Shown here piece after piece: positions 1-64,000 of a stretch of 64,000 nt of DNA. The translations under genes and the position numbers were made by a program. The first letter of the stretch is position 1, and each line of letters starts with the position of its first letter. The stretch comes from Octopus vulgaris. Its lineage: Eukaryota. The notes beneath the pieces were generated by a model, which was given only the letters and a program-made list of their open reading frames with translations, searched no databases and was not told the origin of the DNA. The DNA is taken from the NCBI GenBank assembly GCA_951406725.2, contig OX597840.1, positions 15,438,001 through 15,502,000 on the forward strand, given 5' to 3'.

Positions 1-99
1 ATACTAGCATGGGTGCTTTTTACCTGACGCTGTCACCTACAAGCCTGCTGGACAGGGATCTCTTAGCTGACAGAGGTATGTACCTGCATGTACAGACGG

Positions 100-900
100 T
101 CCCGATTTTACTTGGCTTGTCACATCTTCACAAGTACAGCAAATTGCCAGAAGTCTAGGTCCCTTATCATCTCCTCTTTGAGACCCAAAATCTGAAAATC
201 CTTTCTCACCACTTCATCTCACATCTGTCTGGGTCTACCCCTTCCACGCGTTCCTGCACAATTAGAGATTGGCACCTCTTGATGCAGCTGTCCTCATCCA
301 TAAGCATCCCATGACCATACCAGTGCAGTCTTCTCTCTTGCACACTACAGCTGATGACTCTCACACCCAATTTTTCTCTCAATTGACTTACATTCTGCTG
401 ACGTTCAGACCTGTGGAGTTGTAGTCATGGAGTTGGCATCATGGAGTCAGGTCGGAAACAATTAAGGAGTAGCTTGGAGTCAGAGTCAGTAAAACTATAC
501 TGACTCCAACTTACAATGTCTTTATTCTTTAATATAAACTAATTATAACATATAGGCCTACACAAAGTACAAGCATATACATATGCTTTATGAGATATGT
601 AGACCACAATCACTTAATTACATAAGGAGTCAGAGTCGGGGGTACCAACTGTAGAGGAATCGGAGTCAAAGTCTTTTGTTTTGACTCCCCAGCCCTGCTG
701 TTATTACCCATCAAGGTGAGCATGGCTTCATTTCTTTCAAGCCTTCAGGTATCCTCACAAGTTACAGCCTGTATCTCACTACCATGCAGCATAGCTGTCT
801 GTACACAGGTGTTATGCTATCTGCCGTTCACTCTGAGAGAGAGTCACTTCATTACCAACAAAGCTAGCAGATCTTTGAACTTTGCTCAGCTTGTTCTTAT
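100..900 (-). mobile_element. Decayed RTE-clade LINE 3' remnant (RT C-terminal region), interrupted by a MITE
   Basis: The minus strand matches the RT C-terminal segment of the RTE copy at 45100-45500 (RRLHWYGH...GRGRPRQMWDEVVRKD-like). Confidence 0.7.
406..697. mobile_element. Degenerate MITE with CAGGGCTGTGGAGTC-type TIRs (hAT-like)
   Basis: Left end cagacctgtggagttg, right end gactccccagccctg, with many internal GGAGTC/GACTCC sub-repeats. It splits the RTE remnant. Confidence 0.6.
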
Positions 901-974
901 TCTAACAAATATATATACATATATACAAACATACAATAAGATATCGTAACAGTAAATCAATATTATGATGTATT

Positions 975-1190
975 CTTTTCTACTCTAGGTACAAGGTCCA
1001 AAATTTTTTTGGTGGGGTGGGCAGTCGATTACATCAACCCCAGTACGCAACTGGTACTTAATTTATCACCCCTGAAAGGATGAAAAGCAAAGCTGACCTC
1101 GACGGAATTTGAACTCAGAACGTAAAGACAGACGAAATACCGCTAAGCATTTCGCCTGGCGTGCTAACGTTTCTTCCAGCTCACCACCCT
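975..1190 (-). mobile_element. tRNA-derived SINE family B copy
   Basis: Reverse complement of GGCGAGCTGGCAGAA..CGTTAGCACGCC..GAGTTCAAATTCC (B-box-like)..GCCTTTCATCCTTTCGGGGTCGATAAATTAAGTACCAG. At least 15 copies occur in the window. Confidence 0.8.
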
Positions 1191-1502
1191 AAACCTTTTC
1201 AACTCTAGGCACAAGGTCCGAAATTTCTGCCAGCTCGCCACTTTCAGTATAATGATATATCAAATATGTTACAATAGGTGACTATAGAAATTAAAAACCC
1301 AAATGGTAGAATACATAAATAAGGGGACAAAATAGCACCTACAATTGCTGGAAATAAGAGCTAAAAAATATAACTCAAATGGCCACACAAAATCACCAAC
1401 CTCATGAGATATTTAAAGGGATTGTGAGTGGCAAGTCACAACATCTTACTCCAGTGAGATAAGACTCACTGAATATATATATATATGTGTATATATATAT
1501 AT

Positions 1503-1987
1503 ATACAACTTATAAATAACGGCAAACGAAAAAAATTTTCTAATGCCAAATATGCCGAAAATTGGACATATTATCCATTACCATATAATTTATCACAATA
1601 CGCACACTACTCGAAAAAAGCCAACAAAAATTTCTAAAAAAATCCATTATTACCATATCAGACCGATTTCAGGGTTAGTTTGTAAGTATCTCATTTATTT
1701 CTTTACCACATGTATCACTGACAAAGGGAGGGTTCTTACGAACTAACCCTGAAATTGGTCCAATATGGTAATTATAGAATTTTTTAGAAATTTCTGTCGG
1801 CTTTTTTTCGAGTAGCGTGCATATTGTGATAAATTATATGGTAATGGACAATATGTCCAATTTTCAGCTTATTTGGCATTAGAAATTTTTTTTCGTTTGC
1901 CCTTATTTATAAGTTGTTTATAATTTTAACCTTTAAAGGTATTTTTTAATATGCTGGCCATTGATAAAAATTTTATCGTACATTAAA
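1503..1987 (+). mobile_element. Fold-back insert in (TA)n with hammerhead motif and 3' tail (PLE pLTR-like)
   Basis: Inverted arms ~1503-1692 / ~1728-1922, unpaired tail 1923-1987, (TA)n on both sides. Confidence 0.8.
1713..1770 (+). ncRNA. Type I hammerhead ribozyme motif (core G8A)
   Basis: TATCA-CTGACAA-AGGG(AG GGTTC TTAC GAACT AA)CCCT-GAAA-TTGG T CCAA-TA-TGGTA. All three stems pair. Confidence 0.75.
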
Positions 1988-2711
1988 TATATATATATAT
2001 ATATATTTATATGTATATTACATTAAATGTGTGTTTCTTTGTGTGTGGTATTGGGGTGTATTGCATGTGTACATGAATATTTAAATATTTATTTTTGGTT
2101 CACTTGAACCATTGAGAAATATTTGGAACAGACTGTAGATGCAGCAATCAATAATAGTTCCTTATAATACATCTTATAAAAAACCTTGATGACAGAAACA
2201 AGTGGACAGAATCACCTACTGGTATTGAGCCATATGTTCATCATGCAACTGAATGGCCATGAATGGCTATTACATCAAAGCAACCTGACAACTCTCAACT
2301 GTTGGAATCAGAAATGTCATTTGATTCTTTCGGGTGATTTTGACCACTTTATTCCATTATCAAAGGGGATGCTTTAGCTTTACACAAAGAACGATTATCT
2401 ACAACTCCTTTCATATCGTAGCAGCATATAAAAGGAATCTTTGATATATGTGTGTATGTATATGTGTGTGTTCATGTGTGTATGTGTGTAATATTATTAT
2501 ATGTAATATATAACAGACCAAGATATCTGTGACGTGTTGTACTGAAGAAGAGCCGTCCACCACAGCAGAATTGATACCAGTGCTGGTCCCACATAAAAAA
2601 CACCCAGTACTCTCTGTGGGGTGGTTAGTATTAGGAAGGGCATCCAGCCAAATCAGACAATGGAGCCAGTTGCAGCCCCTGCGCTTACCATCTCCAGTCA
2701 AGCCATCCACC

Positions 2712-2870
2712 CTGGCTGTGTGGTAAGTAGCTTGCTTATGAACCACATGGTTCCGGGTTCAGTCCCACTGCATGGCACCTTGGGTAAGTGTCTTCTACTA
2801 TAGCCTCAGGCCAACCAAAGCCTTGTGAGTGGATTTGGTAGACGGAAACTGAAAGAAGCCCGTCGTATAT

Positions 2871-2930
<60 letters not shown>

Positions 2931-3158
2931 GTGTGTGTGTGTGTGTTGTATTTGTATGTCTGTGTCTGTCCCCCCCACATCGCTTGACAACCGATGCTGG
3001 TGTACTTACGTCCCCACAACTCAGCGGTTCGGCAAAAGAGACCAATAGAATAAGTACTAGGCTTACAAAGAATAAGTCCTGGGGTCGATTTGCTCGACTA
3101 AAGGCAGTGCTCCAGCATGGCCACGGTCAAATGACTGAAACAAGTGAAAAAGTAAAGA

Positions 3159-3160
<2 letters not shown>
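2712..3160 (+). mobile_element. tRNA-derived SINE family A copy with internal (TA)n(TG)n
   Basis: A-box TGGCTGTGTGG, B-box GGTTCAGTCCC, CCTTGGG(C/T)AAGTG motif, 3' end GTGCTCCAGCATGGCC..GTCAAATGACTGAAAC. About 20 copies occur in the window. Confidence 0.85.
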
Positions 3161-3213
<53 letters not shown>

Positions 3214-3218
<5 letters not shown>

Positions 3219-3565
3219 TCAAAAATAAGCAACAAGAATGACTCCGGTGATTTGGTACAATTGTTTCGTACTACAACATTTTATTAAAAGCTGTAAGTAT
3301 TACAGCAGATTTAAGATGCTGAGTACTCTTCAGCCAATTTATATAGGTTTTCCAATAATATAAAAGCTTTAAGGACGAATACATATGGCTATTACTACTT
3401 GATTTGAAAGCTGTACAAAACAATTGTACCAAATCACCAGAGTCATTCTTGTTGCTTATTTTGATTATAATCACCCTGCAAATTTTTATGGGTAACACCA
3501 TACAAAATTCTGGTGCATCTAAATTAAATACCATATTCATTTGCATCTAAATTGTTGCTGATCTT
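3214..3565. mobile_element. Fold-back insert in (TA)n with hammerhead motif and tail (PLE pLTR-like)
   Basis: Arms 3214-3271 / 3413-3469, tail 3470-3565, TA-rich flanks. Confidence 0.8.
3252..3337 (-). ncRNA. Type I hammerhead ribozyme with intact core
   Basis: Minus strand: TTGG-CTGAAGA-GTACT(large structured loop)AGTAC-GAAA-CAATTG-TA-CCAA. Stem III is the palindrome ACAATTGT. Confidence 0.85.
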
Positions 3566-3696
3566 ATATATACATATAATAAAATAAATGCTTTACACCT
3601 GGTAGCTTACTGGTAAGGCACGGTCACTTTCAGAGTGATCATTAGGTAAATAACAAATGAAAGACAGAAGATGGAATATACTAGAATATATTATTA

Positions 3697-3797
3697 ATCA
3701 CAATTGTTTTGACACATCTAGTATTGACTCCACTTGTGGGTCACTCAACAATTGGTTCAGGAGTATCTGGTGGTACAGACGTATCTCGTCGGGTGAT
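3697..3797 (-). ncRNA. Hammerhead-like motif (U4C, G12A) in a PLE-like 3' remnant spanning ~3570-3870
   Basis: Minus strand: ATCAC-CCGACGA-GATACGTCT...AGATGTGTC-AAAA-CAA-TT-GTGAT. The 9-bp stem II (with G-U pairs) and the 5-bp stem I both pair. Confidence 0.65.
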
Positions 3798-3890
3798 AAA
3801 TAAATTTTTAAAACTTTCAGTACTTGCTTGGATTGCACAACTACTTGTTTTCAAGTAGGCCATACATGTTTCATAGAATATTGGAAATGA

Positions 3891-4110
3891 AAGGCAGCAA
3901 GCTGGCAGAAACGTTAGCACGCCGGGCGAAATACTTAGCGGTATTTCGTCTGTCTTTGTATTCTGAGTTCAAATTCCGTGAAGGTTGACTTTGCCTTTCA
4001 TCCTTTACAAGGTCGATAAATTAAGTACCAGTTGCATACTGGGGTTGATGTAATCGACTGCCCACCCTCCCCTAGAATTTCGGGCCTTGTTCCTAGAGTA
4101 GAAAAGAATA
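3891..4110 (+). mobile_element. SINE family B copy
   Basis: Matches the family B head and core. Flanked by direct repeats agaatattggaaatga (3875-3890 / 4105-4120), a probable TSD. Confidence 0.85.
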
Positions 4111-4253
4111 TTGGAAATGATGGACACAACTTGCATGACAATGACATTCATTTACAACCGTCATGCAGAGTCAAGATAAGGTGACACAAACATAGGCACG
4201 CTTACACACACAAACATACATGCACACATACACACACATATACATATATATAG

Positions 4254-4520
4254 ATATATTTATTTATATTAAGGGCATTACTACACATTAATGCCTCATG
4301 ACTCTTTCAAGAGTTGCATTCCCTCACGTTCAGTACACTGTGTATTTATTATGGTAGTTTTGACTTTAAGAGGCCCTCATAGTGTGAGCTATAAATGTGT
4401 AGTGATGCCCTTAATATAAATAAATATATTTAAAGGGAATAATTATATATTTTTCCCTTATGAGGTTTTTCATGTTGACTACTTGATAAATTCTTATAAA
4501 GATTTTATCTTATTTTAAAA
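4254..4520 (+). mobile_element. Short fold-back insert with structured 3' tail (PLE-like)
   Basis: Arms ~4254-4293 / 4394-4430. The tail has the hairpin AAGGGAA...TTCCCTT and the motif ATGTTGACTACTTGATAA..TTATC. Confidence 0.65.
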
Positions 4521-4524
4521 TCAC

Positions 4525-4718
4525 CTGTGTCGGTGGCACATAAAATCACCCACTACACTCTTGGAGTGGTTGGCGTTAGGAAGGGCATCCAGCTGTAGAA
4601 ACACTGCCAGATCTGACTGGCCTGGTGCAGCCTTCGGGCTCCCCAGACCCCAGTTGAACCGTCCGACCCATGCTAGCATGGAAAGCGGACGCTAAATGAT
4701 GATGATGATGATGATGAT
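4525..4718 (+). mobile_element. RTE-LINE 3' UTR fragment with (GAT)n tail
   Basis: GAGTGGTTGGCGTTAGGAAGGGCATCCAGC...CCCATGCTAGCATGGAAAGCGGACG(GAT)n. The same sequence follows RT remnants at 44600-45530. Confidence 0.8.
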
Positions 4719-4734
4719 ATATATATATATATAT

Positions 4735-4900
4735 TGATAAAAATGGTAAGACAACAAAAGAAAGAAAGAGACCTGAATATTATGTAAATAGAAGAATTTA
4801 TCTGTAAATGTAATATGTGACAATTATTCGGTGGTCATGATAAAACTCCAAGTTTCAGATGCCAGGGTGGAAATCCACGCCGCCATCTATTCAGTTTTCC
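4735..4900 (-). mobile_element. PLE-like 3' remnant next to (TA)n with degenerate HHR (4840-4898)
   Basis: Minus strand: AAAA-CTGAATA-GATG..GTGGA TT TCCAC..CATCT-GAAA-CTTGGAG-TT-TT. A diverged relative lies at ~6420-6580. Confidence 0.5.
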
Positions 4901-5221
4901 AGCCATCGGAAAAATGCTATGAAAATTGACCATTATACAAAGGGAAATTACTGTGTGATTGACCGTTATTAAGACAAAAGAACTATTTGAATGATCGCTA
5001 TATAAGTCCCACTTTCCATATTCAATCACAAGGCTTCAGTCAGCAGGTGTGGCTGTGTGGTAAGAAATTTGCTTCCCAGCCACATGGTTTCAGGTTCAGT
5101 CCCACTGCATGGCACTTTGGGCAAGTATCTTCTACTATAGCCTCAGGATGACCAAAGCTTTGTGAGTGAATTTGATGGACAGAAACTGAAAGAAGCCCAT
5201 CATGTGTATACATATGTATAT

Positions 5222-5500
5222 ACAAAGTATGGAGGTTTAGTTCACAGGTGATCTGAATGATTAGGTATGCTAGGTAAGTGCTGTAACAAATTATTAGGGC
5301 TCCAAGGTTATAGCCAAGATGGTAGCTATGGAGCCATTGTAGATTTCCAATGCAGTGGATATATAATTGTTAAAGAGGACAATAAACATTAAATCAAGGC
5401 AAACATCTCAAGTTGTATATTGGAAAAAAATTTCAAAGCCTTCCAGCTGTTTCTAGGGTATCCCCAAGTATGGCATATTCTGTTATCAGAGACAAATAGG
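5222..5500 (-). mobile_element. PLE-like 3' remnant with degenerate HHR (5438-5492); same family as 45825-46096
   Basis: About 190 bp are shared with 45825-46010. Minus strand: TCT-CTGATAA...GAAA-CAGCTG-GA-AGG. Confidence 0.55.
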
Positions 5501-5867
5501 GAAAAGTAGGGGAAAATGAGAATGGTATATATTAATTAATGAGATGATGACATAGAGGAAGGGAGTAAAGGAATAAGAAGATGCAGAGAGAGAAGAAAAA
5601 TGAAGCTTAAAAGTTGATAGTTCAACTTTCTGATGTTATAGAAACAAGAGTATAGGTCCTTAAGTGCAATCCTGCGTAGGTTTGTGTGGGTTAAAATGTT
5701 GATATCCAGAGAGAAAAATACATGAACATATCAACAGTCGATAACAGAAAGGTAAGCGGAGGTGGTTATTAAGTGGTAAAAGGAAAAATAGAAAGAGAGG
5801 TAGATAGCATGACAGGGAGGATTTAAGGATTGAATTTAGGAAAAAGAAAGGTGTATAGGCATGTATG

Positions 5868-5907
<40 letters not shown>

Positions 5908-6370
5908 GATGGGCTACAGCAAATATTCTGCTCAATACCACAGATTTGCTTGTCAGTTGTTTGACCTTAACCAGTTGAGCATGTCCCTTACTGGCTGACG
6001 ATATGTGCATCTCTGATCACAAGCAGAAGTAGTGGGGGAGCATCATAGCCATGTTTTGAGAGGGATTCTTTGGGGTTTGAATAATTCACCTCTGGAAACA
6101 TGGGTGATTCTTTCAACATCCTTAAACAACCCTTATTCAGGGACCTTTTGAGCGGGATGGGCTACTCAACCTGAAGAAAATTCTAAGTGGGCCCCACCTG
6201 CAAGGTCATGTGCTGTTTATCTTGATATGAGATCACCATGTCGCACACATATGGTTGTGATGCATGTGCCTGGTGTACCCTTATCAGACGGGTAGTCATG
6301 ATGGGTATATTGGGCTTCGTATATTTTACCCCAGTGTCACTTTGATGGCATGAACTGCTCTCTCACTCAA
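5908..6370 (+). mobile_element. ~550-bp non-coding retroelement family C, 5'-truncated copy in (TAA)n
   Basis: Highly similar to the reverse complement of 30182-30733 and 28718-29281. Flanked by (TAA)n on both sides. Confidence 0.75.
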
Positions 6371-7014
6371 TAATAATAATAATAATAATGATAATAATAA
6401 TAATAATGATAATAATGATAATAAAAAGTGACAATAAACGAATGAGACTTCAATATTAGATAAATAAAGGATTATTTATATATTTATAAGTTAGGACAAT
6501 CAGTAAGTTGTCATTATAGTTCAGGGAGTTTTGAAAGTTGGAGCTAAGAGCTACGATGCATTCTTGTCAGCTGTTATTGGCAATAGATGCTATGAAAACT
6601 GTTAAATAAAGGGAAGTTACTCTAATGGGTAAGAAAAAAGATAAAATATACATGCAACCATATTCTCACAATACATAGACATCATCATCATCATTTAACA
6701 TCGACCTTCCATATATATGTATGTGTCTGTGTTCATCCCCTGCGTTGGTTTGTTTATGGCCCCCATAACTTAGCAGTTCAGCAAAAGAGACCAATAGAAT
6801 AAGTTCAGGCTTTAAAAACATAAGTACCACAGTTGATTCATTCAACTAAAATTTCTTGAAGGTGGTGCCCCAGTATGACCGCAACCTAATGCCTGACACA
6901 AATAAAAAATAAAATACAAAAGATATTCAACATGCTTCTTTCAGTTTCCATCAACCAAATCCAGTCTCAAAGATTTAGCTGACCAAGGCTATAGTAGAAG
7001 ACACTTATCCAAGA

Positions 7015-7164
7015 CTAGCAGTATAACCCGGCTTTGCTCAGGATTAAGTTAGGATTATTAAGCTAATCAAGTTCTTTATTTCAAACCAAACTAAGTAACA
7101 TCGACATCAAATTTGGGCGAAATCCATTGAAATTGGTTCATATATATATATATATATATGTAGA
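7015..7164 (-). mobile_element. Short non-autonomous Helitron
   Basis: Minus strand starts TCTACATATA.. and ends CCTGAGCAAAGCCGGG (hairpin) TTATACTGCTAG|T. Confidence 0.6.
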
Positions 7165-7439
7165 TATATTGGCAACACACACGTACGTACGTACGTAGAC
7201 CTATTGCATGCATGTTTTTTGTACGCATACATGCTCATGTGTATGTTGCCTGTATATCAACAAAACACTTTTTTCCGTGATGGAAAAAAAAACAGCAAAA
7301 GTCTTAACAAAAACTTACTCAACAAGAAAACACAGCAGCCAGCAACACCACTACCATCACTCATGCAATACCACCACCATCACCACTGCCACTACTACTC
7401 ACCCAAAAACCATTACTACAATTATAACCACTATCATCA

Positions 7440-7933
7440 CCACCACCATCACATCACCACAGCCACCACCACCATCACCACAGCCACCACCACCATCACC
7501 ACAGCCACCACCACCATCACCACAGCCACCACCACCATCACCACAGCCACCATAGCCACCACCACAAGCACCATCACCACCATCACCATAGCCACCACCA
7601 CCATCACCACAGCCACCATAGCCACCACCACCATCACCACAGCCACCACCACCATCACCACAGCCACCACCACCATCACCACAGCCACCACCACCATCAC
7701 CACCATCACCATAGCCACCACCACCATCACCACAGCCACCACCACAAGCACCATCACCACCATCACCATAGCCACCACCACCATCACCACAGCCACCACC
7801 ACCATCACCACAGCCACCACCACCATCACCACAGCCACCACCACCATCACCACAGCCACCACCACCATCACCACAGCCACCACCACCATCACCACAGCCA
7901 CCACCACCATCACCACAGCCACCACCACCACCA
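7440..7933. repeat. 21-bp minisatellite (CACCACCATCACCACAGCCAC)n
   Basis: About 20 near-perfect units with variant blocks. It explains the Thr-rich and Val-rich ORFs. Confidence 0.95.
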
Positions 7934-8139
7934 GATTATCACCACACATGCTATACTGCCATTACTACTACAACCACTACTACACCACCACCATACTGTT
8001 GCAATCAATATTCCATCAATGAACATTTACCAAAACACTAGACCTCCCCCCACCCACATACACTCTCCACCCCAAAATCTTTTTTCATTAAAAACTCAAC
8101 TTCAATTTAACTCATTATCTTTTTTCCACTGTTCAACTA

Positions 8140-8577
8140 CTACTTGTTGTTGTTGTTGTGGTTGTTGTTGTTGTTGTTGCAGCAGTTGCTGTTGTATCTG
8201 TTGTTGTTGTGGTGGTGGTGGTGGCGGCGGCAGTGGTTTCTCATTTTATTTCACATCAAACTTGTTTTATTCGTCTCAGAACTAATTATTATTGTTGCTG
8301 TTGTTATCGTCATTGTCATTATCACCATTCTCCTCCTCCTCCTCCCCCACATCATCATCATCACCATCATCAATATCACCATCACTGACTCCACAATGAT
8401 GATGATCATCATCACCAATTCCATCATCATCATAATTGTCATCATCATCACCAACTCCATGATCATTACCATCATCATCTTCTTCATTGTAATCATCATC
8501 ACCATCGTTATCATCATCATCATCATCATCGCTATCATCATCACCATCATCATCATCATCATCACCATTATCATCAT

Positions 8578-8609
<32 letters not shown>

Positions 8610-8660
8610 TCATCATCACTAACATTATCATTATCATCATCGTCATCACCATCATCATCC
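8140..8660. repeat. Compound (TTG)n/(GGT)n/(CAT)n microsatellite region
   Basis: Direct reading of the sequence. Confidence 0.9.
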
Positions 8661-8774
8661 TTTCCCTACACACTACTCTCTTCCTCTTCTTCAAATCCAT
8701 GCAGTATTTTATTATCTTCTGCTTAAAATCCTCTGCATATATTCCAGTGATGCCTGCTTATGTTATTTGCAATA

Positions 8775-9348
8775 TTTGCTTGCCACCCTTTCATAGTCAA
8801 TAATAAGGTACCAGTCATATACTGGGGTCAATGTAATCAATTAACCACACGCTAAAACTGCTGACTTTGTGCCAAGTTTTGATACAATTATTACAGAGTG
8901 TGACAGGTATTTGAGGGTATCATTTTTTTTGTTTCAGTCTTTAGACTATGGCCATGCTGGAGCACCACTTTGAAGAACCTTTAGTCAAATGAGTCAACCC
9001 CAGTACTTATGTCTTTTTAAAGCCTGGTACTTACTCTATTTGTTTCTTTTGCTGAACTGCTATGTTACAGGGATGTAAACACACCAACACCGATTGTCAA
9101 GCAGTGGTAGTGGAGACAAACACAGATACAAAGGCATACACACACACACACAAATATGTGTGTGTGTGTGTGTGATGGGCTTCTTTCAGTTTCCATCTAC
9201 CAAATCCTCTCAAGGCTTTGCTTGGTTCAAGGTTATAGTGGAAGACATTTGCCCAAGGTGCCATGCAGTGGGACTGAACCTGGTACCATGTAGTTGGGAA
9301 GCAAATTTCTTACTATTCAGTCACGCCTGGTAATTTAATGAAACAATT
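8775..9348 (+). repeat. Recent local duplication, copy 1 (copy 2 at 17861-18432)
   Basis: ~573 bp nearly identical, including the SINE-SINE junction and private mutations. Confidence 0.9.
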
Positions 9349-11139
9349 TAGGGGATTATGTATTTGTCTGTACCTTTCCTAAACCACTTTTATCGAAATA
9401 GTTTCTTTTTTCCTTTATGTTTTTTATGGCCCCAACATTCTGGTTATCTCTATTTCCAGATCTTTTCTTCATATTTGACCGAGTTTTCCATTTCTTTTAA
9501 ACAGACAAGAACCTTTTTGTTGTGACTCGTACAATGACCCAGCTGCCACTTTCTTTCTTGGTCCTATTTGATAATAATAACAATTATATTCATGATAACA
9601 GTATCTGGCCATTAATAATATATTTATTATTCAAATTCTGTTGAGGTCAGCTTTACCTTTCATCGTTTCATGGGTTAATAAATTAAGTACCAGTTGAATA
9701 CTGGGGTCAGTGTAATCAACTTACCCCCACCCCACCCTATCCACACCCACTATATTGCTGGCCAAATTTTTTAAACCAACATTATCATTATTATTAAGAT
9801 GGCAATCTGATGGAATGGCTAGCATTTTGGGCAAAAGGCTTAGCGGCATTTCGTCTGTCCTTTTGTTCTGAGTTCAAATTCCACCAAGGTCAACTTTGCT
9901 TTTCATCCTTTTGGGTTCGATAAAATAAGTACCAGTTGAACACTGGGTGGGGGGTCAATGTAATTCCTAAATTTGGTTGTTATTTATATATTTCTTTATT
10001 GTCAACAGGGGGCTAAACATAGAGGGGACAAACAAGAACAAAGGGATTAAGTCGATTACATTGACCCCAGTGCGTAACTGGTACTTATTTAATTGACCCT
10101 GAAAGGATGAAAGGCAAAGTCGACCTTGGTGGAATTTGAACTCGGAACATAACGGCAGACAAAATACCACTAAGCATTTTGCCCAGCATGCTAACGATTC
10201 TACCGCCCTGGCGAGCTGGTAGAATCGTTATTATTTGTTGTTATTTATAGCCAATTGAATGGCCATGAGGTGGCTCCCCCAACAATTCAGTGTGGTGGTT
10301 TTGGTGGTGGTGGTGGGTACTGTCTTTGCTCTAAAGTTGAATTGATTTAGTTTACCATGTTGTTGTTGTTGTGGTGGTGGTGGTGGTGGTATGTAGCAAT
10401 AGTTGTAGTAGTAGTTGTTGTTATTGCTACTGTTGTTTTGCTGATTGAATTTAATTAATTTTATTTTTTTAGATTGCTGTTAATGTTGTAGCTGTTGTTG
10501 TTGTAGCTGCTGTAGTTGTTTTAGGTGTTGTCGTTGTTGTAGTAGTTGTTGTTGTTGTCTTAAATAGCTGTTTCCACAAATAGTAGTCCATTTCTAAAAC
10601 AGACAACAGAAGCGAAAAGGGGGGAGGGAAGGGGGAAGGAGGAGACAAAGCAAAACTTCTAGAAGCTCCATTCCTACACACACACACACACCCTCATAAC
10701 ACCCTCGCTTCCTAAAAATAAACAAAACCAAGCAAAGTTCCCAGTCATCATCGGTTGACTGGTGCTTCTTGTCTGTTTAATAGGGGCTGGGACAGTAACA
10801 AAACAACAACAACATCGATTACTATTAAAGCAACACTGATCAAGCTTCTATGTGGTCTCTTTATCAGCTAAAAATAGCAGCCAGATTTGGTAAATCCCAA
10901 CCATCATCTGAAAAGGAAAACATTGAACAAGGTGTTTTCAGGCCACAGTTCATCACAATTATCATCATTTAAAGTCCACTTTTCACTGAGTCAGATGGAG
11001 TATATTGCGGCAGATTTTCTCTGGCCTGATGCCCTTCCTGTTGGGAATCTTTACCTGTTTCCCCATGCCGGGACTTATTCTTGCGGAATATTGGAAATGA
11101 ATGACACTGCATGTATGACAGTGACACTCGTTTACAATT

Positions 11140-11555
11140 GATCGCTTGAGGTGGATGGAAGTCATGGAAGATGGAGATCCAGCAAGACATGGGATGAAGT
11201 ACTGAAGGCTGATCTCAGAACACTGAACCTTATAAAGGACTTGACAGAGGACCGAGATATGTGGAGCATCTCTGTAGTTAAGAAGACCCTAAAACTAAGG
11301 TGTCACATAAAAAGCACTGGTATGGGTGATGGTGTCACATAAAGACACTGGTGCTGGTGCCACATAAAATGCATTCACTACATGCTGTGGAGATGTTGGC
11401 GCTAGGAAAGACATCCAGCTATATAGATCATATCAAAGCAGACTATGTACTTGATGTGGTACCTGGCCTAGCCTGTTCCTGTTAAACCATCCAACCCATG
11501 CCAGCATGGAAAACAGATGTTAAATATTGACAATGATGATGATGAGGATGATGAT
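11140..11555 (+). mobile_element. RTE LINE 3' remnant
   Basis: Encodes GSHGRWRSSKTWDEVLKADLR..DLTEDRDMW, followed by the RTE 3' UTR and (GAT)n. Confidence 0.7.
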
Positions 11556-11604
11556 GCAATGCCAAGACAGAGAGATACATACATAGACACACATACATTA
11601 TGAC

Positions 11605-14400
11605 TGCCCCCTCAAGGCGCCTGATATTAGATATGCTGCCAGAGGTTCGATAATGGACGTAAACACTGTATCTGCAGTTTCTGAATGCAATACAGAACAC
11701 CATCGCAAAATATATGGAAAATAGGGTCGGTGCCAGAATATCCCCCTGTTTCACTCCATTTTGTATTGAAATAGGCTCCGATATTTTCCCTCTAACATTC
11801 ACCTTACCATTCATGTCTTCATAAAAAGACCTAACCAAAGCAAGGAATTTTTCAGGACACCCAAGTTTCTGGAGGACTTTCCACAATGCTTTTCTATTGA
11901 GGGTATCAAAGGCTTTTGTCAGATTGACAAAAACCTGATACAAATCCAGACCCCGTTCCACACACTTCTCCTGAAGCTGTCTAGCTGAAAAGATCATATC
12001 AGCAGTGCCATGTCCCACACGAAAGCCAGATTGACTTTCTAGAAGAACACAATCTGCAATGTATTTCAGCAGACGATCCAGGAGTACCCTGCATAAAACC
12101 TTTCCTACTGCAGACAGCAATGATACTCCCCTATTGTTACCACAATCATTCCTGTTGCCCTTTCCCTTATACAGGACCACCATTACTGTATCTCTCCAGT
12201 TCTCAGGTACAGATTCACTAGTCCATATCTTACCAAACAAAGAGTGAAGTTTCTGCAGAAGTTTCTCACCACCATGCTGTAACAACTCCGCATGTATGCC
12301 ATCCATACCCGGAGACTTCCCATTATTCAACCTTGAGACAGCCATTGCAACTTCTTCCAACTTTGGTGGTTCTGCGAGTGCTGCCTTCACGGATAATCCA
12401 GGGATGAGATTGAGAACATCCTCACTAACTACAGACTGCTGATTCAAAAGTTCATCAAAGTGTTCTTGCCACCTTTGCAGAATTCCTTGTGAATCACGAA
12501 GAAGTTCTTTACCATCCCTGCTTCGAATTGGTGTCATCAGTGAAGATGTCAGTCCATAAACTTCTCACAAAAGACCATACAACAGCTTTGTGTTATTGGA
12601 ATCTGATGCCGCCTGTATCTCATCAGCCTTCTTACTCCACCACATATCCCTCATCTGAGAGAGCCTTTGCCTCACATGGGATTTTACGTCCTTGAGTTCC
12701 CTATGAAACACTTCCCTTTCCTGTGGCTTTGCTGACAAATAGCGTGACAAAGTATGTCTTTTATCAGCCAATAAATCATCTATATGTTCATCATTTTCTT
12801 TGAACCAATCTTGATGCTTTCTTTGTATCAATCCCAGAACTTTCTTGCCTATATCATAAACTGACTTTTTAAGGGTCGGCCAATCCTCCCCAATATCTGC
12901 AGCATTCATTTCTTCTCGTAAAGTTCTCTTCACACTATTATACCTAAGACGATCAACATTCAGTCTTTTAGGCAGGGTAATCCCTGCAGCTCAGATTTTA
13001 TGTTTTGTGACTAATTTCACTTTTCCACGTACTAGGCGGTAGTCAGTCCAACACTCAGCTCCACGAAGAACAAAAACACACTGCACATCCTGTCTGTCAC
13101 ACACCCTAACTAGGATGTAATCCAGAATATGCCATTCTTTAGATGCAGGTTGCATCCATGTAGTCTTAAACTTATTCTTTTGTTGAAACATGGTATTGGT
13201 AACACACAGATGCAGCTCCTCACACATCTGCAGCAAAAGCATGCCATTACTATTACACTTCCCCACCCCATGCTTTCCAATTACAGTCCATGTGTTAAGA
13301 TCTCTACCCACTCTAGCATTAAAGTCACCCAGTACGATGACTTTGTCTGCCCAAGGGATATTTCTTATAATACCCTTCAAAGCATGGTAGAAAGAAAATT
13401 TTTCGTCATCAGTATACACAGAAGTTGGAGCATACACACTCACCAAGGTCATATAATTTCCTTTAGCCAAAGGAATTCTCATGGACATAAGACGCTCGTT
13501 AATTCCGATTAGGAATTTTTCCAACTTGTCCACAAGAGTAGTCTTAACAGCGAATGCCACTCCAGCTTCTCCTCTAAACTCTTCATTCCTCCCTTTCCAA
13601 AAGAATGTATATTTTCCACAAGATTCTGTAAAATGACCATCTCCAAGTAATCTCATCTCAGATAAAGCAACGATGTCAAGATCATAGCGTTGATCTCCTT
13701 CGCAACAAGTGCAGTCCTTCTTTCAGGACATTCAGAGGACTTGCGGTCAAGCAGTGTCCGTACATTCCAACAGCCAATATTCACTATTTTCTTTGGTTCT
13801 ATCACAGTAGCATGATGACGGCCGGGTTCCGACTGTGATGCCCTGGAGCCCCTGCTGGGCCAGACTCTTTCAGCTGATGTGGTTCCAGAGTCCTTACTGC
13901 CATTTATTTTTATACTGTTTTGGTACATCATTGATTTTTTGCCATCAACAATCATGAATTAGTTAATCAATTTAATCAATCAATCAATGTTGTTATCATG
14001 CAATGCCTGTGCAAGAAGATTTTTTTAAAGTGAAGAAAGGCTGTGCACTCAGTCAATCCCACTCACTAAGCAACAGCAGCCATAATCCGAAAAGAAGAAC
14101 AAGTCAACATCATTGGTGACCACTGAGCCGCAGGTTTTATGTTGGAGTTATCCCAGTTACCTGAGTTACCTTCTCCTAGAAGGATGCCCTGACAAAGGCT
14201 AGGAGTCCTTCACTCCCAGTGGTTTAACTGCACGATCGGGTATTCAGTCCGATTATTTCTATGTCCCCGTGCATGATACAGCCTTAAGCCTTAAAAAAAA
14301 TACACATTTATTGGATGGCCGTTGACTCTCAAGAGTTCCTCCACCCTTTAACGGGTTTTGTTTTTCATCCTGCAGGGTGTCTAATAAACACCCTCCTCAC
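11605..14400 (-). pseudogene. Decayed RTE-clade non-LTR retrotransposon: 5' UTR, APE endonuclease and N-terminal/central RT, truncated before YADD
   Basis: ORF fragments contain NIGCWNVRTL, YAPT, LGDFNARVG, HILDYILV (APE) and KSPGMDGI, NNRGVSLL, QSGFR, NLTKAFD, GVKQGDILAPTLF (RT). Broken by stops and frameshifts. Confidence 0.92.
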
Positions 14401-14577
14401 CAATTTATGTTCCTAGCATTAGCTTAATGATAACTAGTTATTTTACTAAATTCTTTGTTATATTTAAAGTAATTGAAAGAAACACAGAGCATCTCAAAAT
14501 AAATACAGTAACGAAAGGGTTAAGGGGATTTTGTAGCCTGTGTAAAACTTTTGAAATTTGGGGGCTGAAATGATTCA

Positions 14578-14812
14578 ATCTTATTTCTTTATTGCCCACA
14601 AGGGGCTAAACGCAGAGGGGACAAACAAGGACAGACAAACGGATTAAGTCAATTACATTGATCCCAGTGTGTAACTTGTACTTAATTTATCAACCCCAAA
14701 AGGACGAAAGGCAAAGTCAACTTTGGCAGAATTTGAACTCAAAACATAGTGGCAGACGAAATACGGCTAAGCGTTTCACCTGGCGTGCTAACGTTTCTCC
14801 CAGCTTGCCACC
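14578..14812 (-). mobile_element. SINE family B copy
   Basis: Matches the family B consensus. Confidence 0.8.
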
Positions 14813-15974
14813 TGAAACCATCTTGGAGCTGAAGCCAATAAATGATAGAACAAACCACACAAGAATAATTAAATTCCTTTTTTTATTTATCCCGCCACAG
14901 ACATCAACATAATTCCACTGCAATAAAGTTTTAAAAAATACACATTTGTCAAAATTTAATGAAATTTATATTTAATGGACGTTAAACAAACTTCTTTTCT
15001 TGAGGAAATATTCTTCAGTTATTGTTTACGATAAACGTTGCTTTGAGACTCTAATTATACCTCCCCTATCGCTCTCATTTATGAATGCTGGCTTTATTAG
15101 TATTACAACAGAAATGTAATTGTTACTTTTTTAAATGTTGAAATTTATGAAAAAAATGTCCAAGTTCCGTCATCATTGTCCAACAAAGACAGATACTTCT
15201 AAAACTTGACATTAAATCATCAAGATATTAATTATAATCTGATATAATAATAATAAAAAATAAATAAATCTCTTAGGTCATTGCCTTTTTATTGCTACCA
15301 CCACCATCACTATGATAACAATAAAACACTACAATTTTCAGTTTATGGTTATATGTACAGGATGGTCATATATTAGTCTATGATTATTCGCTAGCTATCC
15401 ACGTGCCACCAATAATGATGGCTAATTGTAGTATTTTATATATAAATAAGGTACATAATAATCGCAGATACAAACATTCACATACTTCCAGTGGTGGACT
15501 GGGTCTAAAAATATTGGTTGCCAGGAGACTAAGGGTGCCCACCCACAACTACAAGAGGGCCTACCCGCAATTACAATGCTATAATTTTTCTTTTTTGTTA
15601 AAAGTATTCTTTTCAACTGTTTACAAACACAGCCAGACTGAAATAATTAAGGTGTTCTTCCAGGAGTGAATAAAAAATTCTCAAACTTGAGGGGATGAGC
15701 CCCTTAAATACTAACATGGGCCCCCATATATGGCTTCTAATGGTGCAAATTAGATGGTAAACATCTATATTATTGGCAAGGCGGCAAGCTGGCTGAATCG
15801 TTAGCATACCAGGCCAAATGTTTAGCAGCATTTCATCTGTCTTTACGTTCTGAATTCAAATTACACTGCGGTCAAATTTGGTTTTTATCCTTTTTCCAGG
15901 GGTCGATAAACTGGAGTTGATGTAAGTGGCGCATCCCCACCCCCACAAATTACTGCCCTTGCGGCAAAATTTAC

Positions 15975-16370
15975 TCTTTACTCTTTTACTTGTTTCAGTC
16001 ATTTGACTGCAGCCATGCTGGAGCACCGCCTTTAATCGAGCAAATCGACCCCGGGACTTATTCTTTGTAAGCCCAGTACTTATTCTATCGGTCTCTTTTG
16101 CCGAACTGCTAAGTGACGGGGACGTAAACACACCAGCATCGGTTGTCAAGCAATGCTAGGGGACAAACACAGACACACAAACACTTATATATATATACAT
16201 ATATACGACAGGCTTCTTTCAGTTTCGGTCTACCAAATCCACTCACAAGGCATTGGTCGGCCCGGGGCTATAGCAGAAGACACTTGCCCAAGATGCCACG
16301 CAGTGGGACTGAACCCGGAACCATGTGGTTGGTTAGCAAGCTACTTACCACACAGCCACTCCTGCGCCTA
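15975..16370 (-). mobile_element. SINE family A copy (young, near full length)
   Basis: Matches family A from head to tail, with CpGs retained. Confidence 0.85.
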
Positions 16371-16378
16371 TTTGAAAC

Positions 16379-16414
<36 letters not shown>

Positions 16415-16699
16415 CATTATTATTAAAGGTGGTGAGCTGGCAGAATTGTTAGTATGTTGGGCAAAATGCTTAGAAGCATCTTTATGTTCTGAGTTCAAAT
16501 GCTGCCGAGGTCAACTTTGCCTTTCATCCTTTTCAGGGATCAATAAATTAAGTACCAGTGAAACATTGGGGTTGATGTAATCGACTTATTTCAGGCCTTG
16601 TGCCTATAGTAGAAAGGATTATTATTATTATTATTATTATTATTATTTAGCTGAACATGATGTAATATTGATAAAGTTCTAGTCTTGTTTATACATATA

Positions 16700-16739
<40 letters not shown>

Positions 16740-17860
16740 CATACATACATACGCAAACACATATAGAGAGATCTATTGATAGTTTTATGCATGCATCTGT
16801 CTACATATTTACACATATATACATTCATATATATATATATGTAATAACGCTCATTGCTGTAACATCCAATTTTCCATATTTGTATGTGTGTATATGTCTG
16901 TATATAATATATGCATATGCGTGTGTATGCATGTATATATACATGCATACATACATACATACATACATATATGTATATATATATGCACACACACACACAC
17001 ATATATCTCCATCTATCTATAAAGTTACTTGTTGTCATCTCTTGTCTTTTTTCCTTTATTGATTAATATGTATATTATGTATGGGTGTAAACACCCGATG
17101 TGTGTGTGTGTGTTTGTATAGATTGTGAAGAGACTCTGTGTGTGTGAGTGCGCGTGTGCACATGTGTGTAAGGGGGAAGGCAGGTATTTGTGCCAAAATA
17201 CCAACAAAATCAATGCCAAAAAAAATAGACCCAAACCAAAGAACTTTAAATAATAACAAAACTTTAAAAAGTTCCGTGAAAAACAATAAATACATCATAA
17301 CAAATCTGTGATTTTCCCCCAAACTTCATAATGCACACCCCACCCTTCTGCCATGAACAAAACACCTCCAAACCCAAACACAGCCAAAACAAAACACAAA
17401 ATGATTTTTCTTTTTAAGTTTTTGGTATTAAGACGACAGATGATGAATGAGGCAGCCAAGCTATAAATTCTGGTTCAATCTTTGGCCAGTCCCTGTTATT
17501 ACAGCTATGAAAAATGACTTCTTCTACAGCTGTTGAAGTTAATGATTCTACGTTGGCAGCACCGCTGTCTTTGAGAATCTGATAACAGAAGATTTTTCGA
17601 TCAAGATGCACGATAACTTCTCTACCTCAAAATATTGTTGTGTTTCCTTTCAACTTCCAATTCTTTAAAAAAAAATCCTAATTTTGATTTTGTACATTTT
17701 TGCACCATATTGTTTTCTCCCTGAAACCAAATTATTTTTTTAGTTTTCTTTGTAGAAAAATGTTTCTACTTTTGCTGTAATTATTTGCATCAGACAAAAC
17801 GGTTAGAAGCATTTCTTTCAGGCATTTTACATTCTGAGTTCAGATAGGGCTGAGGTCATC

Positions 17861-18432
17861 TTTGCTTGCCACCCTTTCATAGTCAATAATAAGGTACCAG
17901 TCATATACTGGGGTCAATGTAATCAATTAACCACACGCTAAAACTGCTGACTTTGTGCCAAGTTTTGATACAATTATTACAGAGTGTGACAGGTATTTGA
18001 GGGTATCATTTTTTTTGTTTCAGTCTTTAGACTATGGCCATGCTGGAGCACCACCTTGAAGAACCTTTAGTCAAATGAGTCAACCCCAGTACTTATGTCT
18101 TTTTAAAGCCTGGTACTTACTCTATTTGTTTCTTTTGCTGAACTGCTATGTTACAGGGATGTAAACACACCAACACCGATTGTCAAGCAGTGGTAGTGGA
18201 GACAAACACAGATACAAAGGCATACACACACACACACAAATATGTGTGTGTGTGTGTGATGGGCTTCTTTCAGTTTCCATCTACCAAATCCTCTCAAGGC
18301 TTTGCTCGGTTCAAGGTTATAGTGGAAGACATTTGCCCAAGGTGCCATGCAGTGGGACTGAACCTGGTACCATGTAGTTGGGAAGCAAATTTCTTACTAT
18401 TCAGTCACGCCTGGTAATTTAATGAAACAATT
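17861..18432 (+). repeat. Recent local duplication, copy 2 (probable donor)
   Basis: Nearly identical to 8775-9348. This copy keeps the upstream part of SINE B that is missing at copy 1. Confidence 0.9.
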
Positions 18433-18479
18433 CTAATTTAGCAAAGAACAAATGTGCACATGTTCTGAATAAGATAGCT

Positions 18480-19030
18480 TCTCTGAATTTATCTTCAATT
18501 TCAATGACTGCTTCAATATAGGACCAGAATCATTGACATGACTCTACTAAATGGTCCTTCTTCGTTCATGATCGCCACTTGAACAATGGCAGCCTTCACT
18601 GAAACTATGATATTGTGAGGATGTTGGCTAGTCTCTCTTGCAACAGGACTCCAAGCATAGTAGTCCATGGGATTTAACCCTTTAGCATTTAAACTGGCCA
18701 AATCTGGCCAAAATATTTTGTTTTATGTTGAAGCTGGTCAGATCTGGTCTCTTGCACCAACCCTACATTATCATTCTGAAAATTAAGAATTACCTCATCA
18801 AAGTTAAAAAATAATGTATGATTAATTCAATACAATGTGAATAAATCACCATCACATTTGATAGAGTAATCTAAATATTTTAAGGGTTAAGTCTGGCAAA
18901 TTTGGCATTATATGATTGTAAAGATTCTTGGACATCCATTCTTTGGCTGCATTGGCTTCGTGAGAAGGTGCTGAAGCTTGTTGGAGCACATATGGCCTTT
19001 AACTTTGTACTTCATCCATCCAAAGGTTAA
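18480..19030 (-). pseudogene. Tc1/mariner-superfamily transposase C-terminal remnant, split by a TTAA MITE
   Basis: Minus strand encodes PYVLQQASAPSHEANAAKEWMSKN..PNLPD | LNPMDYYAWS (a DDD-type third-D motif). Confidence 0.7.
18674..18889. mobile_element. piggyBac-like MITE (TTAA|CCCTT...AAGGG|TTAA)
   Basis: TTAA at both ends with CCCTT/AAGGG termini. Relatives at ~19551-19910, ~20400-20552, 20899-21125 and ~14405-14523. Confidence 0.7.
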
Positions 19031-19186
19031 CAATTGGCTGTGTGGTAAATAGCTTGCTTACCAACCACATGGTCCCTGGTTCAGTCCCACTGTGTGGCAC
19101 CTTGGGCAAGTGTTTTCTACTATAGCCTTGGACCGACCAAAGGCTTGTGAGTGGATTTGGTAGACAGAACCTGGAAGAAGCCCGTC

Positions 19187-19229
<43 letters not shown>

Positions 19230-19977
19230 TATATACACACATATATATATGTGTGTGTATATGTTTGTGTGTCTGTTTGTCCCTCCAGCATCACTTGACA
19301 ACCAATGTTGGTGTGTTTGGCAAAAGAGACCGATACAATAAGTACTTGGCTTACCAAGAATAAGTCCTGGGGTTGATTTGCTCAACTAAAGTCTGTGCTC
19401 CAGCATGGCCACCGTCAAATGACTGAAACAAGTAAAAGAGTAAACAGTAAACATTTATAATTTAGTTCTGGGATTCTCAATGATTTTTTAACTATGGGCC
19501 CCTTTGATTGCTATTTTGTTCTAGTGGACCCCCAATAGCCATTTTGATGTTTAACTCTTTAGCATTTCAACTGGCCATATCCAGCCAAAATATTCTACCT
19601 GTTTTATGTTCAAACTAGCCATATCTAGCCTTTCACACCAACCCGACAATGTCATTCTAAACAATTAGCTGTTACCTCATTAACACTTTTGTTACTGTAT
19701 TTATTTTCAGATGCTCTGCATTTTCTCCCAATTATTTTAAATATAACAAAGAATTCTGTAAAATAACTTAGTTATTGTTAAGTTAATGTTAAGAACATAA
19801 ATTGTGACTAAAGTTTGGTGAAAGATTTTAATTCAGAACTTTTGAAAACAAGACATTTGTACTACAGAGCCAGAGGTGGTTTTTCAGCCATGTTGGTATG
19901 AAAAGGGTTAAGAATTTTGTTACCATATTTCTGTTGAGATACTCTGTGATTCTTTCAATTAATTTTAAATATAACAA

Positions 19978-20141
19978 GCACAGGAGTGGCTCTGTGGTAA
20001 GTAGCTTGCTTACCAACCACATGGCTCCGGGTTTAGTCCCACTGCGTGGCACCTTGGGCAAGTGTCTTCTGCTATAGCCTCAGGCCAACCAAAGCCTTGT
20101 GAGTGGATTTGGTAGACAGAAACTGAAAGAAGCCTATCGTG

Positions 20142-20174
<33 letters not shown>

Positions 20175-20380
20175 CTGTCTGTCTGTCTGTCTATCCCCCT
20201 ACCATCACTTGACAACCGATTTTGGTGTGTTTACGTCCCCATAACTTAGCGGTTTGGCAAAAGAGACTGGTAGAATAAGTACTAGGCTTACAAAGAATAA
20301 GTCCTGGGGTCGATTTGTTCGACTAAAGGCTGTGCTCCAGCATGGCCGCAGTCAAATAACTGAAACAAGTAAAATAAATA
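19978..20380 (+). mobile_element. SINE family A copy
   Basis: Matches family A. Confidence 0.85.
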
Positions 20381-21959
20381 AAAGAAATAACAAAGAATTT
20401 AGTAAAATGACTTAATTATCATTAAGCCAGTGTTAGGAACATAAATTGTTACTAAGGTTTGGTGGAAGATTTTAATTCGGGACTTTTGAAAACAAGACAT
20501 CTGTACTACAGAATCAGAGGTGGTTTCAGCTGGGCTGGTAATGAAAGGGTTAAAGTTAGAAAATAATGCATGACTAATTCAAAACAATGTGAATAAATAA
20601 GCATTACATTTAATAAATTCGAATACTAAAAAGTTAAATCTGGCAAGTTTGATGTTACTTGATTGTAACGATTCTTTGACATCCATTCTTTGGCTGCATT
20701 GGCTTCGTGAGAAGGGGCTGAAGCTTGTTGGAGCACATATGGCCTTCCACTGTGTACTTCATCCATCCAGGGATTAACAATACTTGTGCATCTTGAAAAA
20801 AATAAGCAAGCATTTATAATTTAGTTCAGGGAATGTCAACCAATTTCTATCTATGGACTTTTTTTATTCTGGTGGACCCCCAATAGCCATTCGGTGTATA
20901 ACCCTTTAGCACTTAAACCAGCCATATCTAACCAAAATATTCTACCTGTTTTATGTTCATACCAGCCAGATCTGGCCTCTTACACCTACCCTATGATGTC
21001 ATTCTAAAAATATACAATCAGATCATCAGAATATCAAAACTATGAGATAATGCATCATTAATTCAAAACAAAATGAATAAACAAGCATTATATTTGACCA
21101 AGTAATTTGAATGCTTAAGGGTTAAAAACTTGTTTCATAGAAAATTCTTCCAAAATTCCTATTTTGTTTTTCATCCATTAATTTGTGTTGGTTGAACTAT
21201 GTAAAATACTAGAGAAAAGAACCTAATTGTTCCTTGCAATACATACATCTAAAGCAAAATTATTTCAGGGGCCCTTAAAATACTACTGTAGGTCACCAGT
21301 TTACTATTTTCCTTGCGTGGACCCTCTTTGATTATTATTTTATTCTGGTGGACCCCATAGCCATTCGATATTTAAAAACTAGTTTTATAGAAACTTATTT
21401 CAAAATCCCTATTTTGTTTTTCAACATGAACTTGTGTTGGTAGAATCATGTCAAATGTTAGAGAAAGAAATCTCGCTGTTTCTTGCAATACATAACCAAT
21501 ACAACCATCTAAACCAAAATTTTTCAGGGGCCCTTGAAATACTATTGTAGATTCCCAAATAAGCTATTTTATTGTATGGATCCCCTTCAAAAATCTTATA
21601 TGGATCCTCAGGAGCCATATGAACCCTGCCTAGAACCACCGATTTAGTTGTACTCAAGAAGGATTAATGAAATTACATAAACAAGAGCTTTCCAGATTTT
21701 TCTCTAAATTTTTTACATATGAAATACACAACAATTTTATACGTTCCATACAAAGTGTGCCAATAATTTCTTTCAGCATCTTATGTGAAATGCACCAATA
21801 ACTTCTTACTTCATCTTCAAAGCACCAAGTCAAAAATACTGAGAACCACTGATGTAATACTTTATGCTTTCACCATCTCTCTTCCACTCATTCTATTTTT
21901 CTCCTCTTTTCTCGTTCACTCTTTCCATCTCCTTTTTGTCCCTCCTTATTTATCTCAGA

Positions 21960-22510
21960 CTACTCTCTCTCTCTCTCCATCTCCTCCTCCTCCTCTCTTC
22001 CCCTATCATTTTTGGCACTTAACTCACACCATTTGTCTCTCTCACCCTCTTCCCTCTGTTTTCTGTCTCTCCTACCCTCTTCTCTCTCTTTTCTCTCTCT
22101 TTCCTGCCCCCTTCTCTCTCTTTTCTGCCTCTCCCGCTCTCTTCCCTCCCTTTTTTGTCTCTCCAACCCTCTTCTCTCTCTTTTCTGTCTCTCCCATCCT
22201 CTTCTCTCTCTTTTCTGCCTCTCCCGCCCTCTTCTCTCTCTTTTCTGTTTCTCCTGCCCTTTTCTCCTCCTCTCTCTCTTTTCTCCTCCACTCTCTTTTT
22301 TTTCCTCTGCTGTCTTTTCTCCTCTCTCTCTTTTCTCCTCTTCTCTCTCTTTTCTCCCCTCTCTCTCTTTTATATCTGCTCTTTCTCTTTTCTGGTCCTC
22401 TCTCTTTTCTCCTTTCTCCTCCTTCCTCTATTTTCTCCTCCCCCCTCTTTACTCCGCTCTTTCACTAAACTTATCCTCTTCTGTCTCTCTTTCTCCGTCC
22501 TTCCCCTCTT
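21960..22510. repeat. Pyrimidine-rich low-complexity tract with ~30-bp minisatellite (CCCTCTTCTCTCTCTTTTCTGYCTCTCCCR)
   Basis: Direct reading of the sequence. Confidence 0.85.
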
Positions 22511-23235
22511 TTCTAACACGCACACACACATATACACCATTCCATACATCAGTCAACGCACAGCTGCCAAAACTGATTCCGATCAAATACTAAAAGACAA
22601 ATGAAGTCACTATTTTTGACAGGAAAACCCGCAAGAATTCCTGTAGAGAGACCACCTGTTTCTTTCTCAACACAACTTGGTTCCATGTTCTACCAGACAA
22701 AAGAATATGGTAACATCACCACATTGAACACTCACTGAAACAACCATCTCTGATGGGAATTAAGGAGATCACACAATGGGTCAGGGAGCTCTTAGAGTGC
22801 AGGCATATATTTACCCTGCATTGAAATTTAAGACCCAAATGCTTCCCAACCACATGATTCCGAGTTCAGAGGTTCTATCCCACTGTATATCAAGCGTCTT
22901 CTTCTGTAGTTCCCAGACCAACCACAGCCTTGTAAATCGATCTGGTAGACAGAAACTGAAAGAGGCCTCGTGTGTGTGCGTGTGAGTGCATAAGAGAGAG
23001 TGTGTGTGTGTGTGTGCGTAAGAGTGTGTGTGTGTGTATTTACTCCCACAATACTTGAAACTGGTGCTGGTTTGTTTATGTCCCTGAAACTTAGTGGTTT
23101 GGCATAAGAGACTGATAGAATAAATACCAGGCTTAAAAAATGCAAGGTGCATTCCAGAAGTTTGAAGAAGTACAAAATTCAAATCTCCTTCAAAGCAGTT
23201 CAGTTCTGTATTTAAGAGATGAGGAATTATATACA

Positions 23236-23373
23236 TTATTTACATTATTTACATTTGACAAATATTTGTCTTCATTTTGTTTGTTGTTAATACAACATTG
23301 CGGCTGATATACCCTCCAGCCTTCATCACTTCCATTCCAGGCAGTGACCTGAATAATAATGATGATGATGATG

Positions 23374-23407
<34 letters not shown>

Positions 23408-23578
23408 TAATAATAATAATAATTATAACATCGAAAAGTACCTTAGGAATGAGAACCCAGGTTCAAAATTTCCTCAAGACTACTGATGAAGGCTGGAGGG
23501 TATATCAGTCGAAACATTGTGTTAACAGCAAACAAGATGAGAACAAATATCCATCAAATGTAAATAATGTAAATAATC
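23236..23578. mobile_element. Fold-back insert around an (AAT)n tract with a hammerhead motif
   Basis: Arms 23236-23327 / 23484-23578. HHR at 23478-23523: CTGATGA-A-GGCTG GAGGGTATAT CAGTC-GAAA-CA-TT-GTG. Confidence 0.75.
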
Positions 23579-24160
23579 CTTGAAAGTAGGGTCCTCTGAC
23601 TTCAGCGCATTTGTTGTGGCACTCCAGCCACTTTATGAAGGTTCTGTGGAAGTCCTCCAAAGGGAAGACATTCAGGACTCTTGTCACAGACTCTTTCATC
23701 TCAATAGCTTCAAAATGACTGCTCCTGAGTTTCTCCTTCAGTTTAAGTGAGAGACAAGTTTTAGGAAGGGAGAGAGAGACAAGGTTTAGGAAGGGAGAGA
23801 GAGAGACAAGGTTTAGGAAGGGAGAGAGAGACAAGGTTTAGGAAGGGAGAGAGAGAGACAAGGTTTAGGAAAGGTGAGAAACAAACTTAGGAAAGGTGAG
23901 AGACAGTTTTATGAAGGGTGAGAGATAGTTTCGATGGCCATTTCTTTCGAATAGTTAGTTACCAGGATGGAATTGTGGATTGGTGCCTTGTTCTGGTGGA
24001 GGTGCTCTGGCCTTTTGCAATGAAATCTCTTCCTGAACTCTCCCAAAAACTTTCACAAAGTCTGATCAGACAGAATGCAATGGGTGTAGATGATGCTGTT
24101 ACTGTTGTAAAAGGGGATCATCATGACATTTCCTGTGGACTTACTTTGGCCCCTTGAGCC
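23579..24160 (-). pseudogene. mariner transposase C-terminal remnant, interrupted by a ~25-bp minisatellite (23750-23905)
   Basis: LKEKLRSSHF..FHRTFIKWLECHNKCAEVRGPYF resembles the mariner C-terminus. Minisatellite unit GAGAGACAAGGTTTAGGAAGGGA. Confidence 0.6.
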
Positions 24161-24381
24161 AGCAAAAACATGCTTAGCTCACACAAATTTATCCATAAGC
24201 AGTCTGCAGCATTTTCTTTTCTTTTTTTTTATTCAAGCAAATTGACTCCAGGACTTATTCTTTGTAAGCCTAGTACTTATTCTATCGGTCTCTTTTGCTG
24301 AACCTCAAAATTATAGGGATGTAAACACACCGACATCAGTTGTCAAGCGATGGTGGGTGGGGGACAAATACAGACACACAA

Positions 24382-24432
<51 letters not shown>

Positions 24433-24797
24433 CACACGATGAGCTTCTTTCAGTTTCCACTTACCAATCTACTCACAAGGCATTAGTCGGCCCGAGGCTA
24501 TAGTAAAAGACACTTGCCCAAGGTGCCACGCAGTGGGACTGAACCTGGAACTATGTGGTTGGTAAGCAAGCTGCTTACCACACAGCTATTCCTGCACATA
24601 AGTTTGTGTAACATTTTTATCAAGTTTAACACAAAGCTTTATTTAATAGTAAGCTTCCATGTTGTCTTCATGTCCTGGCTGTCTTCAGCAAACTAGTCAA
24701 CTATGGTAAGTGGTGTTTTGTAGGGCGTTACATCTGAGTCCTTCTCACTAGAATAATAAAAGTTGGCAGGTCAGCTTATTAGATGTATATTAATGAC

Positions 24798-24850
24798 TAG
24801 CTTAAGGTGACCCACTCTACGCACGGGTGAGAGTATGGTTGTTACTTTCT
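24798..24850 (-). mobile_element. Helitron 3' terminus (element probably extends to ~26080, with nested SINEs)
   Basis: Minus strand ACCCGTGCGTAGAGTGGGT hairpin, then CACCTTAAGCTAG|T. Confidence 0.5.
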
Positions 24851-26766
24851 GTTGCTTCTTTTCTGGTTTTTATCACCACATTCTATTTTTTTTTACTACC
24901 CACAAGGGGCTAAACACAGAGGGGACAAACAAGGACAGACAAATGGATTAAGTCGATTATATCGACTCCAGTGCGTAACTGGTACTTAATTTATCGACCC
25001 CGAAAGGATGAAAGGCAAAGTCGACCTCTTTTATGTAGTACTGCCTGACTGGCCCCTGTGCCGGTGGCACGAAAAAAGCACCCACTACAATCACGGAGTG
25101 GTTGGCGTTAGGAAGGGCATCCAGCCGTAGAAACACTGCCAGATCAAGATTGGAGCCTGGTGCAGCCATCTGGTTTGCCATTCCTCAGTCAAAATCGTCC
25201 AACCCATGCTAGCATGGAAAGCGGACGTTAAACGATAATGATGATGATGATGATTCTCCCTCTTTGTTTCTCTCTCACTTTCCCACTCTCTTACTCTTCC
25301 TTTCTCTCAGACTTTCCCTCGCTTTCTCTTACTCTTTATCTTTCTCTATCTATCTATCTCCCATTTATAAACAACAAAAGATCTTTTGTAAGTTGAGAAG
25401 CAAAATATTTTGAAAGATCAATCATAAATATCAGGCAGTGACAATAGAAAGGTCTGCTTCAAGTCAGACAGCAAAACACTAACATTTAGAAGGGACAGAC
25501 GAACTTGCGAGCTGAATAAAAATAGAATCCGAGGATAGTAGAGTCACCATGGCTGGCATTTCTTAACGATGGACAGCAACGTAGTGGCGGTTTAATGGCT
25601 GGCGTAAAATTTTGAACTTGATGTAAAAGAAAATTCCTAAACACCAAGTTTTGAAGTGATTCTTTCTCACGACACTAGACTCACCATGGCAAGCATTCAA
25701 AACTTCTTCATGATGGACGGCAACACACTGAAGATTTAAAGGCTGGTGCAAATTTTTTAGCTTGATGTAACAGAGAATCCCTAAACACCCGCTCCTGTAA
25801 ATTTTAATCCCCTTCCAGCCCCAGTTAAACCCATTTTCACATTTTGGTTAATATTACCGGGTCTACTCGAGTCACATTTAATAAGATGAGGAATTTTGTC
25901 CTAGAGGTCACGCCTTTCACTTGAGGGAAAAAATAGTTGCCATGCAAACTCGCCAGCTCTTTTAACATAGGTGTGCATATTTTCAGCTCAACCGACCACA
26001 TAATGCACACATTATATATATATATATACATATATTTATATATATACATATATACGCATTATATATACAAATGTATATATATATATAAAACTCAACTTGT
26101 GTGTCTGTGTGTTTAACTTCCCGGCACATCTCCTCCTAGCCAACAAATCATAGAACCACCAAAATTGGATCACTTAAAGTTTAGGCGAATGAAAATTGAA
26201 CTGAGCTATTTCTGTTCCGAAATTCATCTCGCAAGTGCAAAAATCGATAATGTGTTTGTTTAGGCCTTATCCCATGCATTGAATAGTGAACTTTACTCAG
26301 TCAGCCGTTTGACGTGAACAGTGTTCACCATGCGTGCAAGCATGCGTAAATTGCATGAAAAGTAAAAAATTAAGATATAAAAACGAATCGCCATAAACAT
26401 TGTAGAAATTTGGCAAAGAAATGAATTTTTGGGATGTAGCCTGGAGGGTTTTTTCATATTAATCGTTTGGACTTTGTGAACACATACCAATTGTTTTCAT
26501 AACATTTTTAACACTTTGAATTAAATATGACCATTTTGCGTTGAATCTGCAGTTTGAATCACTTTAACCAAATTTTAGCAGGCCGGATTTTTGATCATCA
26601 CGATACATCGCCAGCGACTCCCTGAAACTCTCCCCTGAAATCCCCGTTGAGAAATCAATATATATAAAACTCAACTTGTGTGTCTGTATGTGTATCTGTG
26701 TGTGTGTCTTTAACTTTTGGATCTACCAAGTTTCATTATTAAGGATGGAAAGTAGTGTGTAGCAAA

Positions 26767-27134
26767 TCTATATATATAAAGCTGAAGTTGTCAGTGTATG
26801 GCAGGTTTGGTAGCCTTCAACTAACACTATCTCCTTCGAGACCCTGCAGCGCAAGTTGATCAAAATTGAGAGTATGATAGAAGAAGGCTTGCTCTTCAAA
26901 TCGGACCATGTTAACACCAAAAATTATTTACATCAAAGAGGTGCTTTTTTTCTATGAAAATCCCTATTTTTTATGATTTTTGACTGCTGTGTCACCATTT
27001 TTTGGTGTATTTCAACTGGAAAAATGTTCACTTGAAGAGAATAACAAGTTGCATAATGCAAAATTTTTACTTTTCAAAAATTCCAATTCTAAAGTGTCGA
27101 AACAAACCCAAGCAACACCTGGTGATACTGCTAG
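26767..27134 (+). mobile_element. Complete non-autonomous Helitron
   Basis: A|TC 5' end (TCTATATATATAAAG), subterminal hairpin remnant, CTAG|T 3' end, no TSD. Confidence 0.8.
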
Positions 27135-28266
27135 TATATAAATACAGATATATACACTTTGTATATATATACATTATATATGCATATTTATATATAGAAT
27201 ACACACACACACACACATATATATAAATTAACCCAATAAATATCTGATTCATAATATTTGTTCTCATGATTGTGTGGTGGCGTAGAGAGAGAGAGAGAGT
27301 GAAAGAGAACAAGAGAGAGAGAGAGGGGGGGATGTGGAAGAAAGAGTGAAAGCGGCGGGGTAAAGATAGACGTTGTCAAACGACGTTATAGAGAGAATGT
27401 GAAAGGAAGGAGGAAAGAGAGAGACACGGAGGAAGACAGACACAAAAAAATGAGAGAAGACTTGTCAAAGTGTGCGTTTTTTGCCCTAGTAACCACACCT
27501 TTTAAGATAGGGATTTCTAACCTAGCACACTGACATCCTCACCTCATTTTACATGTCCCTGTAAATTTTGGAGTCAATCTGACAGGATCTAGTGGTCTTT
27601 AACCCGTTCCAATGCCAAAACGAGACAAACAAATTTTTCGCATTTCACATTTATAGATATTGATATACTAAAATTACAATAACCTAAAAAGTCTCAAAAC
27701 TTCTAGAATGCATTACTGGAGTCAATTCCTTTGACTAAAATCATTCAAAGTGGTGCTCCAGCATGGCTGCAGACCAGTGACTGCAACAAGTAAAAGGTAA
27801 ATATTTTCCCATGTTGAAATTTGGAATTGGTCTCTGTTAAAATTCTTTAAAAAAACACCCGTTTGGAATAGGGGTGGGACAACTTTAGCCTTATTAGCGA
27901 ATCAGTAATTTAATTAAGCATTACTTTCAACATTCCATCAGGGTATTTCAAATCATTATAATTATCTCATTAATTAATGTATATTTATATCATTTTAATT
28001 AGTGTTGATTAATGTAACCACACACATACCCTATAAATTTATATAACTAGAGATTCATTACTTTTCTCAATATACTTGCAGACCTAACAGTTTCTTTAGT
28101 AGAAGCAATTTGTCCCTTGTATTCCTGCACCCTTGTCCCATGTTGCCAAAACTCCCTCAAATCAAACAAACAACTGGGGTCAATGTAACCGACTTACCTC
28201 ACCAACTAAAACTGCTGGTCTTGTACTAAAACTTGAAACTGTTATTATTATTATCATTATTATTAA

Positions 28267-28306
<40 letters not shown>

Positions 28307-28309
28307 TTA

Positions 28310-28716
28310 CAGAAGCCAGTCGAGGTGGCGCTGGCATCGGCCACAATTCAGATAGTGCTTTTTACGTACCTGGACTGGTGGTACGTAAAAAGCACTATCC
28401 GAATCGTGGCACATAAAAAGCACCATCCGAATCGTGGCCAAAGCCAGTGCCGCCTCGACTGGCTTTCGTGCTGGTGGCACGTAAAATGCACCAATCTGAC
28501 AGTGGCCGTTGCCAGCCTCACCGGGCACCTGTGCAGGTGGCACGTAAAAAGCGCCCACTACACTCACGGAGTGGTTGGTGTTAGGAATGGCATCCAGCTA
28601 TAGAAACATTGCTAGAAAAGACTGGAGCCTGGTGCGGCCTTCTGGCTTCTCAGATCCCCGGTCAAACCGTCCAACCCATGCTAGCATGGAGAACAGACGT
28701 TAAACGATGATGATGA
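28310..28716 (+). mobile_element. RTE LINE 3' UTR with internal GGCACGTAAAAAGCACC tandem units and (GAT)n tail
   Basis: Same sequence family as 44600-44910. Confidence 0.75.
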
Positions 28717-28717
28717 T

Positions 28718-29281
28718 TAGTGGGAGAGCAGTCAATGCCATCAAAATGACACTGGGGTAAAATATATGAAGCCCAGTATGCCCATCATGACTACCCGCCT
28801 GATAAGGGTACACTATGCACATGCATCACAACCATATGTGCATGACATGGTGATCTCATATCAAAATAAACAGCACATGGCTTTGCAGGTGAAACCCAGT
28901 TAGAATTTTCTTCAGGTCGAGTAGCCCTTCCCACTCAAAAGGTCCCTGCATAAGGGTCATTAGAGTTAGGGTTAGGGTTGAACAAAATACCCATGTTTCC
29001 AAAGGTGAATTATTCAAACCACCCAAGAATTCCTCTCAGTACATGACTATGATGCTCCCTCACTACTTCTACTTGTGATCAGAGATGCACATATCGTCAG
29101 CCACTAAGGGACATGCTCAACTGAGTAAGGTCAAACAACTGACAAGCAAATCTGTGGTATTGAGCAGAATAGTTGCTGTAGCCCATTTTTTATACCAAGA
29201 CAAAACAATGTACATGATAACACTTCCAATCAGTTAAGATCAGAAGTCATGAAAACTACTGCCTGGTACTACATCAGGGCA
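28718..29281 (-). mobile_element. Family C element, full-length copy
   Basis: Highly similar to 30182-30733. Adjoins (ATT)n. Confidence 0.75.
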
Positions 29282-29574
29282 TTATTATTATTTTTATTGT
29301 TATTATTATTGTTGTTGTTGTTGTTGCTGTTGCTGTTGTTGTTGTTGTTGTTGTTAAGGTGGCAAGCTGGCAGAATCGTTAGCATGCCAGGAAAAATGCT
29401 TAGCAGTATTTCGCCTATCGCTACATTCTGAGTTCAAATTCCGCCGAGGTCAACTATGCCTTTCATCCTTTCGAGGTCAATGAAGCACTGGGGTCGATAT
29501 AATTGTCTAGTCCCTTCTCCAAAAATTTCAGGCCCTCTGCCTTTACTAGAAAGGATTATTAGTATTATTGTTGT

Positions 29575-30170
29575 TATTTACTTTTAATCTGCAAGTTTGT
29601 TACAGTCACTTGCCGAGACACACCCAGCATCCTGGGGCGAGTAAAGGATAAGAGATGTTACAGTATGACTGAAAACTTGAAGAAGGGAAGTGGCAGGGGC
29701 AACAACACAGACATTTAAACTATGAGGGTTTTTCTAAGGATGTTAGCAGTACTTGTCTGCACAGTTTTTTGAATTTCTCTGAGACATGGTTCTCCTGAGA
29801 TCTTATCTAGATGTTTCTCACATCCCTTTTTTATCATACCTAGGGCATCTACAATAACAGGAACAGTTCACGTTTTAAGATGTCACATTTTTGTATTTCA
29901 ATTTCCAATTCCTTATATTTAGTTAATTTGTCAGATTCCTTTACAGATATATTTTTATCAGCGGGAACACTTACATCTTAATAATTATGTCTAGTTGATT
30001 AGCCATCTTTAATAATTATGTCCAGTTGATTAGCCTTGATCGTTCTGTCAGTGTTGGCTTGGAAAATCCCAGAGAATAGTGACAGTTTTACTTTCAACAA
30101 CTGGCCAGTAGGCAGGAGTGACAATTTTATAGTGTTTACATATTTTCCAATATAAATACTGTCTTACCTA
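29575..30170 (-). pseudogene. R4/Dong-like non-LTR element remnant (restriction-like endonuclease C-terminus + 3' UTR)
   Basis: Minus strand encodes DVSVPADKNISVKESDKLTKYKELEIEI..VPVIVDALGMIKKG..EIQKTVQTSTANILRK. (TAA)-rich at both ends. Confidence 0.75.
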
Positions 30171-30181
30171 TTATTATTATT

Positions 30182-30733
30182 AAGTGAGAGAGCAGCACAT
30201 GCCATCAAAGTGACACTGGGGTAAAATATATGAAGCCCAATATACCCATCATGACTACCCGTCTGATAAGGGTACACCAGGCACATGCATCACAACCATA
30301 TGTGCGCGACATGGTGATCTCATATCAAGATAAACAGCACATGACCTTGCAGATGGGGCCCAGTTAGAATTTTCTTCAGGTCGAGTAGCCCATCCCGCTC
30401 AAACGGTCCCTGAATAAGGGTTGTTTAAGGATGTTGAAAGAACCACCCATGTTTCCAGAGGTGAATCATTCAAACCCCAAAGAATCCCTCTCAACACATG
30501 GCTATGATGCTTCCCCACTACTTCTGCTCATGATCAGAGATGCACATATCGTCAGCCACTAAGGGACATGCTCAACTGGTTAAGGTCAAACAACTGACAA
30601 GCAAATCTGTGGTATTTAGCAGAATATTTGCTGTAGCCCATCTTTTATACAAAGACAAAACAATGTACATGATAACACTTCCAATCAGTTAAGATCAGAA
30701 GCCATGAGAGCCACTGCCTGGTACTGCATCAGT
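30182..30733 (-). mobile_element. Family C element, full-length copy in (ATT)n
   Basis: (ATT)n on both sides. Three copies occur in the window. Confidence 0.8.
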
Positions 30734-30954
30734 ATTATTATAGCACGGATTTTTGTCAGTGAACAGGTCGCGGATTTTAGCGACGAAAATATTTTGACAA
30801 ATTAAACTTAAATGTTGAAGTGAATCGAACGGCTTTTGTGTGTTTCTTAAATGGCTTACAAATACCTTCCACGCTGCAATTGTTTTCGTTTCAGCACACG
30901 ATCTCAGATCAAATCACTTGCTATGCAAGTACATCTCCGTAATAATATTATACT

Positions 30955-31166
30955 CTTTCTCTTTTACTTGTTTCAGTCATTTGACTGCAGCCATGCTGGA
31001 GCACCACCTTTTGTTGAGCAAATCACCTCCAGGAATTATTCTTTGGAAGCCTAGTACTTATTGTATCGGTCTCTTTTGCCGAACCACTAAGTTACAGGGA
31101 CGTAAACACACCAGCATCGGTTGTCAAGTGATGTTGAGGTGACAAACACAGACACACAAACACACA

Positions 31167-31220
<54 letters not shown>

Positions 31221-31386
31221 CAATGGGCTTCTTTCTGTTTGTGTCTACCAAATCCACTCACAAGGCTTTGGTCAGCCCGAGGCTATAGTAGAAGACACAT
31301 ACCCAAGGTGCTACGCAGTGGGACTGAACCCGGAACCATGTGGTTGGTAAGCAAGCTACTTACCACACAGCCACTCCTGCACCTAT
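30955..31386 (-). mobile_element. SINE family A copy
   Basis: Matches family A. Confidence 0.85.
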
Positions 31387-33289
31387 ATGGTCATTATTAT
31401 TATTATTTATGCAGCCAACTGGCAGAATCATTAGCACACTAGACAAAATACTTGATGTCTTTCATCCATTTTTACATTCTGAGTTCAAACGCTGCTGGGG
31501 TCGAATTTGCCTTTTATCTTTCCGGGGCCAATAAAATGAGTACCAGTTGAACCCTTGAGTTGGTGTAACTGACTTAGTTCCCCCACCCACCCCCAAAAAT
31601 TGCTGGCCCTGTGCCAACAGTTAAAAACATTATTTTTACTATTATTAAAGTGGTGAGTTGGCAAGGTCAGTAGCATGCTGGGCAAAATGCTTAGCGGCAT
31701 TTCATCTGTCTTCGTGTTCTGAGCTCAAATTGTGCCAAAGTAGACTTTGCATTTCATTCATTTATTTTGTCTATAAATTAAGTGCCAGTTGGGCATCGGG
31801 GTCAATATAATTGACTTACTCCTTCTCCTGAACTTACTGGCCTTGTGCCAAAATTGAAAACCATTATTATTATCATTATTATTATTACAATTTTAATTTT
31901 GACAGCCCATTTACAAACTGTTCGCAAAATGTAACAAATGTTTTCACAGTTTTTTTTATTTATCACAGTTTGTGAAAACAAAAAGAAAACTTGGCAAGAT
32001 AACTCGGACAGGCAGAAGACAGGCAAATATTATGGTGGCGGTGGTGGTGGTGGCAGAGACAGTAGTGTTGTTGGTTTGTGGTCAAGGTGGTGTTGATGAT
32101 GATGATGACGGTAATGATGATGATGAGGATGATGATAATGATGATGGTTATGATGATATGATGATGATGATGGTAGAGAGGATGAAGAAATAGTGCTGGT
32201 GATGATGATGTCAGTGATGAAGAATTAATGATGATGTGGAGGCAGAGGATGGGGGTGGCAATGTTGAGGACAGTGATGATTACAACAACGATGAGGAGGA
32301 AGATGATGAAGATAATGATGACAACGTCAAGGAGATGATTATATTGATATAAGATATATATATCTCTCTCTCCTTCTCTTGCTCTCTCTTTCTCTTTCCC
32401 CCCTCTTTTCTCTCACCCCAATAGAATAGGAATGGAATATAATTCAATTTTCTGCTTTCTAAACCCTTCTTTTACGAGGAGCTCTCTCTCTCTCTCTATC
32501 TATCTCTATCGCTCATGCACACATACACACAAGCAAACATACATGCATACACTAAAAAAGAAGAAAAAAATTTTACATATATAGATTACATACGTATATA
32601 TATATATATTATCATTATTATTATTATTTTTTAGAAAGTGAGCTGACAGAATTGTTAGCATGCTCGGCATTTTGTCCATCTGTATGTTCTGAGTTCAAAT
32701 GCCACACAGGGTCAACTTTGTCTTTCATCCTTTCGGAATCGATAAATTAAATACCAGTTGTATATTGGAGGTTGGTGCCAAAATCGGAAATCATTATTAT
32801 TATTATTATTATTATTAGTAAGGTGGTGAGCTGGCAGAATCATTAGCATGCCAGGCAAAATGTATATATGTATGCAAGCGTGGCTATGTGGTAAAAAGCT
32901 TGATTCCAAACTATGTTTCCAGGTTCAATCCCACTGTGTAGTACCTTGGGCAAGTGTCGTCTACTATAGCCTCAGCCTGATCAAAGTCTTGTGAGTGGAT
33001 TTGGTAGATGGAAACTGAAAGCAGCTTGTCGGAAACTGAAAGAAGCTCCAGCATTGCCACAGTGAAATGACTGAAACAAATTAAAAGAAATATATATATA
33101 GTGAAAAAGTTTGATGAAAACGTTTTTGTCCATGTGTTGAATTGTAGCAAAAAATATAAAAAGAAAGAAAATGTACAGAAATATTATGTAGGGCAAAACA
33201 TATTTTTGCAAAATAAAATATTTACATAGTTGACCGGTTTCAGTTGTGCTAATCATCACTAAGAAGTTAGAGATCATGTTATACTTTCA

Positions 33290-33650
33290 TGCTATTGTCC
33301 ATCCGACCATTTTTTTATGCCCACAATTTCTGGGACAGTCATGGGGGGACAGAGTTCTCAGGCACATCCTCCATAGATTCTTATTGGAAGCAACTGTCAT
33401 TAAATTCTTCAGCTGGATTCCCAAACATGACCAAGTGAGGTTATGGATATTATCAAACCAGCCCATTCTTAGTCTACCCAGGGATTGGCTTGCCTTGACA
33501 AATCCATCTTGCGATATTTTTTTTTCTCGTAGCATTCTAATCACTTGTCCAAAACATCAGAGCTGTGACCCCTCAATTTGGAGAAGCAGCTCAACCTGGA
33601 GAGACTCCTTGATCTCTAGGTTTTGCACCTTGTTGAGTAGGGGTCTCTGA
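33290..33650 (-). mobile_element. Decayed LINE (RTE-like) RT C-terminal remnant
   Basis: FGQVIRM..EKKISQDG..GRLRMGWFDNI..NKNLWR resembles a LINE C-terminus. Confidence 0.5.
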
Positions 33651-35739
33651 AAGGGGTTTCAGGGAGTAGTGTCCCTGCCTTCCTGAGCTAGTTTTCCACC
33701 ACATTTCTTAAAAATCATGGTAGAGGCCTTGGTCTCGGGACCACTCATGTCTAGAAACTGAGGTTGGGGGTAAGCAAGGACATGCTCTCTGTAGAAAATC
33801 CAGCTCCAAAAATGCCTCTTGATAGCAAAGGAGAATGTTCTCCAGCCAGCCCAAAGGTTGGGGTGGTCTGCACCTGCCTTCCTCAGTTGCTATGGCATTG
33901 AGGTAGATCCGGCCACCCCTATTAAAGGGGACAAAACCTGGATTTAACACACTGGATGATGGTGATGATGATGATGAGTAACATTACTCCAGAGATCTTT
34001 TGGTGGAACCCCATTTTGGCCATGTGTATTTGCAAGTGTGCTTTCTTGGTCATTACCCAACATTTATCCCCATATAAACCAAATTGTAGAATGTGAGTTT
34101 GGCCTTCTTTTATTAACCTCTCCTCTTTCGAGGATTCTTTATCTTCTACTTGTTCCCGTTGTTAGACTGTGGTCATGCTGAGGCACCTCCTTGCAGTATG
34201 TTTAGGTGAATGAATTGACCACAGCTTGGTACTTATTCTATAAAATCTCTTTTTTTACAGGGACATAAACAAACCAGCACTGATTGTTAAATGGTGATGG
34301 GAACAGTCACAGACATGCAAGCTGTATTCAATTTCCATTCACCAGATCCACTCACAAGGCTTTGGTTGACCCAAGGCTATAGTAGAAGACACTTGCCCAA
34401 GGTGACATGCAGTGGGACTGAACCAGAACCATGTAGTTGGGAAGCAAGCTTCTTACAATACAGCCATACCTGCACCTATATATATATATTCTTTTATACT
34501 TTTACTTGTTTCAGTCATTTGACTGCAGCCATGCTAGAGCACCGCCTTCAGTTGAGTAAATTGATCCCAGGACTTATTCTTTGTAAACCTAATACTTATT
34601 CTATCGATCACTTTTGACGAACCACTAAGTTATGGGAACGTAAACACACCAGCATCGCTTGTCAAGCAGCAATGTTAGGAGGACACACAAACATACATGT
34701 ATATATATACATTATATACATATATATGATGGGCTTCTTTCAGTTTCCGTCAACCAAATCCACTCACAAGGCTTTGGTTGGTCCAAGGCTATAGTAGAAA
34801 ACACTTGCTCAATGTACCACTCAGTAGGACTGAACCCAGTAGCATATGGTTGGAAAGCAAATTCCTTACCGCACAGCCATGCATGAATATTTTATTTTTA
34901 CAAAGTGAAGGTTGAGAGTTACTTTGAAGTTTTAGCTTAAAAACTGAAACTTCGAAGTCACTGTTAAAAGGTTTCCTTCTAAAAATATTCAATGGTCTTC
35001 TAAAAAGTGTTGAGCAGTCCTTCGATTTGATGTTTGACTGTTTTTGTGTATAATCAGAGAGAAAAACAGACATTAATGTGTGTGTAGGTGAAAGGGTTAA
35101 TATATACACGTGTCCATTTATTTGATTTCGAACCAGTTAGATTTATTATCTCGTTTACACTGACTACTGATTATTTCTTTCTAATTATAGTTATTCAATA
35201 ACTTGTTTATTTTTTTCTTCAATATTTTAACTGGTTCACTCTATTGTGTCTCTAATTTAATTTACTCGTCTTCCATCCTTGTTATCTGCATTTATATTGA
35301 TTTAATATCAATATTATATACCTAAGAAATATTAACCAATACCGATACCAAAATGAGAGCCAGAATTCAGAAAGCTGCTGATCGTGTTTGATGCTTTTTT
35401 AAAAATTTTATTTCATCTTATTTTATCTTTTTCTTTTGACATGATTCTTTTTGTCTAATTTTACTATTTCTTTACCCATTTTCACCATTAATGATGCTAT
35501 GGGCCCAGACTTGTATTTCTTGTTAATTAAAACATGCCGTTTGACTTCTAAAATTCTTATTCATATCATGAGCAAAACTACAACCCATGAGGTTTTCCAA
35601 ATGGCATGCCTAATGAAAAAATACTTTGAGCTTGTTTTTTTTTTGTGGCCCACGTGATGATAAACTACATCTTGTGAGGCCTGTATGAACCATAGCTTCA
35701 CAGTTGCACCAAACCCAGCTTTTTACATATGTTGCTGAC

Positions 35740-36072
35740 ACCCCCTTCGGTCATGATTGACCATGGGATTGCACCTAGAAAGTTACTTTCCTGGGCACAA
35801 GTCTGGACAAGGTTGTTTATGGAAGGCCAGCAGTTGCCTATGCATACTGGCCTCCCCTCTCCACGCCACCATTGTTATTCAAGGGAAAGGCAAAGGCCGA
35901 TACAGCTTGGCACCTGTGACATCGCAACTCATTTCTACAGCTGAGTGAACTGGAGCAATGTGAAATAAAGTGTCTTGCTCAAGAACACAACACACAGCCC
36001 AGTCCAGAATTCGAACTCACAACCTCACGATCGTAAGCTCAATGCTCTAACCACTGAGCCATGTGCCTTCAC
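35740..36072 (-). mobile_element. tRNA-derived SINE family D
   Basis: Minus-strand head GTGAAGGCACATGGCTCAGTGGTTAGAGC..GAGTTCGAATTC (A/B boxes), then GTTCTTGAGCAAGACACTT. Relatives at ~45600-45782, ~46610-46780 and ~61950-62060. Confidence 0.8.
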
Positions 36073-36598
36073 ATTATGCACTTTTCAAATAATGGTAATA
36101 TAAAAGACCATGCCAAAACTGACCTTGCCTGTGCTGGTGCCATGTAAAAAGAACTCAGCCCAGTATATGGAGTGGTTGGTGTTAGGAAGGGCATCCAGCT
36201 GTAAAAACCCTGCCAAAACAAACACAGAAGCTTGGTGCTAGCTCCTGCCTAGCCAGTACCTGTCAAACCATCCCACCCATGCCAGCATGGAAGGCTGGCA
36301 TGGGTTGGATGGGTTGGCTAAACGACGATGATATAAGTAATTCTTCTTAATTGCCTTATATGGCCCATTTCTCGAAAGCGCTTACCCATGCCTAGTTTAT
36401 AAGAAGACAGTGAGATGGCAGAGTTGTTAGTGCACCAGACAACATGTTTAGTAGCAGTTCTTCCAGATTTGCAGTCAAGTTCAATTGCTGCCAAGGTAAA
36501 CTTCTTCTTTCATCATTTCAAGGGTCTACAGTTGCATACTGGGGTTGATATAATCAACAGATTTCTTGCATGTGTGTATGTGTGTGTACGTATGTATG

Positions 36599-36654
<56 letters not shown>

Positions 36655-37510
36655 CTACGAATGGATGAGGAGAGATGTGTGAAGTGACATTTAGTGGAAA
36701 TCTCTTTTTATGATCATCTGGGGACACAGCTATTTTGACTGGCTATATTTGGTTGATAACATTAAGCAAATGAAGATTTTAGGAGCCTCTAGAGTTTCAT
36801 AACAGTAACTAGTTGATAACATTATCTATGATTAAAAGTGGTTTCCACTGTGTGTGTAGGTATGTGTGTGTGTGTAATTAATACATTGGAATAATTAAGG
36901 TGGTGACCTAACAGGATCATAAGAACACTGTGCAAAATGCTTAGCGGTTTTTTTGTCCGTCTTCACATTTTGAGATCAAATCCAGCCAGGGTCAATTTTG
37001 CCTTCTATCCTTTCAGGGTCAATAAAATGAGTACCAGTGAGACACTGGGGTTGATGAAATCAACTTAGACAGCCTTCTCTGAAAATTGCTGGCCTTGTGC
37101 CAAAATTCGACACCAGTGTTTTGAAATAAATGCTTTCTCGCTATAGAATATATGCTCTGAATTTAAGAGTTAAATTCCAATAATTATGTATTTTTATAAA
37201 TTAATTACCTAATTAAATGGATAACAATGTTTGAATTTCAACCAGTTACAGAGCTTACAATGAAATTCTTTTATTCTTTTAATTGTTTCAGTCATTTGAC
37301 TGCAGCCATGCTGGAGCACCGCCGTTAGTTGAGCAAATCGACCCCAAAGCTTATTCTTTGTAAGCCTAGTACTTATTCTATCGGTCATTTTTGCCAAACT
37401 GCTAAGTTACGAGAGACGTAAACATACCATCGGTTGTCAAGCGATGTTGGGGGTGGGGGGCAAACACAGACACACAAACATATATACACACATACATATA
37501 CATACATACC

Positions 37511-37564
<54 letters not shown>

Positions 37565-38629
37565 TATATATATATACGACAGGCTTCTTCCAGTTTCTGT
37601 TGACCAAATCCACTCACAAGTCTTTGGTCGGTCTGATTGCCCAAGGTACCATGCAGTGGGACTGAACCCAAGACCAAGTGGTTGATAAGCAAGCTGCTTA
37701 CAACACAGCCATCTTACTCATTTTTCTAATTATTATTATTATCATTATTATTCAGTACATATATATATATATATATTTATAAATAAGGATAATATCGATA
37801 TTTAAATATCGATCTTATCAAGTGGCCAGCATGGGAATAATTATTTATAATAATATTTATAATAATTATTTATGATGTGCTTATTTCAGTTTCTGTCAAC
37901 CAAATCCTCTCTCAAGGCTTTGGTTAGCATGAGACTATAGTAAAAAAAAACACTTGCTCAAGGTGCCCCTCAGTGGGATGGAACCCAGAAACACGTGCTT
38001 GGGAAGCAAGCCTCTTACTACACAGCCACACCTAGTTTAAATTTAATCTTTTTATTAAATTTATTATTAATGATTTTTCATATTTCTTTATAACTTTTAA
38101 CATTTACTTGGTTCCAAAAATTAATTCCCCGCTTAATGTTTCAAAACCATTTCTGCTAGTCTCATCATCAGAATGAAATGATGATTTTATTGACATGTTG
38201 CCTGAAACACTTTGCAGTAGGCCTCAAAGGCTCATAGGAATATAACTATAACTGATAAGATCAACAATGGCACTTATGTGTATATTTATGTTTGTGTATG
38301 TAATGAATAATCTTCCTAAAACTACATCCACCAGTCTATTTATAGCCAGTGATATTATATTTCATTTGCTTTCAAAAGATATAAATTTCTGCTCTTATTC
38401 CAAGATATATATATTTCAAGGACATTCTAATGTCCTTCCTTCTCTGCTGTCTTCAACTCTTAGAATTCGCAGGTTTGGATAAACAAACAACACTCCAGCT
38501 TGTCTATCTAATTTATTAATTCCTTCACCTCTGACACCCAAAAATCGATTGCTCAAAGAGAACCGCACATGCAGTAACAGATCGATGGAAATAGGAATAA
38601 AGATGGATGGATTTGGAAGAACAGTTAGT

Positions 38630-38870
38630 TTTTGGGTGGAAGGATGATGAATGAATGGATGGATGGATGGATGGGTGGGTGGACTGATGGGTGGCGGGAA
38701 GAACAATTGGGGGTTGGGTGGACGGATGCTGAATGGATGGATGTTTGGACTGATGGGTGGCTGGAAGAACAATTGGGGGTCAAGTGGACGGATGATGGAC
38801 GGGTGGATGGGTGGATGGACTGATGGGTGGCTGGAAGAACAATTGGGGATCAGGTTGATAGATGATGAAT
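38630..38870. repeat. ~59-bp tandem repeat with (GATG)n, 3 units
   Basis: GGACTGATGGGTGGCTGGAAGAACAATTGGGG recurs three times. Confidence 0.85.
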
Positions 38871-40552
38871 GGATGGATGGGTCATTGCGTGGATGAATGG
38901 AACCATGAATGAATGGGTGGACAGATAATTAGGTGTTTGGGCCACATATTGTTAACATTGATACTTACAGAATAGATGAACAGATAAATGGCTGGAGAGA
39001 TACCTCGATAATGGATAGAGAAATAATGATAATAATAATAATCCTTTCTATTATAGGCACAAGGCCTGAACTTTTGGGGGAGGGCACTAGTCAATTACAT
39101 CGACCCCAGTGTTTCACTAGTACATAATTTATCGACTCCAAAAAAAATGAAAGACAAAGTTGAACTTGGTGAAATTTGAACTCAAAATGTAGACAGGGGA
39201 AAATTCATTAAGCATTTTTCCCAGCATGTTAATGATTCTGTCAGCCCACCTGCTTAATAACAATAATAATAATGTTCATCTGTCATCATTGATGATGACC
39301 AGAACATCACATGGGAGAAGATGGGTCATGGTGCATCCAACTGTGGTTGGTCAGGGCAGTGCATGCTCAGACGGTTCTGCCACAGGTCAGGCACTAGTGG
39401 TCAGCTGGGAATGAAAGCAAGGAATTGGCTCTGGACTTACGCAACTCACATTTTTTTTTGTGCTCCTGCGATCCCATTATGTTTGTATGTAGAGAGGTAG
39501 TGAGAGAAGAGAGAGATTGTGTGTATGTGTGAGAAAGAGAGAGAGAGAGAGAAGGAAAATGACAAGAGTCGAAACATATGATTAATAAGCCATGGAAAGA
39601 GAACAGATACCAAACGAGAGTCACATTGGTTGGAAGCAAAAGCCTGGGTCTCTCAGCAAGTTGTGCCACTGCATTAACCTTTCAGCTGTTTCACTGTCTC
39701 TCAAACAGCACTCCTCTCTCTCCCTCTTTCTCCCTCTCTCTCTTTCTGTTTTTCTCTCTCTCTCATATACATTTTCCTTTTACCCCTTTCTTTAATAGTT
39801 TCAGTCATTTGACTGCGGCCATACTGGAGCACCGCCTTAATTTTTGCTGATTGTGTCATTTGCAAGAAGAGACTCAATAGATTGCAGTGTAGTAGCTGCT
39901 CTACTAAGCACATCACTCCGAAAGGCAAGTCAAGTCATATATGCAAGTGATGTATATATGTATATAATGAAGGGAAATCAGGATTAAATAACTCCACAAG
40001 AATACTTCAGTAACCATTCTGTGTATATTAATGCACATGTGCGCACACATAATTGTATAAAGCAATATGAAAAGGTTGGTTAATAAGCCCTGCCAGAAAA
40101 GCCATGTTATGGTGAAAATAACAGAAGAATTGTTTTGGAAGAATATCCAGCCAATATATATATAGATAAATACAAATTGTTGCTATTATGTTAAGCTGTT
40201 GTATGTCCCAATTTGGCCAGATGCTTTTTCAACATTTATTTTTGCTTGCAATAGCTGGTTCTTTTGGTCAAACTATCATATCTCCAGCTGCTTCAGATGC
40301 CAAGATATCAGAAATTGCCAAAGTGTAGTACAACACTCTTGCTATGGAATACTCTTGTTTCAGTCATTTGACTGTGGCCATGCTGGAGCACAGCCTTTAA
40401 TGGAACAAATCGACCTCAGGACTTATTCTTTGTAAGCCTAATACTTATTCTATCAGTCTCTCTTTGCTGAACCGCTAAGTTACGAGGATGTAAACACACC
40501 AGCATTGGTTGTCAAGTGATGTTGGGGGGAACAAACACAGACACAAACATAT

Positions 40553-40621
<69 letters not shown>

Positions 40622-40676
40622 CACGAGAAAGAAGCAACAAGAATGGATTAGTTTTTAGTTGCTTAATTGCTTTTAT

Positions 40677-40734
<58 letters not shown>

Positions 40735-40745
40735 TATACATATAC

Positions 40746-40808
<63 letters not shown>

Positions 40809-41493
40809 CAGGCTTCTTTCAGATTCTGTCTGCCAATTCCACTCACAAGACTATGGTCAGCCCGAAGCTATAGTAGAAGACACTTGCCCAAGATGCCACA
40901 CAATGGGACTGAACCCGGAACCATGTGGTTCATAAGCAAGCTACTTACCACACAGCCACTCCTAATGGTGAAACTATTTTTTCCATTTTTCTGAAAAAGC
41001 AACGTTTTGGACTTACGACACTTTTGCATAATAGCAACGAAATATGTGCTCGTGTGTGTGTGTGTGTGTGCATAATTGGAAAAACACAGTGATGTTGAGT
41101 TTGGAGAAATATTGGTTGACAGCCAGAATCAACATGACCAACACTCGCCAAAATCATAAAATCAAAATCAGTTATACTTCTTTAATTCTCTGTCTTCTTT
41201 ACTTCATCTTCGTTTTTATTTCCTTCTCCACTTCTTCCTTTCTTCTTACGTCTCGCATCTTTTGTTTGCTTTTCTCATCTGTGTATAGGTTGTGTGTGTG
41301 TGTGTGTGTGTATGCATGCATGTGTGTGTGACATATCTGATGGTTAGTGAGGATGTTAGCATCTAAAGAGGTGTGTTATTATCTGTAAGTCTTAGTTCGT
41401 TTGCGATGTGCATGCACTCACATGTGTGCATGTATATGCATACATTGTGTGTGTGTGTGTGTGCAAATGTGTTTTAGTGTATTATGTCTATAT

Positions 41494-41865
41494 AGGCGTA
41501 GGAGTGGCTGTGTGGTAAGTAGCTTGCTTATGAACCACATGGTTCGTGGTTCAGTCCCACTGTGTTGCTCCTTGGGCAAGTGTCTACTATAGCCTCGGGC
41601 CGACCAAAGCCTTGTGAGTGGATTTGGTAGGCGGAAACTGAATGAAGCCTGTCGTATATATGTATATATGTGTGTATGTTTGTCCCCCCAACATCGCTTG
41701 ACAACCGATGCTGATGTGTTTACCTCCCCTTAATTTAGCGGTTTGGCAAAAGAGACCGATAGAATAAGTACTAGGCTTACAAAGAATAAGTCCTGGGGTC
41801 GATTTGCTCGACTAAAGGTGGTGCTCCAGCATGGCCACAGTCAAATGACTGAAACAAGTAAAAGA
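41494..41865 (+). mobile_element. SINE family A full-length copy
   Basis: Runs from the AGGCGTAGGAGTGGCTGTGTGG head to the GACTGAAACAAGTAAAAGA tail. Confidence 0.88.
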
Positions 41866-44599
41866 GAGAGAGCGTATATGAAATCTGATCTCTGACACGG
41901 CTGCATGGTTAAGTTCATGATACAACCATTGTTCCCATATCTAAACACATTTCACTGTATCTTAAGCAAGTATCTTCTCCCACAGTCCAGGCTCAACCAA
42001 TACCTTGCAAGTGTAACTCACATAGCTATGATGATGCCATGGAAGAAGTCATTTGAGTTGCTAGAAATAACAGCCTATTCTTCAAAGTACACCTTACCCC
42101 TTAAATGACAGAAGAGGATAAACTGGATGTGATGTCTGATATACAAATGATAGTTTAGTCATGGAGGGAACCTATTTAATCAAGAGTCTGTTGCTTTAGA
42201 GCAAGCGTGTGGCTAAATAACTACATTATAACTGAAGAGAAAGCCACAATATGGTCACTTGAGTTGCTAGAAATAGCAGTCAAACCTCCCTCAAATCACA
42301 AAGAAAGATAAATGGATACAAAGTAGGCATAAACATGTTTGATTGTTTCAATATGGCTGTGCTAATGACTGAGACTCAATGTGGCCACTTGACCAGCCAG
42401 CTAGAAATAATAACCTAATTCACCTTAAGAATATTACTCACATCTATGTATGAAGGTCTGCAAAGCCATGGGCTTCAGAACAATCCAATAAGAATGAAAA
42501 CCAACAGAGGAACAAGTAAAAAAAAACTGTTATGATTCTTGAAAAATGATGAAAAAATTATTTATGGGTCAAACAGCTGTTTGTTAATCTTAAAATACAG
42601 ATAAAACAGTTGTTAAAATTCTTCAAGGACAGGTGAAGGACAGGTAACATAGCTGTTGAGATTTTTGAAAACAGGGGAAATAAATGCTAAAATTCTTTAA
42701 GTGGGTGTGAAGAGCAGGTGAAGGAGCTGTCAGGGTTCTTGAAATTGTATATCAATCAAAGTCTGAGAAATGTAAGAAGGATACAGAGGATAAATGGTCT
42801 GACTTTGTCTCATTAGTTATAGGTATTAGTTGAAGAATTCCAAACCAAAAGATTACTTTACATCATCAAGAATTTAACTGTTCCTTGGGGACAAGAATGG
42901 TATTGGAATTGGTAACAACAACCAATCAATATTTGTGATAGATTTTTCTACAATTTGAAGAACAATCGAATAAAAAGGATTTGTTTTTTAATAAAAGTTG
43001 AAGACAATAATAGTTATGCCATGTGTAAGATAGAATTTCATTGGAATATAACAGGAAAGAAACAAAGCAAAAAAAAATTGAAAAAGAACACAGAAAAAGC
43101 CCCTTGATGTATTGAGGAGAAAAAAAGGGAGGTTGTAGATAATAAAATTGTGAAGAAATTGTCTGAAAATAAGATAGGATGACCAACTTTGGAATGCCTT
43201 TAATTATAAATCTATTTGATCAGAGCTGACTGGGGGCTAAGCATCAACAAAAATTTCATGGTTGGAAGGAGACTTATTCAGCCGTAAAAGACAAACATTG
43301 GTTCCAATAAATAAACCAGGGAAACCAACTATAAAACTAAACAGTTTTAAAATTAATCAATTAATTATTTAATTAATTCTGCTCCAGATAGTCTCTTTTA
43401 TCATCTCCTCTCACTTGCAGGATCTTCCCAAGTGACGATCTATGACCTTTCAGAAACTGTAGTCAAATTTCCCTGAAATCTTATTCTAAGTTCATTAATA
43501 TCGAGATATGTGTTTCTGAAATACAAAAACGATAGGATGGTCATGGCTGGAGCAACTTTCATCACACATGTTCCCATGCCTGATCCTTTTACCTCCTATG
43601 GAGAGTGGTAGGATCTTAGGTATGATCTTCTGGTCACTAGTCTGGTCCCTCTGTTACAACTATAAAGTAGATTTGGTAGATGGAATCTGAAAGATGCCCA
43701 TCGTGTGTGTGTGTGTGTTTGCCCTCCACCACCACCACCTCTTGATGACCAGTCAAGCAGTCTGGTAAAAGAGATCAATAGAATAATTACCAGACTTAAA
43801 AAAATAAAAATAAATAACTACTGAGATCAATTCATTCAATAAAATTCTTCAAGATAGTGCCCCAGCATGGCCGCAGTCTAAGGACTGAAACATAAAAAAC
43901 AGAAGATAACAGATAAATGGTTCACCAATACTTGACCGATTCTACCAGTTCCATCATCCTTCTAAATTATGATTGGTTAATAAAGCAAATTCTTTGTATT
44001 TCTTCATTTTTTCCTTTTGTTTTATTTGTGTACTTTTATTTAATTCTTTATAAATAATAATTTTATTCTAAAAGACATTGTTTTATCACCATTAATTCTT
44101 GTTCTATCGTTAGAAGCAATTAGTTATTTATTCGTTTAATATAAATTGACTTCTTAGACTTTTACCATAAGATTTATGCCATTTTTTTTTCTTTGCTCAT
44201 CTCTTTTTTCCCCCTATTTTTGGAATTTTAATTATTAATGTAGTTCAGTTAATTTTTTTTTACATCTTTTTCTTGTTATTGGTTAAAGTTAATAGCTTTT
44301 TAATTAGCTTGTTAACGTGTCCTCTTAATTGTTCTGACCTTGGAGATAATGGTTGTTGTACTACTGGGAACAACAGTGTTGACATTTCTATGTATTTATG
44401 TGTGTGTGTTGACATTTCTATGTATCTATGTGTGTGTGTGTGTGTATGTATACATGCATTTATGTATGTATACATGCATTTATGCATGTAAGTATGTACT
44501 TATGTAAGTATGTAAGGATTTATGCATGCATGTATGTATAAAATGGTTCGATGGATGCATGCATGTATGTACATATAGATGTATATTGAAGTACAACAT

Positions 44600-45530
44600 A
44601 TCATCATCGTTTAACGTCCGCTTTCCATGCTAGCATGGGTTGGACGGTTCAGCTGGGGTCTGGGAAGCCAGAAGGCTGCAACAGGCCCAGTCCGATCTGG
44701 CAGTGTTTCTACAGCCGGATGCCCTTCCTAACGCCAACCACTTCATGAGTGTAGTGGGTGCTTTTTACATGCCACCGGTACAGGTGCCAGACGAGGCTGG
44801 CAAACGGCCACAATCGGATGGTGCTTTTTACATGCCACCAGCACGGAGGCCAGTCAGGGTGGCGCTGGCAACAGCCACGTTCGGATGGTTCTCTTACGTC
44901 CCACCCGCACTGGTATCACAACTACAATTTCCATTAATTTTGATCGATTTCAATTTCGATTTCACTTGCCTCAACAGGTCTTCGCAAGTAGAGTTTTCTG
45001 TCCCAAGAAGGACAGGTATGCATAAGTGGACTGGCTACATCCCAGGTAGAGGCCACAGGTTATGGTCTCACTTGTCCTGCCAGGTCTTCTCACGCACAGC
45101 ATACTTCCAAAGGTCTCAGTCACTAGTCATTGCCTCGGTGAGACCTAAAGTTTGAAGGTTGTGCTTCACCACCTCGTCCCAGGTTTTCCTGAGTCTACCT
45201 CTTCCACAGGTTCTCTCAACCGCTAGGGTGTGGCACTTTTTCACACAACTTTCTTCATCCATTCTCGCCACATGACCATACCAGCGCAAATGTCTCTCTT
45301 GCACACCACAACTGATGCTTCTTAGGTCAAGAGGCCTTTTGTCACCAGCAGAGGTAAGAGCTCTCTGAACTTTGCCCAGGTTATTCTTACTCTAGCAGTT
45401 ACACTTTCAGCACACCCGCCCCCGCTACTGACTTGGTCACCTAGGTAATGGAAGCTATTGACTACTTTTAGTTTTTCTCCCTGGAATGTGGCGGAAGTTG
45501 GTCTCTGCACATTTTCAGTATTTATTGCTC
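44600..45530 (-). mobile_element. RTE LINE 3' portion (RT C-terminus with internal deletion, 3' UTR, (GAT)n tail)
   Basis: ORFs encode VVNSFHYLGDQVSSGGG..WAKFRELLPLL and ERHLRWYGHVARM..GRGRLRKTWDEVV. Confidence 0.88.
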
Positions 45531-45824
45531 CTATGCACCCTTTTAAATCCTAGCCAGGCTCATGAGCCTGGTTTCCTGGTTTTAATGGCATATGTGTTCC
45601 TCAGCTGGATGGGATGCCAGTCCTTTGCAGGATTACTCATTTTTGCCAGCTGAGTGGACTGGAGCAACGAGAAATGAAGTGTTTTGCTCAAGAACACAAC
45701 GCGTCACCTGGTCCAGGAATCGAAACCACAATCTTATGATCATGATGCTGACACCCTAATCACTAAGCCACGTGCTTCCACTCAGCATAAATATATATAT
45801 ATATATATACATATAGAAATATAT

Positions 45825-46096
45825 ACAAAGTATGGGGGTTTAGTTCACAGGTGATCTAAGCAATTAGGTATGCTAGGTAAGTGTTGTAATGGATTACTTA
45901 GGCTCCAAGGTTGTAGCCGAGACAGTAGTTCAGATTTCTGATATATCGGATATATAATTGTTAAAGAGGACAGCAAATGTTAAGGCAAGGCAAACATCTC
46001 AAGTGATATATAATATTATTATTGGTCCAATAATAATAATGCATATGACTTGAGATGTTTGCCTTGCCTTAATGTTTGTTGTCCTCTTTAACAATT
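45825..46096 (-). mobile_element. Fold-back insert with tail next to (TA)n (PLE-like)
   Basis: Arms 45956-46025 / 46027-46096, tail 45825-45955. Homologous to 5222-5420. Confidence 0.7.
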
Positions 46097-46349
46097 GGAA
46101 GGGCATCCAGCTGTAGAAACACTACCAGATCAGACTGGAGCCTGGTGCAGCCTCCTGGCTTTCCAGACCCCAGTAGAACCGTCCAACCCATGCTAGCATG
46201 GAAAACAGACATTAAACGATGATGATGATGATATATGTATATACATATATATGTATATATATATATATTTATTTATAAATTACCATCAACTCTTCTGTTG
46301 TTAGGCAACATATGAGGGTTCGGCAATTTCTTCCCAAACAACAACACAG

Positions 46350-46494
46350 ATTCTGTTGTGTCTGGGGAGAGTCATTTTCTTTTTGTGCCTTATAATTTAA
46401 GACACTCACCGGTAAAATTTCCACTTATTTACCGGTTAGTGTGTTAAATTATAAGGCACAAAAAGAAAGTGACTCTCCCCAGACACAGCAGAAT
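46350..46494. repeat. Fold-back inverted repeat near (TA)n
   Basis: Arms 46350-46416 / 46428-46494, with a few mismatches. Confidence 0.85.
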
Positions 46495-46872
46495 ATGCTT
46501 CAACACACAAACTCATATAAAGAATCTTGCAAACCAAATCCCAAAACCAAACGACACAGATGATTTGTTTATAGTAATCAAATGTTTGTTTACACATAAG
46601 CTCACTCATTCCATGAAATCAACATTAACTATACGGGTGCAGCATGCGCCACATGTCAGATGACAGAATTATCGCAGAGCAATGTGAAATGAAGTGCTTT
46701 GCTCAAGAATACAATGTGTGACACCCGGTCTGGGAATCGAACCCATGATCTCACAGCCATGACTGCAACACCTTAACTACAGTGAAAAAGGTGTTATTTC
46801 GAACATGGATGCATGTATATATGTATGTATATTAAAATAAAGAAAACATATATATATATATATATATATATA

Positions 46873-47118
46873 AGACAAGAAGATAATATTTTGAATGTAG
46901 TATAGCCATGAAAACAGCAGAAAAATTAGGTATTATTACCCTTATATGATGGAAAAACATTGTCAACAGGTTCCATCTGATAAGGTTAATAATATCTCAT
47001 CTTTCTGCTATTTTGATGGTTAAACTACATTCAAAATATTACTTTTTTGTCTGTACAACATGATGCACATTTGATGTTTCTAGAAACAAACTATAAGTTT
47101 GTTTACATATGTTGTTGT

Positions 47119-47120
<2 letters not shown>
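46873..47120 (+). mobile_element. Older fold-back insert in (TA)n with hairpin tail
   Basis: Diverged arms 46873-46954 / 46971-47052. Tail contains AAACAAACT ATA AGTTTGTTT. Confidence 0.65.
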
Positions 47121-47153
<33 letters not shown>

Positions 47154-47362
47154 TTTTCTACTCTAGGCACAAGACCCAAAATTATGGGGGAGGAGGCCAG
47201 TCAATTAGATCGACCCCAGTATGCAACTGGTACTTAATTTATCAACCCCAAAAGGATGAAAGGCAAAGTTGACATTGGCGGAATTTGAACTCAGAACGTA
47301 AAGACTGAGGAAATATATACATATATATATATATATATGCATATATATATATATACAAATAT

Positions 47363-47449
<87 letters not shown>

Positions 47450-47564
47450 CATACACCCATCCACACACACACATATATATAGTCAATTAAAATAAATTAA
47501 TAAAAAGCGGACATGAAGTTGTGCACAAGGAATGTATTCGTTTGATGCTCAGTGAAAGAGGAGA

Positions 47565-47599
47565 GTTTGACATTTCAAGCACAACTCTTTGTCAGAAAC
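47565..47599 (-). ncRNA. Minimal hammerhead motif (decayed) in TA-flanked insert 47485-47650
   Basis: Minus strand: GTTT-CTGACAA-A-GAGT TGT GCTT-GAAA-TG-TC-AAAC. Homologous to 57121-57155. Confidence 0.6.
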
Positions 47600-47650
47600 G
47601 AGAAAGGGAAAAGTCCAAAGAAGGAAAAGAAGTTGCCAACAGCACAAATA

Positions 47651-47682
<32 letters not shown>

Positions 47683-48010
47683 ATGATAAATCTCAGAGCG
47701 AGATCATTGTTTGATTTCACTTTTTCAATATCAGTGTCAATCGATACTGGAAAAAGTATATGTATTTGTGAAGGGAACTGAATTCTCATCGACAACTATG
47801 ATTGTCACACGCCGATGACGGGTCAATACCCTGAAACTCGAGTCCATGTGTATCATAAGTTGAAGACGGGAAGGATGGCTTCCCTTCGCAAATACTGATA
47901 GGGCACAGAAAGTGTGTCTATAGCCAGCTGGAGAAGGTGTCCTCCTGGGGCTACAAACTACAGTATCATCCACCCTTAGGGGTTAGCCATATTCAAATGG
48001 CAAATATACG

Positions 48011-48014
<4 letters not shown>
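47683..48014 (+). mobile_element. ~330-nt highly structured HHR-containing insert in (TA)n (retrozyme-like)
   Basis: HHR at 47806-47850 is nested in stems 47793-47862 and 47762-47895, with several further hairpins. (TA)n on both sides. Confidence 0.75.
47806..47850 (+). ncRNA. Type I hammerhead ribozyme motif (U4C variant)
   Basis: CACACG-CCGATGA-CGGGT CAAT ACCCT-GAAA-CTCGAG-TC-CATGTG. Stem III is the palindrome ACTCGAGT, and the cleavage triplet is GUC. Confidence 0.8.
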
Positions 48015-48050
<36 letters not shown>

Positions 48051-48119
48051 ATGAAAGTACAGCATATAAATTTATAAATTTGTTTATTTAAATTATTGGT
48101 ATTAAAAAAATAAAATTTA

Positions 48120-48317
48120 CAGTAATCCTTCGCCATATCATGGGTCACCTATTACAGTTCACATATCGCGGTTTATTATTTAAGCTTCCATCGATTCCTC
48201 TCTGGTGTTAATAAAAATACATGCACATTACAGTACTGTTTCTACTTCGCAGATAGATTTTTCACTTATTGCAGTGTATCTTGGAATATAACACCTACGA
48301 CAGTCAAGGGATTACTG
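48120..48317. mobile_element. Tc1/mariner (pogo/Tigger-like) MITE
   Basis: TA|CAGTAATCCTT...AGGGATTACTG|TA: TIRs with TA TSD. Confidence 0.8.
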
Positions 48318-48414
48318 TATGTAGGGGGAGAGTTCACGAAAAAAACAAAAGACAAAGACAGGTGGTGTAGAAAACAAACAGATGTATTAGTATAACGCTC
48401 AGGAATTGAAAAAT

Positions 48415-48450
48415 CTTTTACGTTTCGAGCCTATGCTCTTCTACAGAAAG
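48415..48450 (-). ncRNA. Minimal hammerhead motif with CUGUAGA core variant (insert ~48320-48475)
   Basis: Minus strand: CTTT-CTGTAGA-A-GAGC ATAG GCTC-GAAA-CG-TA-AAAG. Confidence 0.7.
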
Positions 48451-49036
48451 GGACACAGAAAAAAACAAGGAGACATTGGGGTTTCTTGCCTTGTATGTCC
48501 CTTTTCACTCTTCAGACCTTACCCTCCACACCCTCTTTTGCCCTCTTTAATGCCCTCCTTCTCTCTCTCTCTCCCTCTTCCCCTCTCTCTCTCTCTTCAG
48601 ACCTTACCCTCCACACCCTCTTTTGCCCTCTTTAATGCCCTCCTTCTCTCTCTCTCTACTGCACTCTCTGTCCTGCACACTGTGCCATACCCCACCTATA
48701 TAATGAGGAATAATACTCGGTCTGTTCAAATTCAATTTCCTTTCTTTCACTCTACTATTACTACTACTAGTAGTAGTAGTATTACTATTGCTGCTGCTAC
48801 TACTACTATTACTATTATTACTACTACACTCTTACACACAATCTCTCCCTCTTTCTCTTCTTTCTTCCATCCTCGTACCTGTGTAAAAAGGACTTGCATT
48901 GAATCTATTGGTATCTTACAGGCCCATTGTCCAACCCTCGGCAACGCTAGCCCCCATCAACTCTTCACCCCTTAGTTACTCATTATTGATTATCTATCAC
49001 TCACATACCACTGTGCATCCCTACAACTATTCAAAT

Positions 49037-49067
<31 letters not shown>

Positions 49068-49699
49068 CTACAAACAATACCCTTCCGCACTACTATACTT
49101 ATTGACATCCATCACTCTCTCTTACCATCAATGCATTGCCATTACTGTTTCTCTTCCATTGCTTCCTCTTCTACTACTCACACACCCGAGTGTCTTTTTT
49201 TCTTTCTTATCTTACCCTCACTTCCTTCACTGTCTCACTTTATTCATATTCTGTCATTGTCCTTTTATTCTATTCCCCCTTTTCATAATCTTACTTTGAA
49301 CATATAGTGATAACATAGCAGATTGAAGTTTATTTAGTCTTGTGAGGTACAAGGTAGCCTCACTAATGCTGGTGCCATGATAAAACACACAAACTACACT
49401 CTGTTAGGTGGTTGATGTTGGGAAGGTCATCCAGTCATAGAGACAAAGAGAAAATATAGAATATATTATTGAACCATAGTCCTCCAAGCAAGATTCAAAG
49501 GCAGTAACTCCAAATAAGACTTGTCTTGGGCTTTGACAAGCCATGCAACTGATTACAGCATGGAAAGCAGATGTAACATAATGATGATGGTAAACATATC
49601 AAATGACTTTGTTTAAATTACTGGAATTACAAAAGAAATTTTGTGTGTGTATAAAAATACAAAGAGAAAATATTAATATGAACACACTTTATATATATG

Positions 49700-49745
<46 letters not shown>

Positions 49746-49792
49746 TAAAGATATATATATATATGTGTATGTGTGTGTGCGTGTATAGGTAT

Positions 49793-49857
<65 letters not shown>

Positions 49858-49921
49858 TATAATCTTTCTGACTTTATGATGAAGCAGATACAAAGTGCGC
49901 ATGTGTGTGTATATCTATATA

Positions 49922-49962
<41 letters not shown>

Positions 49963-50590
49963 CATATATGTTTGTGCGTGTGTGTGTGTATGTACACATA
50001 TTATTTTGGTTTTTTTTCTGTTTGTTTTATTTTTGTTGTGTCTTATTCCTAGTTTCACTTTGTCAATGCTAACAAGTCAAGAGATAATTTACTTTGTAAT
50101 TACATTTTTTTTTTTGTTTCCATTTCTGTCATGTGACTGGTATTTAATCATGTTTTATTAATTCCCTTGACTAATTCGTTAACTAATTGATTTCTTCATC
50201 TATTTTCACTGCTCATTCATTCATTCACTCACTCATTCATTCCATATCATTCTGATTCTGATCAGTCATTTTGTTCAGTTTCTTTGATTTAAATTTCAGT
50301 TACTGTTGTTTAACCCTAGGTCAACCCACATCAACCACCTGTATTATTACAGTTATTTCTTATGGCCACAATCTAATCTTTGTTGTAACAGACACTGTAT
50401 TAAAATCTAAATGGCAGAATCATTAGCACACTAGGCAAAATGCTTAGTGGCATTTCATTAGTCATTACATTCTGAGCTCAAATCCCACCAAGGTCCACTA
50501 TGCCTTTCATCTTTTTGGGGTCAATAAAATAAGTATCAGCTGGATACTCCCACTCCAAAATTGCTGGCCTTGTACCAAGATCAGAAATCA

Positions 50591-50790
50591 TTATTACCTC
50601 CGCTCTAGTGAAGGCTGAGGTATTGTTTTCAGTCATGTTTGTTTGTTTGTCTATGGACAAGATATCTCAAGAACCACTGGATGGATTCAAATGAAACTTG
50701 CAGGGATGTTTGGCCTTGTGACTGGCATAGTCTCATTACATTTTGGGATCAATCTGGTACTGAACAAGGATTCTGGATTATTTTCCTTTT
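50591..50790 (+). mobile_element. Helentron-associated (HINE/DINE-like) element 5' part
   Basis: TTATTACCTCCG..GAGGTA hairpin, (GTTT)n microsatellite, then the TGGATGGATTCAAATGAAACTTG core typical of such elements. Confidence 0.55.
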
Positions 50791-51686
50791 TTTTTTTTAC
50801 TTTACATGTGAAGTTTTACATAGTTCTCTTGCATATGCACACACATATACTCACCCATTTTCAGCATTGAACATTACCATCCCATTTCCATTGTACACAC
50901 ACACACATGCAAATATACCTCTCTTTTACACACACATATACTCAACTTTAAATGCTGTTTATCAGCTTTTTCACTCCTTCCTTCATTATTCATCTATCAC
51001 CCCATTTCTTTCTCATTCATACAACCCTCTCTTTGCCCCTTTGTTTCGTCTTTCTCATTGTCATTACTTTCTCACTCTATCTCAGTCATGGCTCTCACTC
51101 TCACTACTTCTCCTTCATTGTATTAGTATTTCATCTCCTCTCCTTTCACCTCTCACTCAATATATATATATATATATATATATATTTGGATTATTTTTCC
51201 AAAGAATCGTTGTTATTGCTTATCCTTTTTGGCTGATCAGCTCTTGTCAAACCATTTGACTGATGCCAGCATAGAAAAGGAATGTTAAACGATGATGTGT
51301 GTGGAGCCCAGGGAAACAGCATCCATATCCTTTTCTTGAGACAGCAGGGTGTGTAGTGACAAAAATTTGGTTGCTATTCTAAGCAGGCCAAGTTACTGCA
51401 TAGATTTCTTCTATCCCACCTCTTAGTGGCAATTTTAAATTTGAGTTTTAAAACTATGGTATCTGTGAGAAGAGATGAGAGTTCTGCTGCTGCCACTGGT
51501 CATGTTTTATTTTTTCTCCAGACAAACCCCCTCCCCACATTATTTAACATGACATCAATTTGTTCATCTTGCTATCAGTGAAGGAATAAGTAACCAAGTC
51601 AGCAAAGGAATGCCAGCTTAAGTGGACTATCTTCTTATCCAGGATGTAGTTGTGTGTGTGTGCGTGAGTGTGTGTGTGTTTGTGTA

Positions 51687-51723
<37 letters not shown>

Positions 51724-51724
51724 T

Positions 51725-52390
51725 TAGGGAGTATATCCAAACTTACAGGGAAAAATTAGATTTAGGATTAAATCAAATTTCACAGTATAAATATAAATTA
51801 AATTAGAGATAAAACCACTATTAGGCAACTCAAAGAGTGATAGACATAAACCAAAACATAAAAGCAAAAAATAAATATAATTAATATAATATACAATATA
51901 CATATAAAATTTTAAATTTAAATTATTAAAATTTGAAATTTAAAAATTTATATTTATAAATTTTTATGATTTTTATGTTTTTATATTTTTAAATTTTTAA
52001 ATTTTTCATTTATTTTGTAATTTTTTATTTTTTTAAAAACTAACCAAAAAGTATAAAAATGTTAAATATGATATAATAAGTAAAGACACTACGTACGTTT
52101 CATGGCTATTATTCGATTCGAATTACAGTTTAAACTCAAATAAAAATTCAAATTAAAATCATAGTCAATCTTCAGGTTAATGATAAATAGTTAAATAAAT
52201 AAGCAAATAGAGTTAAACAATAATTTTTAAGAAATAAATAAAATAATGATTTTTCTTATAAAAAACATTATTATCAAATTAGAAACTTAAAACATTAGGA
52301 TTATGTCATACAACCCATTTATTATGTGATATATTAATTTATAAGGTTAAAAATTAGATAAAAAAGGTATTTATCTATTAAGATATAATA
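51725..52390 (-). mobile_element. Very AT-rich PLE-like remnant with hammerhead motif at 52086-52178
   Basis: Minus strand: AC-CTGAAGA-TTGACTATGATT...AATAATAGCCAT-GAAA-CGTACG-TA-GT. Stem III is the palindrome ACGTACGT. Abuts (TA)n/(TAA)n. Confidence 0.65.
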
Positions 52391-52812
52391 TGGCTTTAAA
52401 ATATATATCTATATATTCTTTTATTTGTTTCAGTCATTTGACCGTGGTTGTGCTGGAGCACTGCCTTTAGTTGAACAAATCGACCCTAGGACTTATTCTT
52501 TGTAAACCTAATACTTATTCTACTGGTCACTTTTGTCAAACTGCTAAGTTACAGGAATGTAAACACACCAACACCGGTTGTCAAGCGATGATGGGGAAAC
52601 AAACACATACACACAAACATAGCCACACACATATATATATATACAATGGGCTGCTTTCAGTTTCCGCGTACCAAATCCACTCACAAGGTTTTGGTTGACC
52701 TGAGGCTATAATAGAAGACACTTATCCATGGTGCTACGCAGTGGGATTGAACCTGAAATCATGTGGTTGGTAAGTAAGCTACTTACCACACAGCCACTTC
52801 TGCACCTATTTT

Positions 52813-53350
52813 TCTATATATATGTAAAACTGAGAATTTTTATCTGTCTGTCTGTGTGAATGCCTAAAACTTGAGAACTACACAACCAATTTCATTCAAA
52901 TTTACACATGCCTTACTTAGGGTCAATGTAGTGTCACAGGCATAAAAAATGTTTCACTTCTTGCCTAGGGCGAGCCCACAGCAATATCATATCTTCTCCA
53001 CTATTTCAGTATTACGTGTTACAAGTGAAACAAAAACATCTCTCTATGTCAGATGCTTTCATTTTAATACTGAAACTAATAAAGTGAAACTATTATATAA
53101 GAGGGATGAACTATTAGTGGACATCCATTTTGCGAGAAGAAGATCAACTATGGTCTTACCACTAAAAAAGGAATGGTAAGACCATAGTGGATTATCTTCT
53201 AGCATAATGAATGTCCTCTTACAAGTCATCTCTCTTATATGTAATATAATTTGTTCTGAAACTTCAGACTTCTCAATATGCTACACAACTGGTTTTAAAT
53301 TGATATCAATCAAATTAATATTCAATTTTTCACCCTTATTATTTTCAATT
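52813..53350 (+). mobile_element. Helitron-like non-autonomous element fragment
   Basis: TCTATATATATGTAAAACTGAG start, (TGTC)n, TTCATTCAAATTTTACACA core. A similar start occurs at 54372. Confidence 0.5.
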
Positions 53351-53364
53351 TAAATTTACATGTG

Positions 53365-53384
53365 TGTGTATATATATATATATA

Positions 53385-53421
<37 letters not shown>

Positions 53422-53432
53422 ATGTATGTATG

Positions 53433-53495
<63 letters not shown>

Positions 53496-53514
53496 TATAT
53501 ATATATATATATAT

Positions 53515-53552
<38 letters not shown>

Positions 53553-53570
53553 ATGTATATATATATATAT

Positions 53571-53617
<47 letters not shown>

Positions 53618-53629
53618 ATATATATAATG

Positions 53630-53668
<39 letters not shown>

Positions 53669-53890
53669 ATGTATGTATATATATATATATATATATACAT
53701 ATATATGTATATATATAGATGTATATGTATGCATGTATTTCTATAGATATAGATGTATATGTATACATGTATATGTGTAGATGTATATATATATATATAT
53801 ATATATATAGATAGATAGATGTACATGTAATATGTACACATATATACATGCATACATATATATACACATACACACACACCACACACATGT
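53365..53890. repeat. Long interrupted (TA)n microsatellite
   Basis: Direct reading of the sequence. Confidence 0.95.
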
Positions 53891-56329
53891 ATAGGTGCAG
53901 GTGTGACTGTGTGGGTAACAAACTTCATTCCAAAACACATGGTCCTGGGTTCAGTCCCACTGTGTGGTAACTTGGCATATGTCTTCTGCTATAGCCTCAG
54001 ACCAACCAAAGCCTTGTCAGTGGATTTTGTAGACAGAAACTGAAAGAAATCAATCGTATATATATGTACGTATATATGTAAGTCTATGTGTGTGTCTTTG
54101 TGTTTCTCCCTCATCACTGCTTCACAATTGGTGTTCGTTTATTTACAGCCCCATAACTTACTGGTTTTACAAGAAGAAACTGATAGAATAAGTACCAGGC
54201 TTATCAAAATAAAAAAAACACTAGGCAGTGTCTCATATTTTTGTTTGCTCACTCAGTTGTATCTATCAATTTATCTTTGTGTGTGTGTATATATTTATAT
54301 AATACACACACACGTGTGCACACACACACACACACATATATATATGCTTGTATGTATATGTGCACATTCATATCTATTATATTAAAGTCAATGTATTTCT
54401 GTGTTTGTGTTACTTATACATTCGAAAACTGCTGCACCGATCATAATGAAATTTGGAACACAAAATACAAGCCTAGGGAGAAGGGCCATGTTGTGTGTTT
54501 CATACGATTTCATGGGCCAAAATTGCTTAGTGGATCCTTATGATATTTGAAGCTTAGATTCAATGCATAAGGATGGGTATAATGCAATATGTTTGCTTTG
54601 AATTTCAGATGGTTTAAAGGGAGCAGAACCCCCATGAAAATTCATAAATTTTCAATATTGAAATTCCAACCATTGACACACATCAAGAAGTATTCTCAAA
54701 GTTTCCATTTCACATGAGGATTCTAAGACACCCTAATGGGGGCCTTAACTCCCAGATTTTAGTAATTTCTTTTATGATCCAAAACTAGGTCAAAAGTACT
54801 GAATGGATCTTTAGAAAATTTGGAAATTATATTCTATGCATAATGGCCATAGCCCCCATGACAATTCATATATTTTTGCTGTTGATGAAATTTTAACCAT
54901 ACATATTAGATACAAATGAATTAATATTTATAAAATTTCATCTTCTTACAAGTTTGAAAGACCCCTTCATGGGGACTTAACACCCACAATTTAGTCAGTT
55001 TATCTAAGCAAAGACAAATACAGTTGTACTCTCGGAAACTGTAGGGTCACCCGAGCATAAAAGATGAGCAGTGTAAGAGTTTGCTTTGACATACACTTAC
55101 ATTGTGATTTCTGCAATGTACTGCATAAATTGTCAAGTAAATGAGAGGCATCTTTGCTTCCACTGATTCAGTTGCAAAGTGTTGAGTAAAGTTATTTGAT
55201 TGCAGACCTTTCAGTCTTTTTATTATCACTGGGTCACACATAGTCCCCAGATGGTAACATTTCAAGGCCTTCCCAGATGAGTAACTGGTTATTCAAAGAC
55301 ATTTATAGACTGTAAATTTATTTTGTCCAGTTACGTATCAGTATAGTGGTCATTTGCAAACTCCAACTTTCATTTCTCCTTAGTGCTCACGTCACACAGT
55401 TGTTAATGGTTATTTCAGTTGGGTCACGCCCTTCCAATTGCTATAGATTCGTAATGCATCTTACAGCTGTGCCTGTCACCTTGATGGTGAGGAATCCTAT
55501 ATTGGGAGTGGTAACAACATGAGTAGGGTAGCTAACTGCTTATTGTGATCATTCATCATTTGGTTTCCTGTAGCTTTGCTCTCTTTTACAAACCCAGTGA
55601 ACATATATTTCCTATTTCAAAGAAATTCAAACAATAGATATAGGACCCAAGTTAAAAAGATTCTCAACAATTCAACTTCTCTGCTTGACATTAAGACACC
55701 TACCCCCAATAGGAGCCTTAACTCTCACATTTTAGAGCTCCATGACCTCCATTTTTCAGGAGCAAAATCCTTTTAATAGGTTCTCTAAGACTAGAATTTT
55801 GGAATATGCGCATAAAAATCAGTAGTATGGGATACATGTGGCACGATTACAATTTTGTTTGGGTGTGTAAAGAGGGAAATAACCCTCATCTGCAATTTTG
55901 ATGAAATTCGAAACATAGGTATTCCAGTTCATTACAGAAAATATAACAGAAAAGTCTCATTCTTCAATTGCATGTAACAAAGGCAACGCCAGGTAACTCT
56001 GCTAGTTACATGACAATTATGATGATGATGATGATGACTATGACAGTTATGATGATGAAGATGATGATGGTCATGACAATTATGATGATGATGACAATGA
56101 CAACCATGATGATGATGGTGAAGGCAATTATGATGATGAATTTTTGGGGAGGGGCCATTCAATTAGATCGACCTCAGTACGCAACTGGTACTTAATTTAA
56201 CGACCCCCAAAAGGATGAAAGGCAAAGTCGACCTCGGCAGAATTTGAATTCCGAATGTAAAGACAGATGAAATACCACTGAGTATTTCACCCGGCATGCT
56301 AACATTTCTGCCAGCTCACTGCCTTAAGA

Positions 56330-56692
56330 GAGACAAATACTGTCAGCACTTTGATGTAGCCATACCAAATGACATGAATGCTGTGAGTAAAGAGGTTGAA
56401 AAAATCACCAAGTACTCTGGATTGAAAGTGGAAATGACAAGACTATATGGAATACGAGAGGGTAATGTAAAAGTGATATCAGTGGTGATTGGAGCATTGG
56501 GCTCAATCCCATTGAAACTTCAAGACTTCTTAAGGCAACTGGAAATCCCATGCAAGATTGATGCCTAGCAAACAGCAGCCTTATTGGGCACAGTGTACAT
56601 CTTAAGGAAAGTATCATCTGTCTGAGGTCCCTGTTGTAACCTTACAGATGATTAAGACTCTGGTGCATTTTTACCTACACTGTGTTACGAAG

Positions 56693-56725
<33 letters not shown>
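56330..56725 (+). pseudogene. R4/Dong-like non-LTR element 3' remnant with (TAA)n tail
   Basis: Encodes DVAIPNDMN..KEVEKITKYSGLKVEMTRLY..VISVVIGALGSIP..*QTAALLGTVYILRKV (RLE C-terminus), then a short UTR and (AAT)n. Confidence 0.75.
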
Positions 56726-56727
<2 letters not shown>

Positions 56728-57120
56728 TATGTAGATATATATATATGTATTGTTCAAAACAGTTTGATTTGAAGGGACTTGGAAAATTTAAGTAGCATAG
56801 AATCTGACTCAAACTGTTGTGTGTATATATGTGTGTGTACATATATATATATTTATGTGTGTATAAACTTAGCATTTCAGCAAAGGGAGAGCAATTGAAT
56901 ATGTCCTTAGGTTGATTCACACAGCTAAAAGTTCTTGGAAGCAGTGTCCCAGCAAGGCCGCAGACTGAAACAGGGAGAAGATGAAACTAAAAGACACATG
57001 CACACATACATACATAGATATCTTGATATGTATGTGTGTGTGTGTGCGTGTGACTGCGTGTGTACCATTGTCGATTTTTTTTCCTCCGTCTTCCCTTCTT
57101 TGGATCTTTCCTTTTCCTAT

Positions 57121-57155
57121 GTTTCTGACAAAGAGCTCCGCTCGAAACGTTAAAC
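57121..57155 (+). ncRNA. Minimal hammerhead motif (G8A) in insert ~57065-57260 ending at (TA)n
   Basis: GTTT-CTGACAA-A-GAGC TCC GCTC-GAAA-CG-TT-AAAC. Confidence 0.7.
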
Positions 57156-57256
57156 CCTCCTTCGTTTCTTCTTTCCTGGGCCTCCAATAATACTATACTT
57201 GTTCCATGTCCTCGCGTTGTTGTGTTTTCTCTTTGTGTTTTCATGTTTGGATAAAC

Positions 57257-57324
<68 letters not shown>

Positions 57325-57635
57325 CATATATATATATCTATATATATATATACATATATACATACATATATATATATGTATATATATGTATGTATATATA
57401 TATATATATATATATACATACATATATATATATGTATATATATTTATATATATATATATATATATATACATACATATGCGATGGGCTTTTTTCAGTTTCC
57501 GTCTACCAAATCCACTCACAAGGTTTTGGTCGGCCTGACACTATAGTAGGCGACACTTGCCCAAGGTGCCATGCTGTTGGGCTGAACCCAAAGCTACGTG
57601 GTTGGTAAGCAAGCTACTTGCCACACAGCCACTCC

Positions 57636-57679
<44 letters not shown>

Positions 57680-57682
<3 letters not shown>

Positions 57683-59425
57683 TAAATTACATCGATAAAT
57701 TACATCAATATAAAGGAAGACGATGTAATAAAGGCTATAGATGAAATGAAAATAGACTCAGCTATTGGCCCCGATGGATTCCCGGCAATCCTCCTAAAAG
57801 TATGTAAGAGAGTCTTAGCAAGACCACTGCAGTTCCTCTTTCAGAGCTTCCTTGCAGCTGGCAAACTTCCAAGAAAACTGAAGGAAGGTAAAATATGCCC
57901 TATTCATAAAGGAGGTAGCAGAGCGGAGGCCAAGAACTACAGACCTATCTCTCTGACCTCACACATCAGCAAGGTCATGGAACGAATAGTCAGAAGGAAA
58001 CTAATCACCTTCCTTGAAGAAAATGACTTGCTGCCTGACACCCAACATGGTTTCCGACCAGGAAGAAGCTGCTTAACTCAGCTCCTGCAGCACTATGACT
58101 GGGTGCTGAAACAACTGCTCAACCACTCAAATGTGGAAGTCATATATCTCGACTTCGCAAAGGCCTTCGATAAAGTCGATCATGGAATGATATGTCACAA
58201 ACTGCGTGATCTTGGCATAGTTGGAAAACTAGGGGAATGGCTTCACGACTTTCTGAAGAATAGAAGTCAGGTGGTAGTAGCCAATTAGCACGCAAATAGT
58301 GAGCACTTCCATTAGCACGCAAATAGTGAGCGGTGTTCCACAGGGCACTGTTTTGGGACCACTACTGTTCATAATGGCCCTCTCAGACATGCCCTCAGCC
58401 ACGCGGAGAGCCACGATCACAAGTTATGCAGATGATACAAAAGTTTCACAGGCAATACAGAACCCTGAAGACACTAGGCACCTGCAGTATGAGCTGGACG
58501 AAATATACAAGTGGGCTGAAAAGAATAGCATGCAGTTCAATGCTGAAAAGTTTCAAGCTTTATACTATCAGCATGCAAAACTGAATGCAATACCCAAGGA
58601 ATACACTGGACCCGGAGGGATTGCAATCCCAGAGGCAAAATCAGTGCGTGACCTGGGTATTCACATGAGTGATGACGCGACCTTTCATGTACATGTTGCT
58701 AAACTGACAGTGAAATGCAGACGGCTGGCTGGATGGATTCTTAGAACCTTTAGAACAAGAGAACAAGAAACCATGATGGTCCTCTGGAAGACACTTGTCC
58801 TAAGTCACTTTGACTATTGCTCTCAGCTATGGTCACCATCCAGTGTCAAGTTGATCACAGAACTTGAGGCGATCCAACGAAGCTACACGAAGAAGATAGC
58901 CTCTATGCAGAATGTAAGCTACTGGGAAAGACTCAAGAGATTAAAATTATATTCCCTGGAGCGTAGGCGGGAAAGATATGCCATAATATACATCTGGAAG
59001 ATCCTGGAGAGAAGTGTCCTGAACTTTGGCATCGAGACTTACGCAAACGCCAGAACTGGGCGCCACTGCGTGGTGCCTAGGACTCCAAACTTGCCATCAA
59101 GATGTAGGACAAGATTCTGTGATAGCCTGGGCTTCCGAGGTCCACAGCTCTTCAATATCCTCCCGATGAACCTGAGAGACCTGCATGGGGTGGATACAGA
59201 TGTCTTTAAAATGGAGCTGGATCTCTTCCTGTCAGGTGTCCCAGATGAACCAACTTCACGGCAGGAGGGGCAGATGAGGGCAGCTGCATCGAACTCTCTC
59301 ATGCACCAAATAGCAGTTGCTAGAAAGCCTCCATGAAGTGAAACCAAGTAGCAACACCAAATGGCGGTGCCCCAGCATGGCCACAGCTCATAAGCTGAAA
59401 CTGGAATCAATCAATCAATCAATCA
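57680..59425 (+). pseudogene. 5'-truncated CR1/L2-group LINE (RT domain + C-terminus, (TCAA)n tail) inserted in (TA)n
   Basis: Motifs GPDG, NYRPISLTS, QHGFR, YLDFAKAFD, GVPQGTVLGPLLF, YADD, RDLG, SLERRR. A single frameshift at a ~26-bp tandem duplication (58281-58331). Confidence 0.93.
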
Positions 59426-60075
<650 letters not shown>

Positions 60076-61326
60076 ATATGAATAGATAAATGTGTATACA
60101 CACACTTAAGTGTGTGTATGTGTGTGTTAAGTTTGAAAACACACTTAAGATCTTGTGTCCTATACTTGCTCCATTGATCTTTCATCAGCACACATGCACA
60201 CACACGCACACACAATAAACGAGAGATGTGAAGAGGGAAGTTCAGGTAAATGGTTTGGGGAAAGAAATGAGAGGGAAAAGAGAAGAAAAAGATTGCGCAT
60301 TTCTATGTAAATGGCTGATACGAATGTCTTGTGTTCATTCTCATCACTAATGACGGAGTATTATCTCTTGAGCTTAATTAACTAGTAATTAATTAGTGGT
60401 GTAGCCATTATCTTCTTGGATAGATCCTCCAATATAATTAAATTTCTTTAGCTCCTCAATAAGCCAGGCCCGTCTACTTGGCTGCTTGTCTTGCAAGAAA
60501 TAGCAGCCAGGTGTTCATTAAATTATACACTGTGCTGTCGTACTCTTTTACGTGTTTCAGTCATTGGATTGCGGCCATGCTGGGGCACCACTTTGAAGAG
60601 TTTAGTAAGACAGATTGAATTGGTCCCGTTACTTTCTCCTTTTCAGTATGGTTCTAATTTTATCTGTTTCTTTTACCAAACTGCTAAGTTATGTGGATAT
60701 AAACAGACTATCACTGGTTGTCAGGCAGTGAGAGGATACAAACACAATGCAATGGCAAAAACATATGATGGGCTTCCTCACAGTTTCCATCTAACAAGTT
60801 CATTCACAAGGCTTTGGTTAGCCCTGAGTTTTAGTAGAAGACACATGATCAAGTTATATACTTGTAACTTAGTGGTTCATCAAAAGAGACTGATAGAATA
60901 AGTACCAGACTTTAGAATAAAAGCCCTGCAGTTGATTTTTTGATTAAACTCTTAAAGACAGTGCCCCAGCATGGCCACGGTCCAAGTTTTACTGAACCAA
61001 GTTTTACTGGGAGATAAAAAGTATTAATCCAGATTAAAGAATTGGCAGAACTTCTATAAGGTTAAGACAAGAAGTCTTGTAGGATCTATCCCAGTTCTTT
61101 GACTATGGTAACACCAGTGCCAACTTCTGACAACCCCAGTCATGGTATCACACAAACGACACCCATTCCGGTGGCATGTGAAAGCACATATTACAGTCAG
61201 AGTGGTTGGCATTAGGAAAGGCATCCAGCTATAGAAACCATGCCAAATCAGACTGGAGTATGGTGCAGCCTTCCAGCTTGCCATCCCTGGTCAAACCATC
61301 CAATCCATGCCAGTATGGACAACAGA

Positions 61327-61560
61327 GGGCGGCAAACTGGCAGAATTGTTAGCACGCTGGGCAAAATGCTTAGCAGGATTTTGCCTGCCATTAGGTTCTG
61401 AGTTCAAATTCTGCCGAGGTTGACCTTGCCTTTCATCCTTTCAGGGTCGATTAAATAAGTACCAGTTACACACTGGGATCGATGTAATCGACTTAATCTC
61501 TTTGTCTGTCCTTGTTTGTCCCCTCTTTGTTTAGCCCCCTGTGGGCAATGAAGAAATAAG
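61327..61560 (+). mobile_element. SINE family B copy nested in an RTE 3' end
   Basis: Flanked by duplicated gtatggacaacaga (TSD-like). Confidence 0.8.
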
Positions 61561-62121
61561 TATGGACAACAGATAGTGAATGATGATGATGATGTTGATA
61601 AATATTTGCATCAGATAAAAGAGAGAGGCTTGTAAGTATGGGCATCTTCCAGTCTTCTGTAAAAGATGTTGCTCAGGCTATCACACATGTGACACTCTGT
61701 TGGTAACAACAACGAGGGTTCCAGTTGATCTGATCAATGGAACAGCCTGCTCGTGAAATTAACGTGCAAGTGGCTGAGCATTCCACTGACATGTGTACCC
61801 TTAATGTAGTTTTCGGGGGAGATTCAGCATGATACAGTGTATGAAAGGCTGGCTCTTTGAAATACAGGGACAAGAGAACCAGGAAGAAAAAGTGAGAGAA
61901 AGTTGTGGTGAAAGATTACAGCAGGGTTCCACCACCCCCTGCCAGAGCCTTTTGGTGTTTTCACTCAATAAACACTCACAATGCCTGGTCTGGGAATCGA
62001 AACTGCAATCTTATGACCACAAGTCCACTGCCCTAACCACTGGGCCATTGCGCCTCCACTACACACATGTACAGCTACACAGTCATGCTAAGCTAACAGA
62101 AGCCCTCTATACAAGCATGAG

Positions 62122-62342
62122 TATGAGGGGAGTGCTGAAAAGTATCTTGCTTTAAGGGTATCATGAATGGCCTGGTTGGAGGCCCAACCTTCTGAGTCCT
62201 TGCACAGGGTTTTCAAAATCTGAAGGACCACTGCAATAAGTATGTGAATCTAAGAAGGTAATATGTTGAATATAATCATAATTAACTGATGCTGCTGTAT
62301 TTTCTTTTATCCAAAGTCAGGAAGTTTATTAGCACCCTATCA
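62122..62342 (+). mobile_element. mariner-derived MITE (further copies 63105-63320 and 63458-63600)
   Basis: Termini GAGGGG.TGCTGAAAAGT.. / ..AGGAACTTTT.AGCACCC. The internal sequence resembles the mariner C-terminus (CNKYVNLRREYVE). Confidence 0.7.
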
Positions 62343-62348
62343 AATATA

Positions 62349-62391
<43 letters not shown>

Positions 62392-62395
<4 letters not shown>

Positions 62396-62758
62396 CGTTA
62401 TATAATTAGGGTTCAGTAAAATAATTTACTTTACCACACACCGAACTTTTAGAAATAGCAGCCAAAAAATTCTTTTAGCTATTTCTTCTACTATAAGAAA
62501 AGTCTCCCAAACAATGTATACTCAAAAATTATTTTTGAGTATACATTGTCTGGGAGACTTTTCTTATAGTAGAAGAAATAGCTAAACTTTTTGGCTGCTA
62601 TTTCTAAAAGTTCGGTGTGTGGTAAAGTAAATTATTTTACTGAACCCTAATTATATAACGTAATGTTTTAAATATACCGTAAATGGTCTTTTTACATACT
62701 GAACACTACTTGGTAAAATTAATTAATAATTAATTAATTTTACCCTTTTATTATTGAC
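62392..62758 (+). mobile_element. Near-perfect fold-back insert in (TA)n with structured tail
   Basis: Arms 62392-62529 / 62531-62664. Tail 62665-62758 contains a 16-bp hairpin at 62712-62744. Confidence 0.85.
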
Positions 62759-62782
<24 letters not shown>

Positions 62783-62790
<8 letters not shown>

Positions 62791-63084
62791 GATTTGGAGA
62801 TGATGTCCAGGTATTATATATTAGAAGAAATGAGGTACTCAGAAATGTGGATGGTTTTATATTTACAGATATTTATTAGTATGTTACATGTTTTTATATA
62901 TCATATGTCATATATTAGTGCTTTCGTCCACTCTAGTGGAGTTATCCAATTTGAAAACTCCACTAGAGTGGACGAAAGCACTAATATATGACATATGATA
63001 TATAAAAACATGTAACATACTAATAAATATCTGTAAATATAAAACCATCCAGATTTCTGAGTACCTCATTTCTTCTAATATATA
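62783..63084. mobile_element. Near-perfect fold-back insert in (TA)n with a hammerhead-like centre
   Basis: Arms 62815-62943 / 62956-63084 (1 mismatch seen), tail 62783-62814. Centre reads TTGAAAA-CTCCAC TAGA GTGGAC-GAAA-GCAC-TA. Confidence 0.8.
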
Positions 63085-63340
63085 CACAAACACACACACA
63101 CATACATGAGGGATGCTGTAAAGATACTGGCCTTAACGGAGTCACGAAATGCCTGGTTGGAGGCTCAACCTTCCAAGTTCTTGTACTGGGCTTAGAAAAA
63201 CTGAAGGACCGTTGCAATAAGTATGTGGATCTAAGAAGGGAATATGTTGAATAAAAATCATAACTAACTGATCCTCCTGTATTTTCTTTTATCCAAAGCC
63301 AGGAACTTTTAAGCACCCTTTCTGATGCAAATATTTATCA

Positions 63341-63373
<33 letters not shown>

Positions 63374-63609
63374 CAGACACCAACACACACACACACACAC
63401 ACTTACATACATACACAGGTAATCATGTGTATGTGTGTGAGAATATGTGTATGTATATACAAGGGGTTGCTGAGAAGTTCCTGGCTTTAAGGCTATTGCA
63501 AAATTTCTGGTTGGAGGCCCAACCTTCTAAGTTCTTGTACAGGGTTTTAAAAAAAATTAAGGGTCCCTGCAATGAGTGTGTGAATGTGAGAAGGTAATAT
63601 TTTTTCTTT

Positions 63610-64000
63610 TTTCTTTTATTTGTTTCAGTCATTTGACTGTGGCCATGCTGGAGCACCTCCTTTAGTCGAGCAAATCAACCCCAGGACTTATTCTTTGTAA
63701 GCCCAGTACTTATTCTATCGGTCTCTCTTGCCGAACTGCTAAGTGACAGGAACGCAAACACACCAGCATCGGTTGTCAAGCAATATTGGGGGGGGGGACA
63801 AACACAGACACACAAACATATACATACATATATATGTGTGTGTGTTACGACGGGCTTCTTTCAGTTTCCGTCTACCAAATCCACTCACAAGGCTTTGGTC
63901 GGCCCAAGGCTTTAGTAGAAGACTCTTGCTCAAGGTGCCATGCAGTAGGACTGAACCCAGGACTATGTGGTTGATAAGCAAGCTACTTACCACACAGCCA
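63610..64000 (-). mobile_element. SINE family A copy (runs off the window end)
   Basis: Matches family A. Confidence 0.85.

Follow-up and report, generated by a model that had tools for sequence, protein, structure and literature searches.

The window, the whole 64,000-nt stretch of Octopus vulgaris DNA that was analyzed (GCA_951406725.2, contig OX597840.1, positions 15,438,001–15,502,000), holds a two-armed insertion in a (TA)n tract. This copy is composed of 312 of the 352 bases of a repeat unit and a 21-nt inverted tail. Its features are as follows.

47648–47681, no strand: (TA)n target, left side, seen in the sequence.
47682–47702, minus strand: 21-nt arm in inverted orientation, unit positions 338 to 6, whose 3′ end is site B, the tail end (L001 1500–1520).
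47703–48014, plus strand: sense arm, 312 of the 352 unit bases, ending at site A, with 96–98% identity to the best 40 genomic copies.
47726–47736, plus strand: CAATATCAGTG, a predicted snRNA-type proximal sequence element inside the 5′ hairpin 47719–47757, matching U1.
47762–47895, plus strand: rod of a 16-bp stem, inner helices, and the helix I extension, with double-sided changes between subfamilies at three rod pairs and a fourth within the middle subfamily.
47788, plus strand: predicted transcription start, unit position 86, deduced from the LINE 3′ ends that join here in L054 and L171.
47806–47850, plus strand: type I hammerhead; the core is U4C, helix III is the palindrome CTCGAG, helix I is mismatched at 47846, and cleavage is predicted 3′ of 47844.
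47902–48002, plus strand: four 3′ hairpins, GGCACA/TGTGTC, TAGCC/GGCTA (with an inner stem), ACCC/GGGT, and GCCAT/ATGGC, from folding and alignment.
48015–48052, no strand: (TA)n target, right side, seen in the sequence.

The initial annotation had described a hammerhead ribozyme nested in a rod of stems, and every motif that it named sits where it was placed. The core CCGATGA (47812–47818), a U4C variant, is followed by helix II (GGGT, 47820–47823; ACCC, 47828–47831), which is closed by a C·U mismatch, and by GAAA (47833–47836). The palindrome CTCGAG (47837–47842) makes a helix III with a 2-bp stem, and TC comes next, with the predicted cut after 47844. Helix I (CACACG, 47806–47811; CATGTG, 47845–47850) contains a C·A mismatch at 47846, where the family base is G, and is extended by CAACTATGAT (47793–47802) and ATCATAAGTTG (47852–47862). 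The strands of the 16-bp stem are 47762–47777 and 47880–47895, and the inverted piece at 47682–47702 lies outside the sense unit. The predicted fold has a minimum free energy of −109.6 kcal/mol against −82.1 ± 5.5 kcal/mol for shuffled sequences (z = −5.0; 0 of 100 shuffles as good), in agreement with the structured RNA proposed earlier. Rfam gave no hammerhead at the gathering score over the whole window, and none among 35 matches at E ≤ 10 for positions 47400–48300; the hammerhead assignment therefore rests on motif inspection and covariation. The copy is without unit positions 313–337 and without a second hammerhead. With 312 nt, the tail, and only one hammerhead, which carries the helix I mismatch, it could not yield unit-length RNA, and it is likely dead as an element, an ordinary insertion each ingredient of which has precedent.

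Other repeats lie in the window. A common dispersed repeat between TA runs, which we take to be SINE-like, occupies 47160–47312, and similar text occurs in the flanks of L100 and L154. The minus strand at 48326–48473, 300 bases from the insertion, carries a degenerate copy of a different minimal-hammerhead repeat, itself very abundant (core CTGTAGA near 48446, helix II GAGC/GCTC, and GAAACGTA). A copy of another minimal-hammerhead repeat, with the core CTGACAA, is found on the plus strand at about 57125.

The unit length of 352 nt was set by adjacent copies (the natural dimer L008 and the array L177), and the locus is thus not the monomeric copy that had been proposed. A search of the species' own genome (2.8 Gb) gave 2,879 candidates, and among the best 40, which were scored, the top ones have 96–98% identity over query positions 21–332. 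One 24-mer of the unit has 990 exact matches in the genome (reversed control, 0), a count that takes arms and array units separately; the sequence is clearly not single copy. As only 26 of the 52 aligned copies match this 24-mer exactly, the true copy number is probably in the thousands. Tandem multimers of the kind anticipated by the initial annotation exist: L008 and L163 are dimers, and L177 is a nonamer with nine hammerheads arranged head to tail and spaced exactly 352 nt apart. The seven full units of L177 differ pairwise by 1–7 bases. Units 2–9 have 14 variable positions, of which 11 are private, and the three variants common to non-adjacent units point to some DNA-level exchange. Unit 3 and a young dispersed copy have 18 differences. 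The longest stop-to-stop frame, measured on this nine-unit array and not on the window copy, encodes 81 aa, consistent with the earlier statement that there is no credible ORF. The array (L177 3430–6550) lies outside (TA)n and interrupts a fragment of another element, presumably a helicase-type transposon from its appearance by eye.

The copies fall into four subfamilies: young, middle (~85%), old (~80%), and fourth (~75%). The middle and old subfamilies came from searches seeded by chance neighbors and the fourth from a motif search. Young copies differ from their own majority sequence by 1.7%, and members of the other subfamilies by about 6%. The copies read are the best-scoring matches, about 135 of thousands, and so lean to long, well-kept copies; 52 of the 77 long copies were aligned, and ten duplicate loci were removed before the ends were counted, leaving 123.

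The ends of the copies follow a simple rule. In the 123 non-redundant loci, the main arm ends at site A (unit 306–320) in 48 and at site B (unit 348–13) in 70, with five ends elsewhere; the two sites are about 45 nt apart, and 86 of the 118 A or B ends run into TA-rich DNA. The 3′ ends are therefore fixed at two sites and not freely permuted, contrary to the circularly permuted ends envisaged at the outset. The 5′ ends are scattered and do not fall at the predicted cut site. An adjacent inverted arm is present in 53 loci: 37 pair A with B, three pair A with A, none pairs B with B, and 13 have one unclassifiable end, so that 37 of the 40 classifiable two-armed copies are of the A+B kind. Judged from these end positions, the A+B pairing is the "tail" signature of Penelope, with a tail at one end only, an inverted 5′ arm, and an AT-rich target; the tail-at-one-end pattern belongs to Penelope-like elements (PMC8557442). 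In vitro, AT-rich DNA is cut on both strands by a Penelope protein, which extends each strand and begins reverse transcription at two internal sites; these sites define the tail (PMC11167929). Hammerhead cleavage was dispensable for insertion in vitro and unprocessed RNA was the main template (PMC11167929); therefore, the footprint does not require a circle. Apart from the variable inverted arms, the copies have no terminal inverted repeats.

The type I hammerhead motif is present in all nine L177 units, and its core is conserved over the 52 aligned copies. In the structure test on these copies, 91.9% of the cells pair, and 99 cells show a double-sided change against 39.6 in shuffled alignments (0 of 500 as high; slid controls, 16–27), with a shuffle control that takes no account of relatedness among copies. 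Folded as a circle, the unit was better than random, with z = −7.5 and −8.8 in two young copies and weaker values, −1.4 to −4.6, in four older single copies. Both strands of the unit fold well. Both-sided swaps between subfamilies occur at four pairs: the long stem has one (A-U/G-C), the extension of helix I two, and the last hairpin one, in which GCCAT/ATGGC reads GCCAC/GTGGC in 32 of 33 older copies. A fifth swap lies within the middle subfamily, and several further pairs change through G·U. At six pairs the pairing is lost in one subfamily or more, and the old subfamily has several broken pairs in the rod. Young and old sequences differ at three of 53 positions in the hammerhead region and at 50 of 267 elsewhere (p = 0.016). 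These data suggest that selection acts on the RNA structure of the repeat.

The core has a history of its own. Older copies read CUGAUGA, with U4 in 32 of 33, and young copies read CCGAUGA in 18 of 19; U4C occurs in 72 of 78 exact cores of the young subfamily. The mismatch that closes helix II is found in the young, middle, and old subfamilies. Among the 11 motifs of the fourth subfamily are CUGAUGA, CUGAAGA, CCGAAGA, and three UUGACAA (a U3-A8 swap), with N7 free, and its helix III is changed to CTGCAG, another palindrome. The U3-A8 swap is known from Penelope hammerheads (PMC4209133). U4C lowers hammerhead activity in vitro, and a viroid with U4C is still infectious (PMC3088659). An autonomous-type Penelope repeat (L097 4806 and 1998) has the U4C core CCGAAGA; U4C thus recurs in unrelated hammerheads of the same genome.

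The sequence upstream of the rod resembles an snRNA promoter. Each of the 15 U1 loci examined, which belong to a single cluster, has CAATATCAGTG upstream, with 11 of 11 bases identical to window positions 47726–47736. ATCAGT lies at −58 from 47788 in the window copy and at −57 to −59 in U1, and AT(C/T)AGT lies at −57 to −61 in 13 of 15 U2 loci, the other two being those abutted by a LINE. The chance of finding the hexamer in a 5-base slot is 0.0015, and 39 of the 45 aligned copies retain ATCAGTG. The vertebrate proximal sequence element lies about 60 bp upstream of the start (PMC4494074). In L054 and L171, which belong to different subfamilies, one LINE 3′ end (93% identity over 202 nt) joins unit position 86, equivalent to window 47788, and the LINE of L171 has a zf-RVT match. 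A related LINE 3′ end (66% over 153 nt) abuts +1 in two of the 15 U2 loci. We infer the start at unit 86 from these LINE junctions in only two loci, and the repeat is likely transcribed from its own snRNA-type promoter. In the U2 genes L203 and L210, a LINE 3′ end stands in place of the promoter and abuts +1. The 3′ end of a different element joins near unit position 91 at about 1480 in L153, and the copies in L033, L042, and L059 begin at unit 81–82, close to the predicted start.

Folding predictions suggest two states of the RNA. In young circles, helix I has a predicted probability of 0.55–0.6 and helix II of 0.03–0.09. When the folded stretch of a natural tandem starts at unit 86 and stops shortly after the second motif, a double hammerhead emerges as the unconstrained minimum, 15 kcal/mol better than two monomers. 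Its probability is about 0.9 in seven of eight adjacent L177 pairs, 0.03 in the last pair, and 0.36 in L008. The probability depends on the ends, falling to 0.00 with 250 nt past the second motif and to 0.46 with an earlier start, and the double hammerhead would accordingly be confined to a co-transcriptional window. Tandem transcripts are thus predicted to fold as a double hammerhead, and circles to keep the ribozyme off. Six of 24 sequencing runs were inspected (X1, X2, X3, X6, X15, and X17), all of them assembled contigs; putative RNA runs and large unlabeled runs give similar depth profiles along the element, and no start or end pile-ups are visible in these contigs. In contig set X2, both hammerhead-type repeats lie far above two other repeats, with a depth that is no measure of expression. 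At 47813, C dominates in X2 (T depth 48/518), whereas T has a depth of 50,248/70,710 in X15.

A search for GIY-YIG proteins gave 6,136 candidates, of which 150 were scored and 148 matched; 30 loci and eight longer stretches were compared with the unit. A young two-ORF Penelope-type family (L091–L098) has a 479-aa upstream ORF and a 781-aa RT–GIY-YIG ORF with many intact copies. Its repeat has a UUGAUAA hammerhead-like motif, and the cysteine linker suggests that the family is of the Neptune/Nematis type. In this family, too, the repeats stop in (TA)n at either of two sites, 40 nt from each other; of 29 terminal matches, 21 lie at one and 8 at the other, and two loci show one end of each kind. 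No sequence common to the 352-nt unit and the 38 Penelope loci was found except for nested copies of the repeat. By tblastn, Penelope fragments are present in nine of 120 loci (three of these are one place, and two another). The initial annotation had allowed that the sequence might be merely the 3′ UTR of a long coding element; no linked ORF was found, as neither the 120 screened loci nor the L177 array shows an ORF followed by the repeat or an RT and GIY-YIG ORF between repeats. The Penelope ORFs beside L008, L022, L120, and L159 were ruled out as partners, each having its own 3′ end, which in L159 is unrelated to the unit. In one of the 120 loci, L154, a Penelope RT fragment (61% identity, residues 363–508) is joined to the 5′ side of the repeat, both lying in one orientation and enclosed by TA runs, and the rest of the Penelope element is absent within 2.3 kb downstream. 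A template switch would explain this chimera, and so could a deletion.

Here, we propose that the window copy is a shortened, two-armed copy of a 352-nt noncoding hammerhead family, and that this family is likely a non-autonomous retrozyme copied by a Penelope-like retrotransposon and likely equipped with its own snRNA-type promoter; we hold this reading with good confidence. Its mechanism would be as follows. The snRNA-type Pol II machinery would start at unit position 86 of a locus longer than one unit, and any more-than-unit copy would regain the promoter because the element lies inside the unit. As the second hammerhead emerges, the two copies are predicted to pair via the palindromic helix III, and the double hammerhead would release a monomer of 352 nt. 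A host ligase would, by analogy, close the monomer into a circle, and the ribozyme, mostly unfolded in the circle by prediction, would leave the circle stable. Both strands of (TA)n would then be nicked by a GIY-YIG/RT protein of the Penelope type, which would begin reverse transcription from two internal positions separated by about 45 nt, a different one for each strand. The products, a sense arm and an inverted arm, would meet at their truncated 5′ ends. Where copying ran on for longer, partial tandems and arrays would result, and the window copy would be such a two-armed product, with a 312-nt arm from site A and a 21-nt arm from site B. Only tentatively do we go further and picture the 352-nt RNA as a self-contained parasite that exploits three machineries. 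It would carry a copy of the U1 promoter element in the circle, a transcription start that favors a co-transcriptional double hammerhead before the ribozyme is switched off in the finished circle, and two start sites on which an unrelated Penelope protein writes both (TA)n strands from one RNA.

The same footprint can be read in other ways, all of them less probable than the Penelope-copied retrozyme. The repeat may be Penelope-mobilized but travel as linear read-through RNA from tandem master loci; circles would not be needed, and the young subfamily would have a weak or vestigial hammerhead. U4C became fixed in the young subfamily during its amplification, internal initiation on uncut RNA suffices in vitro (PMC11167929), and the scattered 5′ ends lie away from the cut site. 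Same-strand GAAAC motifs one unit apart occur in only four of 123 loci, with both hammerheads whole in two. This reading stays alive because cleavage can be dispensable (PMC11167929), but we consider it unlikely: the hammerhead region is the most conserved part across subfamilies, the core and helix III covary in the fourth subfamily, and the close likeness of L177 units 2–9, as compared with their distance from the dispersed copy, fits repeated copying of one template.

If the copies were instead 5′-truncated pseudo-LTRs of an autonomous Penelope-like element not yet found, the tail, the inversion, and the (TA)n footprint would be those seen in autonomous elements, and the small part of the copies that was read leaves some room for it. 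Sense arms longer than one unit, however, have another unit upstream and never the end of an ORF. The nine-unit array has no ORF, the few Penelope fragments in the screened loci do not precede the repeat as an ORF, and the Penelope ORF next to L159 ends in unrelated sequence; this origin seems very improbable. Amplification at the DNA level, as a satellite or MITE-like sequence whose folding is a by-product, would agree with the good folding of both strands and with the array variants common to several units. It is largely refuted by the end-site counts in the 123 loci and hardly deserves credence, given the strand-specific fixed 3′ ends with variable 5′ truncation, the strand-specific covariation of the ribozyme core with G·U-tolerant changes, and inverted repeats that amount to the variable arms.

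The proposed Penelope-copied retrozyme has several known counterparts. The family has those features of retrozymes that sequence and folding can show, with a type I motif in each unit, a short noncoding unit (about 150–400 nt), multimers, and self-pairing; cleavage is predicted, and circles are proposed by analogy. The earlier assignment to a retrozyme family is borne out by the copy number, the absence of coding capacity, the type I hammerhead, the head-to-tail multimers, and the Penelope-type ends, and failed in calling the copy monomeric. The metazoan non-LTR retrozymes of coral, mussel (350–390 bp), and axolotl are alike in their noncoding unit of a few hundred bases, type I hammerhead, low GC content, monomers to multimers, self-paired predicted circle, and co-occurring Penelope-like elements, as far as described in PMC7229834 and bioRxiv 10.64898/2026.07.22.740005. 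In those animals circles and cleavage were shown, whereas the octopus family is known from its sequence and predicted folding. The octopus family differs in the Penelope tail and inversion footprint, the promoter element identical to that of U1, and the U4C core. The word "inverted" does not occur in the text of PMC7229834, nor do "tail" and "promoter" in that of bioRxiv 10.64898/2026.07.22.740005, supplements being outside this scope. In the literature read, Penelope-like elements are proposed, and not directly shown, to move animal retrozymes.

The pseudo-LTRs of endonuclease-bearing Penelope-like elements of the Neptune/Nematis type (PMC8557442, PMC4209133, PMC11167929) are described as having partial tandems, an inverted 5′-truncated arm, a 30–45-nt tail at one end only, (TA)n targets, and a hammerhead with a palindromic helix III, all as in the octopus family. 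In contrast, the octopus repeats have no ORF between them in the loci screened and no similarity to the 38 Penelope loci compared. Satellite 2 of newts is another counterpart, a hammerhead repeat of ~330 bp (PMC7229834) that is reported to use an snRNA-type Pol II promoter inside the repeat (cited in PMC2220036), but the octopus copies are mostly dispersed, truncated, and two-armed, and their promoter is deduced from the motif and its offset. The LINE 3′ ends that abut +1 of two U2 loci and unit 86 of two copies resemble those of target-specific LINEs of the Tx1 clade, among them Keno, which occurs in U2 genes (PMC4494074). This likeness concerns a parasite of the repeat family, and the Tx1-clade label is putative, supported by a zf-RVT match.

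No paper describing the 352-nt family was found in the literature searched, in which it is thus an undescribed retrozyme family by its features; Repbase, Dfam, and supplements lay outside this scope and may hold it under another label. The words "ribozyme" and "retrozyme" are absent from the main text of an octopus repeat paper (PMC13282606). New in the octopus family are the exact U1 match, the history of the core among subfamilies, and the predicted folding switch. The family offers a full insertion signature (two start sites, two arms, a TA target, and one RT chimera) beside an intact candidate enzyme in one genome, together with a predicted promoter and start and natural core variants; small constructs could therefore be used to test trans-mobilization, whether a circle is needed, and what the ribozyme does. 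A weakened U4C core accompanied the most recent wave of spread, and if the parasite reading is true, this would be a natural test of whether cleavage and circularization matter for spread.

The 352-nt family is found in contigs labeled organisms A, B, and D. A second young tandem-forming family (L176 940–1490; G000:C13:22648439) has a unit of ~360 nt, a UUGAUAA core, and a CAUG helix III, with 2,868 candidates. It is 58.6% alignable with the 352-nt unit (415 columns, E 3e-8) and has the same 3′ hairpins.
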